Origin: an uncultured delta proteobacterium
Lineage (GTDB): Bacteria; Desulfobacterota; BSN033; UBA1163
Length of the DNA: 64,000 nt
Assembly: GCA_963708295.1 (NCBI GenBank)
Contig: CAVPSJ010000017.1
Span: 160,001-224,000, forward strand
Direction: 5' to 3'
The number at the start of each line of letters is the position of its first letter. Within the stretch, counting starts at the first letter, position 1. The notes under the pieces were generated by a model that searched no databases, had not been told where the DNA came from, and saw nothing but the letters and a program-made list of their open reading frames with translations. The position numbers and the translations under genes were made by a program. Shown in pieces: positions 1-64,000 of the stretch.

Positions 1-940
1 GCGCGATCACCCTTTCTACGGAAGAATGGCTGATGTCACGTTCGTGCCAGAGAGGAATGTTTTCCAAAGCAGCCAGACTGTAAGATCGTACAAGGCGCGC
101 CAAACCCGAGAGGTTTTCCGAGGAGATCGGATTCCTCTTGTGAGGCATGGCGGAGGAACCCTTCTGCCCCTTGGAAAAGAATTCCTCGGCTTCCAGGACC
201 TCGGTTCGCTGAAGGTGTCTGAGTTCGACAGAAAATTTTTCGATCGAAGAGGCAAGGATGGCCAGGGTGGTGAAGAATTCAGCATGATGATCTCTCTGAA
301 CAATCTGGGTTGAGATGGGAGCGGGCTTGAGTCCTAATTTTTCACAGACATACTCCTCGATGAAGGGAGGGATGTGGGCAAATGTTCCCACGGCTCCTGA
401 GATTTTACCGACACTGATAGCCTCTTTTGCCCTCTCCATGCGGACGAGATTTCGTTTCATCTCATCATACCAGAGTGTCATTTTGAGGCCGAAGGTGATG
501 GGCTCCGCATGAATGCCATGAGATCGGCCGATCATGATAGTTTCCTTGTGTTGAAAGGCTTTTTTCTTTAATACCTCCAGAAGGCGCTGGATGTCCTGAA
601 GGATCAGTTCGGAAGCCTTTTTCAAAAGCAGCGCGAGGGAGGTGTCGAGGATATCCGAAGAGGTGAGACCATAATGGAGATATCTCGAAAGGGGACCGAT
701 GAATTCCCCCACATTGGTCAAAAAGGCAAGCACATCGTGCTTTGTCACCTTCTCGATGTCGTCAATGCGATGCGTATCGAAAGAGGCCTTTTCCTTGATC
801 TCTCGGAGGGCTTCTGCCGGAATCTCCCCTAATTGGGAGAGAGCCTCGCAGGCCAGAAGTTCAATTTGGAGCCAGGTTTCAAACTTCCCCTGATCTGTCC
901 AAATTCTCCCCATCTCTGGTCGGGTGTATCTCGGAATCAC
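1..940 (-). CDS. purB: Adenylosuccinate lyase (5' part, runs off the left edge; not in the ORF track)
   Basis: Reverse strand from GTG at 940 reads [13 protein letters not shown]..., with [36 protein letters not shown] and [12 protein letters not shown] motifs. Confidence 0.93.
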
Positions 941-1191
941 CTAAGGCTCCTTAGCGAAGTGTATTAAACAATATTACCGAATGGGGTTGAAAAGTCAATG
1001 AAAAACGGGTTGTTAAATATTTGACTCAAACCCCGAGACCCTAGACTTCAGACATTGATATAGGCGTCGCAGGCAGGAAGGGACTGTATCTTTGGCAAAA
1101 ACAAAAGAATCTCAAAGGATTGAAATCGTTACACTAAAAGAGTTTGATGTCTAATGGCATAGGTGTCTGAATTGCGGGGGGTTGCTAATTG

Positions 1192-1220
1192 TTGACAATT
1201 CTTTCGTTCAAATGCATATT
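1192..1220 (+). promoter_or_regulatory. Sigma70-like promoter of map
   Basis: TTGACA-17 nt-CATATT, ending 6 nt before ATG 1227. Confidence 0.45.
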
Positions 1221-1226
1221 ATTCCT

Positions 1227-1973
1227 ATGATTATTATCAAATCTCCCCGGGAGATTGAGCAACTGAAGAAATCCAACGCCATTGTGGCAGAGGTGTTTGA
1301 AAGGGTAAGGGGGATGATTGTTCCCGGGGTCATGACAAAGGAATTAGACCGGGTCGCTGAGGAATATATTCTGCTTAAAGGGGGCCGCCCTGCTTTTAAG
1401 GGGTACAGGGGGTTTCCTGCAACCCTTTGTATCTCGGTCAACGAGGAAGTGGTTCATGGAATTCCGGGCCAGCGCCGGCTGGAAGAAGGGGATATCGTCA
1501 GTCTGGATGTGGGCGTCAATCTGGGGGGTTATTTTGGGGATGCAGCCATGACCCTGCCTGTGGGTCAGGTAGATCCGGAGGCCAAAAGACTCCTTGAAGT
1601 AACGGAAAAGGCTCTGTCTATCGGTATTGAAAAGGCTAGGGTCGGGAATCGACTTTTCGATATTTCCTATGCCATTCAGAGATGGGTGGAATCCCATGGA
1701 TTCTCTGTCGTGAGAGATTTCGTAGGACATGGGATCGGAAGAGATCTCCATGAGGATCCGCAGGTTCCAAATTTTGGCGCCCCCCATCAGGGGCCAAGAT
1801 TGGAGAAAGGCATGGTTTTTGCTTTGGAGCCGATGGTGAACGAGGGAGCCCATGGGGTGAGGGTTCTTTCGGATGGCTGGACGGTTGTGACGGCGGATGG
1901 AAGGCGCTCCGCCCATTTTGAACATACCATTGCCATCTCTGAAGATGGGGCGGAGATACTGAGCGTTCTCTGA
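1227..1973 (+). CDS. map: Methionine aminopeptidase type I
   Basis: IIKSPREIE start; CISVNEEVVHGIP, GHGIG..LHEDP, EPM and SAHFEHT motifs; start placed at ATG 1227. Confidence 0.96.
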   Translation: MIIIKSPREIEQLKKSNAIVAEVFERVRGMIVPGVMTKELDRVAEEYILLKGGRPAFKGYRGFPATLCISVNEEVVHGIPGQRRLEEGDIVSLDVGVNLGGYFGDAAMTLPVGQVDPEAKRLLEVTEKALSIGIEKARVGNRLFDISYAIQRWVESHGFSVVRDFVGHGIGRDLHEDPQVPNFGAPHQGPRLEKGMVFALEPMVNEGAHGVRVLSDGWTVVTADGRRSAHFEHTIAISEDGAEILSVL

Positions 1974-1989
1974 CATAAAACAAGAGATT

Positions 1990-2046
1990 AGAATTTTGAG
2001 GTATGAATTTTGAATTTAATTCAAAACTCAAAGTTCAAAACTCAAC
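1990..2046. repeat. Inverted array of ~7-mer repeats (TTTTGAR / YTCAAAA)
   Basis: ttttgag..ttttgaa followed by ttcaaaactcaaagttcaaaactcaa. Confidence 0.6.
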
Positions 2047-2092
2047 ACCTGGCAATTTTTAAACCATTCTCTCAGCAGAAGCGAGGAAAATA

Positions 2093-3085
2093 ATGTACCG
2101 TGTAGCGAAAGATATGGTCGATTTGGTGGGGGATACGCCCCTCGTGAGGATCAACCACATTGTTCCCAACAAAAAGGTAAAGGTTTATGCAAAACTGGAG
2201 CGTTATAATCCGGCGGGATCTGTGAAGGACCGGATCGCGAAATATATGATTGAATATGGGGAGAAGGAAGGCTTCCTGACGAAGGACAAGATTGTTATTG
2301 AGCCGACGAGCGGAAATACGGGCATTGCCCTGGCCATGGTCTGCGCCGTAAAAGGATACCGGTTGGAATTGGTGATGCCGGAGACGATGAGCATTGAGAG
2401 AAGAAAGATCCTCACCGCCTATGGAGCGAAGATCGTTTTAAGCCAGGGAGCCAGAGGAATGGACGGCGCGATTGATTTAGCTAAAGAGATGGCCAGAGAC
2501 CCTAAATATTATATGCCCCTCCAATTTGAGAATAAGTACAATGTGTTTGCCCATTATGAGACAACGGGTAAAGAGATCTGGAAGGCGACCAAGGGAAAGG
2601 TCAATATGTTTGTCGGAGGGATTGGAACGACCGGGACATTGATGGGTGTCTCGCAGCGACTAAAAGAATACGACCCCGAGATCAAGATTATCGGCGTGGA
2701 GCCCTATCCAAAAACGGGTATCCAGGGGCTCAAGAACCTCAGCTCCCAGTACGTCCCGGAGATTTACGATCCAAGTCGATTGGATGAAAAGATCAATGTG
2801 AAAGATGAGGATGCCTTCGAGATGGCGCGAGTTCTCACGATTCGGGAAGGAATCTTCTGCGGGATCAGCTCCGGGGCCGCGATGTGGGGGACCTTACAAA
2901 AGGCCATGGAATTGGAGAAGGGCGTGATCGTTACCCTCCTGCCGGACGGCGGCGAAAAATACGTAAGTACGCCTCTCTACGAGCCCACCAAATGCTTCGA
3001 ATGCCTGCAGAAGCATCGGGTTCCCACCTGCATGACGGCGGAATATATCACCGCCCTGGAGTGTATGGTGAAAAACGGAGGGTAG
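2093..3085 (+). CDS. cysM: Cysteine synthase (CysK/CysM family) with Cys-rich C-terminal extension
   Basis: KLERYNPAGSVKDR (PLP lysine), EPTSGNTG, GTTGT, GISSGA, PDGGEKY. Confidence 0.9.
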   Translation: MYRVAKDMVDLVGDTPLVRINHIVPNKKVKVYAKLERYNPAGSVKDRIAKYMIEYGEKEGFLTKDKIVIEPTSGNTGIALAMVCAVKGYRLELVMPETMSIERRKILTAYGAKIVLSQGARGMDGAIDLAKEMARDPKYYMPLQFENKYNVFAHYETTGKEIWKATKGKVNMFVGGIGTTGTLMGVSQRLKEYDPEIKIIGVEPYPKTGIQGLKNLSSQYVPEIYDPSRLDEKINVKDEDAFEMARVLTIREGIFCGISSGAAMWGTLQKAMELEKGVIVTLLPDGGEKYVSTPLYEPTKCFECLQKHRVPTCMTAEYITALECMVKNGG

Positions 3086-3095
3086 ACGATCCATC

Positions 3096-3306
3096 AAATC
3101 CCAATGACCAAGCACCAAATCCCAAATAAATTTTCCATGACAGGTTCGTCATCCGCGGACAATGAAAATCCCCCACAATCCCTCTTTGAAAAAGTTATTC
3201 ATTACGTCATTCCGGTGACTCAATTTTCAAGCAATCGAAGCCAATATTCTTCTTTTCGGAAAGTTCGGTCCTTGGAATTTGGTTATTATTTGATGATTGG
3301 CGTTTG
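3096..3306. repeat. Inverted ~7-mer repeat arms (AAATCCC / TTGGAAT-like) between convergent genes
   Basis: aaatcccaatgaccaagcaccaaatcccaaat at the left; ttggaatttggttattatttgatgattggcgtttg at the right. Confidence 0.55.
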
Positions 3307-3318
3307 TAGTTCGGATTT

Positions 3319-3801
3319 TTACAATTTATATTTAAATTTCCTCAAAAGATCTTTTCTCCAGGTAATTCCGTCTTCTTTTTCAATGCCTTTTGGAGAGGAA
3401 CCGTCAATCACACCGAGGACGCCTCTGCCGAGCTCCGACTGGGCCAGAATCACTTCAACAGGGTTTGCTGTGGCACAAAAGACCGTGCAGACCTCCTGAC
3501 ACATCTTCACCGCATTGAGGACATTGATCGGGAAGGCATCCTTCAGAAGGATAACAAAGGTATGGCCTGCGCCGATTTTCAGGGCATTCTTCTTGGCGAC
3601 TTCCTTCAATGCCTCATCGTTTCCCTCGATCCGGACGAGGCAGGCGCCCGAAGCTTCACAGAATCCGATCCCAAATTTAGCGCTGGGAACCGACCCGACC
3701 ATGATTTCATAAAGGTCTTCCACCGTCTTGATGAAGTGGGTCTGACCAAAAATGATGTTGCACCCTTCCGGAATCTCCAATGGCTCCGTCTTGAGTTCCA
3801 T
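3319..3801 (-). CDS. Adenosine-specific kinase family (DUF355) protein
   Basis: GQTHFIKTVEDLYE, FCEASG, GAGHTF, CATANP, RGVLGVIDG motifs. Confidence 0.88.
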   Translation of the reverse strand: MELKTEPLEIPEGCNIIFGQTHFIKTVEDLYEIMVGSVPSAKFGIGFCEASGACLVRIEGNDEALKEVAKKNALKIGAGHTFVILLKDAFPINVLNAVKMCQEVCTVFCATANPVEVILAQSELGRGVLGVIDGSSPKGIEKEDGITWRKDLLRKFKYKL

Positions 3802-3936
3802 GACTTACCTCCTTGAGCATCTCGTAGGTTTTTTTAGTATGGAATGATTGTGTCTTTCAGGCTGAAATTTCTTAATGACGATAGGACGATATCACTACGC
3901 GACTATAGGACCATGTTACTCTTTCACAGCATATCG

Positions 3937-4176
3937 TCACCTGGCCTGATTGTCAACGTATAAAGGGATGTTAGTGTGGTGTTCCCCTCCACCGTGGCGT
4001 TCTCCTCCCTCGTAATGCTCGCCCCACTCCGGACGGTGACCGAACTCGCGGTGACGTTCGCCAGACTCACGATGGTGATGAACATAGGGATAAACAGAAT
4101 GTCCATAGCCATAGTCGTCGTAGTAAGGGTTGTCATAGTAACCATAGGCGGAATAATATCCTGCGCCGGTGAGACT
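3937..4176 (-). pseudogene. Start-less Tyr/Gly/His-rich reading frame (probable gene remnant)
   Basis: Reads SLTGAGYYSAYGYYDNPYYDDYGYGHSVYPYVHHHRESGERH...GGGEHH...*; same frame as comEC, after three stops, no start codon. Confidence 0.45.
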
Positions 4177-4188
4177 TCATCTCTATTC

Positions 4189-6645
4189 TCAGGGTCTCAA
4201 GAAAGGCTTTATTTTAATATCTTTTCCATCCGTAACCACGGTGATTGCACCCTGCCTGTCAGTCCGAAATATCTCCGTGCCCAGTCGTTCATATCTTTTC
4301 AACACGTCTGGATGTGGAAGTCTCCCGATATTTCTTTCGCCTACGCTGAGAATGGCATAAGCAGGCTTTACCTTTTCCAGAAAAAGCGGGGAACTCGAGG
4401 AGGAGCTTCCATGATGGGGGACCTTCAACATATCAGTCTTGAAGGGATAACCTTTTCTCAACATCGATTCCTCCGCTTCCTTTTCAATGTCCCCTGCAAG
4501 AAGCACAGAAACATGTTTGAATTGAAGCTTCAGAACCAGAGAGGAATTGTTCAGGTCCGATGGATTCTGAACTTTTTTTTGCGGTGCTTTTCTTGCCGGT
4601 GGATTTAGAACGGAAATTTCGACTCCCTGGATGGTTTGCGAAGGGGTTTCTTCGCTGAGGGATTGAGTCTTGACGTTCTTCTGTTTCAGGGTCTCCTTCA
4701 GCCGCAGATAAGGCTCAGACGGTGTCTCAAAACCGCTCTCCCAGAATTGCCCAATTGAAAACTGCGAGGCAATAAAATTCAAACCTTTCAAGTGGTCCGG
4801 GTCAGGATGGGTGAGGACAAGCGTGTCGATCCTTCGTATCTTCTTCTTCCAGAGAAACGGCGCAATCACATTCTTCCCCGTATCAAAACGATCCTCGGAA
4901 AGGCCTCCCCCGTCGATCAGCATCTTTTTCCCCTTGGGGAATTCAACCAGAATGGAGTCTCCGTGTCCCACATCGATAAAAGTTAACTTCAAATCTTTCT
5001 GGAATGAATCCTTCAAATTCCAGTAGGCCAGATCACAGGCGAACGCGATGCAGAGCCCTACGAAGAGATAGCGGATTTTTTTGTCTTTTCGAAAACGGGC
5101 CACCAGAAAAAGAAGGGAATAAAAAAGGACAATTTCGAAAACGGTGGGTGTCGAGACATAGAACGAGGCAAACGGCAGGGACGCAAAGAAGGCCAGCACT
5201 CTGAGAAGAATCAGGGTGATGAAACCATTCAAATGGATCAAGAGGGTGGCTAAGGGAAGGAAGAAAAAAGAGATGATGGAGGCGGTGAGACTTAAAGGGA
5301 CGATCAGAAAACCCACCCAGGGGATGACGAAGAGGTTGGTGACAAATCCGATGGGGGCGAAGCGGTTGAAATGGAGGGCCACCCAAGGCGCGGTGCCCAA
5401 GATGGCGACTCCGGTGACGAGAAGTGAGAGCCTTAGATATTTCAAAATATTCTTTTTCCAAGAGGTTTTCAAAAGAAGGGATAATTCGTCCTGTTTAAAC
5501 TCTTGAAGGATATGCGGCACCAGATAGAGGATCGAAAGCACAGCGACGAAGGAGAGCTGGAAGGAAACATCGAAGAGGGAGGGGGGTGAGAAGATGAGGA
5601 TGAGAAAAGCAGCCAGAGCGAGTGTGTGAAGCAGGTTTCTCTCTCGATTCAATAGGATGGAAAAGAGGAAAGTGATCACCATAATGGCCGCCCGGATCAC
5701 GGAAATCCCTCCCCCCGCGATGAACGCATAAAGGACGATACAGGGGATCGTCAGAGCAGCCGCCCACTTTCGAACGGAAATGGAGAGAAGAAGAAATTCC
5801 GAACGCGTTAACATCCAGATCAGCAGAGAGAAAGAAAGGAGGGCAACGATTCCAAATTGATCTCCTGAAATCGCAAGAAGATGGGCTGTCCCGGTAAGGA
5901 TAAAATACTCCTTGATCTCTTCTGGAAGATCACCCTGCTCGCCCAACGCAAGGGCCTTGAATATACCGGAACTGGGAGGGGGGGCTTCCCGGTTTAAAAA
6001 ATCCCGGATGTGATCTCGCCATCGCTCCACCTGGAGAGTCACCGGATTCTTAAATCCCTCCCCCAGTTTCACCCACCCTCCCTCTTCGGACAAGAATCCA
6101 ATCGTGTAGATTCGATCGAGGGCAAGGTGGCGTTCATAGGAAAATCCGCCCGGATTATGAAACCCGCGAGGAGTATAGAGCCTGCATCGAAGCCGAAGGC
6201 GATCTCCCGCTCGAAGCGAAGAGTCTTCTTCTTTGAGGAAGATCAGAAGAAGACCGTTCACGAGGACGGGACGGCCGGATCGAACGATCTTATCTGACCG
6301 GATGAGTAGCTGGGTTCTCCCTCGGGAGTGCTCGGGAGGGGAATCGATGACCCCTTCCAATGAAATTTCTTCTCGGCCGGTGAAGTGAGAGATGTGTGAG
6401 GCGGGGTGTCGGGGAAAGAGATACCCTTGGATGGAAATAATTCCGAGAAGGAAGAAAATGGAGAAGGCCGTCCAAGAGCCGATTCGGGTCCTTTTCGTTG
6501 CGAGAAAAAAAGTCCAAAATCCAATGAGGATGAGGAGGAGAATCCAGCTTTGAGATAGAAAAAGAAAGTCGAAATGACCGAAATAAATACCGGTGGTAAA
6601 GACGATGAAGATCGGAATGAGAGGAAGGCGAAAGGCGCCGCTCAT
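4189..6645 (-). CDS. comEC: DNA internalisation competence protein ComEC/Rec2
   Basis: NPGGFSY, GTAHLLAISG, SFQLSF, and metallo-beta-lactamase domain (DVGHGD, THPDPDH, KVPHHGS). ORF-track extension to 6711 lies in a MITE, so start placed at ATG 6645. Confidence 0.94.
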   Translation of the reverse strand: MSGAFRLPLIPIFIVFTTGIYFGHFDFLFLSQSWILLLILIGFWTFFLATKRTRIGSWTAFSIFFLLGIISIQGYLFPRHPASHISHFTGREEISLEGVIDSPPEHSRGRTQLLIRSDKIVRSGRPVLVNGLLLIFLKEEDSSLRAGDRLRLRCRLYTPRGFHNPGGFSYERHLALDRIYTIGFLSEEGGWVKLGEGFKNPVTLQVERWRDHIRDFLNREAPPPSSGIFKALALGEQGDLPEEIKEYFILTGTAHLLAISGDQFGIVALLSFSLLIWMLTRSEFLLLSISVRKWAAALTIPCIVLYAFIAGGGISVIRAAIMVITFLFSILLNRERNLLHTLALAAFLILIFSPPSLFDVSFQLSFVAVLSILYLVPHILQEFKQDELSLLLKTSWKKNILKYLRLSLLVTGVAILGTAPWVALHFNRFAPIGFVTNLFVIPWVGFLIVPLSLTASIISFFFLPLATLLIHLNGFITLILLRVLAFFASLPFASFYVSTPTVFEIVLFYSLLFLVARFRKDKKIRYLFVGLCIAFACDLAYWNLKDSFQKDLKLTFIDVGHGDSILVEFPKGKKMLIDGGGLSEDRFDTGKNVIAPFLWKKKIRRIDTLVLTHPDPDHLKGLNFIASQFSIGQFWESGFETPSEPYLRLKETLKQKNVKTQSLSEETPSQTIQGVEISVLNPPARKAPQKKVQNPSDLNNSSLVLKLQFKHVSVLLAGDIEKEAEESMLRKGYPFKTDMLKVPHHGSSSSSSPLFLEKVKPAYAILSVGERNIGRLPHPDVLKRYERLGTEIFRTDRQGAITVVTDGKDIKIKPFLRP

Positions 6646-6672
6646 CTCTGCATCGAGAAAATGGATTTTTTT

Positions 6673-6795
6673 AGGCTGCTGAAAAACGCCTATCTGCGGC
6701 GTTTCCCTCATCCCTCGTCGCTGCGGCGTACATCCGAGTACGCCTCACTTCTCGGGATTTCGGGAGCCTTGCATATAGACATTTTTGAGCAGCCT
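6673..6795. mobile_element. ~123-bp MITE-like element, copy 1
   Basis: Terminal inverted repeats AGGCTGCTGAAAAA...TTTTTGAGCAGCCT; central GGCGTAC..GTACGCC hairpin; close homologue at 60520-60641. Confidence 0.8.
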
Positions 6796-6803
6796 CAGGA
6801 AAA

Positions 6804-7961
6804 TCATTTTTTCGGAGATTCTTTAATAGTTAATAATTCTTGGGCTACCATCCACCTCTCCGTCTGGTCGGCCTCTTCAAAAACCTGGGTGACCTTGGCA
6901 TCCCGCATCATGCGTTCCACAGGATAGTCCTTCATATATCCATAACCCCCGAGGATCTGGACGGCATCGGTGGTCACTTTCATGGCGGCTTGGGAGGCAA
7001 AGCATTTTGAGATGGCGGAGAGTTTCCCGACATCTTTATGTTTTTCATCGATCCGGGAAGCTGCCTTATAGACCAGGGAGCGAGCGGCTTCTACCTGGGT
7101 AGCCATGTCTGCGATCATGAATTGAATCGCTTGAAATGAGGAAATGGGCTTTCCGAACTGGATCCTTTCGTTGGCGTAGCGAATGGCGAAATCGAGAGCT
7201 CCCTGAGCGATCCCGACCGCCTGAGCCCCGATGGCCGGTCTCGACCGGCAGAGGGTTTTCGTCGCGATCTCCCAGCCCTCTCCTTCCTCTCCGAGGCGAT
7301 TCTCTTGAGATACCCGGCAATTTTCAAAGACCACATCCGTCGCCACGGAACCCCTCATCCCGATCGTTTCGTCCCTCTCCCCGAAAAGAAGGCCCTCCGT
7401 TCCATCGGGCACGAGAAAAGCAGAAATTCCTTCCAATCCACGCTCCGGCTGGGTCAACGCAAAGACAGAATACCATTTGGCAAGGCTCCCATGCGTGATG
7501 GAGCATTTGCGCCCGGTGATCAGATAATCCTTTCCGATCTTCTCAGCTGTTGTTTTGACGGAGGGGACCTGCAATTCTTCCTCCGATTCGTTTAGCGCAA
7601 AGGCGACGAGGCTGTTTTTCTCGGAAATCTCTGTGAAGCAGAGATCTTGTTGCGAAGGATTCCCGCCTAATAATACAGGAAGCGTGCCGAGCCCGTGAGC
7701 CAGGAGGATGAGAGAGGAGGAGCCGCAAACCTTTGCAATTTCCTCAATGACGATACAAAGGGAGGTCAGGTCTCCATCGGTTCCCCCATAGGATTCAGGG
7801 AGAAGAAGGGAAAGATATCCCTGTTTGCCAAAGGCCTCTACCAAATCGCATGGAAATTCTCCGGTGGCGTCAATCTTCGCCGCCCGGGGTTGGACCATCT
7901 TGAGGGCCGTCTTTTCCGCAGCGGCCCTGATCATTTGTCTTTCTTTTTCTACGTCTTTCAT
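6804..7961 (-). CDS. Acyl-CoA dehydrogenase family protein (some motifs degenerate)
   Basis: ERIQFGKPI, FQAIQFMIADM, AVQILGGYGYMKDYPVERMMRDAK. Confidence 0.92.
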   Translation of the reverse strand: MKDVEKERQMIRAAAEKTALKMVQPRAAKIDATGEFPCDLVEAFGKQGYLSLLLPESYGGTDGDLTSLCIVIEEIAKVCGSSSLILLAHGLGTLPVLLGGNPSQQDLCFTEISEKNSLVAFALNESEEELQVPSVKTTAEKIGKDYLITGRKCSITHGSLAKWYSVFALTQPERGLEGISAFLVPDGTEGLLFGERDETIGMRGSVATDVVFENCRVSQENRLGEEGEGWEIATKTLCRSRPAIGAQAVGIAQGALDFAIRYANERIQFGKPISSFQAIQFMIADMATQVEAARSLVYKAASRIDEKHKDVGKLSAISKCFASQAAMKVTTDAVQILGGYGYMKDYPVERMMRDAKVTQVFEEADQTERWMVAQELLTIKESPKK

Positions 7962-8009
7962 TTTGCTATTTCTTCGGAGAATGGGGGGGTGGATGTTGTA
8001 TAAAGTGTT

Positions 8010-8038
8010 ACGTTAATAGAGTCAATGTTCTTTGTCAA
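8010..8038 (-). promoter_or_regulatory. Sigma70-like promoter for the acyl-CoA dehydrogenase gene
   Basis: Minus strand TTGACA-17 nt-TAACGT. Confidence 0.45.
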
Positions 8039-8051
8039 GCGCAAAGTAAAG

Positions 8052-8495
8052 CTTGCCCTCCCCAGTTTCTAACTCTCTCCGCGAAGGGCCTGGGAAAGCC
8101 CCTCTTCAAGGCTTCATCAGGCCAGACTTGAGATGGATCACGGTGCCATCCCTCGCCAGGACACGAACTCCTGTCTCTCATGGAAATGAATCTGCCCAAC
8201 CGATCAGCGGTATTGGCCAATGAAGCCTTTCCGAAGGGTTCACCCAGGCCGGATTTTTTCAGCACCCTGAGTAGCCCCGGACACAGGCAGGTAGGTTGGA
8301 AAAATTTTAGAGCGGATACCTCTTGGTGCCGAATGAAACTCACCAGTTTCCAACCCCTATCTCAGGTTTGATCCTAATGCTCAGGAGGTAGCCCATGCCA
8401 TGATGACCGCATTCTAAAGTTTTTGAGAGTTGCCTGCCTGCGTCGTTCCCCCTTTTTCATCCCTTGATGATTCAAGAAACTGGGGGTGGGCAAGG
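8052..8495 (+). other. Highly structured non-coding element with terminal inverted repeats and flanking direct repeat (candidate large ncRNA and/or MITE)
   Basis: 8052-8070 pairs with 8475-8494; AAAGTAAAG at 8043-8051 and 8496-8504; many internal stems (see findings). Confidence 0.6.
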
Positions 8496-8530
8496 AAAGT
8501 AAAGGGCAACAAAAATAGCAATAAAAATAG

Positions 8531-8558
8531 TTGACTTTGCCTCGTAAAATAATATAAT
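8531..8558 (+). promoter_or_regulatory. Sigma70-like promoter of the rpsU operon
   Basis: TTGACT-16 nt-TATAAT with an A-rich upstream tract. Confidence 0.65.
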
Positions 8559-8598
8559 TATTAGTTCAAAATGAGTTATGGAAGGAGGGGAAAAATGG

Positions 8599-8802
8599 AT
8601 GCCAGGGATTAGGATTAAGGAAAACGAATCTTTTGAAAATGCACTTAGGCGATTTAAAAAACAGGTAGAAAAAACGGGGATATTGTCCGAGATTCGAAAA
8701 AGGGAACATTATGAGAAGCCCAGTATAAAACGGAAGAAGAAGGCGTTGGCCGCCAAGAAAAGGGCGATGAAGAGAATGAGAAAAATGGTAGATCGGGGAT
8801 AA
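8599..8802 (+). CDS. rpsU: 30S ribosomal protein S21
   Basis: [23 protein letters not shown]; Shine-Dalgarno AAGGAGG upstream. Confidence 0.97.
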
Positions 8803-8804
8803 AA

Positions 8805-9251
8805 ATGAGCTTGGAAGAGAGATTGGTCGAAGAGATGAAACAAGCCATGAAATCCAACGACAAGTTGCGACTTTCCACCATCCGGATGATTCGTTCTGGA
8901 GTGAAAAACAAGGAGATTGAACTGAGAAAGAAGTTGGAGGATGGGGAGATTGAACGGGTCATCCAGGTGATGGTCAGAAAGGGCGAGGAGTCTGTTGAAC
9001 AATTTCAAACCGGCGGGCGGACGGACCTGGTGGAGAAGGAGAAAAAAGAAATCGAAATATTGAAATCCTTTTTGCCTCACCCTCTTAGCCAGGAGGAGAT
9101 TTTGAAGATCATCGACCAAAGTATTCAAGAGACCCAAGCCTCATCCCCGAAGGACATAGGAAAAGTGATGAAATCCGTCATGCCCAAAATGGGGGGGAAA
9201 GCCGACGGGAAACTGATCAACCAGTTGGTGAAAGAAAGGCTTTCCCTATAA
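8805..9251 (+). CDS. yqeY: GatB/YqeY domain protein
   Basis: MKQAMKS..RLSTIRM, GRTDL..E..EIEIL..FLP, KDIGKVM..GKADG; follows rpsU. Confidence 0.92.
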   Translation: MSLEERLVEEMKQAMKSNDKLRLSTIRMIRSGVKNKEIELRKKLEDGEIERVIQVMVRKGEESVEQFQTGGRTDLVEKEKKEIEILKSFLPHPLSQEEILKIIDQSIQETQASSPKDIGKVMKSVMPKMGGKADGKLINQLVKERLSL

Positions 9252-9294
9252 ATTCCTCCTCGTGAGTGGTCATCCCAATTCCTTTCTCGGTTTT

Positions 9295-11649
9295 ATGAAT
9301 GATCGTTCTCTCAAGCTTCTAGAGTATCATTACCTCTTAAACATCCTGAAAGAGTATTGCACTTCCCCCCTCGGTCGGAAGCGCTGTGAAGCCTTAAGAC
9401 CTTCCCAAGACCTTCCATCGATCCAAACGCGATTGACTGAAGTGATGGAACTTAAGAAAATCCTTGAAACGAAGGGAGAGATCCCTCTCGGCGGGCTGAA
9501 AGATATTGAGGGGTTGTTCAGTAAACTGGAAATCGAAGGATCGGTGCTCGAAGTCCAGGAATTATTGGAGGTCTACCATCAAATCATATTGTGTAAAGAG
9601 CTCAAGCGATTCTTCCAAAAATTGGACGATGTCAAAGTTCCTCATCTTCAGGAGAAGATCTCCAGGCTTTCGTACCAAAAGCCATTGGAGAAGATGATCC
9701 TTCAGACGATCAGCACAAAAGGCGAGATTCTCGACCGAGCCAGCGCGGGCCTTTTAGATATCCGCCAACGGCTGGGAGAGGTCAGAGAAAAGGTGAAGGG
9801 GGTGCTCGAATCCCTTCTCCGTCGAGGGGATCTGCAGTCCATCTTTCAGGAGCAGCTCATTACGTTAAGAAGTGGACGATATGTTGTTCTGATCAAATCC
9901 GATTCGGAAAGACGGCTTGAAGGGATCATCCACGATCATTCCCAGAGCCGGATGACCTACTTCTTTGAGCCCCTTCAGGTCGTTTCCATCAATAACGAGA
10001 TCAATGTCCTCATCGGAGAAGAGAAGGAGGAAGAGTACCGAATTCTGGCAGGCCTGACCGATCAGGTCCGGGAAGAAAGGCAGACCCTCCGGAACGACTT
10101 TGAATTATTGGGAGAGTTGGATCTCCTCTTAGCGATGGCACGGCTCTCCTCCCGTTTGAAGGGGATTTACCCGCTTTTGAATGAGGAGGGCAGAATTGAG
10201 ATGAAGGACGCTCGAAATCCTCTCCTCGCCCTTCAACGTGAAGATCGGGTGGTTCCGGTCACCTTGCGGATGGGAGGTGGGAAGAAAGTCCTGATCATCA
10301 GCGGAGCGAATGCGGGTGGGAAGACCGTTGCCTTGAAGACATTGGGGCTTCTGACGTTAATGGTTCAATCCGGTCTTCCGATCCCCGTGGCAGAGGGAAG
10401 CCACGTTGGAATCTTCCGAGACATTTTTGCGGTGATCGGCGATGAACAGAATATCGAAGAGAATCTGAGCACGTTTTCCAGCCACCTCCTCCATGTGAAC
10501 CAAATCTTAGAGAATGCAGGACCCCATTCCCTTATTCTTTTGGATGAACTCGGGGTGGGAACTCACGCCCAAGAGGGGTGCGCCCTGGCCATGGGCTTTT
10601 TGGATCGATTCCGGGAAAGTGGAGCTTCCGCCGTGATCACCACTCACTTCGATCGTCTCAAGGCCTACGGATACCTCCATCCGGACGTAGAGAATGTGGC
10701 CGTTGAATTTGACGAAAAGACGATGGAGCCCAGATATAGGCTGTCCTACGGGTCGTCGGGGTTGAGCAATGCCTTTCTGATCGCTGAGAAGTTAGGAATT
10801 TCAGAGAAGGTCCTGGAGGCAGCCCGTCTTCATCGGGACGGAAGCGGTGAGGAGATTGCGCATGTCTTGTCGGCTTTGGAGAGGCTAAAGAGGGAGGCCG
10901 AGAAAGAAAAGCGCCAAGCCTCGGAGATGAGGGAGGAGGCCAGGCTCGAACATGAAAGATTAAAGAAAATACTGGAGGCGATCAAGGACAGGAGGCTGAA
11001 AATCTACGCCCAGGCTGAGGAGAGGGCGAGAAAGGCCGTCCAGAAAGTTGAAGAGGCGCTGAAGGAATGGGCCGTTCATAGAAAAGAGGAGAAAATCCCG
11101 CTCTCACTCCAACGCAAAGAAATTCAGGATATCCGAGAGAGGTTTCTTCCCTCCCTTAGAAAGAAGGGACGTCCTGCAATACCGGGTGGCTTGAGGGTGG
11201 GGGAACGTGTTAGAATTGAAAGCCTTCGAAGCACCGGGATTCTAACGGAAGTAAAAGAGCCGCTCAATCGCGTGGAAGTGCTGACGGATAAGGCCAAAGT
11301 AAAAGCTCCCCTCTCTGAAATCGTCCAGGCACTACCGGATGAAGACGATGAAGAGAAAAAGAGGATCCCCGAAGGTCCAGCTCTTTTAAAAGGGGCCGTC
11401 GATGGGCCTTCCTCCCAATTAAATGTCATCGGGTTGACGGTAGAAGATGCCCTTCCAAAAGTTGATAAATTTATCGATCAAGCCCTCCTCCATGGGCTGG
11501 AGAGGGTCCAGATTATCCATGGGGTAGGTTCCGGCAGGTTGCGGGATGCCATCGGTCGATACTTGAGTGGACATCGGGCTGTAAAAAGTTTATCTTCCGG
11601 GGAAGCGATGAAGGGTGGCCGTGGCTTGACCATCGTCGAGTTGAAGTAA
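9295..11649 (+). CDS. mutS2: Endonuclease MutS2
   Basis: P-loop SGANAGGKT, IGDEQNIEENLSTFSSH, LLDELG, C-terminal Smr domain IIHGVGSGRL. Confidence 0.95.
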   Translation: MNDRSLKLLEYHYLLNILKEYCTSPLGRKRCEALRPSQDLPSIQTRLTEVMELKKILETKGEIPLGGLKDIEGLFSKLEIEGSVLEVQELLEVYHQIILCKELKRFFQKLDDVKVPHLQEKISRLSYQKPLEKMILQTISTKGEILDRASAGLLDIRQRLGEVREKVKGVLESLLRRGDLQSIFQEQLITLRSGRYVVLIKSDSERRLEGIIHDHSQSRMTYFFEPLQVVSINNEINVLIGEEKEEEYRILAGLTDQVREERQTLRNDFELLGELDLLLAMARLSSRLKGIYPLLNEEGRIEMKDARNPLLALQREDRVVPVTLRMGGGKKVLIISGANAGGKTVALKTLGLLTLMVQSGLPIPVAEGSHVGIFRDIFAVIGDEQNIEENLSTFSSHLLHVNQILENAGPHSLILLDELGVGTHAQEGCALAMGFLDRFRESGASAVITTHFDRLKAYGYLHPDVENVAVEFDEKTMEPRYRLSYGSSGLSNAFLIAEKLGISEKVLEAARLHRDGSGEEIAHVLSALERLKREAEKEKRQASEMREEARLEHERLKKILEAIKDRRLKIYAQAEERARKAVQKVEEALKEWAVHRKEEKIPLSLQRKEIQDIRERFLPSLRKKGRPAIPGGLRVGERVRIESLRSTGILTEVKEPLNRVEVLTDKAKVKAPLSEIVQALPDEDDEEKKRIPEGPALLKGAVDGPSSQLNVIGLTVEDALPKVDKFIDQALLHGLERVQIIHGVGSGRLRDAIGRYLSGHRAVKSLSSGEAMKGGRGLTIVELK

Positions 11650-11965
11650 AACCCGGTGGGTCGGGCAGGGGTTCGATCTCTTCCTTCAGAAAAAGCTGAA
11701 GCGATGGATGATACCATCCCCGCCATGAGACTGTGTGGTGATCATGATGAAGGAAGGATTTGGCCGGGACAGGCAGTCAGGCTCCTCAGCTTTGGGACGC
11801 GGTCATTTAGTAGAGTTATGGGTCATCGAGATCATTCCAAATCTAATCTTTTCAGTGACTTGCGGCCAGGTAGCTGACCGTTAAAAGGTTTCCGCCTAAA
11901 GATTTGTCACCTGACCGCCTATCCCTTCTTGCAACAGAAGTGGTTTTTCGTTAATTTATGATGCA

Positions 11966-11990
11966 GCCTCCATTGACTGGGGGCTTTCTT
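11966..11990 (+). terminator. Hairpin plus T-tract just upstream of dnaG (possible attenuating terminator)
   Basis: AGCCTCCA-ttgac-TGGGGGCT-TTCTT. Confidence 0.4.
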
Positions 11991-12010
11991 ACGGGGTAAA
12001 CCGTTTGGCC

Positions 12011-13852
12011 ATGGGGTTCTTATCCGAGGAAAAGGTTTCGGAAATTCGGGACCGGTCCAGCATTCTGGAGGTTGTCTCGGATTATGTGACCTTGAAAAAG
12101 ACGGGAAAGAACTATAAGGGGCTCTGTCCCTTTCACGCCGAAAAAACTCCTTCCTTCATGGTCAATGAGGAGAAACAGATTTTTCACTGCTTCGGTTGCG
12201 GGGAGGGAGGAGATGCCTTTACTTTCCTGATGAAAGCAGGGCATTTTTCGTTTCCCGAGGCCGTGGAAGAACTGGCCAGGCGGTACGGGGTAAAACTTCC
12301 TTCCCGCGAGCCTTCTCCGGCTCAAAAGAAGGAGATGGCCCAACAAGAAGCCCTCTTCCAGATCAACCAGATTGCCTCAGACTATTTTCATGATCTCCTC
12401 ATCCGGCGCCGAGAGGGCGAGGAGGGCAGAAAATACATCTCACAAAGAGGAATCAACCGCGAAATCATCGACGAACACCGGCTGGGGTATTCAACCGACC
12501 GCTGGAATGGCCTGGTTCAGCATCTCCAGGAGAAGGGGGTCTCCCTCGAACTGGCATCGAAACTGGGTTTGATCTTTCCGAGGAGCAAAGCCGGAGGCTC
12601 GGCTCTGCGAGAAGGTCGAAAAATCGACGCCTCGGGTTGGTATGATGCTTTTCGAGGAAGGGTCCTCTTTCCCATTTTCGACATTCCCCGCCGGGTCGTC
12701 GGGTTCGGGGGGAGGATGATTCGAGAAGGACAACCCAAGTATCTTAATTCTCCGGAGTCGAGCATTTATCATAAAGGGGAGGTCCTCTACGGCCTCCCTG
12801 TGGCCAAGCGCTATGCCGCCGAGAAGGATTGCATGATGATCGTCGAGGGCTACTTCGATCTTTTAACCCTCCACCAATACGGTCTGAAGCACAGTGTGGC
12901 CACTTTAGGAACGGCGCTGACTCCACAACATATTCGAACCCTTAAACGATACACAAAAAACTTGACGACCGTGTTTGATGCGGATCCGGCGGGAGTCCAA
13001 GCGACACTTCGCTCGCTCCCTCTCTGTTTAGAAGAAGAGGTTGCTGGGAAGATGATCGCTCTCCCCGGGGGGGAAGACCCGGACGGATTCCTAAGAAAAG
13101 GAAATCTGGAAGACTTCGAGAAAAGGGCGGAGCGCGCTATTCCTCTGATCGATTTCTTTTTTGAGCGGCTGATGAAGACCCATGACGTGAAATCCGTCGA
13201 TGGCAAGGTTAGAATAGCGAAGGAGGGTGTGGCCCTTCTCGGTAAAATTCCAGACAAGATTCGAAGAGATTTCTATACAAAGGCTTTGGCGGAGAGGCTG
13301 GATGTCAAGGAATCCTTTCTCTATGAGATTCTCGGGCCCTCTTCCCGGGAGTCCTCCAACGCAAGAGAAAATGTAAGAAAGTCATCCGCGGAGAGAAGCT
13401 TTCCAAGGTCAGAAGAAATGGTGGTCCATCTCATGGCTCAACATCCAGACATCATCCCCGCCGTTTCGAAGGAGGATGTCCTGAAGGAGTTTGAAAGCCC
13501 GATCCTGCAGAAAATAGCTGAGGCGCTGGAAGATCTTTATCAGAGAAGGGGAAGGTTTACTCTGCCCCAAGCGTTAGCTCACTTTGACGAGGATCTCAAA
13601 GGGAGGTTGTCTGAGTTCGTCTTTCAGGAAAATGGATCGGAAGAAGGGGATCGGGGAAAGATCTTGCAGGACTGTATCCAAAAGATTCGTGAGAAAAGGA
13701 TAAAAAAGGAAAGGGGTGAGTTGCAAAGAAGAATTAAAGAGGTGGATCAACAGCAGGAGGATAAAAGGCTGGATCCTCTTTTGAAACAGAAGCTGGAACT
13801 GGCAAGGCAGAGGGAACAAGGCCTTCAGAAAGGCGGCTTTCGCAGACGGTAG
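12011..13852 (+). CDS. dnaG: DNA primase
   Basis: Zn finger [51 protein letters not shown]. Confidence 0.97.
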
Positions 13853-13863
13853 GGGGAGAGGCT

Positions 13864-15654
13864 ATGGCGAAGGGCGGGAAGATTAAAGAAGTTGAACAAT
13901 TGATCAACATGGAGGGGGAAAAAGGATTTTTGACCTTTGATGAGTCGAATGATATTCCTTCCAACGATATTGTCTCTTCGGACCAGATTGACGATGTCCT
14001 GATGATGTTCGACGAAATGGACATCGATATGGTGGATGATCTCCAAGGGTTGAAAGTGGAGGAAGAGAAGGCCGTAGAGAAAGAGGAGGAAAGCGACGAG
14101 TTAGACGTGGAGACCTTTGGCAGGGCCACGGATCCCGTCCGGATGTATCTCCGCGAAATGGGGTCGGTTTCCCTCCTGACCCGGGAAGGGGAGGTGGAGA
14201 TCGCCAAAAGGATTGAAAGCGGCAAGAGAGAAGTACTGAGCGTTGTCTTGAACTGCCCCATGGCGGTCAAAGAAGTCATCAATCTGGGGAGCATGATTAA
14301 AACTGGAAAGGTGGAGATTCGGGAGATCACCAACGAGATTGACGAGGAGGAGACCAGCTTTGAGGAAGAGCAGATCCAAAAAAAGCAGATTTTGGACGTC
14401 ATCGAAAAGATTAAGCGGAAAGCCGAAGACCTTCGGGCACTGCTGAGAGGGAAGACTTTGCTGAAGAAGAAGGTGCAGAAGCAGGGGAAGAAGAAACAGA
14501 AAGAGATCCACGGGAGACAGAAGGGGACGAAGGGGAAACAGGAGGAGATTAAGAAGCGACGGGAAGAGATCCTGGAATTGTTTAACCGGATGAATCTGAG
14601 GGATACTCAAATAAATAAGATCGTTCAGAAGTTGAAGCAGATGCTGAACCGGATGGAGAAAGGGGAGAGCGAAATCAAGAAGATCGAAGATAAGTGGGGG
14701 ATTTCTGCTCAGGACGCGCGGACCACTCTCAGGAAGTTGAAGGGAAGGCGTGTGAGTGAAAAGAAACTTCTTCGAACCCGAAAATTGAATAAACGTGACC
14801 TCCAGGAGGTTTGCCGAGCGGTCACGGTGGTTCAAAAAAAGATCCACAAAATGGAAATAGAAAGCGGTTTAACGGCTGACCGGTTGGCCGCAGCGGTGAA
14901 AGCGGTTGTGGAAGGGGAGACAAGGGCCAAGGAGGCCAAGAGTGAACTGGTGAAGGCGAACTTGAGGCTGGTCGTTTCCATTGCCAAGAAATATACGAAT
15001 CGTGGGCTTCAATTCTTAGACCTTATTCAGGAAGGGAATATCGGGTTGATGAAAGCGGTGGATAAATTTGAATACCAGCGGGGTTACAAGTTTAGCACCT
15101 ATGCGACCTGGTGGATCCGGCAAGCGATCACGCGGGCCATCGCGGATCAGGCGCGGACCATTCGGATCCCCGTTCACATGATCGAGACGATCAATAAGCT
15201 CATCCGGACCTCCCGGGGCCTCGTTCAGGAGATCGGGAGAGAGCCTACGCCGGAAGAGATTGCCGACAAGATGGATATGGCCTTGGATAAGGTGAGGAAG
15301 GTGTTGAAGATCGCCAAAGAACCTATTTCCCTTGAAACACCGATTGGTGAAGAGGAGGACAGTCACCTGGGGGACTTCATCGAAGACAAAGCGATCATCT
15401 CCCCCCAGGAAGCGGTGATCAGCGCCAATCTGTCGGAGCAAACCCGAAAGGTCCTGGCCAGCCTCACCCCCAGAGAGGAGAAAGTGTTGAGGATGCGGTT
15501 TGGAATCGGAGAGAAGTATGACCATACGCTGGAAGAAGTGGGGCAGGATTTTGATGTTACCCGGGAGAGAATCCGACAGATCGAGGCAAAGGCATTAAGG
15601 AAACTGCGACATCCCAGCCGGGCGACGAAGTTGAAAAGTTTTCTTGAAACGTGA
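13864..15654 (+). CDS. rpoD: RNA polymerase primary sigma factor
   Basis: [49 protein letters not shown]. Confidence 0.98.
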
Positions 15655-15657
15655 TCA

Positions 15658-15740
15658 GTTCGGAGTTCGTAGTTATAATCCCTGAACCGCAAAGATGGAG
15701 TTTTGTCGCTCCGATCACTGAACTCCGAACTCAGAACTGA
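15658..15740. repeat. Inverted 7-mer array (AGTTCGG / CCGAACT) after rpoD
   Basis: agttcggagttcgtagtt ... tgaactccgaactcagaact. Confidence 0.6.
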
Positions 15741-15747
15741 TTCAGGG

Positions 15748-15775
15748 TTGACACTCTCTGCGGACAACCTATAAT
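15748..15775 (+). promoter_or_regulatory. Consensus sigma70 promoter of the tRNA
   Basis: TTGACA-16 nt-TATAAT. Confidence 0.75.
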
Positions 15776-15786
15776 ATAGTAAGAAC

Positions 15787-15862
15787 GGGCCCATAGCTCA
15801 GCTGGAAGAGCCACCGGCTCATAACCGGTAGGTCCCTGGTTCGAACCCAGGTGGGCCCACCA
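15787..15862 (+). tRNA. tRNA with CAT anticodon, most likely tRNA-Ile2 (lysidine)
   Basis: GGGCCCA/TGGGCCC acceptor stem, ACCGG-CTCATAA-CCGGT anticodon arm, TTCGAA T-loop, encoded CCA; G1:C72 pair argues against initiator Met. Confidence 0.92.
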
Positions 15863-15931
15863 GGAAAGTGGGGAATCTCTTATGCACTCCTTTGGGATAA
15901 AAGAAAGGATGCCCGTAAGCTTGGGGGGAAT

Positions 15932-15968
15932 AAAAAGAGTGCATCCGAGGGATGCACTCTTTTTATTT
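15932..15968 (+). terminator. Intrinsic terminator after the tRNA
   Basis: AAAAAGAGTGCATCC-gag-GGATGCACTCTTTTT. Confidence 0.8.
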
Positions 15969-16024
15969 GGGGATAAACTCGTTGAGATCTAGTCCTACGG
16001 AGGCTGGCGGATAGGAGGCAAAGT

Positions 16025-16744
16025 TTGAGGACGCAATTAGAGTTGCTATGGGAGCTTCAAAAAATTGATCTTGGACTGAAGGGGATTCAGGAAGAAAAAG
16101 ATCGGTATCCCAAGGAGATGAAAAAGCTGGATGAGAAACAGAAGGTCGAGAGAGAGAGGATTGAAAAGGAGAAGGAGAAGGTCGAGTCCTTAGAGAAGAC
16201 GCGGAGGCAAAAAGAGGGACAGCTCAATTTGGAGCAAGAAAAAATCAAGCGGACCGAAGCAAAGATGTCTGAAGTGAAGACCAATAAAGAGTATCAGGCC
16301 CTCCTCAGCGAAATTGATGCCATCAAGGAAGCGAACGGCCGGATGGAAGAGGAGATCCTCCGGGTCATGGACGAAATTGATGGACTCAAGAAGGACCTCT
16401 CCAAAAGGGAAAAAGACGTGGGGGCCACCCTGGAAAAAATTGAGGCCGAGCGAAAGAAGCTTCAGCAACAAATGTCCCATGACGAAAAGATCTGGGAAAA
16501 ACAGATGGAACGCAGAGAGGTCCTTTCGAAGCAGATCGAAGCCAAATGGGTGAAGCTCTATCATACCCTGAAGGAAAAGAGACAGGGGGTGGGCGTGGTC
16601 AGCGTGAAGCATGAGACTTGCCAGGGGTGTTTTGTAAACGTCCCTCCTCAATTGTTCATCGAGGTCCAGAAAAACAATGCCCTCCTCCGGTGTCCCCACT
16701 GCAACCGTATTCTCTATTGGGAAGGAGATCCGAATACGAAGTGA
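16025..16744 (+). CDS. Coiled-coil C4 zinc-ribbon protein (DUF164/CT398-like)
   Basis: Long coiled coil, KTNKEYQAL, CQGC...CPHCNRILY; usual position after rpoD-tRNA. Confidence 0.9.
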   Translation: MRTQLELLWELQKIDLGLKGIQEEKDRYPKEMKKLDEKQKVERERIEKEKEKVESLEKTRRQKEGQLNLEQEKIKRTEAKMSEVKTNKEYQALLSEIDAIKEANGRMEEEILRVMDEIDGLKKDLSKREKDVGATLEKIEAERKKLQQQMSHDEKIWEKQMERREVLSKQIEAKWVKLYHTLKEKRQGVGVVSVKHETCQGCFVNVPPQLFIEVQKNNALLRCPHCNRILYWEGDPNTK

Positions 16745-16861
16745 AATCCTTGGAGGCAGAAGATCGGCGGGTCATTCAAATGGATCAGGTCTCCGGGGAT
16801 TTGGGAAGGGCAGCAGAAGGGTTACCGAATCTGGCGATCCAGCGAAGATTACAAAGGAGAG

Positions 16862-17355
16862 GGGGAGTTGACGGGGAACAGATGGTCGCTCCTTCTGAGG
16901 GCCCGTAAAGCCGGGCAGTCGGGAGGAGAGGAAAGTCCGAGCTCCGCAGGGCAGGGTGGTCCGTAACGCGGACTGTCCCGGAATCCTGAAACGTAGGGTT
17001 TCGAGATAAGGAAAGTGCCACAGAAAACATACCGCCCAGTGGAATGGCGTGTGCGCCTGCCCACAGGGTAAGGGTGAAAAGGTGAGGTAAGAGCTCACCA
17101 GTGCCCTGAGCGATTGGGGCAGCTAGGTAAACCCCACCCGGAGCAAGACCAAATAGGTTCCGCTCTCCGCTCAGGCGGAGTGAGAAAAGCCCATTCAAGT
17201 TTGTCTCGAGGCCATGCATCGGGGCAAGGGCGGGACGGGTGAGGTCGCTTGAGGTCCTGAGCAATCAGGACCCTAGATAAATGGCCATCCCCCGGTTCCC
17301 GCTGAAAGCGGGATCGGGATGACAGAACTCGGCTTATGGTCCCTTTCAACTCCCT
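16862..17355 (+). ncRNA. rnpB: RNase P RNA (type A)
   Basis: GAGGAAAGTCCGAGCT, GAAAGTGCCACAGAAA, GGTAAACCCC..GGAGCAAG, ACAGAACTCGGCTTA; P1 GGGAGTTGA/TCAACTCCC. Confidence 0.95.
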
Positions 17356-17428
17356 TTTCATTTTTCTAAGAAGTGAATAAAGTTCTAAATTGGAACACAA
17401 TTCCTGTGTGGGCGCTTAAATAATCTCT

Positions 17429-18001
17429 ATGAAACACAAGAGTCAAACCGCCTGGATCCTTGGAGGGATTCTTTTCTTTTCGGTGTTGATTCTTCCTCTC
17501 CCGGTCTTCTGTCAAAAGGCCGCCATTCGGGATATCCAACTGAAGCGGGCAGAGGGGGTCTGGAAGATCAGTTTTGATGTTGAGGACTGTTTTACGGAAA
17601 AGATCGAGGAGGCCATCCAGTCGGGGATACCGACGACATTCACCTTCTATATCCATCTCCATCAGAAAAGAGGCTGGTGGAAGGATCGAAAATTGGCCTC
17701 CGTCGAGGTTCGCCACACGGTCCAGTACCATCCCATCCAAAAGGTCTATCAAATAAAACTGGGAGAAGACCATTCGGCTCTGGCTGCTTCGAGTCTGGAG
17801 GAAGCCAAGAAGATGATGTCAAGAGTCAGAGAGTTGGGTATTCGGCCTTCCTCCCCGTTTGAACCGGGAGTTCCCGCGTACTTCCGAATCAAAGCTGAAT
17901 TGGATCCGGTCAGGCTTCCTCTTCATCTCGAGTATCTCTTCTTTTTCGTCTCCCTGTGGGATTTTGAAACCGATTGGGTGATCCAGCCGCTCCCGCCTTA
18001 A
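17429..18001 (+). CDS. DUF4390 family exported protein
   Basis: Signal peptide, AIQSGIPTTF, FFVSLWDFETDW; precedes the NtrY-like kinase. Confidence 0.8.
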   Translation: MKHKSQTAWILGGILFFSVLILPLPVFCQKAAIRDIQLKRAEGVWKISFDVEDCFTEKIEEAIQSGIPTTFTFYIHLHQKRGWWKDRKLASVEVRHTVQYHPIQKVYQIKLGEDHSALAASSLEEAKKMMSRVRELGIRPSSPFEPGVPAYFRIKAELDPVRLPLHLEYLFFFVSLWDFETDWVIQPLPP

Positions 18002-18057
18002 GAATCCCGCCTCGCCCCTTTGCGAAAGGGGGTCGGAGGGATTAAAATGGTTGATCA

Positions 18058-20229
18058 ATGAAGAAAGAACTTTCCCCTGACGCAAAAAGACGACGCAATG
18101 AGCTGATCATTATCGGGATCATCTCCTTCCTCATCCTTGTCTTTACGACCGTTGAGATGAAATTCCCGCAGATCGGAGGGAAAATCCCCGTCGCCAACAA
18201 TATCATCATCTTCAGCCTGATCAATATCAACATCATCCTGATTCTCCTGCTGATTTTCTTAGTCATCCGGAACCTTGTCAAACTGATCTTTGAGCGGAAG
18301 CGAAAAGTGTTGGGAGCCAAGCTCCGAACCAAATTGGTGGTGGCTTTTGTCAGCCTCTCTCTTATTCCCACCATTCTCCTTTTTTTGGTAGCCGTCGGTT
18401 TCATCACCAACAGTGTGGAACACTGGTTTAGCGCCCAGGTCGAGCAGTCTCTTCAAGGATCTTTGGAAGTGGCCCAGACCTACTACCGGGATTTTGCCAA
18501 CAACACCGTTTCCACGGCTCAACAGATCAGTAAGCCCCTGTCCAAACAAGGCATCGCCAAGGGGTCACGAGAAATGAGCCAGCTGAGAGAGCAGCTGGAG
18601 GCCAGACGGCAGGAGCATCATCTCAGCACCCTCGGGATATTCTTAAAGGGAGAAGGGAACACGATCGGAGTGGAGGATCCCACGCTCAGGCCTGTTTCTC
18701 TCCAGCTTCCGAAGGATCTGTTAGACGCCGGGTTTTCAGGGAAAGAAGTTTCCAGAATCTTGTCGGTGGGAGAGGGAGAGTTGATCACTGGCATCGCTCC
18801 CATTTTCAACCCTTCGGACGGAAGGGAGGTCCTCGGGGTCGTCGTGGCCTCACACTTTATCCCGAAGAGTCTTACGGTCAAGATGCATGAGATCTCGCAG
18901 GCGTTTCTGGAGTATAAACAATTGAAGATCTTAAAAAAGCCGATCAAGTTTAGCTACATGATGGCCCTGCTGATGGTCACCCTCCTCATCGTTTTTTCGG
19001 CCACCTGGTTTGGCTTTCATTTAGCCAAGGACATTACCGTTCCCATCAAAGACCTGGCAGAGGCGACCGATCGGATTGCCTCTGGAGACCTCAATTTCCG
19101 GATTCAGATGAAAGCGGCAGACGAGATCGGCATGCTTGTTCAATCCTTCAATCAAATGACGGGGGATCTCCAGGTGAGCCGCTCTGAGCTGGAACAACGG
19201 AAAAAGTACATGGAGATCGTGCTGAAGAACGTGGCCGCTGGAGTGATTTCCATCGATGAGAAGGGAAGCGTGACCACGACCAACACCTCCGCAGAACAGA
19301 TGTTGGAGATCAGGGGAGAAGAGGTGCTGGAAAAGAAGTTCTCGGAGGTACTCCCTCGAGAGTATGTGGGACAGCTTGAGCGATTATTGGAGGAGCTCAA
19401 ACTCTCCCGGAAAGATTCTATTGAGAGGCAGATGATTGTGAACCTGGAAGGAAAATCCCTGTCCCTGTTGATCAATCTGACGGCCCTGAGGGATGAGGAA
19501 GGAAAATCTCTCGGGGTGGTGGCGGTCTTCGATGACCTCACCCAGTTGATCAAGGCCCAGAGAATGGCGGCCTGGAGGGAAGTGGCCCGCCGGATTGCTC
19601 ATGAAATCAAGAATCCCCTAACCCCTATTCAGCTTTCTGCGCAACGGCTGAGGAAACGGTACTTGGAGAAACTTCAGCCAGACGGGACAGTTTTTGATGA
19701 ATGCACCCGAATGATTGTAAAACAGGTTGAAGAATTGAAGGGAATGGTCAATGAGTTTTCGAACTTTGCCCGGATGCCGGCTTCCCAACCGACACCGAAC
19801 CATCTCAATGAGATCATTCAGGAAACACTCGTTCTCTTTCAGGGAGTGCAGCAACAGGTCCAGTTTGAATTTATTCCCAATGAGCTTCCTATCCTCAATG
19901 TCGACCGGGATCAGATGAAGCGGGTGATGATCAACCTGGTCAAGAATAGTCTTGCCGCCATTGAAAATGGAGGCAAGATCAGAATCCAAACGAGTTATGA
20001 TTCCAAACTGCAGACGGTCCGCCTTGAGGTGAGCGACGATGGTCGTGGAATTCCTGAAGAGGACAAAGAGAGACTTTTCGAACCTTACTTCTCGACTAAG
20101 AAAAGCGGGATGGGATTAGGATTGACCATTGTCAATGCCATCGTCTCTGATCACAACGGGTATATCCGGGTGCGAGACAACAAACCCAGAGGCACGACCT
20201 TCCTCATCGAGCTCCCCGTCCGCGTTTAA
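18058..20229 (+). CDS. NtrY-like HAMP-PAS sensor histidine kinase
   Basis: KLRTKLV, HAMP (DEIGMLVQSFNQM), AWREVARRIAHEIKNPLTPIQLSA, N/G1/F/G2 boxes. Confidence 0.93.
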   Translation: MKKELSPDAKRRRNELIIIGIISFLILVFTTVEMKFPQIGGKIPVANNIIIFSLININIILILLLIFLVIRNLVKLIFERKRKVLGAKLRTKLVVAFVSLSLIPTILLFLVAVGFITNSVEHWFSAQVEQSLQGSLEVAQTYYRDFANNTVSTAQQISKPLSKQGIAKGSREMSQLREQLEARRQEHHLSTLGIFLKGEGNTIGVEDPTLRPVSLQLPKDLLDAGFSGKEVSRILSVGEGELITGIAPIFNPSDGREVLGVVVASHFIPKSLTVKMHEISQAFLEYKQLKILKKPIKFSYMMALLMVTLLIVFSATWFGFHLAKDITVPIKDLAEATDRIASGDLNFRIQMKAADEIGMLVQSFNQMTGDLQVSRSELEQRKKYMEIVLKNVAAGVISIDEKGSVTTTNTSAEQMLEIRGEEVLEKKFSEVLPREYVGQLERLLEELKLSRKDSIERQMIVNLEGKSLSLLINLTALRDEEGKSLGVVAVFDDLTQLIKAQRMAAWREVARRIAHEIKNPLTPIQLSAQRLRKRYLEKLQPDGTVFDECTRMIVKQVEELKGMVNEFSNFARMPASQPTPNHLNEIIQETLVLFQGVQQQVQFEFIPNELPILNVDRDQMKRVMINLVKNSLAAIENGGKIRIQTSYDSKLQTVRLEVSDDGRGIPEEDKERLFEPYFSTKKSGMGLGLTIVNAIVSDHNGYIRVRDNKPRGTTFLIELPVRV

Positions 20230-20237
20230 AAGAACGT

Positions 20238-20427
20238 AGAGCGCATAGCGCATAGGGCATGGCGTAAGAACCCACCCGCGAATTGACGTCTGCTCACCTT
20301 TCAGAGTAAAGGAATCCTTTGATTTAAGCCTATTTTTCCGGTAAAATAGTTGTAAATAGCCAGGAAGGCGATTTTCCGAGCTATTTAACTTTATAATCGC
20401 TATGCGCTTAGCGCTATGCTCTATGCG
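20238..20427. repeat. Inverted 7-mer arrays (GCATAGC / GCTATGC) bracketing the smpB upstream region
   Basis: gagcgcatagcgcatagggcatggcg ... cgctatgcgcttagcgctatgctctatgcg. Confidence 0.7.
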
Positions 20428-20439
20428 TGGTATTGAGAG

Positions 20440-20901
20440 ATGGGCGAAAAGGTGATTTGCCAGAACAGAAAGGCGTTTCATAACTACTCCATTGAGGAGA
20501 CTTACCAGGCCGGGGTTATCCTTCTTGGGTCGGAGGTTAAATCCTTGCGCGAGGGAAAGGTGAGCCTCGGGGACAGTTACGGTGATATCAAAAGGAGCGA
20601 GGTCTTTCTGGTTGACGCTCATATCAGCCCTTATCCCCAGGCAAACAGACTGAATCACGAGCCGTTGAGGACGAGGAAACTCCTCCTTCACAAAAAGGAG
20701 ATCAAACGCCTCATCGGCAAGGTGGAACAGAGGGGCTATACGCTGATTCCGATCAAGCTCTACTTCGTCGATGGAAAGGTCAAGGTGGATCTCGCTCTCG
20801 CAAAGGGGAAAAAACTTTTTGATAAGAGGGAGACGCTCAAGAAGAAAACCATGGAACGTGAGATGGAAAGGGGGCGAAAAGGGTTCGACGGGGATCGTTG
20901 A
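20440..20901 (+). CDS. smpB: SsrA-binding protein
   Basis: NRKAFHNY, GSEVKSLR, RKLLLHKKEI, LAKGKKLFDKRE. Confidence 0.98.
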   Translation: MGEKVICQNRKAFHNYSIEETYQAGVILLGSEVKSLREGKVSLGDSYGDIKRSEVFLVDAHISPYPQANRLNHEPLRTRKLLLHKKEIKRLIGKVEQRGYTLIPIKLYFVDGKVKVDLALAKGKKLFDKRETLKKKTMEREMERGRKGFDGDR

Positions 20902-21225
20902 CGTCAGGGCTGCATACCGAGGTCCCATTGGCTCGTTAAACAAATGGGATTAAACATAATCGCAAACAACTACGATTATGCCCTGGCTGCCTAAGCGCAG
21001 CTAGGCGTCCTCCCTGTCCTTGCCTGTAGGGCAGGATCAGGATGTCAGAAAAACAGGATAGTCCCTCTCCGAATCCTATAGAAGAGGGGCGAAACCTAAT
21101 AGGATAGTCTCTCGGGAATCCTGCCTGTGGGAGCCCTGAAGGACGAACTCAAAATACAGGCTATGTATGTAGATGTTCTGTCGGAAGGTTCTCGGACGCG
21201 GGTTCGATTCCCGCCGCCTCCACCA
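20870..21225 (+). ncRNA. ssrA: tmRNA, tag (A)ANNYDYALAA
   Basis: 5' GGGGGCG..GGTTCGAC; tag frame GCA AAC AAC TAC GAT TAT GCC CTG GCT GCC TAA; 3' GGTTCGATTCCCGCCGCCTCCACCA. Confidence 0.97.
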
Positions 21226-21235
21226 ATTTTAAATT

Positions 21236-21272
21236 AAAAAAGCCCCAATGATCTTCGGGGCTTTTTATTTTT
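21236..21272 (+). terminator. Intrinsic terminator of ssrA
   Basis: AAAAAGCCCC-aatgatcttc-GGGGCTTTTTATTTTT. Confidence 0.85.
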
Positions 21273-21809
21273 GATCCTCTCAAAATTTCGTTTTCCGGAC
21301 GCTTTCCAACCCACAGAAATCTTCCTTCTTTGTCAATCCTTCACCTTGCGATCATTTTCCAATTGTCTCCCCATAATTTTATTAAAAGATGGGGAACGTC
21401 AAGGGCGCGGGTGATGGAGAAAAATAATAAGGGTTAGAAGGTAAGATTTACTTATTGTAACGCTGAATATTGGTCTGCAAGCATTGCCAATGCTTCTTGA
21501 GTTGTTCCTGAAATCAGTAAAGAGCCTCTCTTTCTTTCCAATGCAGATTTCAACCAGATATCTTTAGTTTAGTCAAAGTGCAGGAATAGGCAAGATAGGT
21601 TCATCTTCAAAGCCCCGAAACCACCGAGACCTCGGGCTGTGGAAAAAACTCCCTTCCTTGTTTCCCCCTTGCTAAGATTTTCTTTTATCTGCCTTTGACC
21701 TGATACAATTTGCTTTCGCTAGAGGACTCTGCTCGCTTGACAAGGGCAAGCCCTGGTCATATGATACGATGGTGTTTGTGCTCATACAATCAAATCAAGG
21801 AGATCCGAT

Positions 21810-22451
21810 ATGAAAGTAGCAATCGTTGGAGCTACTGGGTATGTAGGTTCACGCGTGCTTTCTGAAGCATTGAATCGTGGACACCGGGTGACCGCGATCG
21901 TACGCAGCCCAGAAAAATTGCCCCAACATTCTCAACTCAGCGCGGCAAAATGTGATGTGTCCAATGAGGACGCCGTCGCAGAGGTCGTTAAGGGACATGC
22001 TGCCGTGATTAGTGCTTTCAACCCGAGCCGGCTAAGTCGCGATAACAACAAACCTCAGATTGAAACCATACGGTCTCTCATTGCCGGAATGAAAAGAGCC
22101 GCGGTCAAACGGTTGTTAGTCGTGGGCGGAGCTGGGAGCCTGGAGGTCGCTCCGGGCCTGCAGTTGGTGGATACCCCGGATTTCCCCGCGATCTGGAAAC
22201 CGGGTTCTCTGGCTACTCGTGAAGTGCTCAACATCCTGCGCGGTGAGCAAGAGCTGGAATGGTCTTTTCTGAGCCCTTCAGCCGTTCTGGAGCCTGGTCA
22301 ACGGACCGGCCATTTTCGCCTGGGCACTGACCAGCTGCTCGCCGACAGTACCGGCCAGAGCAAGATCTCCCTTGAAGATTATGCAATGGCGATGATCGAT
22401 GAACTGGAGAACCCGAAGCACATCCGCCTGCGTTTTACGGTAGGTTACTAA
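21810..22451 (+). CDS. NAD(P)-binding oxidoreductase (YwnB/flavin-reductase-like)
   Basis: GATGYVG, VGGAGSL, WSFLSPS, ISLEDYAMA..DELE. Confidence 0.88.
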   Translation: MKVAIVGATGYVGSRVLSEALNRGHRVTAIVRSPEKLPQHSQLSAAKCDVSNEDAVAEVVKGHAAVISAFNPSRLSRDNNKPQIETIRSLIAGMKRAAVKRLLVVGGAGSLEVAPGLQLVDTPDFPAIWKPGSLATREVLNILRGEQELEWSFLSPSAVLEPGQRTGHFRLGTDQLLADSTGQSKISLEDYAMAMIDELENPKHIRLRFTVGY

Positions 22452-22490
22452 CCTCTGCGTATACAAAAACATAAAAAGGAGGAGAAGGCA

Positions 22491-23483
22491 ATGAGAGAAG
22501 TTGGATGGAAGATGCTTGAGGAAATATTCCGTATATTTTTTATCCTTTTTCTATTCATCCCGTTTTTGGAAGTTGCCTGGGCCGCGAGTCCTAACTATCC
22601 GAATCATCCGATTAGCTTGGTTGTTCCTTATCCTCCCGGGGGCGTGACGGACCTGGCGGCACGCGCTTACGCGGAAGCGCTGGAAAAGCAATTAAACCAG
22701 CCCGTCGTGGTGGCGAATAAGACCGGCGGAGCGAGCATCATGGGGGGCAGCTTTGTGGTGAATTCAAAACCGGATGGGTATACCCTGGGTTATCTTCCTT
22801 TTCACACGGCGGTTCCAGAAGTGTACAGCTACTTTTTGGATGCTCCGTATTCGAGCAAAGAGCTGAGACCGATCTGTACCGTTACCGAAGGGATCACGGC
22901 AGTGGTCGTCAGAGCGGATGCATCCTGGAAGACCCTGAAAGATCTAGTGGAGTTCGGCAAAAAAAATCCCGGCTTGAAATTCGGGTGCGCCGGCAAGAAT
23001 TCACCACCCTACATGTTCGCTGCAAACCTGGATCGGCAGGAGAAGTTGCGATTTCTCTATGTTCCTTATAACGGCGACCCTGATGTGATGCTGGCGCTCC
23101 TCGGCGGGCATGTCGATCTTGCCCTCGTGATCTATACTTCGGCCAAATCCCTCGCGGACGGCAAGAAAGCCAGAATCCTTGCCGTCGGTTCCAAAACCAG
23201 ATTGGAATTTGCCCGTGACATTCCCACGGTCCTCGAATTCGGCTACAAATTGCCCCCTCCGTCTCCCCAGGGTGTCTATGGGCCAAAAGGAACGCCGGAT
23301 GAAGTGGTCAGGGTAATCAATGAAGCGAGCCGAAAGGTTGTTGACCAGGCGGACTTTCGGGCTAAGATTAACACCATCGGCGTGCCGTTGATTTTCCAGG
23401 ATACGGCTACTATTGAAAAATCGAATCTTCAAGTGAAGGAAGAGATATACGGATTCTTTAAGGAGGAAGGACTCATCAAGTAA
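22491..23483 (+). CDS. tctC: Tripartite tricarboxylate transporter substrate-binding protein, copy 1
   Basis: Signal peptide, VPYPPGGVTD..AR, NKTGG, PDGYTL, ALLGGHVD. Confidence 0.92.
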   Translation: MREVGWKMLEEIFRIFFILFLFIPFLEVAWAASPNYPNHPISLVVPYPPGGVTDLAARAYAEALEKQLNQPVVVANKTGGASIMGGSFVVNSKPDGYTLGYLPFHTAVPEVYSYFLDAPYSSKELRPICTVTEGITAVVVRADASWKTLKDLVEFGKKNPGLKFGCAGKNSPPYMFAANLDRQEKLRFLYVPYNGDPDVMLALLGGHVDLALVIYTSAKSLADGKKARILAVGSKTRLEFARDIPTVLEFGYKLPPPSPQGVYGPKGTPDEVVRVINEASRKVVDQADFRAKINTIGVPLIFQDTATIEKSNLQVKEEIYGFFKEEGLIK

Positions 23484-23588
23484 GGAAGGAAAGAGCGGAT
23501 GATCATGTATAGGACTCGGCTCCTGGAGTAAACCCCGGTATGGCCGCGAAACATTTTTGGGCACAAAAAGAGAAAAGGAGGAAAAGCG

Positions 23589-24581
23589 ATGAAAGAAGTT
23601 GGATGGAAGATATGGGGTGGAATATTCGGTGTATTCTTTTTCCTTTTTCTAATCATTCCAGTCGGGAATGAAGCTGGGGCAGCGGGCATTAAGTATCCGG
23701 ATCGTCCGATCACGATCGTGGTTCCCTATCCTCCAGGTGGAAGTACTGACCTCGCCGCACGCGTCTGGGCAGATGGCTTGGAAAAGATTCTAAAACAACC
23801 TGTGGTCGTGACCAATAAGGTGGGCGGAGCCAGCACGGTTGGCGGCAACTTCGTGGCTCTCGCGAAGCCCGATGGATATACCTTGGGCTACCTTCCTTTC
23901 CATACAGCCACGCCCGAGGCCTACAGCTACTTTATGGATGCTCCATACTCAAGCAAGGACTTCAAGCCCATCTGTACCGTCACCGCGGGAATCGCTGCAA
24001 TCGTCGTCAAAGCGGACGCGCCTTGGAACAGTCTGAAAGAGTTTGTTGAGTTTGCGAAGAAGAACCCGGGGTTGAAATGCGGGACCTCCGGAAAAGCGAC
24101 CCCTCCGTACAGGCTTGTGGGAAAGCTGGACCGGCAGGAGAAGCTGGGTCTTGTGCATGTCCCGTTCCAGGGAGATGCTGAGGTTTGCCTGGGACTCCTG
24201 GGCGACCATATCAGCATCGCCTCCCTGATCTATGCAGCGGGAAAATCCTTGGCGGACGGCAAGAAAATTAAATTCCTTGCAGTGAGCACCAAGAAAAGAC
24301 TCGACTTTGCCCCCAATATCCCGACGGTCAACGAAAGCGGTTATCCCTCCTATTCCCCCGATCCCCAGGCGGTATACGGACCCAAGGGAACACCCGACGA
24401 GGTGGTAAAGATCATCAGTGATGCGACTCGAAAAATCGTTGAACAGCCAGAATATCGGACGAAGGTTCACAGTCTTGGGGTTCTTGTCAATTATGAAGAC
24501 GCCGCTACCATCGAGAAGGCTAATGTTCAGGTTAAGGACGAAATACAAACCTTCTTTAAAGAAGAAGGATTGGTAAAATGA
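23589..24581 (+). CDS. tctC: Tripartite tricarboxylate transporter substrate-binding protein, copy 2
   Basis: VPYPPGGSTD, KPDGYTLG; colinear 330-aa paralogue of copy 1. Confidence 0.92.
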   Translation: MKEVGWKIWGGIFGVFFFLFLIIPVGNEAGAAGIKYPDRPITIVVPYPPGGSTDLAARVWADGLEKILKQPVVVTNKVGGASTVGGNFVALAKPDGYTLGYLPFHTATPEAYSYFMDAPYSSKDFKPICTVTAGIAAIVVKADAPWNSLKEFVEFAKKNPGLKCGTSGKATPPYRLVGKLDRQEKLGLVHVPFQGDAEVCLGLLGDHISIASLIYAAGKSLADGKKIKFLAVSTKKRLDFAPNIPTVNESGYPSYSPDPQAVYGPKGTPDEVVKIISDATRKIVEQPEYRTKVHSLGVLVNYEDAATIEKANVQVKDEIQTFFKEEGLVK

Positions 24582-24601
24582 GGTGATGGAAGCTTAGGAT
24601 C

Positions 24602-25081
24602 ATGATCCGGAAAGGAAAGAGGGAGGGGTTTTTCTGGTTCGGAATCGGGATGATTATCTGCATTCTTGGTTGGAAGATTGGGTTAGGATCCTTCCAAGAA
24701 CCGGGATCCGGGTTTATCGCCTTTCTTTCGGGACTGCTGATCTGCATTCTTGGGTTATTGATTGTCCTTCCGAAAGAATCTCCGAAAAGCCTTCTTGAGG
24801 CTCACTCCGGTTTTCGTCGGGCATTCCGCGGAGCCCCCGTGTTTCTGCTTCTTCTTACCGTCGGAGTCCTTCTGGGTTACGGCATCTTTCTCGAGATTTT
24901 GGGTTACAATTTAACAACATTCTTAGTCATGTGGGCGCTTTTTTATCTCTTTTATGAGAAAGGAAAGCGCCGCATCGTATGGAGTGCTTTAGCCTCCTTC
25001 GCAACGGCGGGTGTGACCTACCTGGTGTTTGAGGTTTGGCTTCGCTCTCAACTGCCTCGCGGCATTTTCCCTTGGTGGTGA
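24602..25081 (+). CDS. tctB: TTT small permease
   Basis: Four TM segments, PGSG, ILGY, LVFEVWL..LPRG. Confidence 0.87.
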   Translation: MIRKGKREGFFWFGIGMIICILGWKIGLGSFQEPGSGFIAFLSGLLICILGLLIVLPKESPKSLLEAHSGFRRAFRGAPVFLLLLTVGVLLGYGIFLEILGYNLTTFLVMWALFYLFYEKGKRRIVWSALASFATAGVTYLVFEVWLRSQLPRGIFPWW

Positions 25082-25089
25082 AATTCCCC

Positions 25090-26592
25090 ATGGACATCCT
25101 TCACTATCTGTTCTATGGATTCGGCGTTGCCCTTCAGCCGATGAACCTGCTGTTATGCTTTATTGGAGTCTTCATCGGGACTTTGGTTGGAGTGCTTCCT
25201 GGCATTGGTCCTCCGGGTGCAATGGCCTTACTGCTTCCTGTTACCTATGGGATCTCGCCAGTGGGCGCCATCATCATGCTGGCAGGAATCTTCTATGGCG
25301 CGATGTACGGAGGGTCGACGACATCGATCCTGGTCAACATTCCAGGAGAGGCGGCTTCAGTGATCACCTGCATTGATGGGCACCAGATGGCTCTCCAGGG
25401 CAGGGCAGGCCCGGCTCTTGGAATTTCAGCTTTTGGTTCGTTCATTTCAGGCACGGTTGGCCTCGTGGGGCTCATGCTTATCTGTAACCCCTTGGCTGAG
25501 ATCGCGGTCAAGTTTGGTTCCGCGGAATACTTTTCCCTCATGTGTCTGGGGATGATCATTTTGATTTACCTGACTCAAGGATCAATCCTGCGAGGAATGA
25601 TGATGGCAGGGGTTGGGCTCTTCTTGAGCCTCATAGGGCAGGATATTGTAACAGGGAGGGCCCGCTTGACGTTCGGACTTGTTGGATTCCTTGACGGTAT
25701 CGGTTTGATTCCCATGGTCATGGGTCTTTATGGGGTTGCTGATATCCTTCTCAATCTTGAAAAAGTGGCTGAAAGAACAATTACCAAAGTAAGAACCCAG
25801 AGTATACTCCCTACCAAAGAGGACTGGCGAAGGTCTGCTTGGCCTATTGGCAGGGGAACACTCATTGGTTTCTTTCTCGGAATCCTTCCGGGTGGGGGTA
25901 TCATCCTGTCCACTTTTGCTTCCTATATTGTAGAAAAGAAACTCTCCAAACACCCCGAGCAATTCGGCAAAGGGGCTATCGAAGGAGTGGCAGGTCCGGA
26001 GGCAGCAAACAATGCAGCTTCGAGTGGATCGTTCATTCCCTTGTTTGCTTTGGGAATTCCGCCGAATGTCATTATTGCACTACTTCTTGGGGCATTGATG
26101 CTTCACGGAATTCAGCCGGGGCCCTTGCTGTTTACTGACCATCCGGAGATATTCTGGGGAACGGTGGCGAGCATGTATATAGGGAATGCCATGCTGTTAG
26201 CCCTGAACCTGCCCCTCATCGGAATGTGGGTCCAAATATTGAAGATCCCTTATAAGACGCTTTTCCCGTTGATCCTGCTTTTTTGTCTCATCGGGGTATA
26301 CTGCGCGAGCGGGAATGTTTTTGACATCTATGTCATGGTTGTCTTCGGAGTGTTGGGCTATGTCATGCAGAAACTAGGCTATGAGCCAGCCCCTTTGGTG
26401 ATGTCCTTTGTGCTGGGCCCTCTATTGGAGAAAAATCTGCGCCAAGCGTTGATTATGTCAGGGGGAAGCATGAAGATCTTTGTGAGTCGTCCAATATCCG
26501 CCGTAACATTGCTGATAGCTCTGTTTATCGTCGTTTCTGCCACGATCCCGGCTCTCCAGAGAAGGCGAAGGAAAGTAATCACAGAAGAATAG
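25090..26592 (+). CDS. tctA: TTT large permease
   Basis: GVLPGIG, YGAMYGGS..SILVNIPG, EGVAGPEAANNA. Confidence 0.95.
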   Translation: MDILHYLFYGFGVALQPMNLLLCFIGVFIGTLVGVLPGIGPPGAMALLLPVTYGISPVGAIIMLAGIFYGAMYGGSTTSILVNIPGEAASVITCIDGHQMALQGRAGPALGISAFGSFISGTVGLVGLMLICNPLAEIAVKFGSAEYFSLMCLGMIILIYLTQGSILRGMMMAGVGLFLSLIGQDIVTGRARLTFGLVGFLDGIGLIPMVMGLYGVADILLNLEKVAERTITKVRTQSILPTKEDWRRSAWPIGRGTLIGFFLGILPGGGIILSTFASYIVEKKLSKHPEQFGKGAIEGVAGPEAANNAASSGSFIPLFALGIPPNVIIALLLGALMLHGIQPGPLLFTDHPEIFWGTVASMYIGNAMLLALNLPLIGMWVQILKIPYKTLFPLILLFCLIGVYCASGNVFDIYVMVVFGVLGYVMQKLGYEPAPLVMSFVLGPLLEKNLRQALIMSGGSMKIFVSRPISAVTLLIALFIVVSATIPALQRRRRKVITEE

Positions 26593-26748
26593 GGAGAAGA
26601 TTTTGGAGGCAATCTTTCACGACGACTGCGTCACTCCGAGAACAATGAAAATTCGTATTTGCCGAAGGTTTTATGTTACCAATGAGGTACTAACGCTCAC
26701 GCTGATACAGGCAGGTTTACTTTCTGAACAATTTCTGAAGAGGGAAAG

Positions 26749-28467
26749 ATGGTGAACGAAATAGAAACGGACGTGCTCGTTGTAGGGGGAGGTGCATCTG
26801 GAGTGAGGGCAGCCCTCGAAGCTCATCGCGCTGGCGCTAAGGTAACTCTGGTGGTAAAGGGAGAGCTTGGAGTGACTGGGGTGAGAGGAGCTGGTGCTAC
26901 GGGCTCAGGCGCAGCGAGATACTTGCATCTGTTTAACAGCATGACGAAACATTCTTCGATCAAAGAGGAAGTGGAGAGCTACTATCACCGGGCGATACGG
27001 GCCGGCCTGGGGATAGCGAATAGAGATTTGGTAAGGATCCTCGTCAACGGGGCAAGTGAAGCGAAGCAAGCCTTAGATCAATGGGGCCTGCTCCTTGGGT
27101 CTGACAACCCGGATAATCCCCACGGGATTGAGAGCATCATCACGCCCATGCCCGGCCTTGCAAATGTGGTCAGGGCAACCAAAGAGATCAATATCCTGCA
27201 ACATATGATGGTCGCGGGTTTGCTCACCGAGCAGAATGTCTGTCGGGGGGCCACAGCGGTGAACGAGGAGACCGGTGATCTCTTCGTGCTGAAAGCAGGA
27301 GCAATCATCCTCGCGACCGGAGGCTGTGCCCAGTTATTCAGGCTTAGTTTTCACCCTTCCTGCATCACAGGAGATGGATACGCACTGGGTTACGAGGCCG
27401 GAGCTCAGTTGATGAATATGGAGTTCGAACAAATGTTCATTGCAACGGCCTATCCGGCCGTAACCATGGCCCCCTATCCAGTCTGGGGTTTGCATCCCAG
27501 AGTGCTCAATGTTAATCGAGAGGAGTTTATTCAAAACTATCTTCCGAAAGGAATAACGATTGATGAGTGCATGGATAGGAAGATGACCCACGGTCCATTC
27601 AGCACCAGGGATGCATCCAAGTACCTCGATATCGCAATGGTGAAGGAGACGCAGGCTGGACATGCGAATGAGCACAACGCCTTCTATTTGGAAGTCCCTG
27701 ACAGAGTGAAAAGGAATCCAGAACTCTTATTTCCGGAGTTCGAAGACTGGTACGCCTATCGAGGGGTCGATTTTAGAAGAGACTATGTCGAGATAAATGT
27801 TGCCCATCAATGCTCCAATGGGGGCCTAAAGATTGATGAGAATGGGCAGACGACCGTGTCAGGGCTTTATGCGGTAGGGGAGTCAGCAACAGGGGCCTAT
27901 GGAGCCGACAGACTGGGGGGTGCCATGATGACGTCCTGTCAAGTATTCGGCGCAAGGGCAGGAAGACACGCTGCCTCAATTGCCAAGGCTCGGGGCGCCT
28001 CTCCTATCGGTAGAGATCTCTTGGAGAGTAAGCTGGAGGGGATTCTCAGCCTCAAGAAAACGAAAGGCGGCCAGAATCCTTCTAAGGTGAAAGAGGTTCT
28101 TCAGAAAACCGCCTGGGAAAACCTCCTTGTTGTCAGGTCTGATGAGAGCCTGAATCAAATCCTTCAAGAGATCGCTCGGATGAGGAATGATGTTTGCCCT
28201 CGTCTCTCAATTGAAAACGGACGCGATCTCATCGCTGCTCTGGAGCTTAGGAACTTGTTACTTGTTGGAGAGATCGTTGCCAATGCGGGTCTGAAGCGGA
28301 CGGAGTCGAGAGGAAGTCACTACCGCGAGGATTATCCAGAGCGAGATGACTCCAACTGGCAGCGGGCCATGACGGTCAGAAAAGTCGATGGAGGGATGCA
28401 GTTCGATACCCTGAACGTCGATGATCAATGGAAGAGAGACGAAGCAGAATTGGGGTGGTGGGGATAG
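26749..28467 (+). CDS. SdhA/FrdA/NadB-family flavoprotein, substrate unknown
   Basis: VVGGGASG, ILATGG, TGDG, HQCSNGG, GADRLGG, RTESRGSHYREDYP; no covalent-FAD His motif. Confidence 0.87.
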   Translation: MVNEIETDVLVVGGGASGVRAALEAHRAGAKVTLVVKGELGVTGVRGAGATGSGAARYLHLFNSMTKHSSIKEEVESYYHRAIRAGLGIANRDLVRILVNGASEAKQALDQWGLLLGSDNPDNPHGIESIITPMPGLANVVRATKEINILQHMMVAGLLTEQNVCRGATAVNEETGDLFVLKAGAIILATGGCAQLFRLSFHPSCITGDGYALGYEAGAQLMNMEFEQMFIATAYPAVTMAPYPVWGLHPRVLNVNREEFIQNYLPKGITIDECMDRKMTHGPFSTRDASKYLDIAMVKETQAGHANEHNAFYLEVPDRVKRNPELLFPEFEDWYAYRGVDFRRDYVEINVAHQCSNGGLKIDENGQTTVSGLYAVGESATGAYGADRLGGAMMTSCQVFGARAGRHAASIAKARGASPIGRDLLESKLEGILSLKKTKGGQNPSKVKEVLQKTAWENLLVVRSDESLNQILQEIARMRNDVCPRLSIENGRDLIAALELRNLLLVGEIVANAGLKRTESRGSHYREDYPERDDSNWQRAMTVRKVDGGMQFDTLNVDDQWKRDEAELGWWG

Positions 28468-28478
28468 AGGGACTTTAC

Positions 28479-29613
28479 ATGGTCAATGCAGGGGCATCAC
28501 AGGAACTTGACGCCAAGGTGATCAAGGCAGGTCTTTGTACAGCTGTGTGGCGCCTGTGTCGGAACTTGTCCTTACATGGTAGCCTATGAAGGGAGGGTTC
28601 TCCTGAGGGATGTCTGTGATCTGCCTCAAGGGCGGTGCCAGTCTGCTTGCCCAAGAATTTCGCTTGATCTGGATCATCTGAGCAGGGTCGCTTTTGGGGT
28701 TCCGTATTCTGATGACGATCTGGGAACGGTAGTCCGGGTCATGATGGCCCGGACAACGGACTCGGTCGTCAAAGCAAGGGCACAGGATGGCGGCGCCGTA
28801 ACAACGCTGATAAGTTTTGCTCTTGAGGAAGGGTGGATTGACTCCGCAATCCTGACCGGGTTCGAGGACAAGTCATGGCCCAGGGGGGTCATCGCTTCAA
28901 ATAGCAAGCAGGCACTCGAGTGCTCTGGATCAAGCTATCTAGCCGCCCCGACGGTTGAGTCCTATAATCGCGCCATCCAGGATATGAATTGTCGGAGCGT
29001 CGGTTTTGTGGGTACGCCATGCCAGGTGATGGCTTTGGCCAAGATGCGAACAGCCCCCACGGAGATGACTCAAGGCGTGGACAAACTCAAACTGGTGATA
29101 GGGCTTTTTTGCACGTGGGCCCTTTCTTATCCTGATTTCGGAAGGTTTCTCCAGAGAAGAATTTCAGACCCTGTCGTCAAGTACGAAGTTCCTCCGCATC
29201 CAGCAAATGCTTTGTTCGCTTTTACGGAAAAGGAGCGCATTTCCTTTCCCATTGATGAAGTCCTGCCGTTTGTCAGGCCTGCCTGTCGCCTTTGCCTCGA
29301 TCTGACTGCTGAATTTGCGGACATTTCTGTCGGGGGCGGCCGTGGTGAGGTATTGAATTGGAACACCGTTGTCATACGTACCGAAAAGGGGATGAGGCTC
29401 GTTGATTCAGCTGTCAGGAAGGGCGTCATTGAGACAGCGCCGATCCCCGAGGGAAACTTGAGCCGCCTGAAGGCAGCCGCCTATAACAAAAAGAAGAGAG
29501 CCATCGGAAATATCATCCAAAGGACAGGTTCTGCGGACGACCTTTTGTACCTGAAAGGGAAGCCTGGGATTATCAAGCGGTTGGTCGCGGAATACAAGGA
29601 AGGGAATCTTTAA
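28479..29613 (+). pseudogene. FrhB-like (F420 hydrogenase/dehydrogenase beta family) Fe-S protein, +1 frameshift near 28542
   Basis: ATG 28479 MVNAG..GLCT joins, after one extra base, LCGACVGTCPY; AQDGGAVT, VGTPCQ, IGLFC, C..C.D..AEFADISVG. Confidence 0.8.
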
Positions 29614-29614
29614 G

Positions 29615-31534
29615 ATGTCTGGCATCGCTGTCAATGCACCGCAAACCATCCAACTGTTGATGGGGAATGAGGCCATTGCCCGGGGGGCTTTGGAGGCCGG
29701 GGTGGGTGTGGCTGCTGCCTACCCAGGTACGCCGTCAACCGATATCATCGATTCCCTGGCCGATGTCGCCAAAGGTCTCAATCTGTACGTAGAGTGGTCC
29801 GTCAACGAAAAGGTAGCCTTGGAGGTTGCTGCTGGCGCTTCCCTGGGGGGGGTGCGTGCTCTAACGGCGATGAAACAGCTTGGACTGAACGTCGCCCTTG
29901 ATTTCTTGGCCAATGTGAGCCTTACGGGGATCAGGAGCGGGCTTGTTCTTGTCGTCTGCGATGATCCGGGGGCCCTTTCCAGCACCGATGAGCAGGACTC
30001 TCGGAACATCGCGAAGATGCTCGATCTGCCCCTTCTGGAGCCCGCAACGCCGCAGGAGGCCAAGGATATGACCAAATGGGCCTTCGAGCTGTCGGAGGAG
30101 ATATCCAATATCTGCCTGATCAGGAGCGTAACCAGGATCTCCCATGCGAGAGGAAACGTCGTCCTGGGTGAGCTGGCAAAGATAAGAAACATGGCATCTT
30201 TTGATACCACGCGGAAACCCTATACGACGATCATGGGAGGAGCGCCCCAGTACCACAGGGTCATGCACGAAAACCTTGCGAAGATCGCTCAGATCTATGA
30301 ATCCTCTCCTTTTAACGGGTATGCCGGGCCGGATCGGCCTGAACTCTTGATCATCACCTGCGGAAGCGGCTGGCTTTACTCATGGGAAGCCATTAAGATG
30401 CTCTCATTGCAGGATTCAGTGGGGATTCTGAAGCTTGGGACAACGTGGCCCCTGCCCGGCGAATGGATCATGAGGCATATGATGAAGGCAGGGAAGGTCC
30501 TTGTGGTGGAAGAAGTGGATGCCTTCCTGGAGAATAACTTGAAAGTGCTTGCTGTTGATTCCCGTACAGGAAGGGATTGGAGCTTCTATGGCAAGCATTC
30601 TGGTCACATCCATTCATTCGGGGAAATCAATACCGATATTGTGATCCGGGCCATCACGAACATCCTGACTAAGAAAGATACGATCAGGGACGTACCCTAC
30701 CGCCAGAGGGCGACAGAGATCCTTGGCAAATATGTGGTTTTCAGGGAAACCCAGTTCTGCCCCGGGTGTCCCCACAGGGGCTTCTTCTGGGCCCTGAAAG
30801 ATGCCTTAAAGCTGGATGGACAGGAGGGTGTCTTAGCCGGGGATATCGGCTGTTACGGGTCGGGGGCCGGGTCAACCGGATTCAAGCAGGTCAAGACGAT
30901 GCACAGCATGGGCTCGGGTATTGGTGTGGCCAATGGCTTGGGCAAGCTGGAGCAGTTCGGGTTTAAACAGCCGGTCCTGGCCGCGTGCGGTGATTCTACT
31001 TTTTTCCATGCCGCGATCCCGGCCTTGATCAACGGGATTCACAGCAAGGCCAACTTTATCCTTCTTCTTCTTGACAACACCGGAACAGCGATGACAGGTT
31101 TTCAGCCCCATCCGGGGATTCCAATCAATGCCGTAGGCGACCCGGCCCCTGCGGTGGATCTCGGCAATCTCTGCCGTGGGTTGGGTGTTCCCGTCGAGTA
31201 TGTAGATCCATACAATATAGAAGATACGACACGGACGCTGCTCAATGTGCTGCGTGACGCCGACAGGCCCAGGGTCGTTATTTCACAGAGAGAATGTTCC
31301 TTGATGAGGGCAAGGAGCCAGAAGCCGCTCTACCGGATGGATGTGGCCGTTGAGCAGTGCAGGGGTGAAACCTGCGGCTGCAACAGATTCTGCACCCGGG
31401 TGTTCCGATGTCCGGGCCTGATGTGGAACATCACTACGAGGAAGGCTGAGATCGACCAGGCGATCTGTGTTGGGTGCGGCGTATGTGTTGATATCTGCCC
31501 GGAGTCTGCTATTACGAGGGAGGAGATTCGATGA
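29615..31534 (+). CDS. iorA: Indolepyruvate:ferredoxin oxidoreductase alpha-subunit family
   Basis: MGNEAIARGA, YPGTPS, EWSVNEKVALE, FCPGCPHR, GDIGCY, GDSTFFH, C-terminal ferredoxin. Confidence 0.93.
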   Translation: MSGIAVNAPQTIQLLMGNEAIARGALEAGVGVAAAYPGTPSTDIIDSLADVAKGLNLYVEWSVNEKVALEVAAGASLGGVRALTAMKQLGLNVALDFLANVSLTGIRSGLVLVVCDDPGALSSTDEQDSRNIAKMLDLPLLEPATPQEAKDMTKWAFELSEEISNICLIRSVTRISHARGNVVLGELAKIRNMASFDTTRKPYTTIMGGAPQYHRVMHENLAKIAQIYESSPFNGYAGPDRPELLIITCGSGWLYSWEAIKMLSLQDSVGILKLGTTWPLPGEWIMRHMMKAGKVLVVEEVDAFLENNLKVLAVDSRTGRDWSFYGKHSGHIHSFGEINTDIVIRAITNILTKKDTIRDVPYRQRATEILGKYVVFRETQFCPGCPHRGFFWALKDALKLDGQEGVLAGDIGCYGSGAGSTGFKQVKTMHSMGSGIGVANGLGKLEQFGFKQPVLAACGDSTFFHAAIPALINGIHSKANFILLLLDNTGTAMTGFQPHPGIPINAVGDPAPAVDLGNLCRGLGVPVEYVDPYNIEDTTRTLLNVLRDADRPRVVISQRECSLMRARSQKPLYRMDVAVEQCRGETCGCNRFCTRVFRCPGLMWNITTRKAEIDQAICVGCGVCVDICPESAITREEIR

Positions 31535-32148
31535 GTCTGAATCAGAAAGAACCTTTGAATTTGATCATTGCCGGAGTGGGCGGCCAGGGAAATGTGTTGA
31601 TTTCCAGGCTCATTGGACAGGCAATGGTCGATGACGGCTACCAGGTGACGATTGGTGAGACCTATGGTGCTTCTCAAAGAGGAGGGGCTGTTACCAGTCA
31701 TGTCAGGATCTCGAGAGATCACCGGTATGGGGCTATTATCCCGGAGGGGCAGGCAGATATCATCCTGGGGTTGGAACCGATGGAGACACTTAGGCACCTC
31801 GCGCTATGCGGCAGCCCGAGCACACATGTTATTACGAATACCAGACCCATCTACCCGATGTGTGTCGCAAGCGGGGAGGCTGAATATCCTTCTCTGGGAA
31901 TTATTAGGCAGAGTATTGACGAGCTTTCTAAAAGAGCGTGGTATATTAATGCTTCGGAGATCGCTCTAAACCTTGGCGCTTCACTGTTGGCCAATATCGT
32001 CATGGTCGGAGCGCTTGTCGGGCTCAACATCATGGCCTTGAAACCGGATCGGTTTGAACATGGGCTCGAAGCCATTTTCAAAAAAGATAAACTGGACCTT
32101 AACCTGCTAGCTTTCAAAACAGGACGTTCATACCATTTTGGATCGTGA
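31531..32148 (+). CDS. iorB: Indolepyruvate oxidoreductase beta-subunit family
   Basis: GVGGQG, ETYGASQRGGAV.SHVR, LEPME. Confidence 0.92.
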   Translation: MSLNQKEPLNLIIAGVGGQGNVLISRLIGQAMVDDGYQVTIGETYGASQRGGAVTSHVRISRDHRYGAIIPEGQADIILGLEPMETLRHLALCGSPSTHVITNTRPIYPMCVASGEAEYPSLGIIRQSIDELSKRAWYINASEIALNLGASLLANIVMVGALVGLNIMALKPDRFEHGLEAIFKKDKLDLNLLAFKTGRSYHFGS

Positions 32149-32166
32149 GCAGGATATGCATTCAGA

Positions 32167-33142
32167 TCAATTGCGCAACCCTACCTTCCGGGCGATGGCC
32201 AGGGCTTTTTCATACTCTTCTCCCATTAGTTTCTTCAGTTCAGCGGGGGATTTATAATCGACAATAAATCCCATCTTCTCGATTTTGACCTTTAGGTCTT
32301 GATTTTTGATCGCCTTTTCGATGGCCTCCACTAAAACTTTCTTTACCTCCTCCGGTATTCCTGCTGGCCCATAGAGTGCAAACCAGGCCGAGAGCAGATC
32401 CTGTTTGAAGCCTGATTCCGGGAGGGTCAGAAAATTGGGGAAGTCGGCTATTTTCTTGGTTACCAAGAGAATCCGCATCTTCCGGCTATCAACATAAGGG
32501 ACAGACCTGACCGAAAGCATGGAAAATGGCCTCAACATGTCCTCCCAAAAGGGCTGTAAGAACCGACTGGCCTCCCTTAAAGGGAACGTGCGTAAATTGC
32601 GCGCCCGTCAAGGATTGAATGATCTCTAGATTGAAGTGGTCAATGGAACCTTGACCGTAGGTGGCCACCCGGATTTTCCCAGGATTCTTCTTGGCATATT
32701 CTATTAATTCCTCAAGGCTTTTCCAGGGAGAACTTTCTTGCACCGCACACGCCAAGGGAGTAAAACAGTGCAGGCCCAAAGGCTCCAAATCCTTGAGCGG
32801 GTCATAGGGAACGATCTCCGGGTCGAGAATCCGGGTGTAAACGATGGCCGCGCTACCCGTATAGGCAATCGTATACCCATCCTTTCTACTCTTAGCCACT
32901 GCATCTGTGCCGAGGGTCAATGACGCTCCTGGTTTGTTCATCGGGACAATTTGCGTTCCGAGAATTTTTCCCAACTCCTCCGCCAAAAGCCTACCGTTTA
33001 CGTCCATTGCTGAACCAGCGACGAGGGGTATAATGACTTGAATAGGCCTGTTCGGGTAGGGCTGTGCGTGAAGAGTAGATATTCCCAAGAATATACTCAG
33101 AAATAGAAAGAAATATGCCGAAAAAGTAAAATGTTTCATCAT
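32167..33142 (-). pseudogene. tctC: TctC/Bug substrate-binding protein split by a +1 frameshift near 32503
   Basis: YPNRPI..DGYT..ALLGGHVE..FGQV then, one base shifted, VPYVDSRKMRILL..GPAGIP. Confidence 0.8.
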
Positions 33143-33597
33143 TTCCCTCCCGTAGGACTGAATTGAAATTTTCTTCAAGCACATCGATAGGCCCCTCCAT
33201 TTTTAGCGAGGATGCACCGTTTCTTTCAAAACAAACCTACACCTTTTAATAAGAAGCGTCAACGGAATATTTGAGGAAGTAACTCTTAAGGCAAGAAAAT
33301 ATCCGATAAGGAGCCTATCATTCGCTGGTTTTGCTATTTATCCCTTTTCCTTCTTGTCTGGACGAGCCTTGGGTTCTTTGATGCATTAACAAATGGTGGG
33401 CACAGAGTCGCGGTCTTTTCTCCTCGTATGCGATATCCGGTATTAAGATCTGGTTTCCGATGAGCCTTCGACGAAGTGTCTGGATTAGCTCCCTGACCCT
33501 CCACACACATTTCTTTTTCTTCTCTTGATCAATTTATAAATTTCTGATATACGAATTTCTTAGATGCGAAGAGAGAGATATTTGGCGCAAAGGAGGC

Positions 33598-34317
33598 ATG
33601 ACTATGAAACGTTTTGTTCTTATTCATGGCGCATGGCATGGGGGCTGGTGCTGGGAGGGTGTGATTCGAATACTGGAAAAGCCCGGACATACCGCTGAAG
33701 CTCCCACCCTGCCGGGACACACCCCTGGAGATAACCGGTCCAAAGTGACATTCAACTCCTATGTCGAGAAGATTATTGAGGTTTTAAAGAGGCAACCCAA
33801 GCCCGTTATCTTAGTCGGTCACTCAAGCGCCGGGTTTCTTCTTCAGTCAGCCGCCCCAAAGGCGCCGGATAAGATTGAGCGACTCGTCTTTCACAATGCA
33901 TTCATTCTTCCGGATGGAATGGCGCAATTCGATGTGGTTCCGCCCGAAGTAAGCCAAGCCATGGTCGAGGCAGCCAAGGCTTCACCTGACAACAGCGTTC
34001 CCGTAAATGAAGATTTTGTTCGCAATGTTCTCATGGCCGGAGATACAAAAGAGTTAAAGGATGCTCTCATGAAGCGTTTGACTCCACAACCGTTAGCCCT
34101 TTTCACCACGAAGGTCAGCACAGCGGCCTTTAACAGGCTAACTATTCCTCGGACAGTACTTTTTTGTAAGGATGATGCTTCGCTTCCGCCTGGAGCATTT
34201 CTCGGCATGGCCCAAAGCTTGGGGAAATTTGATCTCATTGAGATCCCGGGAGGCCATGAGACATTATTTACCAAGCCTGAAGCAGTGGCGCAGGAGCTTA
34301 TTCGTATAGCGGGTTAA
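33598..34317 (+). CDS. Alpha/beta hydrolase (esterase)
   Basis: LIHGAWHGGWCW, GHSSAG, D and GH catalytic positions. Confidence 0.9.
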   Translation: MTMKRFVLIHGAWHGGWCWEGVIRILEKPGHTAEAPTLPGHTPGDNRSKVTFNSYVEKIIEVLKRQPKPVILVGHSSAGFLLQSAAPKAPDKIERLVFHNAFILPDGMAQFDVVPPEVSQAMVEAAKASPDNSVPVNEDFVRNVLMAGDTKELKDALMKRLTPQPLALFTTKVSTAAFNRLTIPRTVLFCKDDASLPPGAFLGMAQSLGKFDLIEIPGGHETLFTKPEAVAQELIRIAG

Positions 34318-34490
34318 CCCTGGCAGTACAAGAGCCGCGAGAATATGGCAGGAGATAATTTACTGAAGGGTTCGTCTTCACAAATCCTAACACAGGAAAG
34401 CTGTCCGTTTTGCTCTCCGAAAACTATCCTAAGCCGAGAACAATAACCTAGGCAAAAATATCCCGTAAAATCCCTCAGTTCTTCCCGAGA

Positions 34491-34781
34491 TTACATTTCT
34501 CTGAGCCGCCTTTTGATAAAATAATAATATGGATAGGTGATGAGGAATTCCTTCGCCTCATCCGCCTTTTTAAGAGGGAGGGTTACAGGAAGGGAAATGA
34601 CGAAGGCCGTTGCTCCCATCGCGATGCGCATGACGCCCAGAGGTCTCACCCAGAGAAGATCGCCAACCACTTCCGGCATAGAAAGATCCCCCGAAAAATC
34701 CTCCTCGGCGAAGAGGAGTCCGTTGAAAACAAACACGATGAAAACAATCATTAAGATTAAGAAGACACCCTTTCTTTTCAT
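34491..34781 (-). CDS. Small exported/membrane hypothetical protein
   Basis: Signal peptide, D...VRPLG...FVISLP; Shine-Dalgarno GGGAGG. Confidence 0.7.
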   Translation of the reverse strand: MKRKGVFLILMIVFIVFVFNGLLFAEEDFSGDLSMPEVVGDLLWVRPLGVMRIAMGATAFVISLPVTLPLKKADEAKEFLITYPYYYFIKRRLREM

Positions 34782-35012
34782 GGATACCCTCCCTTCCAGC
34801 ATTATTTTTATTTTAAAAGTCACTCTCTCAAGCCACAACTGACCAGCCTTCTCAATATACTACCTCAAGCGCAGGGCGTTTTTCAAAGGAAATGATTTGT
34901 TTGGAGGTCCATTGAAAGGGGAGACCGCGGTGATTATATTTAAAACGAAATAAATATTGCCTGTTTTTATACGGAAGAAGGTGAGAATACGAAAGGACGA
35001 TGGGCATTAGCC

Positions 35013-35417
35013 GTGGGCTGGATCCTGATGATTTCTGGAACGATCGGCTGTACGGTTGACCAAAGAGCCCAGTGGGTGAATCAGGAAGAAGCTTTGGTCA
35101 TAAGGAATTGGAAGGGAGAATATATGGGGTCCGCCCGGCACGTCCTTCTCGATCCCTCCACCGGAGAGGTCGCTTTCGTTATTCTTTTGCTCAACAAAGG
35201 AAAGAAGGAGATCGTTATCCCGTTGAGGTCTTTTTCCTCCTATGACCTTAAGAATGCAACGCTCGTTTTAGGTATCAGCAAAGAGATCTTAGTTGCAGCG
35301 CCTGAGTTTCATCCTTCGGATTTGGAGGACCCGGCGTTTACCGAAAAGGTTTACCGCTTCTTTGGTGAAGCGCCCCCCTGGACGGACGGAGCGACCGAAG
35401 GGGAAAGGAGGATGTGA
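35013..35417 (+). CDS. PRC-barrel domain protein (possible lipoprotein; 5' end uncertain)
   Basis: GEYMG..VLLDP.TGEVAF, IVIP, KEILVAAPEF, VYRFFG..PPW. Confidence 0.75.
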   Translation: MGWILMISGTIGCTVDQRAQWVNQEEALVIRNWKGEYMGSARHVLLDPSTGEVAFVILLLNKGKKEIVIPLRSFSSYDLKNATLVLGISKEILVAAPEFHPSDLEDPAFTEKVYRFFGEAPPWTDGATEGERRM

Positions 35418-35663
35418 ATATAAGAATCCCTTGTTCCGCTCATACACAATCCTCGCCCAATTTTTTTCTTCCTGTAACAAGAAGTGTCACTTTCATGTTT
35501 TCTTTTGAGACCAATTCTTAATAATTCTATTAGCAATCGTAGGGTTACGCGATCAAGGTCTATTGGCATTGAAATTGCTGATAAACTCCTTACGAAATTT
35601 TGATGGCTGAGCAGGGCCAAAATCTACCCGGAAAAACTTGGGACGCTTTTAGGAGAAAAGGAT

Positions 35664-35834
35664 ATGGGAGTTCTTTTTGGAAAATACCTTTTGGGATTAA
35701 GAACGCAGATATTCCTGATGGCAGGGGTCATGAGGATGTCCGTCACAAAGTTTTTTATTGCAGATCCGACCGCGGTGTTATTAGCGATCACCGTTGCCTT
35801 ATTTTGGGGTGGAATCCTTTTTTTGGAGAATTAA
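35664..35834 (+). pseudogene. Probable C-terminal remnant of a DedA-family gene
   Basis: GKYLLGLRTQIFLMAGVMRMSVTKFFIAD resembles the DedA GR..G.R....AG..RM...F..D motif; N-terminal half absent. Confidence 0.45.
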
Positions 35835-35873
35835 GAAAATAATTGTTAAGCCAAAAATCGGGAAAATCATTCA

Positions 35874-36389
35874 ATGCGGTCATTTGTTATTATCTTACCC
35901 TTGGCGATCTTAGGCCTTCTTCCTCAACCCATTCTTGCTGCCTCCGGGGACGATGTGAGTCATCTTTTCTTTATTGAACGGAGCAAAAACAAGAACCTCG
36001 TTCAGTACGACATCCGCCTCTCGGAGAATAGCAAAGTTCTTGATCTAAAGCCCGTGAGTGTTTATTGGGTTTTGGAAAACGGCAGACGCGAGGAACTCAA
36101 CCCGATGGAGAGGGAGTATGCGTATGGAATCGTTCGCCAAGAAAGACTCGACGAGAACAAATACAAGGTCATTCTGGCCGGTCTTAAACGGGTTGAGATC
36201 ATCATCGAAAGAATGAATGATTCTTATAGGGCTGTCGTTTCTATCAATGGCAAGGAGAGTATCCTCGAAAAGATCTATATAGAATCCGAAGAAAAACGAA
36301 CCGGACTGCCCAAAGTTCTCTATATCGACCTTTTTGGCCGGACGAAGGGAACCGGCCTCCCCATAAAAGAACGAATCGCCCCCAAGTAA
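35874..36389 (+). CDS. DUF4833-like exported protein
   Basis: Signal peptide, LFFIERSKNKN.VQYD, VYW, E..YAYG, YIDLFG. Confidence 0.75.
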   Translation: MRSFVIILPLAILGLLPQPILAASGDDVSHLFFIERSKNKNLVQYDIRLSENSKVLDLKPVSVYWVLENGRREELNPMEREYAYGIVRQERLDENKYKVILAGLKRVEIIIERMNDSYRAVVSINGKESILEKIYIESEEKRTGLPKVLYIDLFGRTKGTGLPIKERIAPK

Positions 36390-36520
36390 CTCACGGAACG
36401 AGTCATCCCTAAGAATCATGACCGCGGCTTTGTCAAAACAGGCCATTCGGTCGTCGATTCATAGGGGAAGAGGAAGGGGAGATCAGAAAATCAAGTGAAA
36501 GATTTGAGAGGCAATCATCA

Positions 36521-36721
36521 ATGAAAACTGGACTGGGAGATATCGTCAAGAGTAGATCGACCGGGGAATTCTATCGGGTGAAGAAGATCAAAGGACCGGT
36601 CGTTCTATTGGAGGCTGAAAACACGCCCGACAAATGGTGGCTTGGATGCGGGGAATCTTTGGAATTGCTTTATGAAAAGGTAGATATTCTAAACGAGATG
36701 AATTTCAATTCTGCGGGTTAA
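36521..36721 (+). CDS. Small hypothetical protein
   Basis: 66-aa ORF with GAGG upstream; beta-rich pattern. Confidence 0.5.
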   Translation: MKTGLGDIVKSRSTGEFYRVKKIKGPVVLLEAENTPDKWWLGCGESLELLYEKVDILNEMNFNSAG

Positions 36722-36778
36722 CAGGCCCGGGCTTCCAAGAACGGCCCCTGTAAGGAAAAGTGAATTTAGGAGTTTCGT

Positions 36779-36958
36779 ATGAGGTGTCATCGTTGTAGCA
36801 ATCTGATGGTCTACGAGAGATTCTATGGCGTCGATGAGCGTTATTCAGGATGGAGGTGCGTCCTGTGCGGAGAGATCATTGACCAGATCATCTTGGAGAA
36901 TCGCCAGACGAAGAGGGAGAGACAAAACAGAACTAAAAGGAGAGAGGGTGACTCCTGA
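36779..36958 (+). CDS. 59-aa zinc-ribbon protein (below the ORF-track cut-off)
   Basis: AGGAG Shine-Dalgarno; MRCHRCSNLMVYERFYG..WRCVLCGEIIDQIILENR. Confidence 0.75.
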   Translation: MRCHRCSNLMVYERFYGVDERYSGWRCVLCGEIIDQIILENRQTKRERQNRTKRREGDS

Positions 36959-37361
36959 TCCTCAAACTTTTTTGAGCCTTTGCCCATGATGTCCCGGATT
37001 GATTTGCGCCTAAGTATCCGATTTCTCATGTGAATCAGACGTTATGATCCAATCAATTCGATATCCGAGGTCTAGGGTCTGATTCACAGACTTCATCTTG
37101 AATTTCCTTGCATTCGGACAAGTAGTAGTATATAATAAGTCTGTTGAATAGAGCTTTTGGGGCAAGAAAAAGAAAACCCGTAAGGAACTCTAGACAATTT
37201 CTTTATGGGTTTTTTGTTAACGATGCGGATTCCTCCACCTTGTTTCTGCATGATTTAGCCATTGCTTACCCGCAAGTCGCGTCAAATCGTGGAAATTGTT
37301 GGTCTGGCGGAAAAGGAAAAGGATGGCTCTGTTCGGCAATCCTTCGATTATTTGAGGAGTA

Positions 37362-38630
37362 ATGATGAAGTTTTCAGAACTAGATTTAAAGCCGGAAATT
37401 TTGAAGGCCCTGACGGATATGGGGTATCAGGAGTTGACGCCTATCCAGGAGAGGACCTTCTCTCCCATCCTGAGCGGTAAAGATCTCTTGGCCCGGGCAG
37501 AGACGGGCTCAGGGAAGACAGCCGCCTGCGGTATCCCGCTGGTTCAGATGATTGACGCCTCCCGCAATGCCATCCAGGCCCTCATCTTGGTTCCTACGCG
37601 TGAACTGGCACTTCAGTACGTGGAAGAAATCAGTAAGATATCGAAATTTATGGATGTCGTTCCTTTTGCCATCTTCGGCGGTTTCTCGATGGAGATTCAA
37701 AAAGGCAAATTAAAAGACAGGGTCCATATCCTCGTTGCCACTCCCGGACGATTGATTGATTTTCTTTACCATTCCACGTCGATTGACCTCTCTTGCGTTC
37801 GAACGCTGGTCCTGGATGAGGCGGACGAGATGTTGAAGATGGGTTTTGTCGAAGATATCGACTTGATCCTCTCCTGCCTGATTCATGAGCATCAGACATT
37901 GTTTTTTGCAGCGACGATGCCTGAAGAGATCAACCGATTGATCACGACCTATTTGAAAGAGCCCGTCAGAGTAGAGTTGAATAAGGAACAGATCGCTCCT
38001 GAGAGTCTTGCTCACCATTTTCAATACACGGGGCGTCATGATCGACTCCATGCCCTGATCGAATACCTGGAGACGGAAAAGGTCTCCCAGGCCATTATTT
38101 TTTGTAATTCAAGGCATCACGGTGAGACGCTGAAAAAGGAGCTCCAGGGAAGATTTAGATCGATTGAGTATATCCATGGGGGTCTGGAGCAGTCGAGGCG
38201 AACTTCGATCTATGAGCGGTTTCGCCAAAACCAGATCACCTTGATGGTTGCCACGGACATTGCCGGTAGGGGGCTCGACTTCAGCCATGTCAGTCATGTG
38301 ATTAATTATGACTATCCTTATCGCCTGGAATCCTACACGCACCGGACGGGAAGGACCGGGAGGATGGGACGGGCGGGCACTGCCATGACTTTTGTAACCG
38401 ATCAGGAATTGAAGGATTTGGAATCGCTGCTTAAAACAAACCGTATTGATCCCGTGTGGCACGGTGACGTCCCGAATCTTAGGGCTGTCCCCCGCGCCAG
38501 GCGAGAGGGTAAGAGGACTTTTAAGAGACGACCGTTGCCCGTCCCCCGAGGTCGAACGCTATCGCATAAGAGACATGTGGTCAACGCCCTCACTCCGTCC
38601 CCCATTCCATCCCCGATTTCGTCCCGATGA
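37362..38630 (+). CDS. DEAD-box RNA helicase
   Basis: Q motif, [35 protein letters not shown]. Confidence 0.95.
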
Positions 38631-38722
38631 CAGAGGAAAGCAGGCTTACGAGGAGGAGGTCGCCCGTAGGGACATTGGAGAGAATGTCAGCGGGCAAAAA
38701 AGCGGAGTTGCGCGGGGAGGTT

Positions 38723-40525
38723 ATGAAACGCGAAGACTTGAGAAACATTGCCATTATTGCCCATGTGGACCATGGAAAGACGACAATTGTCGATGGTTTG
38801 CTCAGACAGTCAGGCACTTTCCGCTTAAACGAGAAGGTCCAGGAGAGGGTTATGGACAATATTGACTTGGAGCGGGAGCGGGGGATTACCATCATGGCAA
38901 AGAATACGGCGATCGAGTACAAGGGAGTCAAGATCAATATTGTCGATACGCCGGGCCATGCCGATTTCGGCGGGGAGGTGGAAAGGACGCTCAAGATGGT
39001 GGACGGTGTGCTGCTCCTCGTCGATGCCTCGGAGGGTCCTTTGCCCCAGACGCGGTTCGTCCTGAAAAAAGCCCTCGAGTTTAATCTCCCTCCCATCCTT
39101 GTGATTAATAAGATAGACCGGGCGGATGCGAGGATCCGTGAGGTATTGAATGAAGTTTACGATCTTTTTATTGACCTCGACGCCACAGAGAAACAGCTTG
39201 AATTTCCAATTGTCTACACCAACGCAAAGCTTGGAATAGCAAAACTCCACCCCGATGAGAATTCGAAAGACCTCCAATGCCTGTTTGAGCTCATCCTCAA
39301 GGCTGTCCCGCCGCCAGAGGGGGATGAGAAAAGTCCGCTTCAACTCCTCGTCACCAACATTGACTATAATGACTACGTGGGCAGGCTTGCCATCGGAAGG
39401 GTCTTCTCAGGTTCGGTCAAGATCGGAGACTGGGTATTGATGCTCAACGGCAAGGAGGGATCGATCAAGACCAAGGTGACATCGCTCTACGGGTTTCAGG
39501 GGCTCGAAAGAATAGAGATCAAAGAGGCCCGGGCAGGGGATATCGTTGCGCTGGCCGGGATTGAAGGGGTGAACATTGGCGACACCATCGCCGACATTGA
39601 AAATCCAGAGCCTCTTCCGAGAATTGCCATCGATGAGCCCACCATCTCCATGGTTTTTTCCGTGAATACCTCCTCTTTTGCCGGACAGGAGGGTAGGTAT
39701 GTGACATCGAGAAACTTGCGGGATCGGCTGGAGAAAGAACTTCTGTACAATGTTTCCATCAAGGTTGACTTTGATGCAACGGATTCTTTTAAGGTGATGG
39801 GCAGAGGAGAGCTTCAGCTGGCGATCCTGATCGAGATGATCCGGAGAGAAGGCTATGAGCTTTCTGTGTCGATGCCCGAGAGCATTACAAAAGAGATAGA
39901 CGGGGTTCTGCATGAGCCCATGGAGAATCTGGTCATCGATGTCCCGGAAGAATACATCGGAGTTCTGACTCAACAGATCGGAATCCGAAAAGGCAGAATG
40001 CAGAAGATGAGCAACAATAGCCACGGAAGGGTTCGGCTGGAATTCAGAATTCCCTCCAGAGGGCTGATTGGCTTTCGTTCCCAGTTTCTTACCGATACAA
40101 GAGGGACGGGTCTCTTCAATCATATTTTTGGAGGCTATGAGCCTTGGCATGGCCCTCTTACCAAACGCGCGACCGGAACGCTCGTTGCCGACCGACTAGG
40201 AAAAACGACGACCTACGCGCTTTACCACCTCCAGCCCAGGGGGACGCTTTTTGTAAAGGAGAATACACCCGTCTATGAAGGGATGGTGATCGGTGAGAAT
40301 TCGAGAGAGAATGATCTCAACGTCAATGTCACAAAAGAGAAGAAACTCACCAATATGAGGGCGGCAGGATCGGACGATGCCCTGCAGCTCATCCCGCCAA
40401 AACTCCTCAGCCTGGAGCAAGCCATCGAGTTCATTAAAGAGGATGAGCTGGTTGAGGTGACCCCGGCCTCCGTGCGTATTAGAAAAAAGATCCTCGAATC
40501 GAACAAGAGACCGAAGTTTGTTTGA
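38723..40525 (+). CDS. typA: Translational GTPase TypA/BipA
   Basis: [40 protein letters not shown]. Confidence 0.97.
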
Positions 40526-40585
40526 CAGGTGAAACGGGAGTTATTAACTTTAGGTCAGTAAGGGGAATGAAAGGAGGGGGTCTGT

Positions 40586-41020
40586 ATGGCGAAAGAAGAA
40601 AGAATTCTGGTACCCCTTGACGGTTCGCACTGTGCCGAAACCGTTATCCCCAGAGTCGAGGAGTTAATCGCTGGAAAGGATACGGGTATTTGTCTTTTGC
40701 GGGTTGTTTCTGCTTCCACTTTTCCAGGCGTCGACCCCACAGAGGCCCAGGTGATGGTCGTCCGGGAGGCGGAGGAATACCTCAAAGGGGTGGAGCATGA
40801 CCTCAGAGCCAGGGGATTGGATGTGGATACCCATGTTCGTTACGGGAATGATGCCGAGGAGATACTCGACCATGCAGGGCAGAAAAATATTGACCTGATC
40901 GCGATGTCCACCCACGGCAGGAATGGGATCAAGCGGTTTCTCCTTGGAAGTGTGGCGGAAAAAGTCTTGCGCCACGCGCCGAAGCCCGTCTTTCTCGTTC
41001 GATGTCCTGGATCAGCCTAA
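40586..41020 (+). CDS. Universal stress protein
   Basis: ILVPLDGS, DLIAMSTHGR..LLGSVAEKV. Confidence 0.93.
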   Translation: MAKEERILVPLDGSHCAETVIPRVEELIAGKDTGICLLRVVSASTFPGVDPTEAQVMVVREAEEYLKGVEHDLRARGLDVDTHVRYGNDAEEILDHAGQKNIDLIAMSTHGRNGIKRFLLGSVAEKVLRHAPKPVFLVRCPGSA

Positions 41021-41146
41021 GAAACGAAGAATAAAAACCGGGCGGGGAGATTCATCGTAAGAAGATAAAAAAAAGAGGATCGTTATTTGGATGGGTTCGA
41101 GAAAGAATGTTATCATCTTGAACCCATTTTATTTGGGGGAGGGAGA

Positions 41147-41677
41147 ATGAAGCGCCTACGAATTCCTATTCTGGTTTTCTTCCAAGTTTTTCTTTTTTCC
41201 TATGCGATGGGCCAAAGCGCCACAAAGGTGGAGGAATGGAAGATATCCAGCTCGGCGTTTGAAAATGGCGGAAAGATACCGAAGAAGTACACCTGCGATG
41301 GGGCAAATGTCAATCCCCCCCTGAAAATTGAGAATACCCCATCGAGTACAAAATCGTTAGCCCTGGTATTTGATGATATCGACGCGCCCAGAGGGTCCTA
41401 TGTTCATTGGATTGCATGGAACATGGATCCAGGTTTGAAAGAGATTAAGGAAAATTCCGTTCCTGAAGGAGGGGTGCAAGGAGTGAATGATTTTAAGAAA
41501 CGGAATTATGGGGGCCCTTGCCCCCCCGGGCGGGCTCACAAATATGTTTTTAGAATCTATGCGCTGGATACCCTTCTGAATCTGAATCCCAATGGCACGA
41601 AAAAAGATTTGGAAAAAGCCATGGAAGGTCACATCATCTCCCGTGCTCAGCTGACGGGATTGTATAAGAGAAATTAA
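41147..41677 (+). CDS. YbhB/YbcL (PEBP) family protein
   Basis: YTCDG, DIDAP..HW, YGGPCPP..HKY. Confidence 0.92.
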   Translation: MKRLRIPILVFFQVFLFSYAMGQSATKVEEWKISSSAFENGGKIPKKYTCDGANVNPPLKIENTPSSTKSLALVFDDIDAPRGSYVHWIAWNMDPGLKEIKENSVPEGGVQGVNDFKKRNYGGPCPPGRAHKYVFRIYALDTLLNLNPNGTKKDLEKAMEGHIISRAQLTGLYKRN

Positions 41678-41721
41678 GGATGTTAGAATTCAGAGAAACA
41701 AATCATAAACAGGGAGGATGT

Positions 41722-42687
41722 ATGTTCAAAAATCGCTGGGCAAAGAGATGTCTCGTTCTTTTTATCCTTTATTTCTTAGGCCTCTATGTTTTTCCACTGG
41801 ATGCTTTTGCAAGAGTGGGCGGGGGAAGATCCTCGGGTAGCCGTGGCTCCCGGTCATCAACGCCTCCCCGGTCGTATTCACCCCCAAGATCAACCCAGCC
41901 CTCTCCGCCTCCTTCCCAGTCTTTCGCACCTTCTCCACAACCGCAAAGCAGCCTTTGGAGGGGTGTGATGGGAGGGGTCATGGGAGGCATCTTAGGAGGG
42001 ATGCTTTTCAGAGGCCTGGGGTTCGGAGGTGATCAGGGGACCGAGGGAGGCGGGGGGATCGGGCTGTTTGAGATTTTGCTGATCGGCGCGTTGCTCCTGG
42101 GTGTCTACTGGTACTTTAAGAAGAGACGTCAGGCAGCCCTTGCAAATACGTATTATCAGAGTTCGATGGGAACGGCAGAGCCTTCCCATCAAATTTCCTA
42201 CGGGCAGAGTTATGACCAACCCCGTGAAGAAGAGCGGGACTTGGGAAAAGGGTTGAGTTTCATCCGGCAGATGGATTCCTCCTTTGGTGAAAAGAGTTTT
42301 CAGGACTTATGTATGGATCATTTTTTCAAGATTCAGGGAGCCTGGGCGAATAGAGATGTGTCTGGAGTAAGAAACTTATTGACGGAAGAGATGTCCGGGA
42401 TGATTCAGGGGGATGCAGAGAAATTGAAGACAGAAAGGAAGATGAACAGGCTTGAGAATATTGCCGTTCGGTCTGTGGATCTGGTGGAAGCCTGGCAGGA
42501 GTCGGGAAGGGATTACATTACCGTGAGGTTCTATGCCAACTTGCTGGATTATACGGTTGATGAAACGACGGGTCAGGTGGTATCGGGGAGCAAGACAGAA
42601 CCTGTTAAGTTTGAAGAGTACTGGACATTTACGCGGCCGGTTGGAAATAACCCGTGGAAATTATCTGCGATTCACCAGGCGGAGTAA
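41722..42687 (+). CDS. Tim44 domain protein
   Basis: ARVGGGRSSGSRG, Gly-rich TM segments, IQGAW, EYWTF.R. Confidence 0.9.
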   Translation: MFKNRWAKRCLVLFILYFLGLYVFPLDAFARVGGGRSSGSRGSRSSTPPRSYSPPRSTQPSPPPSQSFAPSPQPQSSLWRGVMGGVMGGILGGMLFRGLGFGGDQGTEGGGGIGLFEILLIGALLLGVYWYFKKRRQAALANTYYQSSMGTAEPSHQISYGQSYDQPREEERDLGKGLSFIRQMDSSFGEKSFQDLCMDHFFKIQGAWANRDVSGVRNLLTEEMSGMIQGDAEKLKTERKMNRLENIAVRSVDLVEAWQESGRDYITVRFYANLLDYTVDETTGQVVSGSKTEPVKFEEYWTFTRPVGNNPWKLSAIHQAE

Positions 42688-42712
42688 TGGATCTCACGCG
42701 TGTAACGACGGG

Positions 42713-43051
42713 TTACGCCTTCTTGCCGCTTGCAAGGAGTGTTTCAGAAATATTCTTCAAGAACAGAGCGCAAATACCCCATAAAAGGGGCAACCAGGAT
42801 GGAATCAAATAAAGGGGTCTTGAATACTCCCAGGCTCCAAGTAAAACTGCCACGGACTCTCCCAGGGGGCCAAGGACAAAGGTTATAAAATAGAAGAAGA
42901 GATCACTTTTTGTGTGCCATTTTATCAGCACCACGACACTGATGACACCGTAACAAACTGTTAAGATAACCGGTTTCTGCCAAAGCGATCCTACCAGTAC
43001 GATGCATAAGATGTAGATGCCTAATTCGAACACGAGTTCTTTCTTCATCAT
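42713..43051 (-). CDS. Small membrane protein (DUF2878-like)
   Basis: Hydrophobic; LGP..E...V..GAWEY, P.WLP.LWG. Confidence 0.65.
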   Translation of the reverse strand: MMKKELVFELGIYILCIVLVGSLWQKPVILTVCYGVISVVVLIKWHTKSDLFFYFITFVLGPLGESVAVLLGAWEYSRPLYLIPSWLPLLWGICALFLKNISETLLASGKKA

Positions 43052-43282
43052 CCAAGCATAGCAGGAATCCATCCCAAAGGATACTCTTATTTAGTGCCTA
43101 AGAGAAATTATCAGGCAGTTTACGATCTGTTTTGTCCCCCATGGAGATCTTTCCTGGAACCTTCCCCGCAGCAGGCTTCATCGAAAGCCAACTTACGCTA
43201 CCTGGAGAAGCGAGGTGAAATAGAGAGGATTTTTCTTGTCATTCTCCATCTCAATAGTTATAAATAAAATAAGGATGTAAGA

Positions 43283-45340
43283 ATGGAGCATAAACATACA
43301 AATCGGCTGATTCACGAAACCAGCCCTTATCTCCTGCAACATGCTCATAATCCGGTGGATTGGTATCCGTGGGGAGAAGAGGCCCTGGCGCGATCTAAAA
43401 AAGAGGACAAACCGATTCTCCTCAGCATTGGCTACTCCTCCTGCCACTGGTGCCATGTGATGGAGAAGGAATCTTTCGAAAATGAGACGATTGCGGGAAT
43501 CATGAACCTGCGCTTTATTAACATTAAGGTGGACAGGGAAGAGCGACCGGACCTTGACGAACTTTATATGAATGCCGTGCAGGTCATGACAGGTTCAGGG
43601 GGATGGCCCATGACCGTCTTTTTAACTCCTGACCTCATTCCCTTTCATGCGGGAACCTATTTCCCCCCTGAAGACCGAGGGGGAATGCCGGGTCTTTCAA
43701 AAATTCTGATGGTCGTCTCCGAATATTATCATTCCCATCGTGGGGAAGTGGAGAAGATGGAGGCGCAACTGAAAAATGCCCTCCATCAGATGGCTGAACT
43801 TAATCCTTCTCAGGAGGCCGTGAGTGATAAAGCTCTGTCGAAGGCTTTTGATGCTCTTGAGAGCCAATTCGATCCAATCTATGGGGGATTCGGAAGTGCC
43901 CCCAAATTCCCGGGCAGCATGGCCCTTTCCTTTCTTCTCCGGTACTGGAGGAGCACGGGCTCAGAAAAAGCTTTGGAGATAGTGGAAAAAACACTGGAGA
44001 AGATGGCTCATGGCGGGATCTACGACCATTTGGGGGGAGGGTTCCATCGTTATTCTGTGGATCAACGATGGCTCATCCCTCATTTTGAGAAGATGCTTTA
44101 TGACAACGCTTTGCTCTCTAGAACCTATTTTGAAGCCCATCAGGCGGCTCAAAAAGTGAGATATCGTCGCGTCGGAGAGGAAATCCTCAATTATGTCCTT
44201 CGCGAAATGAAGAGTCCGGCAGGAGGATTCTACTCCACTCAGGATGCGGATAGCGAAGGTGAGGAAGGGAAGTTTTATGCATGGACAAGAGACGAGATTA
44301 AAAAAATCCTGGGCAAGGAGAAAGGGACTCCTTTTTGTGCTTATTATGGAGTGGCCACGGAGGGAAATTTTGAGGGAGGGACAAGCGTTCTCAATATCAC
44401 TTCGACTTTAGAAAATGTTTCGCAGTTATATGGAATGTCTGTTGCAGAACTAGAGAAGTTATTGGAAGAGGGACGGCAGAAACTTTATGCTGAAAGAGAA
44501 AGAAGAGTGAAACCCGGCCGGGATGAGAAGATTCTGACCTCCTGGAATGGTTTGATGATTTCCGGTTTCGTCGATGGGTTTAGAGTTACCGGAAACGAAA
44601 AATTTCTGGAAGGTGCCGTAGGAGCAGCCCGTTTCATCCTCCGGGAGATGAGGAAGGACGGCCACCTGATCAGGGTGTTTCATCAAGGGAAGTCCAGGGT
44701 GAAGGGGTATTCGGAAGATTATGCCTTTTTTATCCAGGCCCTCATCGATCTTTATGAAGCCACCTTCGAGATGGAATGGCTGAAAGAGGCAGAGGACCTC
44801 AATCAGAGAATGATTCGTCAATTCTGGGATGAGAGGAATGGAGGTTTCTTCTTCACGGGGAAAGAAAACGAATCCTTGATCACTCGATCTAAGAATCCTT
44901 ATGACAATGCCATCCCTTCGGCGAATTCCATTGGTGTGGTTAATTTGATCAGACTGGGTTATCTGACCGGAGAAGAATCTTTAAAACAGAAAGCCGAACA
45001 GATCCTCCACCTCTTCTATAACTTTCTTGACCAACATCCCTCTGGATTTGCCCAAATGCTATCGGGCCTCTCTTTCTTCTTGGATCCGCAGGAAATTGGG
45101 ATCATCGGTTCAAAGAATAATCTTAAGACAAAATCCATGCTCAAAGAAATCTATCTCGCCTACCTTCCTAATAAAATTCTGAACCTGAGGGATCCTCAAG
45201 AACCGATCGAAGGAAGTTGGTTTCCGTTTCTGAAAGAAAAAGGGAACCCAGAAGTTCCAACAACTTTTATCTGCAAAGGATCCACCTGCTTACCGCCTGT
45301 GAGGAATGAAAAAGAGTTAAAGAAGATACTGGAAAAGTAG
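43283..45340 (+). CDS. Thioredoxin-domain YyaL/SPATA20-like protein
   Basis: [39 protein letters not shown]. Confidence 0.94.
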
Positions 45341-45363
45341 GGGCCGGCCTATGATTCTGTGAT

Positions 45364-45936
45364 TCATCTGATTCCTGCTCTGTCCCTGATTCTCTCGATG
45401 TCGAGCCCGTTGATCCATTGGATGAGATTTTCCCATATTCCGTGAAACCCGAATCCTCCCTGCGCCATTTCCTTCAGGGCCTCTTCCTTGCTCCAACCGT
45501 GCACGGCGACGCGGTAGAGCGCGCACATGGTTCCGGTTCGATCTGCGCCATGCTGGCAGTGGACAAGGACCGGACTCCGCTTCGGATTCATGACGATCTG
45601 CAGAAATCTTACGGCGTCCTCCTCCTCCGCATGCCATGCCTTCATATAAATGTGTTCATAGGCCAATCCGGCCTCCCCGATCTCGTCACGGTCCGAATGG
45701 AATGAACGTAGATTGACAACGGTCTCGATTCCCATGGCCTTGAGATTCTTCATGCCTTCCGCGGACGGTTGTGCGCTTCGATAGAGCATGTTGGAGACCT
45801 TGTGAAGGTTAGGAAGGCCTTCCATCTGCATCGGCACGGCCCAGTGTGCGGGACGATTGGTTTGAGGTGTTTCAGCCCCGTGGGCGGTATTGAGGAAAAC
45901 CAATGCGAAAATACTAATGGCAGCAATAACCTTCAT
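45364..45936 (-). CDS. Exported protein-tyrosine/dual-specificity phosphatase
   Basis: Signal peptide, LYRSAQP, HCQHGADRTG. Confidence 0.9.
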   Translation of the reverse strand: MKVIAAISIFALVFLNTAHGAETPQTNRPAHWAVPMQMEGLPNLHKVSNMLYRSAQPSAEGMKNLKAMGIETVVNLRSFHSDRDEIGEAGLAYEHIYMKAWHAEEEDAVRFLQIVMNPKRSPVLVHCQHGADRTGTMCALYRVAVHGWSKEEALKEMAQGGFGFHGIWENLIQWINGLDIERIRDRAGIR

Positions 45937-45940
45937 ATAC

Positions 45941-46165
45941 TTACGATCCCTTTTCAAGGCGTTCGGAGACCCAAACCTTGATGACAGATTGTCGAGGCAC
46001 GCCTAAACGTTTTGCTTCCTTGTCTAATAAGTGGATCATCCACAAAGGAAAATCCACATTTACCCTTTTCTGCTCTTGTTTTGGTCTCCTTCCCTTTGAC
46101 ACATCAAGGTATTTTGAGATATTTTTGCCTGCATCAAACTTCTTATCAAATTCACGGGCCTTCAT
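45941..46165 (-). CDS. CopG/BrnA-like antitoxin
   Basis: MKAREFDKKFD..KRVNVDFP.WM..LD.EA.RLGV.RQS; overlaps the toxin gene. Confidence 0.85.
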   Translation of the reverse strand: MKAREFDKKFDAGKNISKYLDVSKGRRPKQEQKRVNVDFPLWMIHLLDKEAKRLGVPRQSVIKVWVSERLEKGS

Positions 46166-46415
46166 ACAAATCGACCTCCTCTTTTCTGGATCTTCTGGAT
46201 GAAATAATCCTGATCTTCTCGCCTCGATAGGTGATCACTGCTGACCAATGTTTCCCTGATATTTTCCCAATTACCAAATATCTTGGTTCATCGCTGGTTT
46301 TTGCAGGTATCTCAATCAAATCTGCATCGTTCCACATGGCCTGTGTTTCATGAAAATCAATCCCATGCTTTGTCTTATTGGCGTCGCTTTTCTTAGGATC
46401 GAATTCAAACTCCAT
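46152..46415 (-). CDS. brnT: BrnT family toxin
   Basis: FEFDPKKS..NK.KHGIDF, EPR, IRIIS.RR. Confidence 0.88.
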   Translation of the reverse strand: MEFEFDPKKSDANKTKHGIDFHETQAMWNDADLIEIPAKTSDEPRYLVIGKISGKHWSAVITYRGEKIRIISSRRSRKEEVDLYEGP

Positions 46416-46549
46416 TGTATAATTATTATACCTTAATTATACCTTCCGTCAATACAAGAATTCTTGCTGATTCTAAGGATTGATTCTAAATTCGATCAAC
46501 GAAATAGCTCAGCAATCCGAGTGTTGCCCGATGTCCGTTGTAGAAAGAG

Positions 46550-47168
46550 TTATGGCGTCTCTGTGGGATAGGGGATGACGATGGCCCCATGCTTGAAATT
46601 ACCGAGAACCTCTGCCTTCCCGTGCAAAAACAACTGCCCGACAAGGGCTGCGGTAACCGCATCCAGCTCATCCCCCTTCATCTTGTTATTTAGCCCTTTG
46701 AGTCTAAGCTTTTCAAGTCCTTTGCGCAGCTTCGATAACCCGTCCTGCTTCCGGCCGGTATGCCATATATCTTGCGCAGCACCTGGGTAAACTTCAATGA
46801 CTGCATAACCCCGCCGGGTGAGGACTCTTTTTAAGTGGATACCTCGCTTTGTAAGTAATCTCATCGGACCGAGCGTAATTGGAAAAAAGCGGATGCCCCG
46901 TCTCAGTAATTCGCGATCGCAGGGACGAAAATGTTCGCCGTTTTTGTCTTCTATTGTTTTGCGTCCGGGCGGCAGGTTGAGGGGGGCATCTATAGCAATC
47001 AAAGCCGGCTTCTCTTTCCCAACGTAATCAATAATCTCCTGATCCGTATGGACGATGGTACAGGAAACGATAATTTCCTTCTTCAGCGTGCAGATACCCG
47101 TGTTGCGCTTCGGACTGCCAGCAAGGTCAACACCCACAACAACCCCCTCAGTACGATTCGTTGGCCAT
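46550..47168 (-). CDS. DUF429 RNase H-like protein (start uncertain, possible 5' frameshift)
   Basis: VGVDLAG, AIDAPL, R.CD, IEVYP, DELDAVTAA; ATG 47168 abuts the upstream stop but is one base out of frame. Confidence 0.8.
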
Positions 47169-47726
47169 TTAAGCCTTCTTTTCTTTATAAGCATATAAGG
47201 ATAGCCCACAGTGGCGGCAGGTCTTTCTAAAACTGAATGTGGCGGCCCGACTCGTTGAACTGGTGAAGAAGCCGTAGCCACACCTCGGGCAACGGCTAAG
47301 CAGATAGCGAAAGTTGATAATAGCCAACGGAACGACCAAAACAAGTACAATCAGCCCGGGCTGGCCTATCTGGATGAATACGGGAATCAGGAGAAATGCG
47401 GCACCCAATAATGCAGCTTCTCCAACCCACATCATCCATCTTCGTCGCCGCATCACCAATAGACCGCGGCGATGCACAGCATTGACCTCATCCGGAATAG
47501 CCGTTGGATGCCACTCAAAAACAGTGTTGACGAGAGGAAGACCTCCGTAAAAGCCAAAGGCGAACCATGCACCACCAACCAAAAGACCACCCAACAAAGG
47601 AAAGAGGTCAAACGGAGAAGAACGCACCGAATCAATGGCTCCTATAATGCATGCTACACCCAGCGCCATGGAGGGATACCGAAACCAGGCTGTCAACTTA
47701 GGTCGGACTGGATATTCTCGGTTCAT
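47169..47726 (-). CDS. Membrane protein with C-terminal CxxC..CxxC ribbon
   Basis: Four TM segments, RCPRCG...CRHCG. Confidence 0.7.
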   Translation of the reverse strand: MNREYPVRPKLTAWFRYPSMALGVACIIGAIDSVRSSPFDLFPLLGGLLVGGAWFAFGFYGGLPLVNTVFEWHPTAIPDEVNAVHRRGLLVMRRRRWMMWVGEAALLGAAFLLIPVFIQIGQPGLIVLVLVVPLAIINFRYLLSRCPRCGYGFFTSSTSRAATFSFRKTCRHCGLSLYAYKEKKA

Positions 47727-47847
47727 AAATCCATTCAAGAATTAATGGATGAATTTCAGATTTGTTTTGATTTTTTTTAATCCATTTTTTACCACTTTTT
47801 GATAATGTCATAAGGTGCTTTGGGAGAAAAATTGACTCGACCCACCT

Positions 47848-47940
47848 CCCCCTCTCCCTTGACGGGAGAGGGATGGGGTGAGGGTATATTATTCCCTTTT
47901 TGTCCCCCTCCCCTTCATCCCCTCCCGCCAAGGGAGGGGA
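47848..47940. repeat. Pair of REP-like palindromes
   Basis: CCCTCTCCC-ttgac-GGGAGAGGG and CCCCTCCC-gccaa-GGGAGGGG in inverted arrangement. Confidence 0.75.
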
Positions 47941-47990
47941 GATTCTTGGAGTTATACAAACTCCGTGCACCAGCAATGTTTCTTCAAATC

Positions 47991-48036
47991 TTGACAAGAT
48001 GGGATGAAGTGTTTATCTTTATGAAAATATTTTCAT
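47991..48036 (+). promoter_or_regulatory. Promoter with adjacent Fur/Zur-like operator
   Basis: TTGACA-17 nt-TATCTT followed by the perfect palindrome ATGAAAATATTTTCAT (48021-48036). Confidence 0.7.
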
Positions 48037-48053
48037 TCTATCCTTAACTTATT

Positions 48054-48500
48054 ATGAATACAGGACTTCTTAAAACCCTTTTTAGAGAGAAGAAGCTCAG
48101 TTTAAGCCATCCCAGGCTATTGATTTACCAGGAGCTTTCCAATGCCTCATCTCCGTTGAGTCCCTTGGAAATTTATCAAAACCTTCTCAAAAAGAAGAAA
48201 AAAGTCGGGTTAACCTCAATCTATCGATCTCTTGAGCTCTTTGAATCCCTGGGCATGGTCTTCAAAATCGCCTATGGTTCGAGTGTCAGATACAAGCTTT
48301 GTGAATTGGAGAATCACCACCACCATATTGTCTGCAAAGCTTGCGGGAATGTGGTCGAATTGAATTTCTGCGACATTTCGGATTGGTCGAAAAAGGTGAC
48401 CGAATCCACAGGGTATCAAGTGGTCGATCATCAACTGAATTTTTACGGGTTTTGTAAGGACTGCAGGCCCTTAGAGAGACCCCAGAGCGCAAAGAGCTAA
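48054..48500 (+). CDS. Fur-family (Zur-like) regulator
   Basis: SIYRSL, HHHHIVCKACG, FYGFCKDC. Confidence 0.92.
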   Translation: MNTGLLKTLFREKKLSLSHPRLLIYQELSNASSPLSPLEIYQNLLKKKKKVGLTSIYRSLELFESLGMVFKIAYGSSVRYKLCELENHHHHIVCKACGNVVELNFCDISDWSKKVTESTGYQVVDHQLNFYGFCKDCRPLERPQSAKS

Positions 48501-48547
48501 GGTTTTCTAACGCTATGCGCCATGCCTTTTCTTAAAGGGAGGGATCG

Positions 48548-49276
48548 ATGTCCCATATTCATTTTCCAGATGGAGTCTTACCTATTTGGCTTTGGGCCTC
48601 AGGATTTGTCGTTGCCATCCTGGTCGGGGGAATTCTTCTTCGACTGACCAAGAAAGAAGAGTTGACCAGACGGCTTCCTTTGCTGGGGATGATGGCGGCA
48701 GTCATGGTCCTGGGTGCTTCGGTCGAAATTGTCCCCATCGCTTATCATGTCAACCTGACGGTCTTTTCCGGGATCTTATTAGGACCTTCTCTCATCTTTT
48801 TGGCCACATTTGTCGTCAATGTTATCCTGGCCCTTTTCGGACACGGCGGGATTACCGTCATCGGACTGAACACACTCACCCTCTCAATCGAAGGGATATT
48901 GGGATACTATTGTTTTCGATTCTTCTGGAGAGTGTTCAGGAAGCTGGCGCCTGCTATTTTCTTGGGCACCTTCATCGCCTTACTCTTCTCCACCTTCGCC
49001 ATGATCGGTGTGGTGAGTCTGGGGACATCGCATTACCAAGAGTTGATCCATCAGGAAGGGAAGGGGATCTTTGAATTCCATCTTTCAAAAGAGAAGGAGG
49101 AGCATCATCCAGGGGAAGCCCCTGAAGAGAAAGTGAATCTGAGACGGTTTATGGCGATCGTCCTTCCTTTGGGTTTCATTGGATGGATCCTGGAAGGAGT
49201 GATCACTGCATTGATCGCTCGATATATCTACCGGCTGCGGCCCGACTTACTACGTTTAGAGAAGGAAGTCCCATGA
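48548..49276 (+). CDS. cbiM: ECF transporter S component, CbiM/NikM family
   Basis: MSHIHFPDG N-terminus, YH.NL, GILLGP, FGHGGITVIGLN. Confidence 0.85.
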   Translation: MSHIHFPDGVLPIWLWASGFVVAILVGGILLRLTKKEELTRRLPLLGMMAAVMVLGASVEIVPIAYHVNLTVFSGILLGPSLIFLATFVVNVILALFGHGGITVIGLNTLTLSIEGILGYYCFRFFWRVFRKLAPAIFLGTFIALLFSTFAMIGVVSLGTSHYQELIHQEGKGIFEFHLSKEKEEHHPGEAPEEKVNLRRFMAIVLPLGFIGWILEGVITALIARYIYRLRPDLLRLEKEVP

Positions 49277-49899
49277 TCCAACTTTCATTCTTAGACCATT
49301 CAGCGGTTGAGGGAAAGAGTTTTCTCCATCGTCTCTCACCAACGCTGAAAATCATCGGGATGCTCGTCGTTTTATTCGTCATCGTCACCGTGAGGAGTCT
49401 TCCGGGACTTTTCCTCCTTTATGTGATCCTCCTCACTCTTTTTTTCATAGCGAAGGTTCCAAAGAAGATCTTTTCGCTTACGCTCTATCCTCTCGTCTTT
49501 GCCTTTCTTTTCATCTTTCTTTCGGGGTTTCAAATCTTCTTCATTCTTCTCATCTTTTTGAAGGTTCTCTGCGGGTCTACGGGTGTTGTCTTGCTTCTGG
49601 CGTCCACGCCTTATCCTTCGATCTTTTCTGTCCTGGGGAGAGTTCTTCCGTCTATTTTTGTGATGGCTCTTTTCTTGACTTACCGGTCGATCTTCATCCT
49701 CCTGACCGTCCTGGAGGAGACACAGCATGCCCTCTACCTCAGGGGAGGGGTTCAGTGGAAACATCCCTGGAGGAGTTTGATCAATATCTCAAATGGCTTT
49801 GGCCATCTCATCATCCAGGGGATTGATGCAAGTGAAAAAATGTATGAGTCCATGTTGATCCGGGGATTTAAAGGCAAGATTCATTACAGGGGAGAATAG
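49273..49899 (+). CDS. cbiQ: ECF transporter T component
   Basis: LHRLSP..K, LTYR.I, LRGG, YESM..RGF. Confidence 0.85.
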   Translation: MIQLSFLDHSAVEGKSFLHRLSPTLKIIGMLVVLFVIVTVRSLPGLFLLYVILLTLFFIAKVPKKIFSLTLYPLVFAFLFIFLSGFQIFFILLIFLKVLCGSTGVVLLLASTPYPSIFSVLGRVLPSIFVMALFLTYRSIFILLTVLEETQHALYLRGGVQWKHPWRSLINISNGFGHLIIQGIDASEKMYESMLIRGFKGKIHYRGE

Positions 49900-49901
49900 T
49901 C

Positions 49902-50750
49902 ATGAAGCAAGGGGAGATGATCGTTTTGGTGGATTGCATTACCCATGTCTATCCGGACATGACAAAGGTCCAGATTTGCGGTCTGGACTTTATTGTGAAC
50001 CGGGGGGAGAGGGTGGGGATCCTGGGAGCCAATGGCTGTGGAAAAACGACGCTCCTCAGACATCTCCTCGGAGTGCTGGTCCCGAAAGATGGGAGCGTGA
50101 TGGTTTTCGGAGTCGATCCCGGAAAGGAATATTCCAAGATTCGACAAAGGATAGGCGTGGTCATGCAGGACGTGGATGAGCAGATCCTCGGTCCCACTGT
50201 TTATGATGATATCCTCTTTGCCCCGTTGAACTACGGTGTGGAGAAGGCCAAAGCAGAAGCATTGGCCAAGACTGTGATCGAAAGGTTGAATATTGAGTCG
50301 ATCCAGGGGAAAATTGTTCATTACCTCTCCGGAGGTGAAAAGAAGAAGGTCGCCTTAGCCGGCGCACTGGTGATGTCACCCGACCTATTGATCCTGGATG
50401 AGCCCTTTACGGGATTGGATCCGAAATCAAAAAACGATCTCATCCACACCTTGAATGATTTGAACAGGGAGATGGGGGTGACGGTGATTATGACCCTTCA
50501 TGAGGTGGAGCTGGTCGCTGAGGTGACGGATATCCTTTACCTCATGCACGGGCATGGGGATCTCAGCGAGCGGGGAAGACCGGATGAGATTTTCGGAAAA
50601 TTTAAGGACCTAGAAAGGTTCAACTTGGAAGAGCCCACCCTGACGAAGCTCTTCAAGGGATTAAAAAAGGAAGGGCTCGATTTTGGAGACCCCCTCCGTA
50701 TTGACGAAGCGATCCAATTGATCAAAAAACGCTGGGAAGAAAAAAAATAG
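49902..50750 (+). CDS. cbiO: ECF transporter ATPase
   Basis: GANGCGKTT, LSGGEKKKVALAG, LDEP. Confidence 0.9.
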   Translation: MKQGEMIVLVDCITHVYPDMTKVQICGLDFIVNRGERVGILGANGCGKTTLLRHLLGVLVPKDGSVMVFGVDPGKEYSKIRQRIGVVMQDVDEQILGPTVYDDILFAPLNYGVEKAKAEALAKTVIERLNIESIQGKIVHYLSGGEKKKVALAGALVMSPDLLILDEPFTGLDPKSKNDLIHTLNDLNREMGVTVIMTLHEVELVAEVTDILYLMHGHGDLSERGRPDEIFGKFKDLERFNLEEPTLTKLFKGLKKEGLDFGDPLRIDEAIQLIKKRWEEKK

Positions 50751-50751
50751 C

Positions 50752-50866
50752 GGAGTAATGGAAGATTGGAGTAATGGTAGAATGGGTTTAGAAAAGCAAA
50801 TATGAAGGAATGATAGTTTTCGAAAGCTTGCCCAATATTCCAGTATTCCATCACTCAAGTATTCCA
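50752..50866. repeat. Inverted 8-mer arrays (GGAGTAAT / TATTCCAG-like)
   Basis: ggagtaatggaagattggagtaatggtagaatgg ... ccaatattccagtattccatcactcaagtattcca. Confidence 0.7.
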
Positions 50867-50876
50867 GGTTGATAGT

Positions 50877-51902
50877 ATGAAACTGGGTAACCTTCAATTC
50901 GACCATCCTATTTTTCTGGCGCCGCTTTCGGGGATCACAGATTACCCCTTCCGGCAAATCGTAAGGGAGCACGGTTGCAGTTTGACTTTTACAGAGATGG
51001 TGAGCGCAGATGGGTTGTTGCGAAAGGGGAAATCCTTCTTAAGGATCGGAGAGAGTGAACATCCTGTTTCTGTCCAGCTCTTCGGTGCAAATCCGGAGAC
51101 CTTAGCCGAAGCTGCTCAGATCGCTGAGTCCATGGGCGCAGATGCGATTGACATCAACATGGGGTGCCCGGCGAAGCAGATCGTAGGACCCGGAGCGGGG
51201 GTTGATCTCATGCGTTCCCCGGAAAAAGTGAGAGAGATTCTTACGAAGGTGAAGAGGGCAGTCCAAGTCCCCGTGACCATCAAAATTCGTTCAGGGTGGG
51301 ATGAGGAACATATCAACGCAGTCGAGATTTCACAAATTTCAGAGGAGTGCGGCGTCGATGCCGTCTCTATCCACCCCAGGACGAAGGTTCAGGGGTACGG
51401 AGGGCGGGCAGATTGGGATCTGATTGGGAAAGTGAAGAAAGCCGTCCGCGTCCCTGTCATTGGAAACGGAGATATCACCACACCCCTGCTGGCCAGGAAG
51501 ATGCTGGAAGAGACGGGCTGCGACGGAGTGATGATCGGGAGAGCGGCATTGGGGAATCCCTGGATATTCGGTCTGAGCGCTTGGGGGCATGGGCAGGCAG
51601 AACCGGCCCCTCCCTCTCTGGGCGAGAGACAGAGAATGATTCATCATCATTTCACGCTGGTTCAGGCTTATTATGGCGAGAGATGGGCAGTGAGAAAATT
51701 TCAGAAGCACGTTTACTGGTATACAAAGGGACTCCGCGGCTGCGCCTCCTTCCACTCGAGGTTATCAGGATTAAAGGATAAGAATGGACTCTTCGAAGCC
51801 ATCGATTCCTATTTCGATTTTGTTGAAAGGAGAACCCCATGCCAATCGTTCGTGTCGACGGAAAACAGATCAGTTATTGGACGGGGAGAAAAGGTTTTGT
51901 AG
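50877..51902 (+). CDS. dusB: tRNA-dihydrouridine synthase B
   Basis: LAPLSG.TD, DINMGCP, VTIKIR.G, IGNGD, GVMIGR. Confidence 0.93.
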   Translation: MKLGNLQFDHPIFLAPLSGITDYPFRQIVREHGCSLTFTEMVSADGLLRKGKSFLRIGESEHPVSVQLFGANPETLAEAAQIAESMGADAIDINMGCPAKQIVGPGAGVDLMRSPEKVREILTKVKRAVQVPVTIKIRSGWDEEHINAVEISQISEECGVDAVSIHPRTKVQGYGGRADWDLIGKVKKAVRVPVIGNGDITTPLLARKMLEETGCDGVMIGRAALGNPWIFGLSAWGHGQAEPAPPSLGERQRMIHHHFTLVQAYYGERWAVRKFQKHVYWYTKGLRGCASFHSRLSGLKDKNGLFEAIDSYFDFVERRTPCQSFVSTENRSVIGRGEKVL

Positions 51903-52612
51903 AAGGAAGGGAATTTATCCTGTTTATCCACGGAGCAGGGGGAGGGCAGTATACGTGGAGTTGCCAGAAAGGATTTTTTGAGAAGGAGTTCAATCCCATC
52001 CTTATCGAGCTTCCCGGCCATGGAGAATCAGGAGGAGAGGGCGAGAAAGAGATCGGAAGATATGCAGAAGAGGTCTATGCCTTTTTGCAGACGGTGGGTG
52101 TGAGGAAGGCTTTTCTCGTCGGACACTCCATGGGTGGGGCGATTGTCCAGACGTTGGCCCTGACCCATTCGGAGATCATTCAAGGGATTGTATTGGTGGG
52201 AACAGGAGCGAGGTTAAGAGTTCTTCCCTTGATCCTGGATGGGATCAACACGAACTTTGAAGAGACCATTCCTAAGATTGTCCAATTTGCCTATTCTCGA
52301 AAAGCTCCGCCGGACTTAATCAAGGACGGAGTGACCCAGATGCTGAAATGTCGGCCAGAAATCCTCCATGGCGACTTCTCGGCTTGTAACCGATTTGATG
52401 TGATGAAGGAAGTCGAGAAGATTGATCTCCCCACGCTTATCCTCTGCGGAGAGGAGGATGCGCTCACGCCCGTACTTTATTCCCGATTCCTCCATAGCCG
52501 GATCAAAGGTTCAAAACTGGAAGTCCTCCCCGATGCCGGCCATATGGTGATGATGGAATCGTCCCGGGCCTTCAATGAAAAGATCAGGGAATTCATAAAA
52601 GGATTACAGTGA
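51839..52612 (+). CDS. Alpha/beta hydrolase
   Basis: IHGAGG, LPGHG, GHSMGG, AGH. Confidence 0.9.
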   Translation: MPIVRVDGKQISYWTGRKGFVEGREFILFIHGAGGGQYTWSCQKGFFEKEFNPILIELPGHGESGGEGEKEIGRYAEEVYAFLQTVGVRKAFLVGHSMGGAIVQTLALTHSEIIQGIVLVGTGARLRVLPLILDGINTNFEETIPKIVQFAYSRKAPPDLIKDGVTQMLKCRPEILHGDFSACNRFDVMKEVEKIDLPTLILCGEEDALTPVLYSRFLHSRIKGSKLEVLPDAGHMVMMESSRAFNEKIREFIKGLQ

Positions 52613-52628
52613 ACCATTTAATAAAGTA

Positions 52629-52703
52629 GTCATTGCGAGGAGTCCCGCTTTGAGGGGACGACGCGGCAATCTCACGAGATTGCTTCACTTCGTTCGCAAT
52701 GAC
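52629..52703. repeat. REP-like palindrome
   Basis: GTCATTGCGA...TCGCAATGAC ends with internal GCAATCTC-ac-GAGATTGC hairpin. Confidence 0.8.
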
Positions 52704-52845
52704 ACCACGCGGATGTCAGCTTATTTATGGCGTTCTCTGGTTAAGGGTTTGAGAATTCAAGGGGTCTGGGGGCCGAACATCTCGCCTTCCCCCTTCTACC
52801 CTCGAAGGCTCGAATCCTTGAACCCTCATCCATGGGGATAATCTT

Positions 52846-53721
52846 ATGAAACGCTGGCTGGTCGTCGAGCTTTCCATCGCGAAAGAATTCGGAGAAGCGG
52901 TCTCAAACTTTTTGATCGAACAAGGAGCCGCAGGCATCGAAGAGATCGGGGGAGATTTAAAGCGGGAGACGCTGAGGACGTATTTTCCCCAGGATGGAGA
53001 GGAAAGAAGGATTCTTTACGTCCTTCGTCGGTATTTAAAATCGGTGGAGAAGATCTCGCCTGAGATCCCGCACACACAGATCAGGACGGCATCTCTCCCT
53101 GAACAGGATTGGGGTGAGAACTGGAAGAGATTCTTTAAACCTGTTCAGGTGACGCCCCGGTTTGTGGTGAAGCCGCCCTGGTCCAAGATTCGACTCAAAA
53201 GAGGCCAGAGTTCCATAGACATCAACCCGGGGATGGCTTTTGGAACAGGAACCCATGCCACCACTCACCTTTCCATCCAGGCGCTGGAAGAACGCCTCAA
53301 AAAGAAGGGGTTTTCCGTTCTTGACGTCGGAACCGGATCGGGGATTCTTTCCATCATCGCAGCCAAATTGGGAACAAAAGAGGTTTGCGGAATAGATATC
53401 GATGGCGTGGCTGTGGAGAATGCGAGAGAGAATGTTGAGAGGAACCATGTTTCGGCCATCGTCAAGATAAGAAAAGGAAGCATCGGCGGTCTTCACAAGA
53501 AATTCGATGTCGTCGTCGCCAACATCGACCTGAAGAGTCTGAGAAGAATGAGGAAACCTCTTCTGAGCCATCTCAAGAAACGGGGCCTTCTCATCCTTTC
53601 AGGGATACTGGAGCAGGAAAAAGAAAGAATTCGTCTTCACTATCTGGGGACAAATTTCCTGCGTTGGATCAAAACCACTCAAGAGGGAGAGTGGGTGTGC
53701 CTCACCTTTAAAAAGAAATAA
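52846..53721 (+). CDS. prmA: Ribosomal protein L11 methyltransferase
   Basis: DW.ENWK, PGMAFGTG.H.TT, LDVGTGSGILS, LSGIL. Confidence 0.95.
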   Translation: MKRWLVVELSIAKEFGEAVSNFLIEQGAAGIEEIGGDLKRETLRTYFPQDGEERRILYVLRRYLKSVEKISPEIPHTQIRTASLPEQDWGENWKRFFKPVQVTPRFVVKPPWSKIRLKRGQSSIDINPGMAFGTGTHATTHLSIQALEERLKKKGFSVLDVGTGSGILSIIAAKLGTKEVCGIDIDGVAVENARENVERNHVSAIVKIRKGSIGGLHKKFDVVVANIDLKSLRRMRKPLLSHLKKRGLLILSGILEQEKERIRLHYLGTNFLRWIKTTQEGEWVCLTFKKK

Positions 53722-53784
53722 ATAATTAGCCGATGGGTTATGGCTAATCGCTGATCGCATGATCAATAGCCGAAAGGTGATGAG

Positions 53785-54522
53785 ATGACTAGATTCTACG
53801 TTCCTCAACCTCGAATCGAGAATGGGACGCTCGAGGTTGAGGGCGATGAGGTGAAACATATTCGGAAGGTTCTTCGCCTCAGGGCGGGAGACGAGGTCTC
53901 GGTTTTCGATGGGTCGGGCAAGGAATTCCAGGGATCCATTGTTGAAGAAGGACTTTCCTCTGTGAAGATCCGGATTAAGAATGTCACCTCCTCGAGGAGA
54001 GATTCACCCTTAGAAGTCACCTTGGCCCAAAGCCTCCTCAAGGGTGAAAAGATGGACTACTTGATCCAGAAGGCGACGGAGCTGGGAGTTGAAGAAATCA
54101 TTCCATTCTTATCATCCCGCTCCGTCCCTCTTTTAGAAAAATCGAAAAGACTAAAGCGTCATCAACGATGGAAAAGAATTGCCATTGAGGCTTCCAAACA
54201 ATGCGGGAGGGGAGTGATTCCGGAGATTGAGGCCCTCCAGGACTATCGTGAGATGCTCCAAAAGGTCCCACCCGATGCCCTTCGTCTTATTCTCTGGGAA
54301 AGAGAAGGGGCCAAGTTGAAAGAAATATTGAAGAGATCCAAGGAAAGAGAGAGAATTTTTTTTATTGTCGGACCGGAGGGGGGATTCAGCGAGGGAGAGA
54401 TTGATGAGGCGAAAGGAGCCGGGTTTACGCCTGTCACATTGGGGGGGAGGATATTAAGGGCTGAAACGGCAAGTCTCTGTCTTCTCAGCATCCTTCAATA
54501 TGAGCAGGGAGACATAGGATAG
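53785..54522 (+). CDS. rsmE: 16S rRNA m3U1498 methyltransferase
   Basis: HIRKVLR, QKATELGV, EASKQCGR, VGPEGGF, LRAETA. Confidence 0.96.
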   Translation: MTRFYVPQPRIENGTLEVEGDEVKHIRKVLRLRAGDEVSVFDGSGKEFQGSIVEEGLSSVKIRIKNVTSSRRDSPLEVTLAQSLLKGEKMDYLIQKATELGVEEIIPFLSSRSVPLLEKSKRLKRHQRWKRIAIEASKQCGRGVIPEIEALQDYREMLQKVPPDALRLILWEREGAKLKEILKRSKERERIFFIVGPEGGFSEGEIDEAKGAGFTPVTLGGRILRAETASLCLLSILQYEQGDIG

Positions 54523-54577
54523 AAAAAGGGCCAGTCCTCGGAGACCGGCCCAACCAGAAAGGAGGGGTATGAAGAAG

Positions 54578-54715
54578 TCAGGCGGCTTTTTTCTCTGAAG
54601 AATCGACAAACTCCTTGTATGTTTTGCATTCCTGGATGAGCTTACATTTTCTTCTGCAGACTTCAACATGAATTTTTGGACTTCCCTTCCTTTTATCACA
54701 AACAAGATAACTCAT
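54578..54715 (-). CDS. 45-aa Cys-rich small protein
   Basis: Shine-Dalgarno AAGGGGG; MSYLVCDKRKGSPKIHVEVCRRKCKLIQECKTY. Confidence 0.6.
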   Translation of the reverse strand: MSYLVCDKRKGSPKIHVEVCRRKCKLIQECKTYKEFVDSSEKKAA

Positions 54716-55108
54716 TAGTAAATCCCCCTTTCTACTTTTGGCAACTATTTTAAGCGTAGACAGGAATTCTATATTTAGAACTGGACACATAATAGAACAC
54801 AAGATATGGAAATGTCAAGAAAAAAAAGAAAAAAATGACAAAATAATTTATAAGTAATTTCAATATCTTATGCTTTCAATGATAAGTAAAATAGTACTTT
54901 ATCAAATCATCTTGACGAAATCTAAGGAATATACATTGATTTCTGCATCCTGAGGGAATAGGAAGAGATCTACAGAAAAAGAACGTTTGTCAAGGTTTTT
55001 TTGGAGAGGTCTGCTCTCGGTTATAAGTTATCCTCGAAGATGAATTTCATAGAATGATGCTATTTCTCGCCCTGACGACAAACGAGGCATGTTTGCCGGT
55101 CGATTCGT

Positions 55109-55546
55109 TTATTTCTTCTTCAACTCATCCCACTTGTAGTCGATGAGTTCAAGAAGTACATTGTTCACCTTCTTCGGATGGATGAAGGCAAATTCACAGC
55201 CCCTGAAGGGCCTGGTTTTTTCGCCTCCCGGTGCAGGGATCACGGGATAATCCTTCGACTCCAGCTCCTTTATGGCTTCTCTTGTATTATTCACATTGAA
55301 GCTGATGATCATCACCCCTTCGCCATTTTTTTCTATCCATTTTGCGACCGGACCATCGGGGGTAGTCGATTCCATGAGCTCAAATCCTACCCCACCCAAC
55401 CAGTACCTGGCGACGCGGATCTTTTCAGGCTCATCGATATAAGGATCGTCCGGTTCCGACTTCCCCAGGATGGGCTCCCATGCTTTCCTCGCCGTATCCA
55501 GGTCCTTGACTGCTATGCAGATGTGGTCGATTTTATTGGTTTTCAT
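55109..55546 (-). CDS. VOC family protein (methylmalonyl-CoA epimerase-like)
   Basis: IDHICIAV.D, ELME, GEG, AFIHPK....LLEL. Confidence 0.88.
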   Translation of the reverse strand: MKTNKIDHICIAVKDLDTARKAWEPILGKSEPDDPYIDEPEKIRVARYWLGGVGFELMESTTPDGPVAKWIEKNGEGVMIISFNVNNTREAIKELESKDYPVIPAPGGEKTRPFRGCEFAFIHPKKVNNVLLELIDYKWDELKKK

Positions 55547-55773
55547 TGTTTTCCTCTTTCTGAAAAAGGGCGGCCCAGCTTTCACGCTTCCACAATATCC
55601 CTATTTATATGACATACTTGACCCATTAAGGCAAACAGCAGGGATTTTCCTGACGCGCCAGGCGCCCAACTCGCATTTTTATCTTGACAATTTTCTCGTG
55701 AACATTTATAAATACATTGTAGCTACATAGTAACTAACATGTGATTATAGAACCCTGTTGACCTGTCGAAATG

Positions 55774-55968
55774 ATGGCACCAAAAAGAGAACAAAATCCG
55801 GATACCTCTCCCTTCGTGGAAGAACCTCAGTTCATTAGAAAAACCAAGTTTGAGGTCTACGGCGAAGAGCTGATTGAGAAAGAGGTCAAACAGAGCGGGA
55901 ACAGCGGGCGGGTTTATCTTCCCCCTGAGTGGGTAGGAAAGCATGTTAAGATCATCCGCATCGAATAA
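55774..55968 (+). CDS. DUF2080 family small protein
   Basis: KFEVYGEE.IEK.VKQSGNSGRVYLPPEWVGK.VKIIR. Confidence 0.8.
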   Translation: MAPKREQNPDTSPFVEEPQFIRKTKFEVYGEELIEKEVKQSGNSGRVYLPPEWVGKHVKIIRIE

Positions 55969-56419
55969 GTCAAGAGGGGCGTCAGGGATCAAGTTACGAA
56001 AGTTGACGGCCCGGGACATCCCTCAGGCTATTGCCATCCACAGTGCCATCACCAAAAAGAAAGCGTCCCGCAAATGGGTCCAGCAGATGGTGAAGGATCA
56101 CCTTCGGAAACAGGAAGGAGTCGGTTTTGTTGCCGAAAAAGAAGGACAGGTGGTCGGGTTCATTATCGGTGAGATAAAAGGAGAGGGATTTGGCCTGGAG
56201 AAGAGTGGGTGGCTCGAGGTGGTCATGGTTCATCCCCGTCAGATGGGGATGGGCATTGGGTACGCGATGGCCCGCAAACTCTTCGACTTCTTTAAAAGAA
56301 GGGGAATCCGGGATGTCTACACCTCCGTGCTCTGGGATGCGGTGGATATGCTCTCCTTCTTCAAGTCTCTGGGGTTTGATCGCTCAACTTTTATCAACCT
56401 CATTAAACACGTGGATTAG
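55943..56419 (+). CDS. GNAT family N-acetyltransferase
   Basis: FVAE..GQVVGFI, V.P..MGMGIG, FFKSLGF; start uncertain. Confidence 0.85.
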   Translation: MLRSSASNKSRGASGIKLRKLTARDIPQAIAIHSAITKKKASRKWVQQMVKDHLRKQEGVGFVAEKEGQVVGFIIGEIKGEGFGLEKSGWLEVVMVHPRQMGMGIGYAMARKLFDFFKRRGIRDVYTSVLWDAVDMLSFFKSLGFDRSTFINLIKHVD

Positions 56420-56451
56420 AAATCAACTTATTAGTTATAATATGAATGCAA

Positions 56452-56574
56452 AAAATATGAACAACCTGCGCAACGGAAAAAAAACGGTACGGAGAGTGTT
56501 TTTTCTCTTGACAGGAGCATGACAGTCTTGTTATCTAAACGCACGTGAAAATATGAACAAACTACGCAGCGGAA
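56452..56574 (+). promoter_or_regulatory. Two 27-bp direct repeats flanking the putative bamB promoter
   Basis: 56452-56478 and 56548-56574 match at 24/27; TTGACA at 56508 lies between them. Confidence 0.65.
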
Positions 56575-56602
56575 GGCCATCGCTGTGAAGAGGGGCTGAA
56601 AA

Positions 56603-58570
56603 ATGAGGTACGCAGAGACAGGGTTTAATTTAGAAATTGATCTATCCCGGGGAAACATTGAGAGGGTAGAAACTGACCCAAGATTAACCGAACTTCATCT
56701 TGGGGGGATAGGGACTAACGCCAAAATATTATGGGATAGGGTTCCCCCTGAAACTGAACCCTTTTCTCCTGATAATCTACTCATATTCAGCACCGGTCTT
56801 TTAGGCGGCACACCTGCTCCTGGTGCTAATCGTACCGTTGTTACTACTTATTCTCCTCAGACTTTGTTAATGGCATATTCAATGATGGGGGGATTTTGGG
56901 CGCCAGAATTGAAGTATGCCGGTTATGACAAAGTCATCTTCCGCGGCAAGTCCCCCAATCTGGTTTATGTATGGATACACAATGATAAAGTAGAAATACG
57001 TGATGCCAGTCATCTCCGTGGCAAGGGCGCCAATGAAACTGCTGAACTTATTCGACAGGAGTTGAAGGAGCCGAACGCCCAGGTGGCTGCTATCGGACTG
57101 GCCGGTGAAAACAGAGTCTATACGGCTTCTATTGAGCAGGGCCGCTCCAGTGCCAGCCGACTCGGAGTAGGCGCCGTCATGGGAGACAAAGGGATAAAGG
57201 CGATCGTTGTTCGTGGAACAAAGGACGTCAATCTTGCCCGACCGGCTGAATATATGGAGCTTTGCAACGAAGTGCTGAAGTACATAAAAGTCCGGGAAGA
57301 ACATCCAGTTCCGGGGGTAATGACCATTTTACAGGGGCTTGGGTCACCGCAAGAAATGAAACACGTTGATGAGGAGTGGCACACCCAGAATTTCATGTGG
57401 GGGAATGCCCGCACCCGAAGAAAGGATTTTTGGAACAAGGAAGTCGAACAGAAGTGGAAGGAGACTCAAGAAACTGTGAGGACGAGGTTAATCAGTTGCT
57501 ACAACTGTCCGATGAAATGCGGGGCAATCATTTCCGTCCCGGGAATTTCAACCTACATGATGAAATGTTTCTCGAAACTTACTTATACCATGGCGGCCTA
57601 TTCAGACCTGGATTTTGGTTTCAGAATCGCTCAACGTGCTACGGAGTATGGAGTGGACGGGTTCTCAACCCCGCAAATTATGGCCTTCGCGTTTGAGCTT
57701 AAAGAAGCCGGCATTTTGACAGACGCGGACTTTGCAGGATGCCCGTCCGATAACGAGGAGAAATTTTACTGGTTACTCGATAGAATTGTCCGGCGAGAAG
57801 GAATAGGAGACGTTTTGGCCAATGGCACGCATTGGGCGGCCCAACAAATCGGCAAGGGCGCAGAAGCGTATGCGCATAATAATATCAAAAAGCACGAGCA
57901 GTTGCCTCTCAAGCTTGGAATGCTGAATCCGGTTTATTTCCTCATGTATGCTACCGGCGAGAAGATAAACATTACCCAGATTGAAGGCCAGTTCCCCCAG
58001 GCGCCTTTTCCTACGATGGAGGAGAGAGAAGACTTCGTCAAGGATTGGGTCCAGGTTCCTGATGAAAAGTTTAAGCGATATCTTCTGGACTGGGAACTAC
58101 GCGGAGAACGCTCAAATCCATATTACCCGACGGTGGACATGTCCGTTGACATTGTCGACTGGCAAGAGAAGATGCACTACATTGATGACGCCCTCGGCGT
58201 GTGCGCCGGTTTGTCGTCATTTCCCCTGAAGCCTCCCTATCATATACACAATTACCCGGCTTTTATCTCGTCAGCGACCGGGATCGATATGGATGAAGCC
58301 AGACTCACGCAAGTCTATAAGAGGAACCGAACTTTAGTGAGAGCCATTAATGTAAGAAGAGGCTTGAGGAGAGCCGATGAGAAGCCGCCGGAGGACCATT
58401 GGAAGAAAAGATTTCCCGAGCTTGAAGATAAGCTCTTGGACGCGTATTACAAATTTAAAGGGTGGAATAAGGATGGTATTCCTACGAAAGAGACCCTGCA
58501 CGAATTAGGTATGGATAACGTTGCCGAAGACTTAGAACAGAGAGGGATAATAAAAAATGGCCAAGATTAA
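56603..58570 (+). CDS. bamB: Class II benzoyl-CoA reductase, tungstopterin subunit
   Basis: MRYAETG start; AOR fold; Glu251, Glu257, His260, Cys322 and Glu461 fall at the positions I recall for Geobacter BamB. Confidence 0.95.
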   Translation: MRYAETGFNLEIDLSRGNIERVETDPRLTELHLGGIGTNAKILWDRVPPETEPFSPDNLLIFSTGLLGGTPAPGANRTVVTTYSPQTLLMAYSMMGGFWAPELKYAGYDKVIFRGKSPNLVYVWIHNDKVEIRDASHLRGKGANETAELIRQELKEPNAQVAAIGLAGENRVYTASIEQGRSSASRLGVGAVMGDKGIKAIVVRGTKDVNLARPAEYMELCNEVLKYIKVREEHPVPGVMTILQGLGSPQEMKHVDEEWHTQNFMWGNARTRRKDFWNKEVEQKWKETQETVRTRLISCYNCPMKCGAIISVPGISTYMMKCFSKLTYTMAAYSDLDFGFRIAQRATEYGVDGFSTPQIMAFAFELKEAGILTDADFAGCPSDNEEKFYWLLDRIVRREGIGDVLANGTHWAAQQIGKGAEAYAHNNIKKHEQLPLKLGMLNPVYFLMYATGEKINITQIEGQFPQAPFPTMEEREDFVKDWVQVPDEKFKRYLLDWELRGERSNPYYPTVDMSVDIVDWQEKMHYIDDALGVCAGLSSFPLKPPYHIHNYPAFISSATGIDMDEARLTQVYKRNRTLVRAINVRRGLRRADEKPPEDHWKKRFPELEDKLLDAYYKFKGWNKDGIPTKETLHELGMDNVAEDLEQRGIIKNGQD

Positions 58571-59096
58571 AAAGAAAGTCAAGGTCATCAAGATCGATCT
58601 TGATAAATGCAACGGTTGCCGGGCATGTGAGGTAGCCTGCTCAGCATTTCACGCCAAACCGAAATATAGCAGCAATAATCCGGCGAGGTCTCGGATTCGG
58701 CTGATTCGGGATCCCATAAGAGACGTCTATCTTCCTGTATACGCGGGTGAATATGCGAAAGCCGAATGTGCTGGCAGAGACAAATATGTCATTGACGGAA
58801 AGGAATACAGCGAGTGCGACTTCTGCAGGGCTTCCTGCCCATCCCGGGACGTTTTCAAAGAACCCGATTCCGGTCTCCCTCTCAAATGCGATATGTGTGA
58901 AGACGATCCCCCGCAAGAGAAGCCCTTGTGTGTTCAGTGGTGCTTGAATGATGCCCTGACGTACGAAGAAAGGGAAGAGGAAGTAGAAGAAGAGGTGAAG
59001 CTGGAGGACGTGGAGGTAGGGATGGAATCCATGGTAGACAAATATGGAATGCAGAAGGTAATGGATACCGTCGCCCGAATGGCAAAAAAAGAATAA
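58557..59096 (+). CDS. bamC: Class II benzoyl-CoA reductase Fe-S subunit
   Basis: CNGCRACEVAC, CDFCRASCP, KCDMC..CVQWC; overlaps the bamB stop. Confidence 0.93.
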   Translation: MAKIKKKVKVIKIDLDKCNGCRACEVACSAFHAKPKYSSNNPARSRIRLIRDPIRDVYLPVYAGEYAKAECAGRDKYVIDGKEYSECDFCRASCPSRDVFKEPDSGLPLKCDMCEDDPPQEKPLCVQWCLNDALTYEEREEEVEEEVKLEDVEVGMESMVDKYGMQKVMDTVARMAKKE

Positions 59097-59176
59097 GAGA
59101 TTTCCGAAAAAAACCAGAAATATCTGATGACAGCGATTATGGAACGATTACACCGAAATAACGCCTGCCTTCCCTG

Positions 59177-59253
59177 TAACTCCCCCGCCCCCTCTTATTC
59201 TAAGAGGGGATCATTTGATTCCCCCCTTAAATTAAGGGGGGTTAGGGGGGTTA
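59177..59253. repeat. REP-like nested palindrome
   Basis: CCCCTCTTA..TAAGAGGGG and CCCCCCTTAA-a-TTAAGGGGGG inside TAAC..GTTA ends. Confidence 0.75.
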
Positions 59254-59360
59254 TATTGGGAGGCGAGGTGGGGTTAATCATCGTAGAAAAGCTGTGGAAG
59301 AAAAATCGACGTAATCGTTTTCTAGAATCTCTGTAATCACGAAAAGGATTGAAAAAGACA

Positions 59361-60518
59361 ATGGAGACTGTACCTTTAGCGCCCTTCAAAGTGGTCATCG
59401 ATGGCATCAAAGAGTCAGGGGGAGACGCCGATAAATTGTGCTATCAATGCGGAAAGTGCGATACGGCGTGCCCTTGGAATCGTGTCAGAAAATTTTTTGT
59501 TCGCAAAATCATCAATCAGGCAAAATTCGGCGTGGTTCCTTTCGAATCCGAAGACCTGTGGCTATGTGCCACCTGCGGTAACTGTGTTCAAAGGTGCCCC
59601 CGAGGCGTGGAAATCATCGACGTGATGAGGGCTGTGCGAAGGCTGTTGGTGCCGGACGGTGTCGTTCCCGCGAGCATCCCCAACCTTCGGAGTGTCATGA
59701 CCAGCTACGCCAGTGTCGGCAATCCCTGGGGACAAGACCCGAAGGACCGGGCAAATTGGGCGAAAGACCTGGAGGTAAAGGAGTTCGGCGAGGATATTGA
59801 GCTGCTCTATTTCCCCTGCTGCTATCCCAGCTATGATCCAAGATTAAGGAAGGTATCTCAAGCCACAGCCAATCTCCTTAACAGGGCAGGGGTAAATTTT
59901 GGGATCCTGGGTTCCAAGGAGATGTGCTGTGGGGAGAGTATACGCAAAGCGGGCAATGAGACATTATTCAAACGCTTGGCCAGGGAAAACATCAAGACTT
60001 TTATCGAAGCCGGGGTGAAGAAAATCCTTGTTTCATCCCCTCACTGCTTCCACACCTTCAAGAACGAGTATCCCGAATTCAAGGTGAACTTCGAAGTGGT
60101 CCATGTCACCCAATATTTATTCGAGCTGATTCGCGAGGGAAGACTTAAACCCACCAAGGAATACGGGAAGAGAGTGACTTATCATGACCCGTGTTATCTC
60201 GGTCGGCATAATGGCATCTATGACGAACCCCGAGAGGTCTTGAAGAAGATACCCGGTCTGGAACTGAAGGAGATGGCGGATGCGCGGGAAGATAGCCTCT
60301 GTTGCGGAATGGGGGGAGGCAGGGTCTGGATGGAAACGGCAAAGGGTGAAAGATTCTCCGATCTCAGACTGGAACAGGCGATCGGCGTCGGGGCTGAAGT
60401 GCTGGCAACTTCCTGCCCGTATTGCATCAGCCAATTCGAGGATAGCAGGTTAACCCTGAAGGACAGTGAGGTCTTACAGATTAAGGACATCACGGAGATT
60501 CTCCAGGAAGTGATATAA
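59361..60518 (+). CDS. bamD: HdrD-like (Fe-S + CCG domain) BCR subunit
   Basis: CYQCGKC..CP, CATCGNC..CP, CCG motifs, YHDPCYLGR; operon position. Confidence 0.9.
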   Translation: METVPLAPFKVVIDGIKESGGDADKLCYQCGKCDTACPWNRVRKFFVRKIINQAKFGVVPFESEDLWLCATCGNCVQRCPRGVEIIDVMRAVRRLLVPDGVVPASIPNLRSVMTSYASVGNPWGQDPKDRANWAKDLEVKEFGEDIELLYFPCCYPSYDPRLRKVSQATANLLNRAGVNFGILGSKEMCCGESIRKAGNETLFKRLARENIKTFIEAGVKKILVSSPHCFHTFKNEYPEFKVNFEVVHVTQYLFELIREGRLKPTKEYGKRVTYHDPCYLGRHNGIYDEPREVLKKIPGLELKEMADAREDSLCCGMGGGRVWMETAKGERFSDLRLEQAIGVGAEVLATSCPYCISQFEDSRLTLKDSEVLQIKDITEILQEVI

Positions 60519-60519
60519 C

Positions 60520-60641
60520 AGGCTGCTGAAAAACGCCCATCCGCGGCGTTGCCCTTATCCTTCATCGTTGCGGCGTACGCAAAGTACGCCTCACTCTTCT
60601 GGATTTCGGGCGCCTTGCATCTGGGCATTTTTGAGCAGCCT
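60520..60641. mobile_element. MITE-like element, copy 2
   Basis: Same terminal inverted repeats and internal sequence as 6673-6795. Confidence 0.8.
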
Positions 60642-60702
60642 TCGGAAAATGATTTTTTCAGCAAGCGGTTAGGTATTGAGCAACCGAATGAGGTGATAGA
60701 AA

Positions 60703-63700
60703 GTGGAAAATGAACTAGAAAAAATTGAAGACCAGATTCGTAAAAGTCTCGCAGACAGTATTCGCAAAAGTTTCGCAGGCAGCAATTTTGGGGATGTGAT
60801 GGTTGTCGGTGGAGGGGTCAGCGGTGTTCAAGCCTCTCTTGATCTTGCCGCTGCGGGTTTCAAGGTTTACCTGGTCGACAAGGCGCCTGCCATTGGCGGC
60901 CATATGGCCCAGCTGGACAAGACCTTTCCGACCAATGACTGCTCCATCTGAATACTCGCGCCCAAACTGGTCGAGGTCGGCCGGCATCCAAACATAGAGG
61001 TCCTGACGTATACTGAAGTGGATCGTGTCGCAGGGGAAGCGGGAGACTTTAAGGTCACCCTGATTAAAAAGCCCCGATATATTTTAGAGGACAAATGCAC
61101 GGGTTGTACAACTTGCGTCGAATACTGCCCGGTCAAATACCCTGATCGATTCAATCAGGAAATATCGAAGAATAAAGCCATCCATATCTACTTCGCTCAG
61201 GCCATTCCCTTGATCACGTATATCGATGAAAGCTGTATTTACCTGAAAGAGAAGAAATGTCGTATTTGCGAAGGCGTCTGTAAGAATCAGGCCATCGACT
61301 TCAATCAAACGGCGGAGAAGGCAGAAATCAATGTCGGGGCGATCATTCTGTCTCCCGGCCTGGAGGCATTTGATCCCAAGGTGAGGGCTGAATATCGCTA
61401 CGGAAAGTTTGAGAACGTGGTCACCAGTATGGACTATGAACGGCTGATGTGTGCCACCGGGCCATACGAAGGTGAGATCCTGCGTGCTTCCGACAAAAAG
61501 CACCCCCATAAAATAGCCTGGATTCAATGCGTCGGTTCCAGACAGGTGATTCCCGGCGGGAACAGTTATTGTTCATCGGTCTGCTGCACGTATACCCAGA
61601 AACAGGTCATTCTGACAAAGGAACATAACGCAGAGGCAGAGTGTACGATCTTCCATAACGATATTCGTTCCTACGGGAAGGATTTTGAGCGATTCTACCA
61701 AAGAACAGAGAAACTTCCCGGGGTTCGGTTTATCCGGAGCTACACCTCCATCGTCAAAGAGGACCCCAAAAGCAAGAATGTTACCATAAAGTATTCACTT
61801 CCCGAGGATGGAGTCAAAGAGGAAGAATTCGATATGGTGGTATTATCCGTTGGATTGAATCCTCCTGCCGAGGTGAAGGACCTTGCAAAAACGTTCGGCA
61901 TCGAACTCAATCATCACGATTACTGTAAAGTCAATCCTGTGAATCCGATGGAGACTACCCGGCCCGGGATCTTTGTCAGCGGAGCCTTCCAGGGTCCGAT
62001 CGATATTCCCGAGTCGGTTTTTACCGCCAGCGGAGCAGGTTCCCAATGTGCTCAACTCCTGGACTACCGGCGAGGAAAGCTGGCCAAGAAAAGGATCTAT
62101 CCGCCGGAGAGGGATGTCTCCAAAGAGGAGCCCAGGATAGGCGTCTTTGTGTGCCACTGCGGGGCGAATATCGGAAGGATCGTCAATGTTCCTTCCGCAG
62201 TTGAATATGCCAAAACCTTACCCAATGTGGTCTACGCTCAGGAACAGCTCTTTTCATGTGCTACGAATTGTGCCAAAGAAATAACAGACATGACAAAGGA
62301 AAAAGGGCTCAATCGGGTCATCGTCGCTGCCTGCTCCCCCAGGACACTTGAACCGTTATTCCGGGACACGGTTCGGGAAGCGGGACTGAATCAATATTAC
62401 TACGACATGGCCAATATTAGAGAACAGTGCTCCTGGGTCCACTCTAAAGAAAAGGAAGAAGCCACACAGAAGGCAAATGATATCATCCGGATGTCGGTGG
62501 CACGCGCTTGCCTTTTGGAGCCATTACAGGAAATTGATCTGCCTGTCAACAAGGCGGCGTTAGTGGTCGGTGGAGGTATCGCCGGCATGACGTGTGCTCT
62601 CTCCATCGCGAACCAGGGACATGAGGTTTACCTGGTGGAAAAGGAAAAAGACTTGGGGGGAACAGCAAGAAGAATCCACACCACTCTGGAAGGGCTGGAT
62701 GTTCAGGCCTATTTGCGTGATCTTGTGCGCAAGGTGAATCAGAACCCCTCCATCCATGTCTATACGGATGCAACCATCACGGGGGCTGCAGGTTATGTGG
62801 GGAATTTCGTAACCACGGTGAAGTCAGACAGAGGGGTCACAGAGATAAAACATGGCGCAGCCGTCATCGCTGTGGGTGCGGATGTGTATAAACCTGCCGA
62901 ATACCTTTACGGAGAAGACGACAGGGTCATGACCCACCTGGAGTTGGAAGAGCAGATCAACAAAGGAGACGAAAAGGTCGTTAACGCAGAAAGTCTCGTG
63001 ATGATCCAGTGCGTCGGCTGCAGAAATGAAGACAGAAATTACTGCAGCAGGATATGTTGTTACGAGTCGATCAAGAACGCATTGAAACTGAAAGAGATAA
63101 ACCCCAAGATGGATATCTACATTCTCTTCCGGGATATGAGAACGTACGGGTTTAGCGAGGATTATTACAGGGAAGCGTCAGATAAAGAGGTGAAGTTTAT
63201 CCGCTATGAACCGCAGGACAAACCAGAGGTGAAGGCGGGTGAGTCGGAGGACGGTCGGCCCGTTCTAAAGGTTACCTTGCCAGATTATATTTTAGGCATG
63301 AAGCTCGAAATCGATGCCGATATCATCTCTTTGGCTGCTGCCGTTATTCCCTCGGAGGGAAGCAAGGAAGTATCCCAGTTATTCAAGGTCCCTCTGGGCA
63401 CGGATGGTTTCTTCCAGGAAGCCCATGTCAAATTAAGACCGGTTGAGTTTGCCGCGGATGGCGTTTATCTTTGTGGGATAGCTCATTATCCCAAGCTTAT
63501 ATCGGAAGCGATTGAGCAGGCTTATGGAGCCGCAGGCCGGGTCTTAACGCTTCTCTCGCATGATACCGTTGTCGCCTCCGGCTCTGTTTGCGAGGTGGAT
63601 GAGAAAAAGTGTATCGGGTGCGGGCAGTGTATTTCCGTCTGTACGTACGGTGCCATCGAGTTCCGTGAGACACGACAGGGCAAAAAGGCGGTCGTCAATC

Positions 63701-63822
63701 CTGTTCTCTGTAAAGGAGATGGTCTCTGTAACGCGAAGTGTCCCACAGGGGCGATCCGGCTCAAGCACTTTACCGACGAAGAGCTGCTCGCCCAAATTGA
63801 CGCGGCAGGGGAAGGCGACTAA
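60703..63822 (+). CDS. bamE: HdrA-like BCR subunit with in-frame UGA (probable selenocysteine) at 60949-60951
   Basis: ORFs 60703-60951 and 61018-63822 share a frame; [30 protein letters not shown] matches the HdrA CxxC motif; two FAD modules. Confidence 0.92.
60967..60984 (+). promoter_or_regulatory. Putative bacterial SECIS hairpin
   Basis: CTGGTCG-AGGT-CGGCCGG starting 15 nt after the UGA; G in the apical loop. Confidence 0.65.
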
Positions 63823-63824
63823 GA

Positions 63825-63916
63825 AAGGTTGAGGTTAAGGTTCAGGGTTAGAACTTCTCAACCTTAGCCTTAACCTGGACCTACTGGCTAAACTGGCGTC
63901 TTCACCCTAGCCTTTA
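63825..63916. repeat. Inverted 6-mer arrays (AGGTTR / ACCTT-like)
   Basis: aaggttgaggttaaggttcagggtt ... tcaaccttagccttaacctggacct. Confidence 0.7.
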
Positions 63917-63954
63917 CCGATGAACTTATTTTCTAACAAAGGAGGTGAGAAAGC

Positions 63955-64000
63955 ATGAGTACGGGACTTAAATTTAAACCAAGAATATTAGGCTTCGTAT
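63955..64000 (+). CDS. bamF: Start of an MvhD-like BCR subunit (truncated by the window)
   Basis: AAGGAGGTG Shine-Dalgarno; MSTGLKFKPRILGFV, typical MvhD-like N-terminus; follows bamE. Confidence 0.75.
   Translation, partial: MSTGLKFKPRILGFV

Follow-up and report, generated by a model that had tools for sequence, protein, structure and literature searches.

The Correia, ERIC, RUP, and Nezha repeats are all bacterial MITEs. ISs of the IS4 family, such as IS10, IS50, IS231, and IS186, have a symmetric target consensus. Other mobile elements settle at landmarks: IS1397 and ISKpn1 insert in REP loops, group IIC introns insert behind terminators, and Ty3/Ty1 target Pol III genes. Insertion of IS110/IS1111 elements is guided by bridge or seek RNAs (PMC11208160, PMC11187229), and MITEAba12 is described as a bacterial MITE with 9-bp duplications (PMC6382973). 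Within the text available from the literature that we searched, we found no IS or MITE of bacteria reported to keep a fixed spacing upstream of −35 boxes when it inserts; a term search of the available text of two papers from 2024, a MITE review and a survey, returned neither −35-directed insertion nor any mention of the lineage studied here.

Here, we describe an element of 444 bp at positions 8052 to 8495 of a 64,000-nt stretch of DNA (the window). Like bacterial MITEs, it is small and noncoding, with inverted repeats, a target duplication, and many intergenic copies; its ends are common to an IS that supplies a transposase, and the entire element folds into long hairpins. Unlike bacterial MITEs, its family sits at a fixed distance from −35 hexamers, its copies are highly diverged within each genome (BLAST finds one where profiles find dozens), and its modular cargo is found in another MITE frame as well. 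Very probably, the window element is a nonautonomous MITE that is mobilized in trans by an IS with the same ends, lands upstream of −35 boxes, and carries two structured modules, here called D1 and D2, as cargo.

Results

A structured, noncoding element upstream of rpsU

The stretch from 8043 to 8504 lies between an acyl-CoA dehydrogenase-like gene (6804 to 7961, minus strand) and rpsU (8578 to 8802, plus strand). A preliminary description, made from the sequence, had listed inverted ends, a flanking duplication, and internal stems here, and a repeat search recovered the repeats that it named. The direct repeat AAAGTAAAG is identical at 9/9 positions between 8043 to 8051 and 8496 to 8504, giving the left and right copies of a 9-bp target-site duplication. 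The inverted ends pair 8052 to 8063 with 8483 to 8494 (12 nt, 92%) and 8060 to 8070 with 8475 to 8485 (11 nt, 100%), and two long inverted repeats occupy the interior (8087 to 8117 with 8220 to 8250, 31 nt, 77%; 8280 to 8311 with 8413 to 8444, 32 nt, 75%), along with a short inverted pair at 8294 to 8302 and 8347 to 8355 (9 nt, 100%).

Between the duplications, the element holds no coding gene. Its left terminal inverted repeat (8052 to 8070, plus strand) fits the family consensus CTTGCCCNCCCCCAGTTTTTCC and pairs with the right one (8475 to 8495, minus strand) through 8475 to 8494; the G at 8495 either closes the element or opens a 10-bp duplication that contains one mismatch. Module D1 (8087 to 8250, plus strand) forms a hairpin of roughly 164 nt whose basal stem is conserved, as supported by the repeat search, nhmmer, and compensatory changes. 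Module D2 is a hairpin of about 165 nt (8279 to 8445, plus strand) whose stem of about 34 bp joins 8280 to 8311 with 8413 to 8444, as recovered by a covariance model, nhmmer, and covariation.

The element is as highly structured as had been claimed. Its plus strand folds at −176.6 kcal/mol against −142.7 ± 5.6 in 100 shuffles (z −6.02), with 0 of the 100 as good, and the minus strand reaches a z of −4.10. The helix between 8280 to 8294 and 8430 to 8444, previously read as crossing and as a pseudoknot or an alternative fold, is not a pseudoknot but the base of the conserved D2 hairpin; it is present in the minimum-energy fold and supported by covariation. Two competing stems, CCTGAGTA/TGCTCAGG and AACTCTC/GAGAGTT, are missing from the consensus fold of 7 sequences.

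We likewise found no known RNA family and no credible ORF in the element, in agreement with the preliminary description. At the gathering score, Rfam placed no family inside it, its window matches being RNase P, tmRNA, and one tRNA, all elsewhere; in E-value mode it gave 3 chance-level matches of 15 to 18 bits. The internal ORFs (102, 63, and 56 aa) matched no Pfam family at an E value of ≤1, and their frames are not conserved, with single-base indels between homologues. The RNase P RNA of the window (16869 to 17352, 263.6 bits), in which several long insertions interrupt the match to its model, and the tmRNA (20870 to 21225, 228 bits) are both ordinary.

The element is an insertion

To examine the origin of the element, we compared the rpsU region across 14 genomes of the same genus, plus the closest species found (L055). 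The same divergent spacer is short and element-free in five relatives (G011, G007, G008, G009, and L055). Each of these empty sites reads TGTCAAG..AAAGT.. once, with a single copy related to the left duplication, followed by the conserved rpsU promoter. Since five empty orthologous sites hold a single target copy, the window element is an insertion, and a search for such sites, which the preliminary description had proposed, thus bears out its suggestion of a mobile unit.

Other genomes of the genus carry different sequences in this spacer. Read by eye, the G006 spacer holds an element that has ends of this kind and a different interior, those of G004 and G010 contain a remnant of about 150 nt with a recognizable right end, and those of G005 and G012 contain another decayed element. 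The spot upstream of rpsU has been hit repeatedly in the genus (L044, L046, L048, L050, and L051) and is a recurrent landing site.

A family with shared ends and copy-specific duplications

BLAST with the element matched 18 of 61 genomes, all of them in an uncultured family of Syntrophaceae-like bacteria (f1). Full or half-length relatives were confined to G008 (several), G011, and G015, with short matches elsewhere. In the window's own genome (G000), BLAST returned one full copy only, a number that is misleading given the profile counts reported below.

We inspected further copies with their flanks and read the duplications by eye. They are copy specific, lie just outside the inverted ends, and measure 9 to 10 bp: two are 10/10 (ACTTTCCGAA; GTCACTTCCA), one is 9/10, and three are 8/9, with weaker cases of 7/10 and 6/8, while five copies have no clear flanking duplication. 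The imperfect duplications include ACTAAATGGG/ACTAAGTGGG, TCAAATGAG/TCAAATTAG, and TTTTTATTC/TTTTTATTG. In G008 and G015, which belong to different genera, one insertion beside a tRNA gene occupies the orthologous position.

The family's ends are about 20 bp long and start with CT. Matches to the end motif outnumber those to a reversed control in many f1 genomes, for instance, 25 to 5 in G000, 25 to 4 in G003, 25 to 2 in G025, and 13 to 1 in G028. A scan of metagenome contigs for exact ends gave 88 stretches, from which 80 loci with 82 ends were analyzed. A partner end was present for 44 of the 82, and in 41 rows the resulting element measures 92 to 568 bp, with clusters at about 250 to 300 and 430 to 470 bp; the other three measure 1721, 1731, and 3605 bp. 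Among the 44 partnered ends, 29 have duplications, mostly of 9 bp, with an identity of 80% or more, and at least 11 have a perfect one (9/9), counts in which at least four locus pairs look like one site sampled twice because they have the same duplication. The 3605-bp pair (L302) has neither duplication nor hexamer and probably represents two elements, and a 3.7-kb pair on contig C13 encloses ordinary genes and was set aside as a chance pair. Local alignment as a means of finding partner ends was unproductive.

The window element is therefore shorter than the 600 bp or so expected of a MITE and lacks a coding gene, it has terminal inverted repeats and empty orthologous sites, and it belongs to a family with multiple copies, copy-specific duplications, and ends in common with a transposase-encoding element. 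By these defining features, the window element is a MITE.

A partner IS with the same ends

Two elements on metagenome contigs, L274 (89 to 1819, 1731 bp) and L300 (1721 bp), have the same ends as the MITEs and encode a transposase. Together with the empty orthologous sites and the copy-specific duplications, this autonomous partner lends the mobile-unit reading strong support. Each carries two ORFs, at 226 to 618 (DUF6788) and 360 to 1790 (transposase) in L274 and at 295 to 705 and 276 to 1865 in L300. The small ORF encodes 130 to 136 aa and matches DUF6788 (PF20586) at 1.1e-22 in L274, the copy scanned. In both elements, it and the transposase ORF overlap and are read in different frames; a programmed frameshift fusing the two is possible from this arrangement.

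The transposases (476 and 529 aa) match DDE_Tnp_1 (PF01609) at 53 to 57 bits, above the cutoff of 23. Their best NCBIfam match is the IS4 family (NF033591), at 110 to 114 bits, below its cutoff of 152, so we file them as divergent IS4 relatives and not as members. As in the IS4 family, the partner IS has DDE_Tnp_1, the motif IYRSRMRIEQGFRDWK (Y-2-R-3-E-6-K, YREK; seen in the translation), 9- to 10-bp duplications, and ends that start with CT. Unlike that family, it falls below the NCBIfam cutoff and has the extra upstream overlapping DUF6788 ORF. L274, the one autonomous copy with both flanks, shows no duplication (6/10). D1 and D2 are not in the partner IS, which has just the ends in common with the MITEs.

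The partner IS is likely to be the mobilizer of the MITE family. We found no transposase of the L274/L300 type in G000 or in 14 congeners, in MAGs of a sort that often lose such repeats, and the window element is probably stranded in this genome. Across f1, 7 of 55 genomes have relatives of the transposase at 24 to 52% identity, mostly as fragments interrupted by contig ends or stops. The predicted structure of the DUF6788 protein (mean pLDDT 73.6) had no Foldseek match in the PDB at an E value of ≤0.001, the best being 0.048 with a TM score of 0.24, and thus gives no clue to how a target might be read. The term DUF6788 is absent from the literature searched.

Insertions lie a fixed distance from −35 hexamers

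The window element is located between divergent promoters of the acyl-CoA dehydrogenase gene and rpsU. The leftward promoter has a TTGACA hexamer at 8033 to 8038 (minus strand; TGTCAA on the plus strand) with TAACGT 17 nt downstream, and 13 nt (8039 to 8051) separate the hexamer from the element's left end. The rpsU promoter (8531 to 8558, plus strand; TTGACT, 16 nt, TATAAT; 11/12 matches) is outside the element and is conserved in element-free relatives. The TTGACA of the leftward promoter is kept in 5/5 empty sites, which indicates that the hexamer belongs to the target and did not arrive with the insertion.

The same geometry recurs throughout the family. TTGAC is found 12 to 14 nt outside one end in 37 of the 44 partnered metagenome rows, corresponding to 35 of 42 elements. 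In a histogram of offsets for 110 ends, 13 nt occurs in 32 and 14 nt in 9, with every other offset from 0 to 39 represented at most twice. Both autonomous copies have the hexamer as well, at 12 to 13 nt, and 13 of 16 insertions in relatives, read by eye, show the same arrangement. In G000, 12 of 25 ends have TTGAC at 10 to 15 nt (mode 13), compared with 0 of 5 control ends. The promoter may face either end of the element, as seen among the metagenome elements.

We next looked for −10 boxes. A TAnnnT follows 25 of the 41 hexamers at offsets 13 to 14 with a spacer of 16 to 18 nt, mostly 17. As background in G000, 16.2% of intergenic TTGAC and 3.1% of coding TTGAC have TAnnnT at this spacing, and the enrichment has a binomial p of 1e-10 against a background drawn from this one genome. 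Among the G000 ends, 7 of the 12 hexamers have TAnnnT at 16 to 18 nt, as opposed to 7.7% of all TTGAC[ACT] in the genome. Judged from these sequences, insertion sites are nonrandom, with an element end 12 to 14 nt (mode 13) upstream of an outward-pointing TTGAC(A), and the hexamers beside the ends appear to be mostly real sigma-70 −35 boxes.

Selection after insertion contributes by shaping which insertions survive. Because the element sits just beyond the upstream limit of a promoter, both the core promoter and the genes stay intact. The enrichment of complete promoters may in part be selection, because insertions beside TTGAC within genes are lost, or it may reflect recognition of real promoters. 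The sharp peak at 13 nt is beyond what selection alone can produce.

D1 and D2 are conserved modules

To examine the interior of the element, we iterated nhmmer searches in G000 and counted nonoverlapping matches. D1 occurs in 28 copies and D2 in 63, of which 31 are full length, and on a crude ORF map 25 of the 28 and 57 of the 63 are intergenic. The window D2 scores 89.6 bits on the plus strand and 22.3 on the minus strand with covariance model R1. We aligned 36 D2 cores: the window copy, 5 from relatives, 2 partial copies, and all but two of the 30 other full-length copies in G000 (28 copies); those two contain small palindrome insertions. Across the 34-pair stem, 87.0% of cells are paired, compared with 79.8% in shuffles, and 22 pairs have changed on both sides, compared with 12.3. 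None of 500 shuffles reaches either observed value, and slid controls pair at 29 to 49%. By comparison with these shuffles, the D2 stem covaries.

A covariance model built from this alignment matched 52 of 54 f1 genomes, representing all 21 genera, and 0 of 46 genomes outside f1. Matches often number at least 29 per f1 genome, with more than 1000 across the family. The best copies from 29 other genomes pair at 93.4% (88.0% in shuffles) with 17 two-sided pairs (7.1 in shuffles), values that again none of 500 shuffles reaches, in an alignment that was fitted to the model and so leans toward the structure.

Pairing in D2 is also strand specific. Cells of the G-U type number 88 and those of the A-C type 30; in helix 1 of the 29-genome set there are about 80 G-U cells against 9 nonpairs, and one G-U is kept in 26 of 31 copies. 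Pairing selected on one strand implies that D2 most likely matters as a single-stranded fold, whether RNA or ssDNA. The D1 basal stem has 20 consensus pairs, 8 of them with compensatory change, and shows no G-U bias (about 11 versus 13 by count).

D2 also occurs in a second mobile frame. In G069, it lies in a unit that spans about 265 bp, is bounded by inverted ends of 16 bp, and makes a duplication of 3 bp, as seen in 9 near-identical copies of 10 (L213 to L222; the one at a contig end was left out), with duplications of 3/3 in 5 copies, 2/3 in 1, and unclear in 3. These copies represent a recent burst and are always central in small CCCTCCCC..GGGGAGGG palindromes whose arms are site specific. 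A filled/empty pair for this frame within G000 was not a clean insertion, and the boundaries were taken from the G069 burst. A second D2 copy in the window (11765 to 11926, minus strand; 136.8 bits with R1, 28 on the opposite strand) is of this frame type, with outer arms at about 11715 to 11975, just downstream of mutS2 (9262 to 11649).

Several further features of the modules were observed. Two different D2 copies of G000 are interrupted at the same conserved motif by an IS110-family element of 1605 bp (G000:C4:169661-171265 and G000:C4:318882-320486 [L135]; 99.75% identical) that encodes a 356-aa DEDD transposase matching PF02371 and PF01548. Its position at one motif in two copies indicates that a site-specific IS uses D2 for homing, much as REP sequences are used elsewhere. 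The D1 position of two-module elements gives a weak match of 45 to 52 bits to the D2 model on the opposite strand (L299, 8970 to 9135, minus strand; L268, 528 to 689, plus strand). By this resemblance, D1 and D2 may have arisen long ago as inverted paralogues, in which case the element as a whole may be a large palindrome that has diverged. In some copies, D1 or D2 is interrupted by an inserted small GC-rich palindrome of about 35 nt (GCCTGCCTGCGCG..GGCGAAGGCAGG type) (L036 [G008:C56], L154, L169, and L007), and many copies are flanked by other small palindromes, making the repeats mosaics.

Alternative explanations for the element

The preliminary description had also entertained a large noncoding RNA. 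In that reading, the locus is primarily a gene for one or two structured RNAs, D1 and D2, with a host function, and mobility is a mere vehicle. Covariation of the D2 stem in both the 36-copy and 29-genome sets, the G-U strand bias, the near-universal presence of D2 in f1 and its absence outside, and the insertion orthologous between two genera all favor it. So does a 286-nt contig from a metatranscriptome (depth 3.8), which covers 7915 to 8128 across the left junction; this RNA evidence consists of contigs without strand, for which DNA carry-over is possible. The same run contains a 114-nt contig from a related copy, with contig depths of 2.6 to 3.8, and leaves 8132 to 8185 and 8294 to 8563 uncovered, gaps that carry no weight because only contigs were available. 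However, we found no conserved promoter or terminator inside the element, D1 lacks the G-U bias, and either end may face the promoter. D2 has no uniform orientation relative to its neighboring genes: between co-directional genes it is antisense in 30 cases and sense in 15, a twofold excess, and it lies between divergent genes in 12 and convergent genes in 6. Moreover, the arms of inverted repeats can covary without RNA through coevolution with a binding protein, and templated correction of quasi-palindromes can have the same effect. What stands of the large-RNA claim is a structured, conserved interior; a transcribed functional RNA does not follow from these data, and we regard a host RNA gene as the primary identity of the locus as a minority reading, about one chance in four.

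Somewhat less likely still is a stronger version of the MITE reading, in which a promoter-homing IS/MITE reads functional sigma-70 promoters and D1 and D2 are selected RNA modules with a role of their own. Here, the machinery, perhaps the DUF6788 protein, would possibly sense promoter-bound RNA polymerase and not bare TTGAC, integration would occur one fixed step upstream of the −35 box, and the role of D1 and D2 might be, for example, to insulate the adjoining promoter.

We consider it very doubtful that D1 and D2 are REPIN-like or IS200/IS605-like hairpins moved as ssDNA by an HUH (Y1) transposase. Like REPINs, they are hairpin repeats confined to one lineage, their arms are conserved, and they persist at orthologous sites; the hairpins are long and number tens of copies per genome, a G-T-tolerant strand bias would fit ssDNA as well, and G000 has 9 Y1_Tnp matches. 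However, 8 Y1_Tnp genes were examined: each is bounded by short inverted ends unlike those of the window family, and none was matched by position to a D1 or D2 copy. To our knowledge, HUH elements make no target duplications, whereas the window family has 9-bp duplications and DDE-type partners and the other D2 frame has 3-bp duplications. Unlike REPINs with their RAYT, then, the window family has duplications, a DDE-type partner, and no associated RAYT; the Y1_Tnp genes belong to separate small ISs, and we rejected a RAYT/REPIN assignment. Seven of the G000 Y1_Tnp genes encode 314 to 336 aa with an N-terminal domain, and several are bracketed by their own short inverted repeats (C4:1008237-1009235, C20:73743-74741, C14:290260-291267, C12:89045-90052, C6:70371-71336, C16:103276-104241, and C5:149287-150228).

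Finally, the empty sites refute two further readings, which deserve almost no credence: that the element is a decayed protein gene, or that it serves rpsU or the acyl-CoA dehydrogenase gene as a cis-regulatory leader or operator. Although the spacer holds promoters and adjoins a ribosomal protein gene, both promoters point outward from the element, which is upstream of each, five relatives conserve these promoters in spacers without it, and its ORFs show neither a Pfam match nor frame conservation.

Discussion

Taken together, our analyses partly support the preliminary description of this locus. It had been put forward as an undescribed system; MITEs are known and ordinary, and it is the −35-spaced target choice and the cargo that are unusual.

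For the window MITE, we propose the following mechanism. The element is defined by its inverted ends of about 20 bp, common to a 1.7-kb IS that encodes a DUF6788 protein and a divergent IS4-type DDE transposase. Going by family type, the transposase, supplied in trans, would bind these ends, and target cuts staggered by 9 (sometimes 10) bp would produce the flanking duplication. An element end would be placed 12 to 14 nt upstream of a TTGAC(A) pointing away, with the target presumably read by the transposase or the DUF6788 protein. D1 and D2 are cargo, repeated across f1 and also traveling in the second kind of MITE, with D2 probably acting single-stranded.

This target, a TTGAC hexamer at 13 nt, differs from the symmetric target consensus of the IS4 family. 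Like IS1397, IS110, group IIC introns, and Ty3/Ty1, which find a safe haven, the window family uses a harmless, recurrent landmark at a fixed distance. Unlike those elements, its landmark is the upstream edge of sigma-70 promoters.

For annotation, the large structured spacer beside rpsU is explained without invoking a regulator. The cargo is of separate interest, as a 160-nt fold with strand-specific pairing that occurs in two MITE types and serves as an IS110-family homing site. If the insertion specificity is intrinsic, it would represent a natural safe-site strategy, a way into promoter recognition by a transposase or its DUF6788 partner, and possibly a tool to place DNA beside promoters. 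Should both promoter homing and a mobile structured RNA prove true, the family would offer bacteria's equivalent of the promoter targeting seen with Ty3, here coupled to that RNA.

What the first reader, a model, noticed from the sequence alone, without database searches (positions are those of the whole stretch)
20869..20901. smpB stop codon lies inside tmRNA: maturation should create a non-stop smpB mRNA
Seen: tmRNA begins at 20870 while smpB ends at 20901, so the last 10 codons (RGRKGFDGDR) and the stop are read from the tmRNA acceptor strand and D-loop region. Established: RNase P cuts pre-tmRNA at +1, non-stop mRNAs are tmRNA-SmpB substrates, and the SmpB tail is functionally important. 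I recall a similar overlap reported for the reduced endosymbiont Carsonella. Inference: in this non-reduced genome, processing yields a 143-aa SmpB tagged with ANNYDYALAA for degradation. That would be a negative-feedback loop in which translating smpB and releasing tmRNA compete on one transcript.
Basis: partly seen in the sequence, partly recalled or inferred. Interest (0 to 1): 0.75.

Follow-up and report, generated by a model that had tools for sequence, protein, structure and literature searches.

The report
SmpB tail encoded inside tmRNA
In a whole group of uncultured free-living anaerobic bacteria, the ribosome-rescue protein SmpB has the end of its working tail and its stop codon written inside the gene for its partner RNA, so cutting the partner RNA out should turn SmpB's own message into the kind of broken message the pair exists to rescue; this was previously reported only in a tiny insect symbiont.

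Summary
Confirmed. smpB (20440-20901) overlaps the tmRNA gene (20870-21225) by 32 nt; codon 144 straddles +1. The identical overlap is in 13 of 13 close genomes, and 116 of 120 relatives found by the protein core alone read into tmRNA (4 incomplete), so it is a fixed trait of a free-living Thermodesulfobacteriota clade, not an error. One sigma-70-like promoter upstream of smpB is conserved (13 of 13); no internal ssrA promoter is visible, so tmRNA probably comes from the smpB mRNA, and each RNase P cut should leave a non-stop message encoding 143 residues. Unlike Carsonella (the only published case), the tmRNA-encoded residues R144-G-R-K147 sit at E. coli tail positions 153-156, which are needed for tagging. 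The cut product should therefore be inactive: tagging is clean-up, not ArfA-like control. Most likely the overlap limits SmpB output to the interval before processing and is evolutionarily locked in; true negative feedback needs SmpB to speed the cut, which is untested. A second, 8-nt overlap occurs in one unrelated genome. No RNA data were available.

The parts
20319..20347 (+). Predicted sigma-70-type promoter (TTGATT-17-TAAAAT) for a joint smpB-ssrA transcript
   Evidence: Consensus scan; only invariant block in the variable intergenic region; same pattern in 13 of 13 sequences that reach far enough upstream, 6-134 nt before the start codon. Function inferred.
20440..20901 (+). smpB, 153 aa, with complete core and DKR tail motif at 128-130
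20869..20870 (+). Predicted RNase P cut, inside Arg144 codon (A|GG); leader -4..-1 is GAAA in 14 of 14
   Evidence: tmRNA +1; leaders; RNase P processing of pre-tmRNA from PMC3968760. Cleavage inferred, not observed.
20870..20901 (+). Dual-use 32 nt: tmRNA acceptor 5' strand, D-loop and P2 5' strand, and SmpB residues 144-153 plus TGA
   Evidence: Invariant in 14 of 14 sequences; residues 144-147 map to E. coli 153-156
20870..21225 (+). tmRNA (ssrA), one-piece, CCA encoded
   Evidence: ARAGORN; Rfam RF00023
20962..20994 (+). Tag reading frame ANNYDYALAA*
21215..21221 (+). 3' strand of the acceptor stem; the RNase P substrate cannot fold until this is transcribed, about 315 nt after the smpB stop
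   Evidence: Rfam alignment; fold
21236..21272 (+). Terminator-like hairpin with T run, the first one seen after the promoter
   Evidence: Fold; similar hairpins with T runs in L004, L006, L008, L010. The scan did not list it (its loop limit is 8, this loop is 10).
16869..17352 (+). RNase P RNA class A (rnpB), the enzyme expected to make the cut; context, not part of the locus
   Evidence: Rfam RF00010, 263.6 bits

Best explanation
smpB and ssrA are one fused transcription unit. SHOWN: the last 10 codons and the stop of smpB lie in tmRNA nt 1-32, throughout the clade. INFERRED: a single upstream promoter makes one RNA that is first an smpB mRNA and then a pre-tmRNA. The acceptor stem cannot fold until about 315 nt beyond the stop are transcribed, and ribosomes crossing nt 1-32 melt it, so full-length SmpB is made only before, or in competition with, RNase P cleavage. 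The cut releases tmRNA and leaves a non-stop mRNA; ribosomes still on it are rescued by tmRNA-SmpB, and the tail-less 143-aa SmpB, which should bind tmRNA but not support tagging, is tagged and destroyed. The effect is a cap on SmpB yield per tmRNA made (stoichiometric coupling) with trans-translation as clean-up. INFERRED origin: a deletion in the clade's ancestor joined tmRNA +1 into the conserved Arg codon; this frame reads R-G-R-K, close to the usual R-A-x-K/R, and met an existing TGA at nt 30-32. It is now locked in, because a stop upstream would cut the essential tail, so its conservation does not need a regulatory benefit.
For: Overlap in 13 of 13 close genomes; 114 of 120 core-selected relatives end in the tmRNA-derived frame, 2 more enter tmRNA with a frameshift or chimeric end, 4 are incomplete, none has an ordinary tail. 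One clade on a tree built without the overlap (SH-aLRT 98, quick tree). Upstream promoter in 13 of 13; no conserved -10/-35 pair or sigma-54 motif inside smpB; synonymous variation normal at codons 124-133 (0.43 vs 0.34 expected). Acceptor-stem pairing 0.91-0.99 in 12 of 13. Position 144 is R/K in 64 of 67 other loci and 147 is R/K in 56 of 67; E. coli Arg153 and Lys156 contact tmRNA H5 and 16S rRNA, and loss of 154-160 severely reduces tagging (PMC8363625). No other SmpB ends as early as the cut: shortest tail 20 of 67 loci and, of the 144 representatives anchored, 18, against 16 for the cut product. TGA at nt 30-32 already present in 3 of 21 non-clade tmRNAs, including the two nearest on the tree. 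The frame used reaches a stop soonest of the three.
Against: No RNA or protein data. An internal promoter for another sigma factor, or a second ssrA elsewhere, is not excluded; codons 134-143 show a mild dip in synonymous variation (p 0.012 amino-acid-matched, window picked after looking, two other regions of the gene dip further). G145-R146 replace the Ala/hydrophobic pair usual at E. coli 154-155, so the E. coli rules may not transfer. Predicted helix 129-152 has low confidence in its last third (pLDDT 67 then 46). L011's acceptor stem was not predicted by plain folding.
Confidence: 0.58

Rival explanations
1. True negative autoregulation: free SmpB binds the tRNA-like domain at the 3' end of its own mRNA, stabilises the fold against ribosomes and speeds RNase P cleavage, so excess SmpB converts its message into its partner RNA; active trans-translation also speeds decay of the remnant.
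For: SmpB binds the tRNA-like domain elbow and orders the D-loop (PMC3968760), and that D-loop is part of the smpB reading frame here. RNase R decay of non-stop mRNA needs active trans-translation (PMC4176180). Hudson et al. call the Carsonella case a feedback situation.
Against: Two searches found no held paper showing that SmpB speeds 5' processing. SmpB could equally shield the precursor. Lock-in explains the conservation without regulation.
Confidence: 0.2
2. Harmless overlap: most tmRNA comes from a separate start inside smpB (or processing is slow against normal mRNA decay), so non-stop smpB mRNA is a minor by-product with no effect on SmpB level.
For: Several non-clade loci have room and AT-rich sequence for an own ssrA promoter. 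Mild synonymous dips at codons 57-70, 100-110 and 134-143. Consensus scans miss many real promoters.
Against: No conserved internal sigma-70 or sigma-54 match in 14 sequences, while the upstream promoter is clearly conserved. Even with an internal start, every smpB mRNA must run into tmRNA and no terminator is seen before 21236.
Confidence: 0.17
3. ArfA-like gate: the 143-aa form is the active or an active species, normally tagged away and released only when trans-translation is weak.
For: ArfA and BrfA work this way (PMC8012679). A 144-residue solved SmpB aligns to within two residues of the cut (1j1h; that it is the Thermus protein is recalled). Truncation after E. coli 147 or 153 lowers EF-Tu activation only fourfold (PMC3895274).
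Against: The cut removes the equivalents of Arg153, Ile154, Met155 and Lys156. No natural tail that short. K147 is kept in 108 of 110 full-length relatives.
Confidence: 0.04
4. Assembly or sequencing error that removed a stop codon and spacer.
For: All records are from metagenome or uncultured assemblies.
Against: Identical junction in 13 independent assemblies and over a hundred protein clusters.
Confidence: 0.01

Closest known systems
Carsonella ruddii smpB-ssrA overlap (Hudson, Lau, Williams 2014, PMC4131195, citing Mao et al. 2009)
   Same: smpB CDS runs into ssrA on the same strand, so tmRNA maturation should give a non-stop smpB mRNA that is a substrate of its own product.
   Different: Carsonella has a 157-174 kb genome, overlap in only half of strains, SmpB without central loop and tail, and an extension of apparently random sequence and length. 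Here: free-living clade, intact SmpB, invariant 32-nt register in every relative seen, and the tmRNA-encoded residues occupy functional tail positions. The paper found the overlap nowhere else among 2031 genomes.
arfA (E. coli) and brfA (B. subtilis) control by trans-translation (PMC8012679)
   Same: A ribosome-rescue factor whose mRNA is made non-stop by programmed cleavage or termination and whose product is tagged.
   Different: There the truncated protein is the active form and the cut is by RNase III or a terminator. Here the full-length protein is the expected active form, the cut is tmRNA maturation itself, and the downstream piece is the partner RNA.
CDS-t(m)RNA same-strand overlaps in general (Table 4 of PMC4131195; e.g. 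FtsW/RodA with tRNA-Ile in Helicobacter)
   Same: Stop codon inside a processed stable RNA; candidate source of frequent non-stop mRNA.
   Different: About 1 in 15000 mRNAs, and not between a protein and its own RNA partner.
Ordinary adjacent smpB-ssrA gene pair
   Same: Same order and strand; ssrA is smpB's commonest neighbour (PMC4131195).
   Different: 20 of 21 non-clade loci with a nearby tmRNA have the stop upstream of +1 (gaps 0-1023 nt).

Membership tests
SmpB | Family profile above curated cut-off | tested here: met
   PRK05422 211.9 bits (cut-off 130), TIGR00086 188.8 (119.1)
SmpB | Basic C-terminal tail with KGKK and DKR motifs, helical | tested here: met
   KGKK 122-125, DKR 128-130; helix 129-152 predicted, low confidence past 140
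SmpB | Ala/hydrophobic pair at E. coli 154-155 | tested here: not met
   G145-R146 here; Ala in 47 of 67 and Leu/Met/Val/Phe/Ile in 54 of 67 other loci, Arg at 146 in 7 of 67
One-piece tmRNA (RF00023) | Full covariance-model match, acceptor stem, CCA, tag frame ending in hydrophobic residues | tested here: met
Carsonella-type smpB-ssrA overlap | smpB stop lies downstream of tmRNA +1 on the same strand | tested here: met
Carsonella-type smpB-ssrA overlap | Reduced genome; SmpB lacking loop and tail; random, variable extension | tested here: not met
Carsonella-type smpB-ssrA overlap | tmRNA maturation actually cleaves the smpB mRNA | not testable with these tools
   Needs RNA end mapping; the paper also offers it only as an expectation
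ArfA/BrfA-type control by trans-translation | Truncated product is the active form | tested here: inconclusive
   By comparison only: mapping to E. coli data predicts inactivity; no assay
ArfA/BrfA-type control by trans-translation | Protein level rises when trans-translation fails | not testable with these tools
   Needs genetics

The most novel reading that the evidence does not exclude
A self-balancing ribonucleoprotein gene: one transcript is first the SmpB message and then the tmRNA; the tmRNA's tRNA-like 5' strand doubles, under selection on both levels (D-loop AAA giving Lys147), as the code for the SmpB residues that grip tmRNA helix H5; and free SmpB, by binding the tRNA-like domain in its own mRNA, triggers RNase P to convert message into partner. 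Such overlaps have arisen repeatedly in free-living bacteria because tmRNA's GGGG start completes an Arg-Gly codon pair.
Probability: 0.2. Interest if true: 0.8.

Novelty: new variant of a known kind. Interest (0 to 1): 0.58.

Why it matters
The one survey that looked found this overlap only in half the strains of a decaying endosymbiont. Here it is fixed across a free-living clade with an intact SmpB, and a tRNA-like RNA strand encodes residues of its own protein partner at positions needed for function. It gives a compact, transplantable cassette for testing whether RNase P maturation can set mRNA lifetime and protein-to-RNA stoichiometry, and whether trans-translation can regulate its own core factor. 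It also shows that such overlaps are under-counted outside cultured bacteria.

Tried and rejected
Assembly error: rejected. Internal ssrA promoter: sigma-70 and sigma-54 pattern scans and synonymous-site tests found nothing conserved; not excluded for other sigma factors. The 275-aa antisense ORF over smpB: no Pfam match and stopped in 9 of 14 sequences; treated as a shadow. Other lineages with a GFDG-type tail: none among the best 150 of 158 hits of the 50%-identity library; the two other tmRNA-derived tails found (P0122, P0142) are frameshifted copies from this same clade. The L075 overlap is not fixed in its lineage: 11 of 120 relatives end in RG and the two closest do not. The first tail search was biased by its query (120 of 120 with the same tail), so it was repeated on the core alone. 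The careful tree did not finish; the quick tree is cited. Literature on SmpB speeding 5' processing: none found. Mao et al. 2009 is not held. No supplementary files were read; those of the 2025 tmRNA database paper (PMC11915505) could hold these tmRNA sequences.

Full report
OBSERVATION. The window's smpB runs 20440-20901 on the + strand, 153 aa, and passes both NCBIfam SmpB cut-offs. ARAGORN and Rfam agree on a one-piece tmRNA at 20870-21225 with tag ANNYDYALAA. The overlap is 32 nt. Codon 144 (AGG) straddles +1, so a cut there leaves 430 nt: 143 codons and one A. The shared bases form the acceptor 5' strand, the D-loop and the 5' strand of helix P2. RNase P RNA is encoded 3 kb upstream.

IT IS A CLADE TRAIT. 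Thirteen are 85-95% identical over the full length, titled Thermodesulfobacteriota, Syntrophaceae or delta proteobacterium; the next is 64-65%. All 13 have tmRNA starting 32 nt before the end of smpB (12 by ARAGORN; the truncated L001 by Rfam). The 32 nt are identical in 14 of 14 sequences, while four-fold sites upstream differ by a median 49%; the next 35 nt of tmRNA are nearly as fixed (2 variable), so this invariance alone does not show selection on the protein. With tails removed, the 14 form one branch (SH-aLRT 98; quick tree only). A search scored on residues 1-120 only (best 120 listed of 7989) gave 114 proteins ending in the tmRNA-derived frame (98 exactly RGRKGFDGDR), 1 frameshifted into another tmRNA frame, 1 entering tmRNA and then departing, and 4 incomplete; none had an ordinary tail. 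Of the other 67 loci, 21 have tmRNA within the fetched flank; 20 do not overlap and one does. The host is not reduced: 49.5% GC, many anaerobic-metabolism and transport genes, and a 2.97 Mb contig in relative L013.

ONE TRANSCRIPT, PROBABLY. The spacer before smpB varies from 73 to 273 nt, and its only invariant block is TTGATT-17-TA..AT at 20319-20347, found in 13 of 13 sequences that reach upstream (pattern derived from the same alignment). In L012 and L009 the start codon is 6 and 9 nt after the -10, i.e. leaderless or nearly so. Inside smpB no -10-like hexamer is shared by more than 7 of 14, and those shared near the 3' end lack a good -35; no sigma-54 motif. Synonymous variation is normal where a -35 would lie (codons 124-133) and mildly low at 134-143 (p 0.012, chosen after looking, weaker than two other regions). 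The first terminator-like hairpin follows tmRNA. RNase P makes the 5' end of E. coli tmRNA (PMC3968760, passages), and the acceptor stem is predicted with the smpB leader attached in 12 of 13 loci. I infer that tmRNA is cut from the smpB mRNA; this is not observed.

THE SHARED CODONS MATTER. DKR is at 128 here and at 137 in E. coli (PMC4151336, parts 1-2 of 5 read); a 160-residue solved SmpB aligns with the same offset of 9 at the tail (that it is the E. coli protein is recalled). So R144, G145, R146, K147 correspond to Arg153, Ile154, Met155, Lys156. Arg153 mutation impairs tagging; I154D/M155E impairs it (PMC4176180, passages); deleting the last five residues is harmless but the last seven severely reduces tagging, and Arg153 and Lys156 contact tmRNA H5 (PMC8363625, passages). 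In 67 other loci position 144 is R/K in 64 and 147 in 56. The cut product has 16 residues from the Asp of DKR; the shortest natural tails seen were 20 (67 loci) and 18 (144 of 150 representatives anchored). Against: G145-R146 depart from the usual Ala/hydrophobic pair, and truncation at 147 or 153 costs only fourfold in EF-Tu activation (PMC3895274, passages). A hint of selection on the protein within the RNA: 0 of 12 non-clade tmRNAs with the same start and D-loop length would encode Lys at 147 (9 give Asn), while 108 of 110 full-length clade proteins have Lys and none Asn; these sequences are related, so this is weak. Position 151 varies (Gly, Glu, Arg), so the last residues look like passengers. 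The TGA at nt 30-32 is already present in 3 of 21 non-clade tmRNAs, including L014 and L015, the nearest on the tree.

MECHANISM. The acceptor stem needs 21215-21221, about 315 nt after the stop, so each transcript has an interval in which SmpB can be finished before RNase P has a substrate; afterwards ribosomes crossing nt 1-32 and folding compete. After the cut, stranded ribosomes are rescued and the tail-less SmpB is tagged. Tail mutants still bind tmRNA and ribosomes, so removing this product would protect the system. That is coupling plus clean-up (0.58). It is not the ArfA/BrfA logic, in which the truncated form is active (PMC8012679, passages). Negative feedback would arise if free SmpB, which binds the tRNA-like elbow and D-loop, hastens the cut on its own mRNA (0.2); I found no held paper showing such an effect. 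Conservation cannot decide between these, since a stop upstream would remove needed residues and lock the overlap in regardless.

KNOWN CASES. Hudson, Lau and Williams 2014 (PMC4131195; parts 1-4 of 5 read) describe the overlap in Carsonella, cite Mao et al. [quoted passage not shown] The 2025 tmRNA database paper does not mention it in the passages holding smpB, overlap or Carsonella (PMC11915505). Searches (listings and abstract starts) showed no other report; the library omits most subscription papers, and no supplements were read. PMC3022190, PMC3985003, PMC11633108, PMC4236655 and PMC12320835 were seen as passages only and added nothing on the overlap.

A SECOND ORIGIN. L075 (titled Planctomycetia; its nearest named proteins are Omnitrophota) has a real tmRNA (Rfam 164.7 bits) starting 8 nt before the smpB stop, again inside an Arg codon, but after the functional helix. 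It is one genome, and only 11 of 120 relatives end in RG, with no DNA to check.

VERDICT. Observation confirmed and extended to a clade; interpretation partly supported. A new variant of a known but rare arrangement, contradicting its reported restriction to Carsonella, with the new feature that the RNA encodes functional tail positions of its partner. All mechanism is inferred and the clade appears uncultured. Interest 0.58.

Noticed in passing
L075:2946-2953: Independent 8-nt smpB-tmRNA overlap (Arg-Gly-stop read from the tmRNA start), single genome; 11 of 120 relatives end in RG but not the two closest.
   Followed up: partly
P0147, P0185, P0169, P0133, P0261, P0170, P0226, P0218: Unrelated SmpBs with very short tails ending RG or RGx at the same register as residue 144-145; candidates for short overlaps or fragments. 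DNA context unavailable.
   Followed up: no
L012 and L009, smpB start; L071:2950-2951: smpB start codon 6 nt (L012) and 9 nt (L009) after the conserved -10, suggesting leaderless translation; other members have only a weak ribosome-binding site. In L071 the smpB stop abuts tmRNA +1 with no gap.
   Followed up: partly
window 20234-20264 and 20398-20428: Imperfect 31-nt inverted repeat made of 7-nt units flanking the promoter; variable among relatives, REP-like; similar units upstream of tmRNA in L050.
   Followed up: no
window 20864-20866 with 21223-21225: Plain folding pairs the leader's GG (Met142-Glu143 codons) with the CC of the 3' CCA; if real it could slow RNase P, but it is weak and trailer-dependent.
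   Followed up: no
window 9262-11649: MutS2 (MutS_V + Smr), a ribosome-splitting factor in other bacteria, lies in the same gene run as dnaG, rpoD, tRNA-Met, rnpB and smpB-ssrA.
   Followed up: no
window 20119-20943 (-): 275-aa antisense ORF over smpB; no Pfam match and interrupted in 9 of 14 sequences; shadow ORF.
   Followed up: yes
downstream of 21225 in L002, L003, L007, L011, L012, L013: Sequence after the CCA is unrelated among relatives and several lack the terminator-like hairpin, as expected for an integration hot spot.
   Followed up: no
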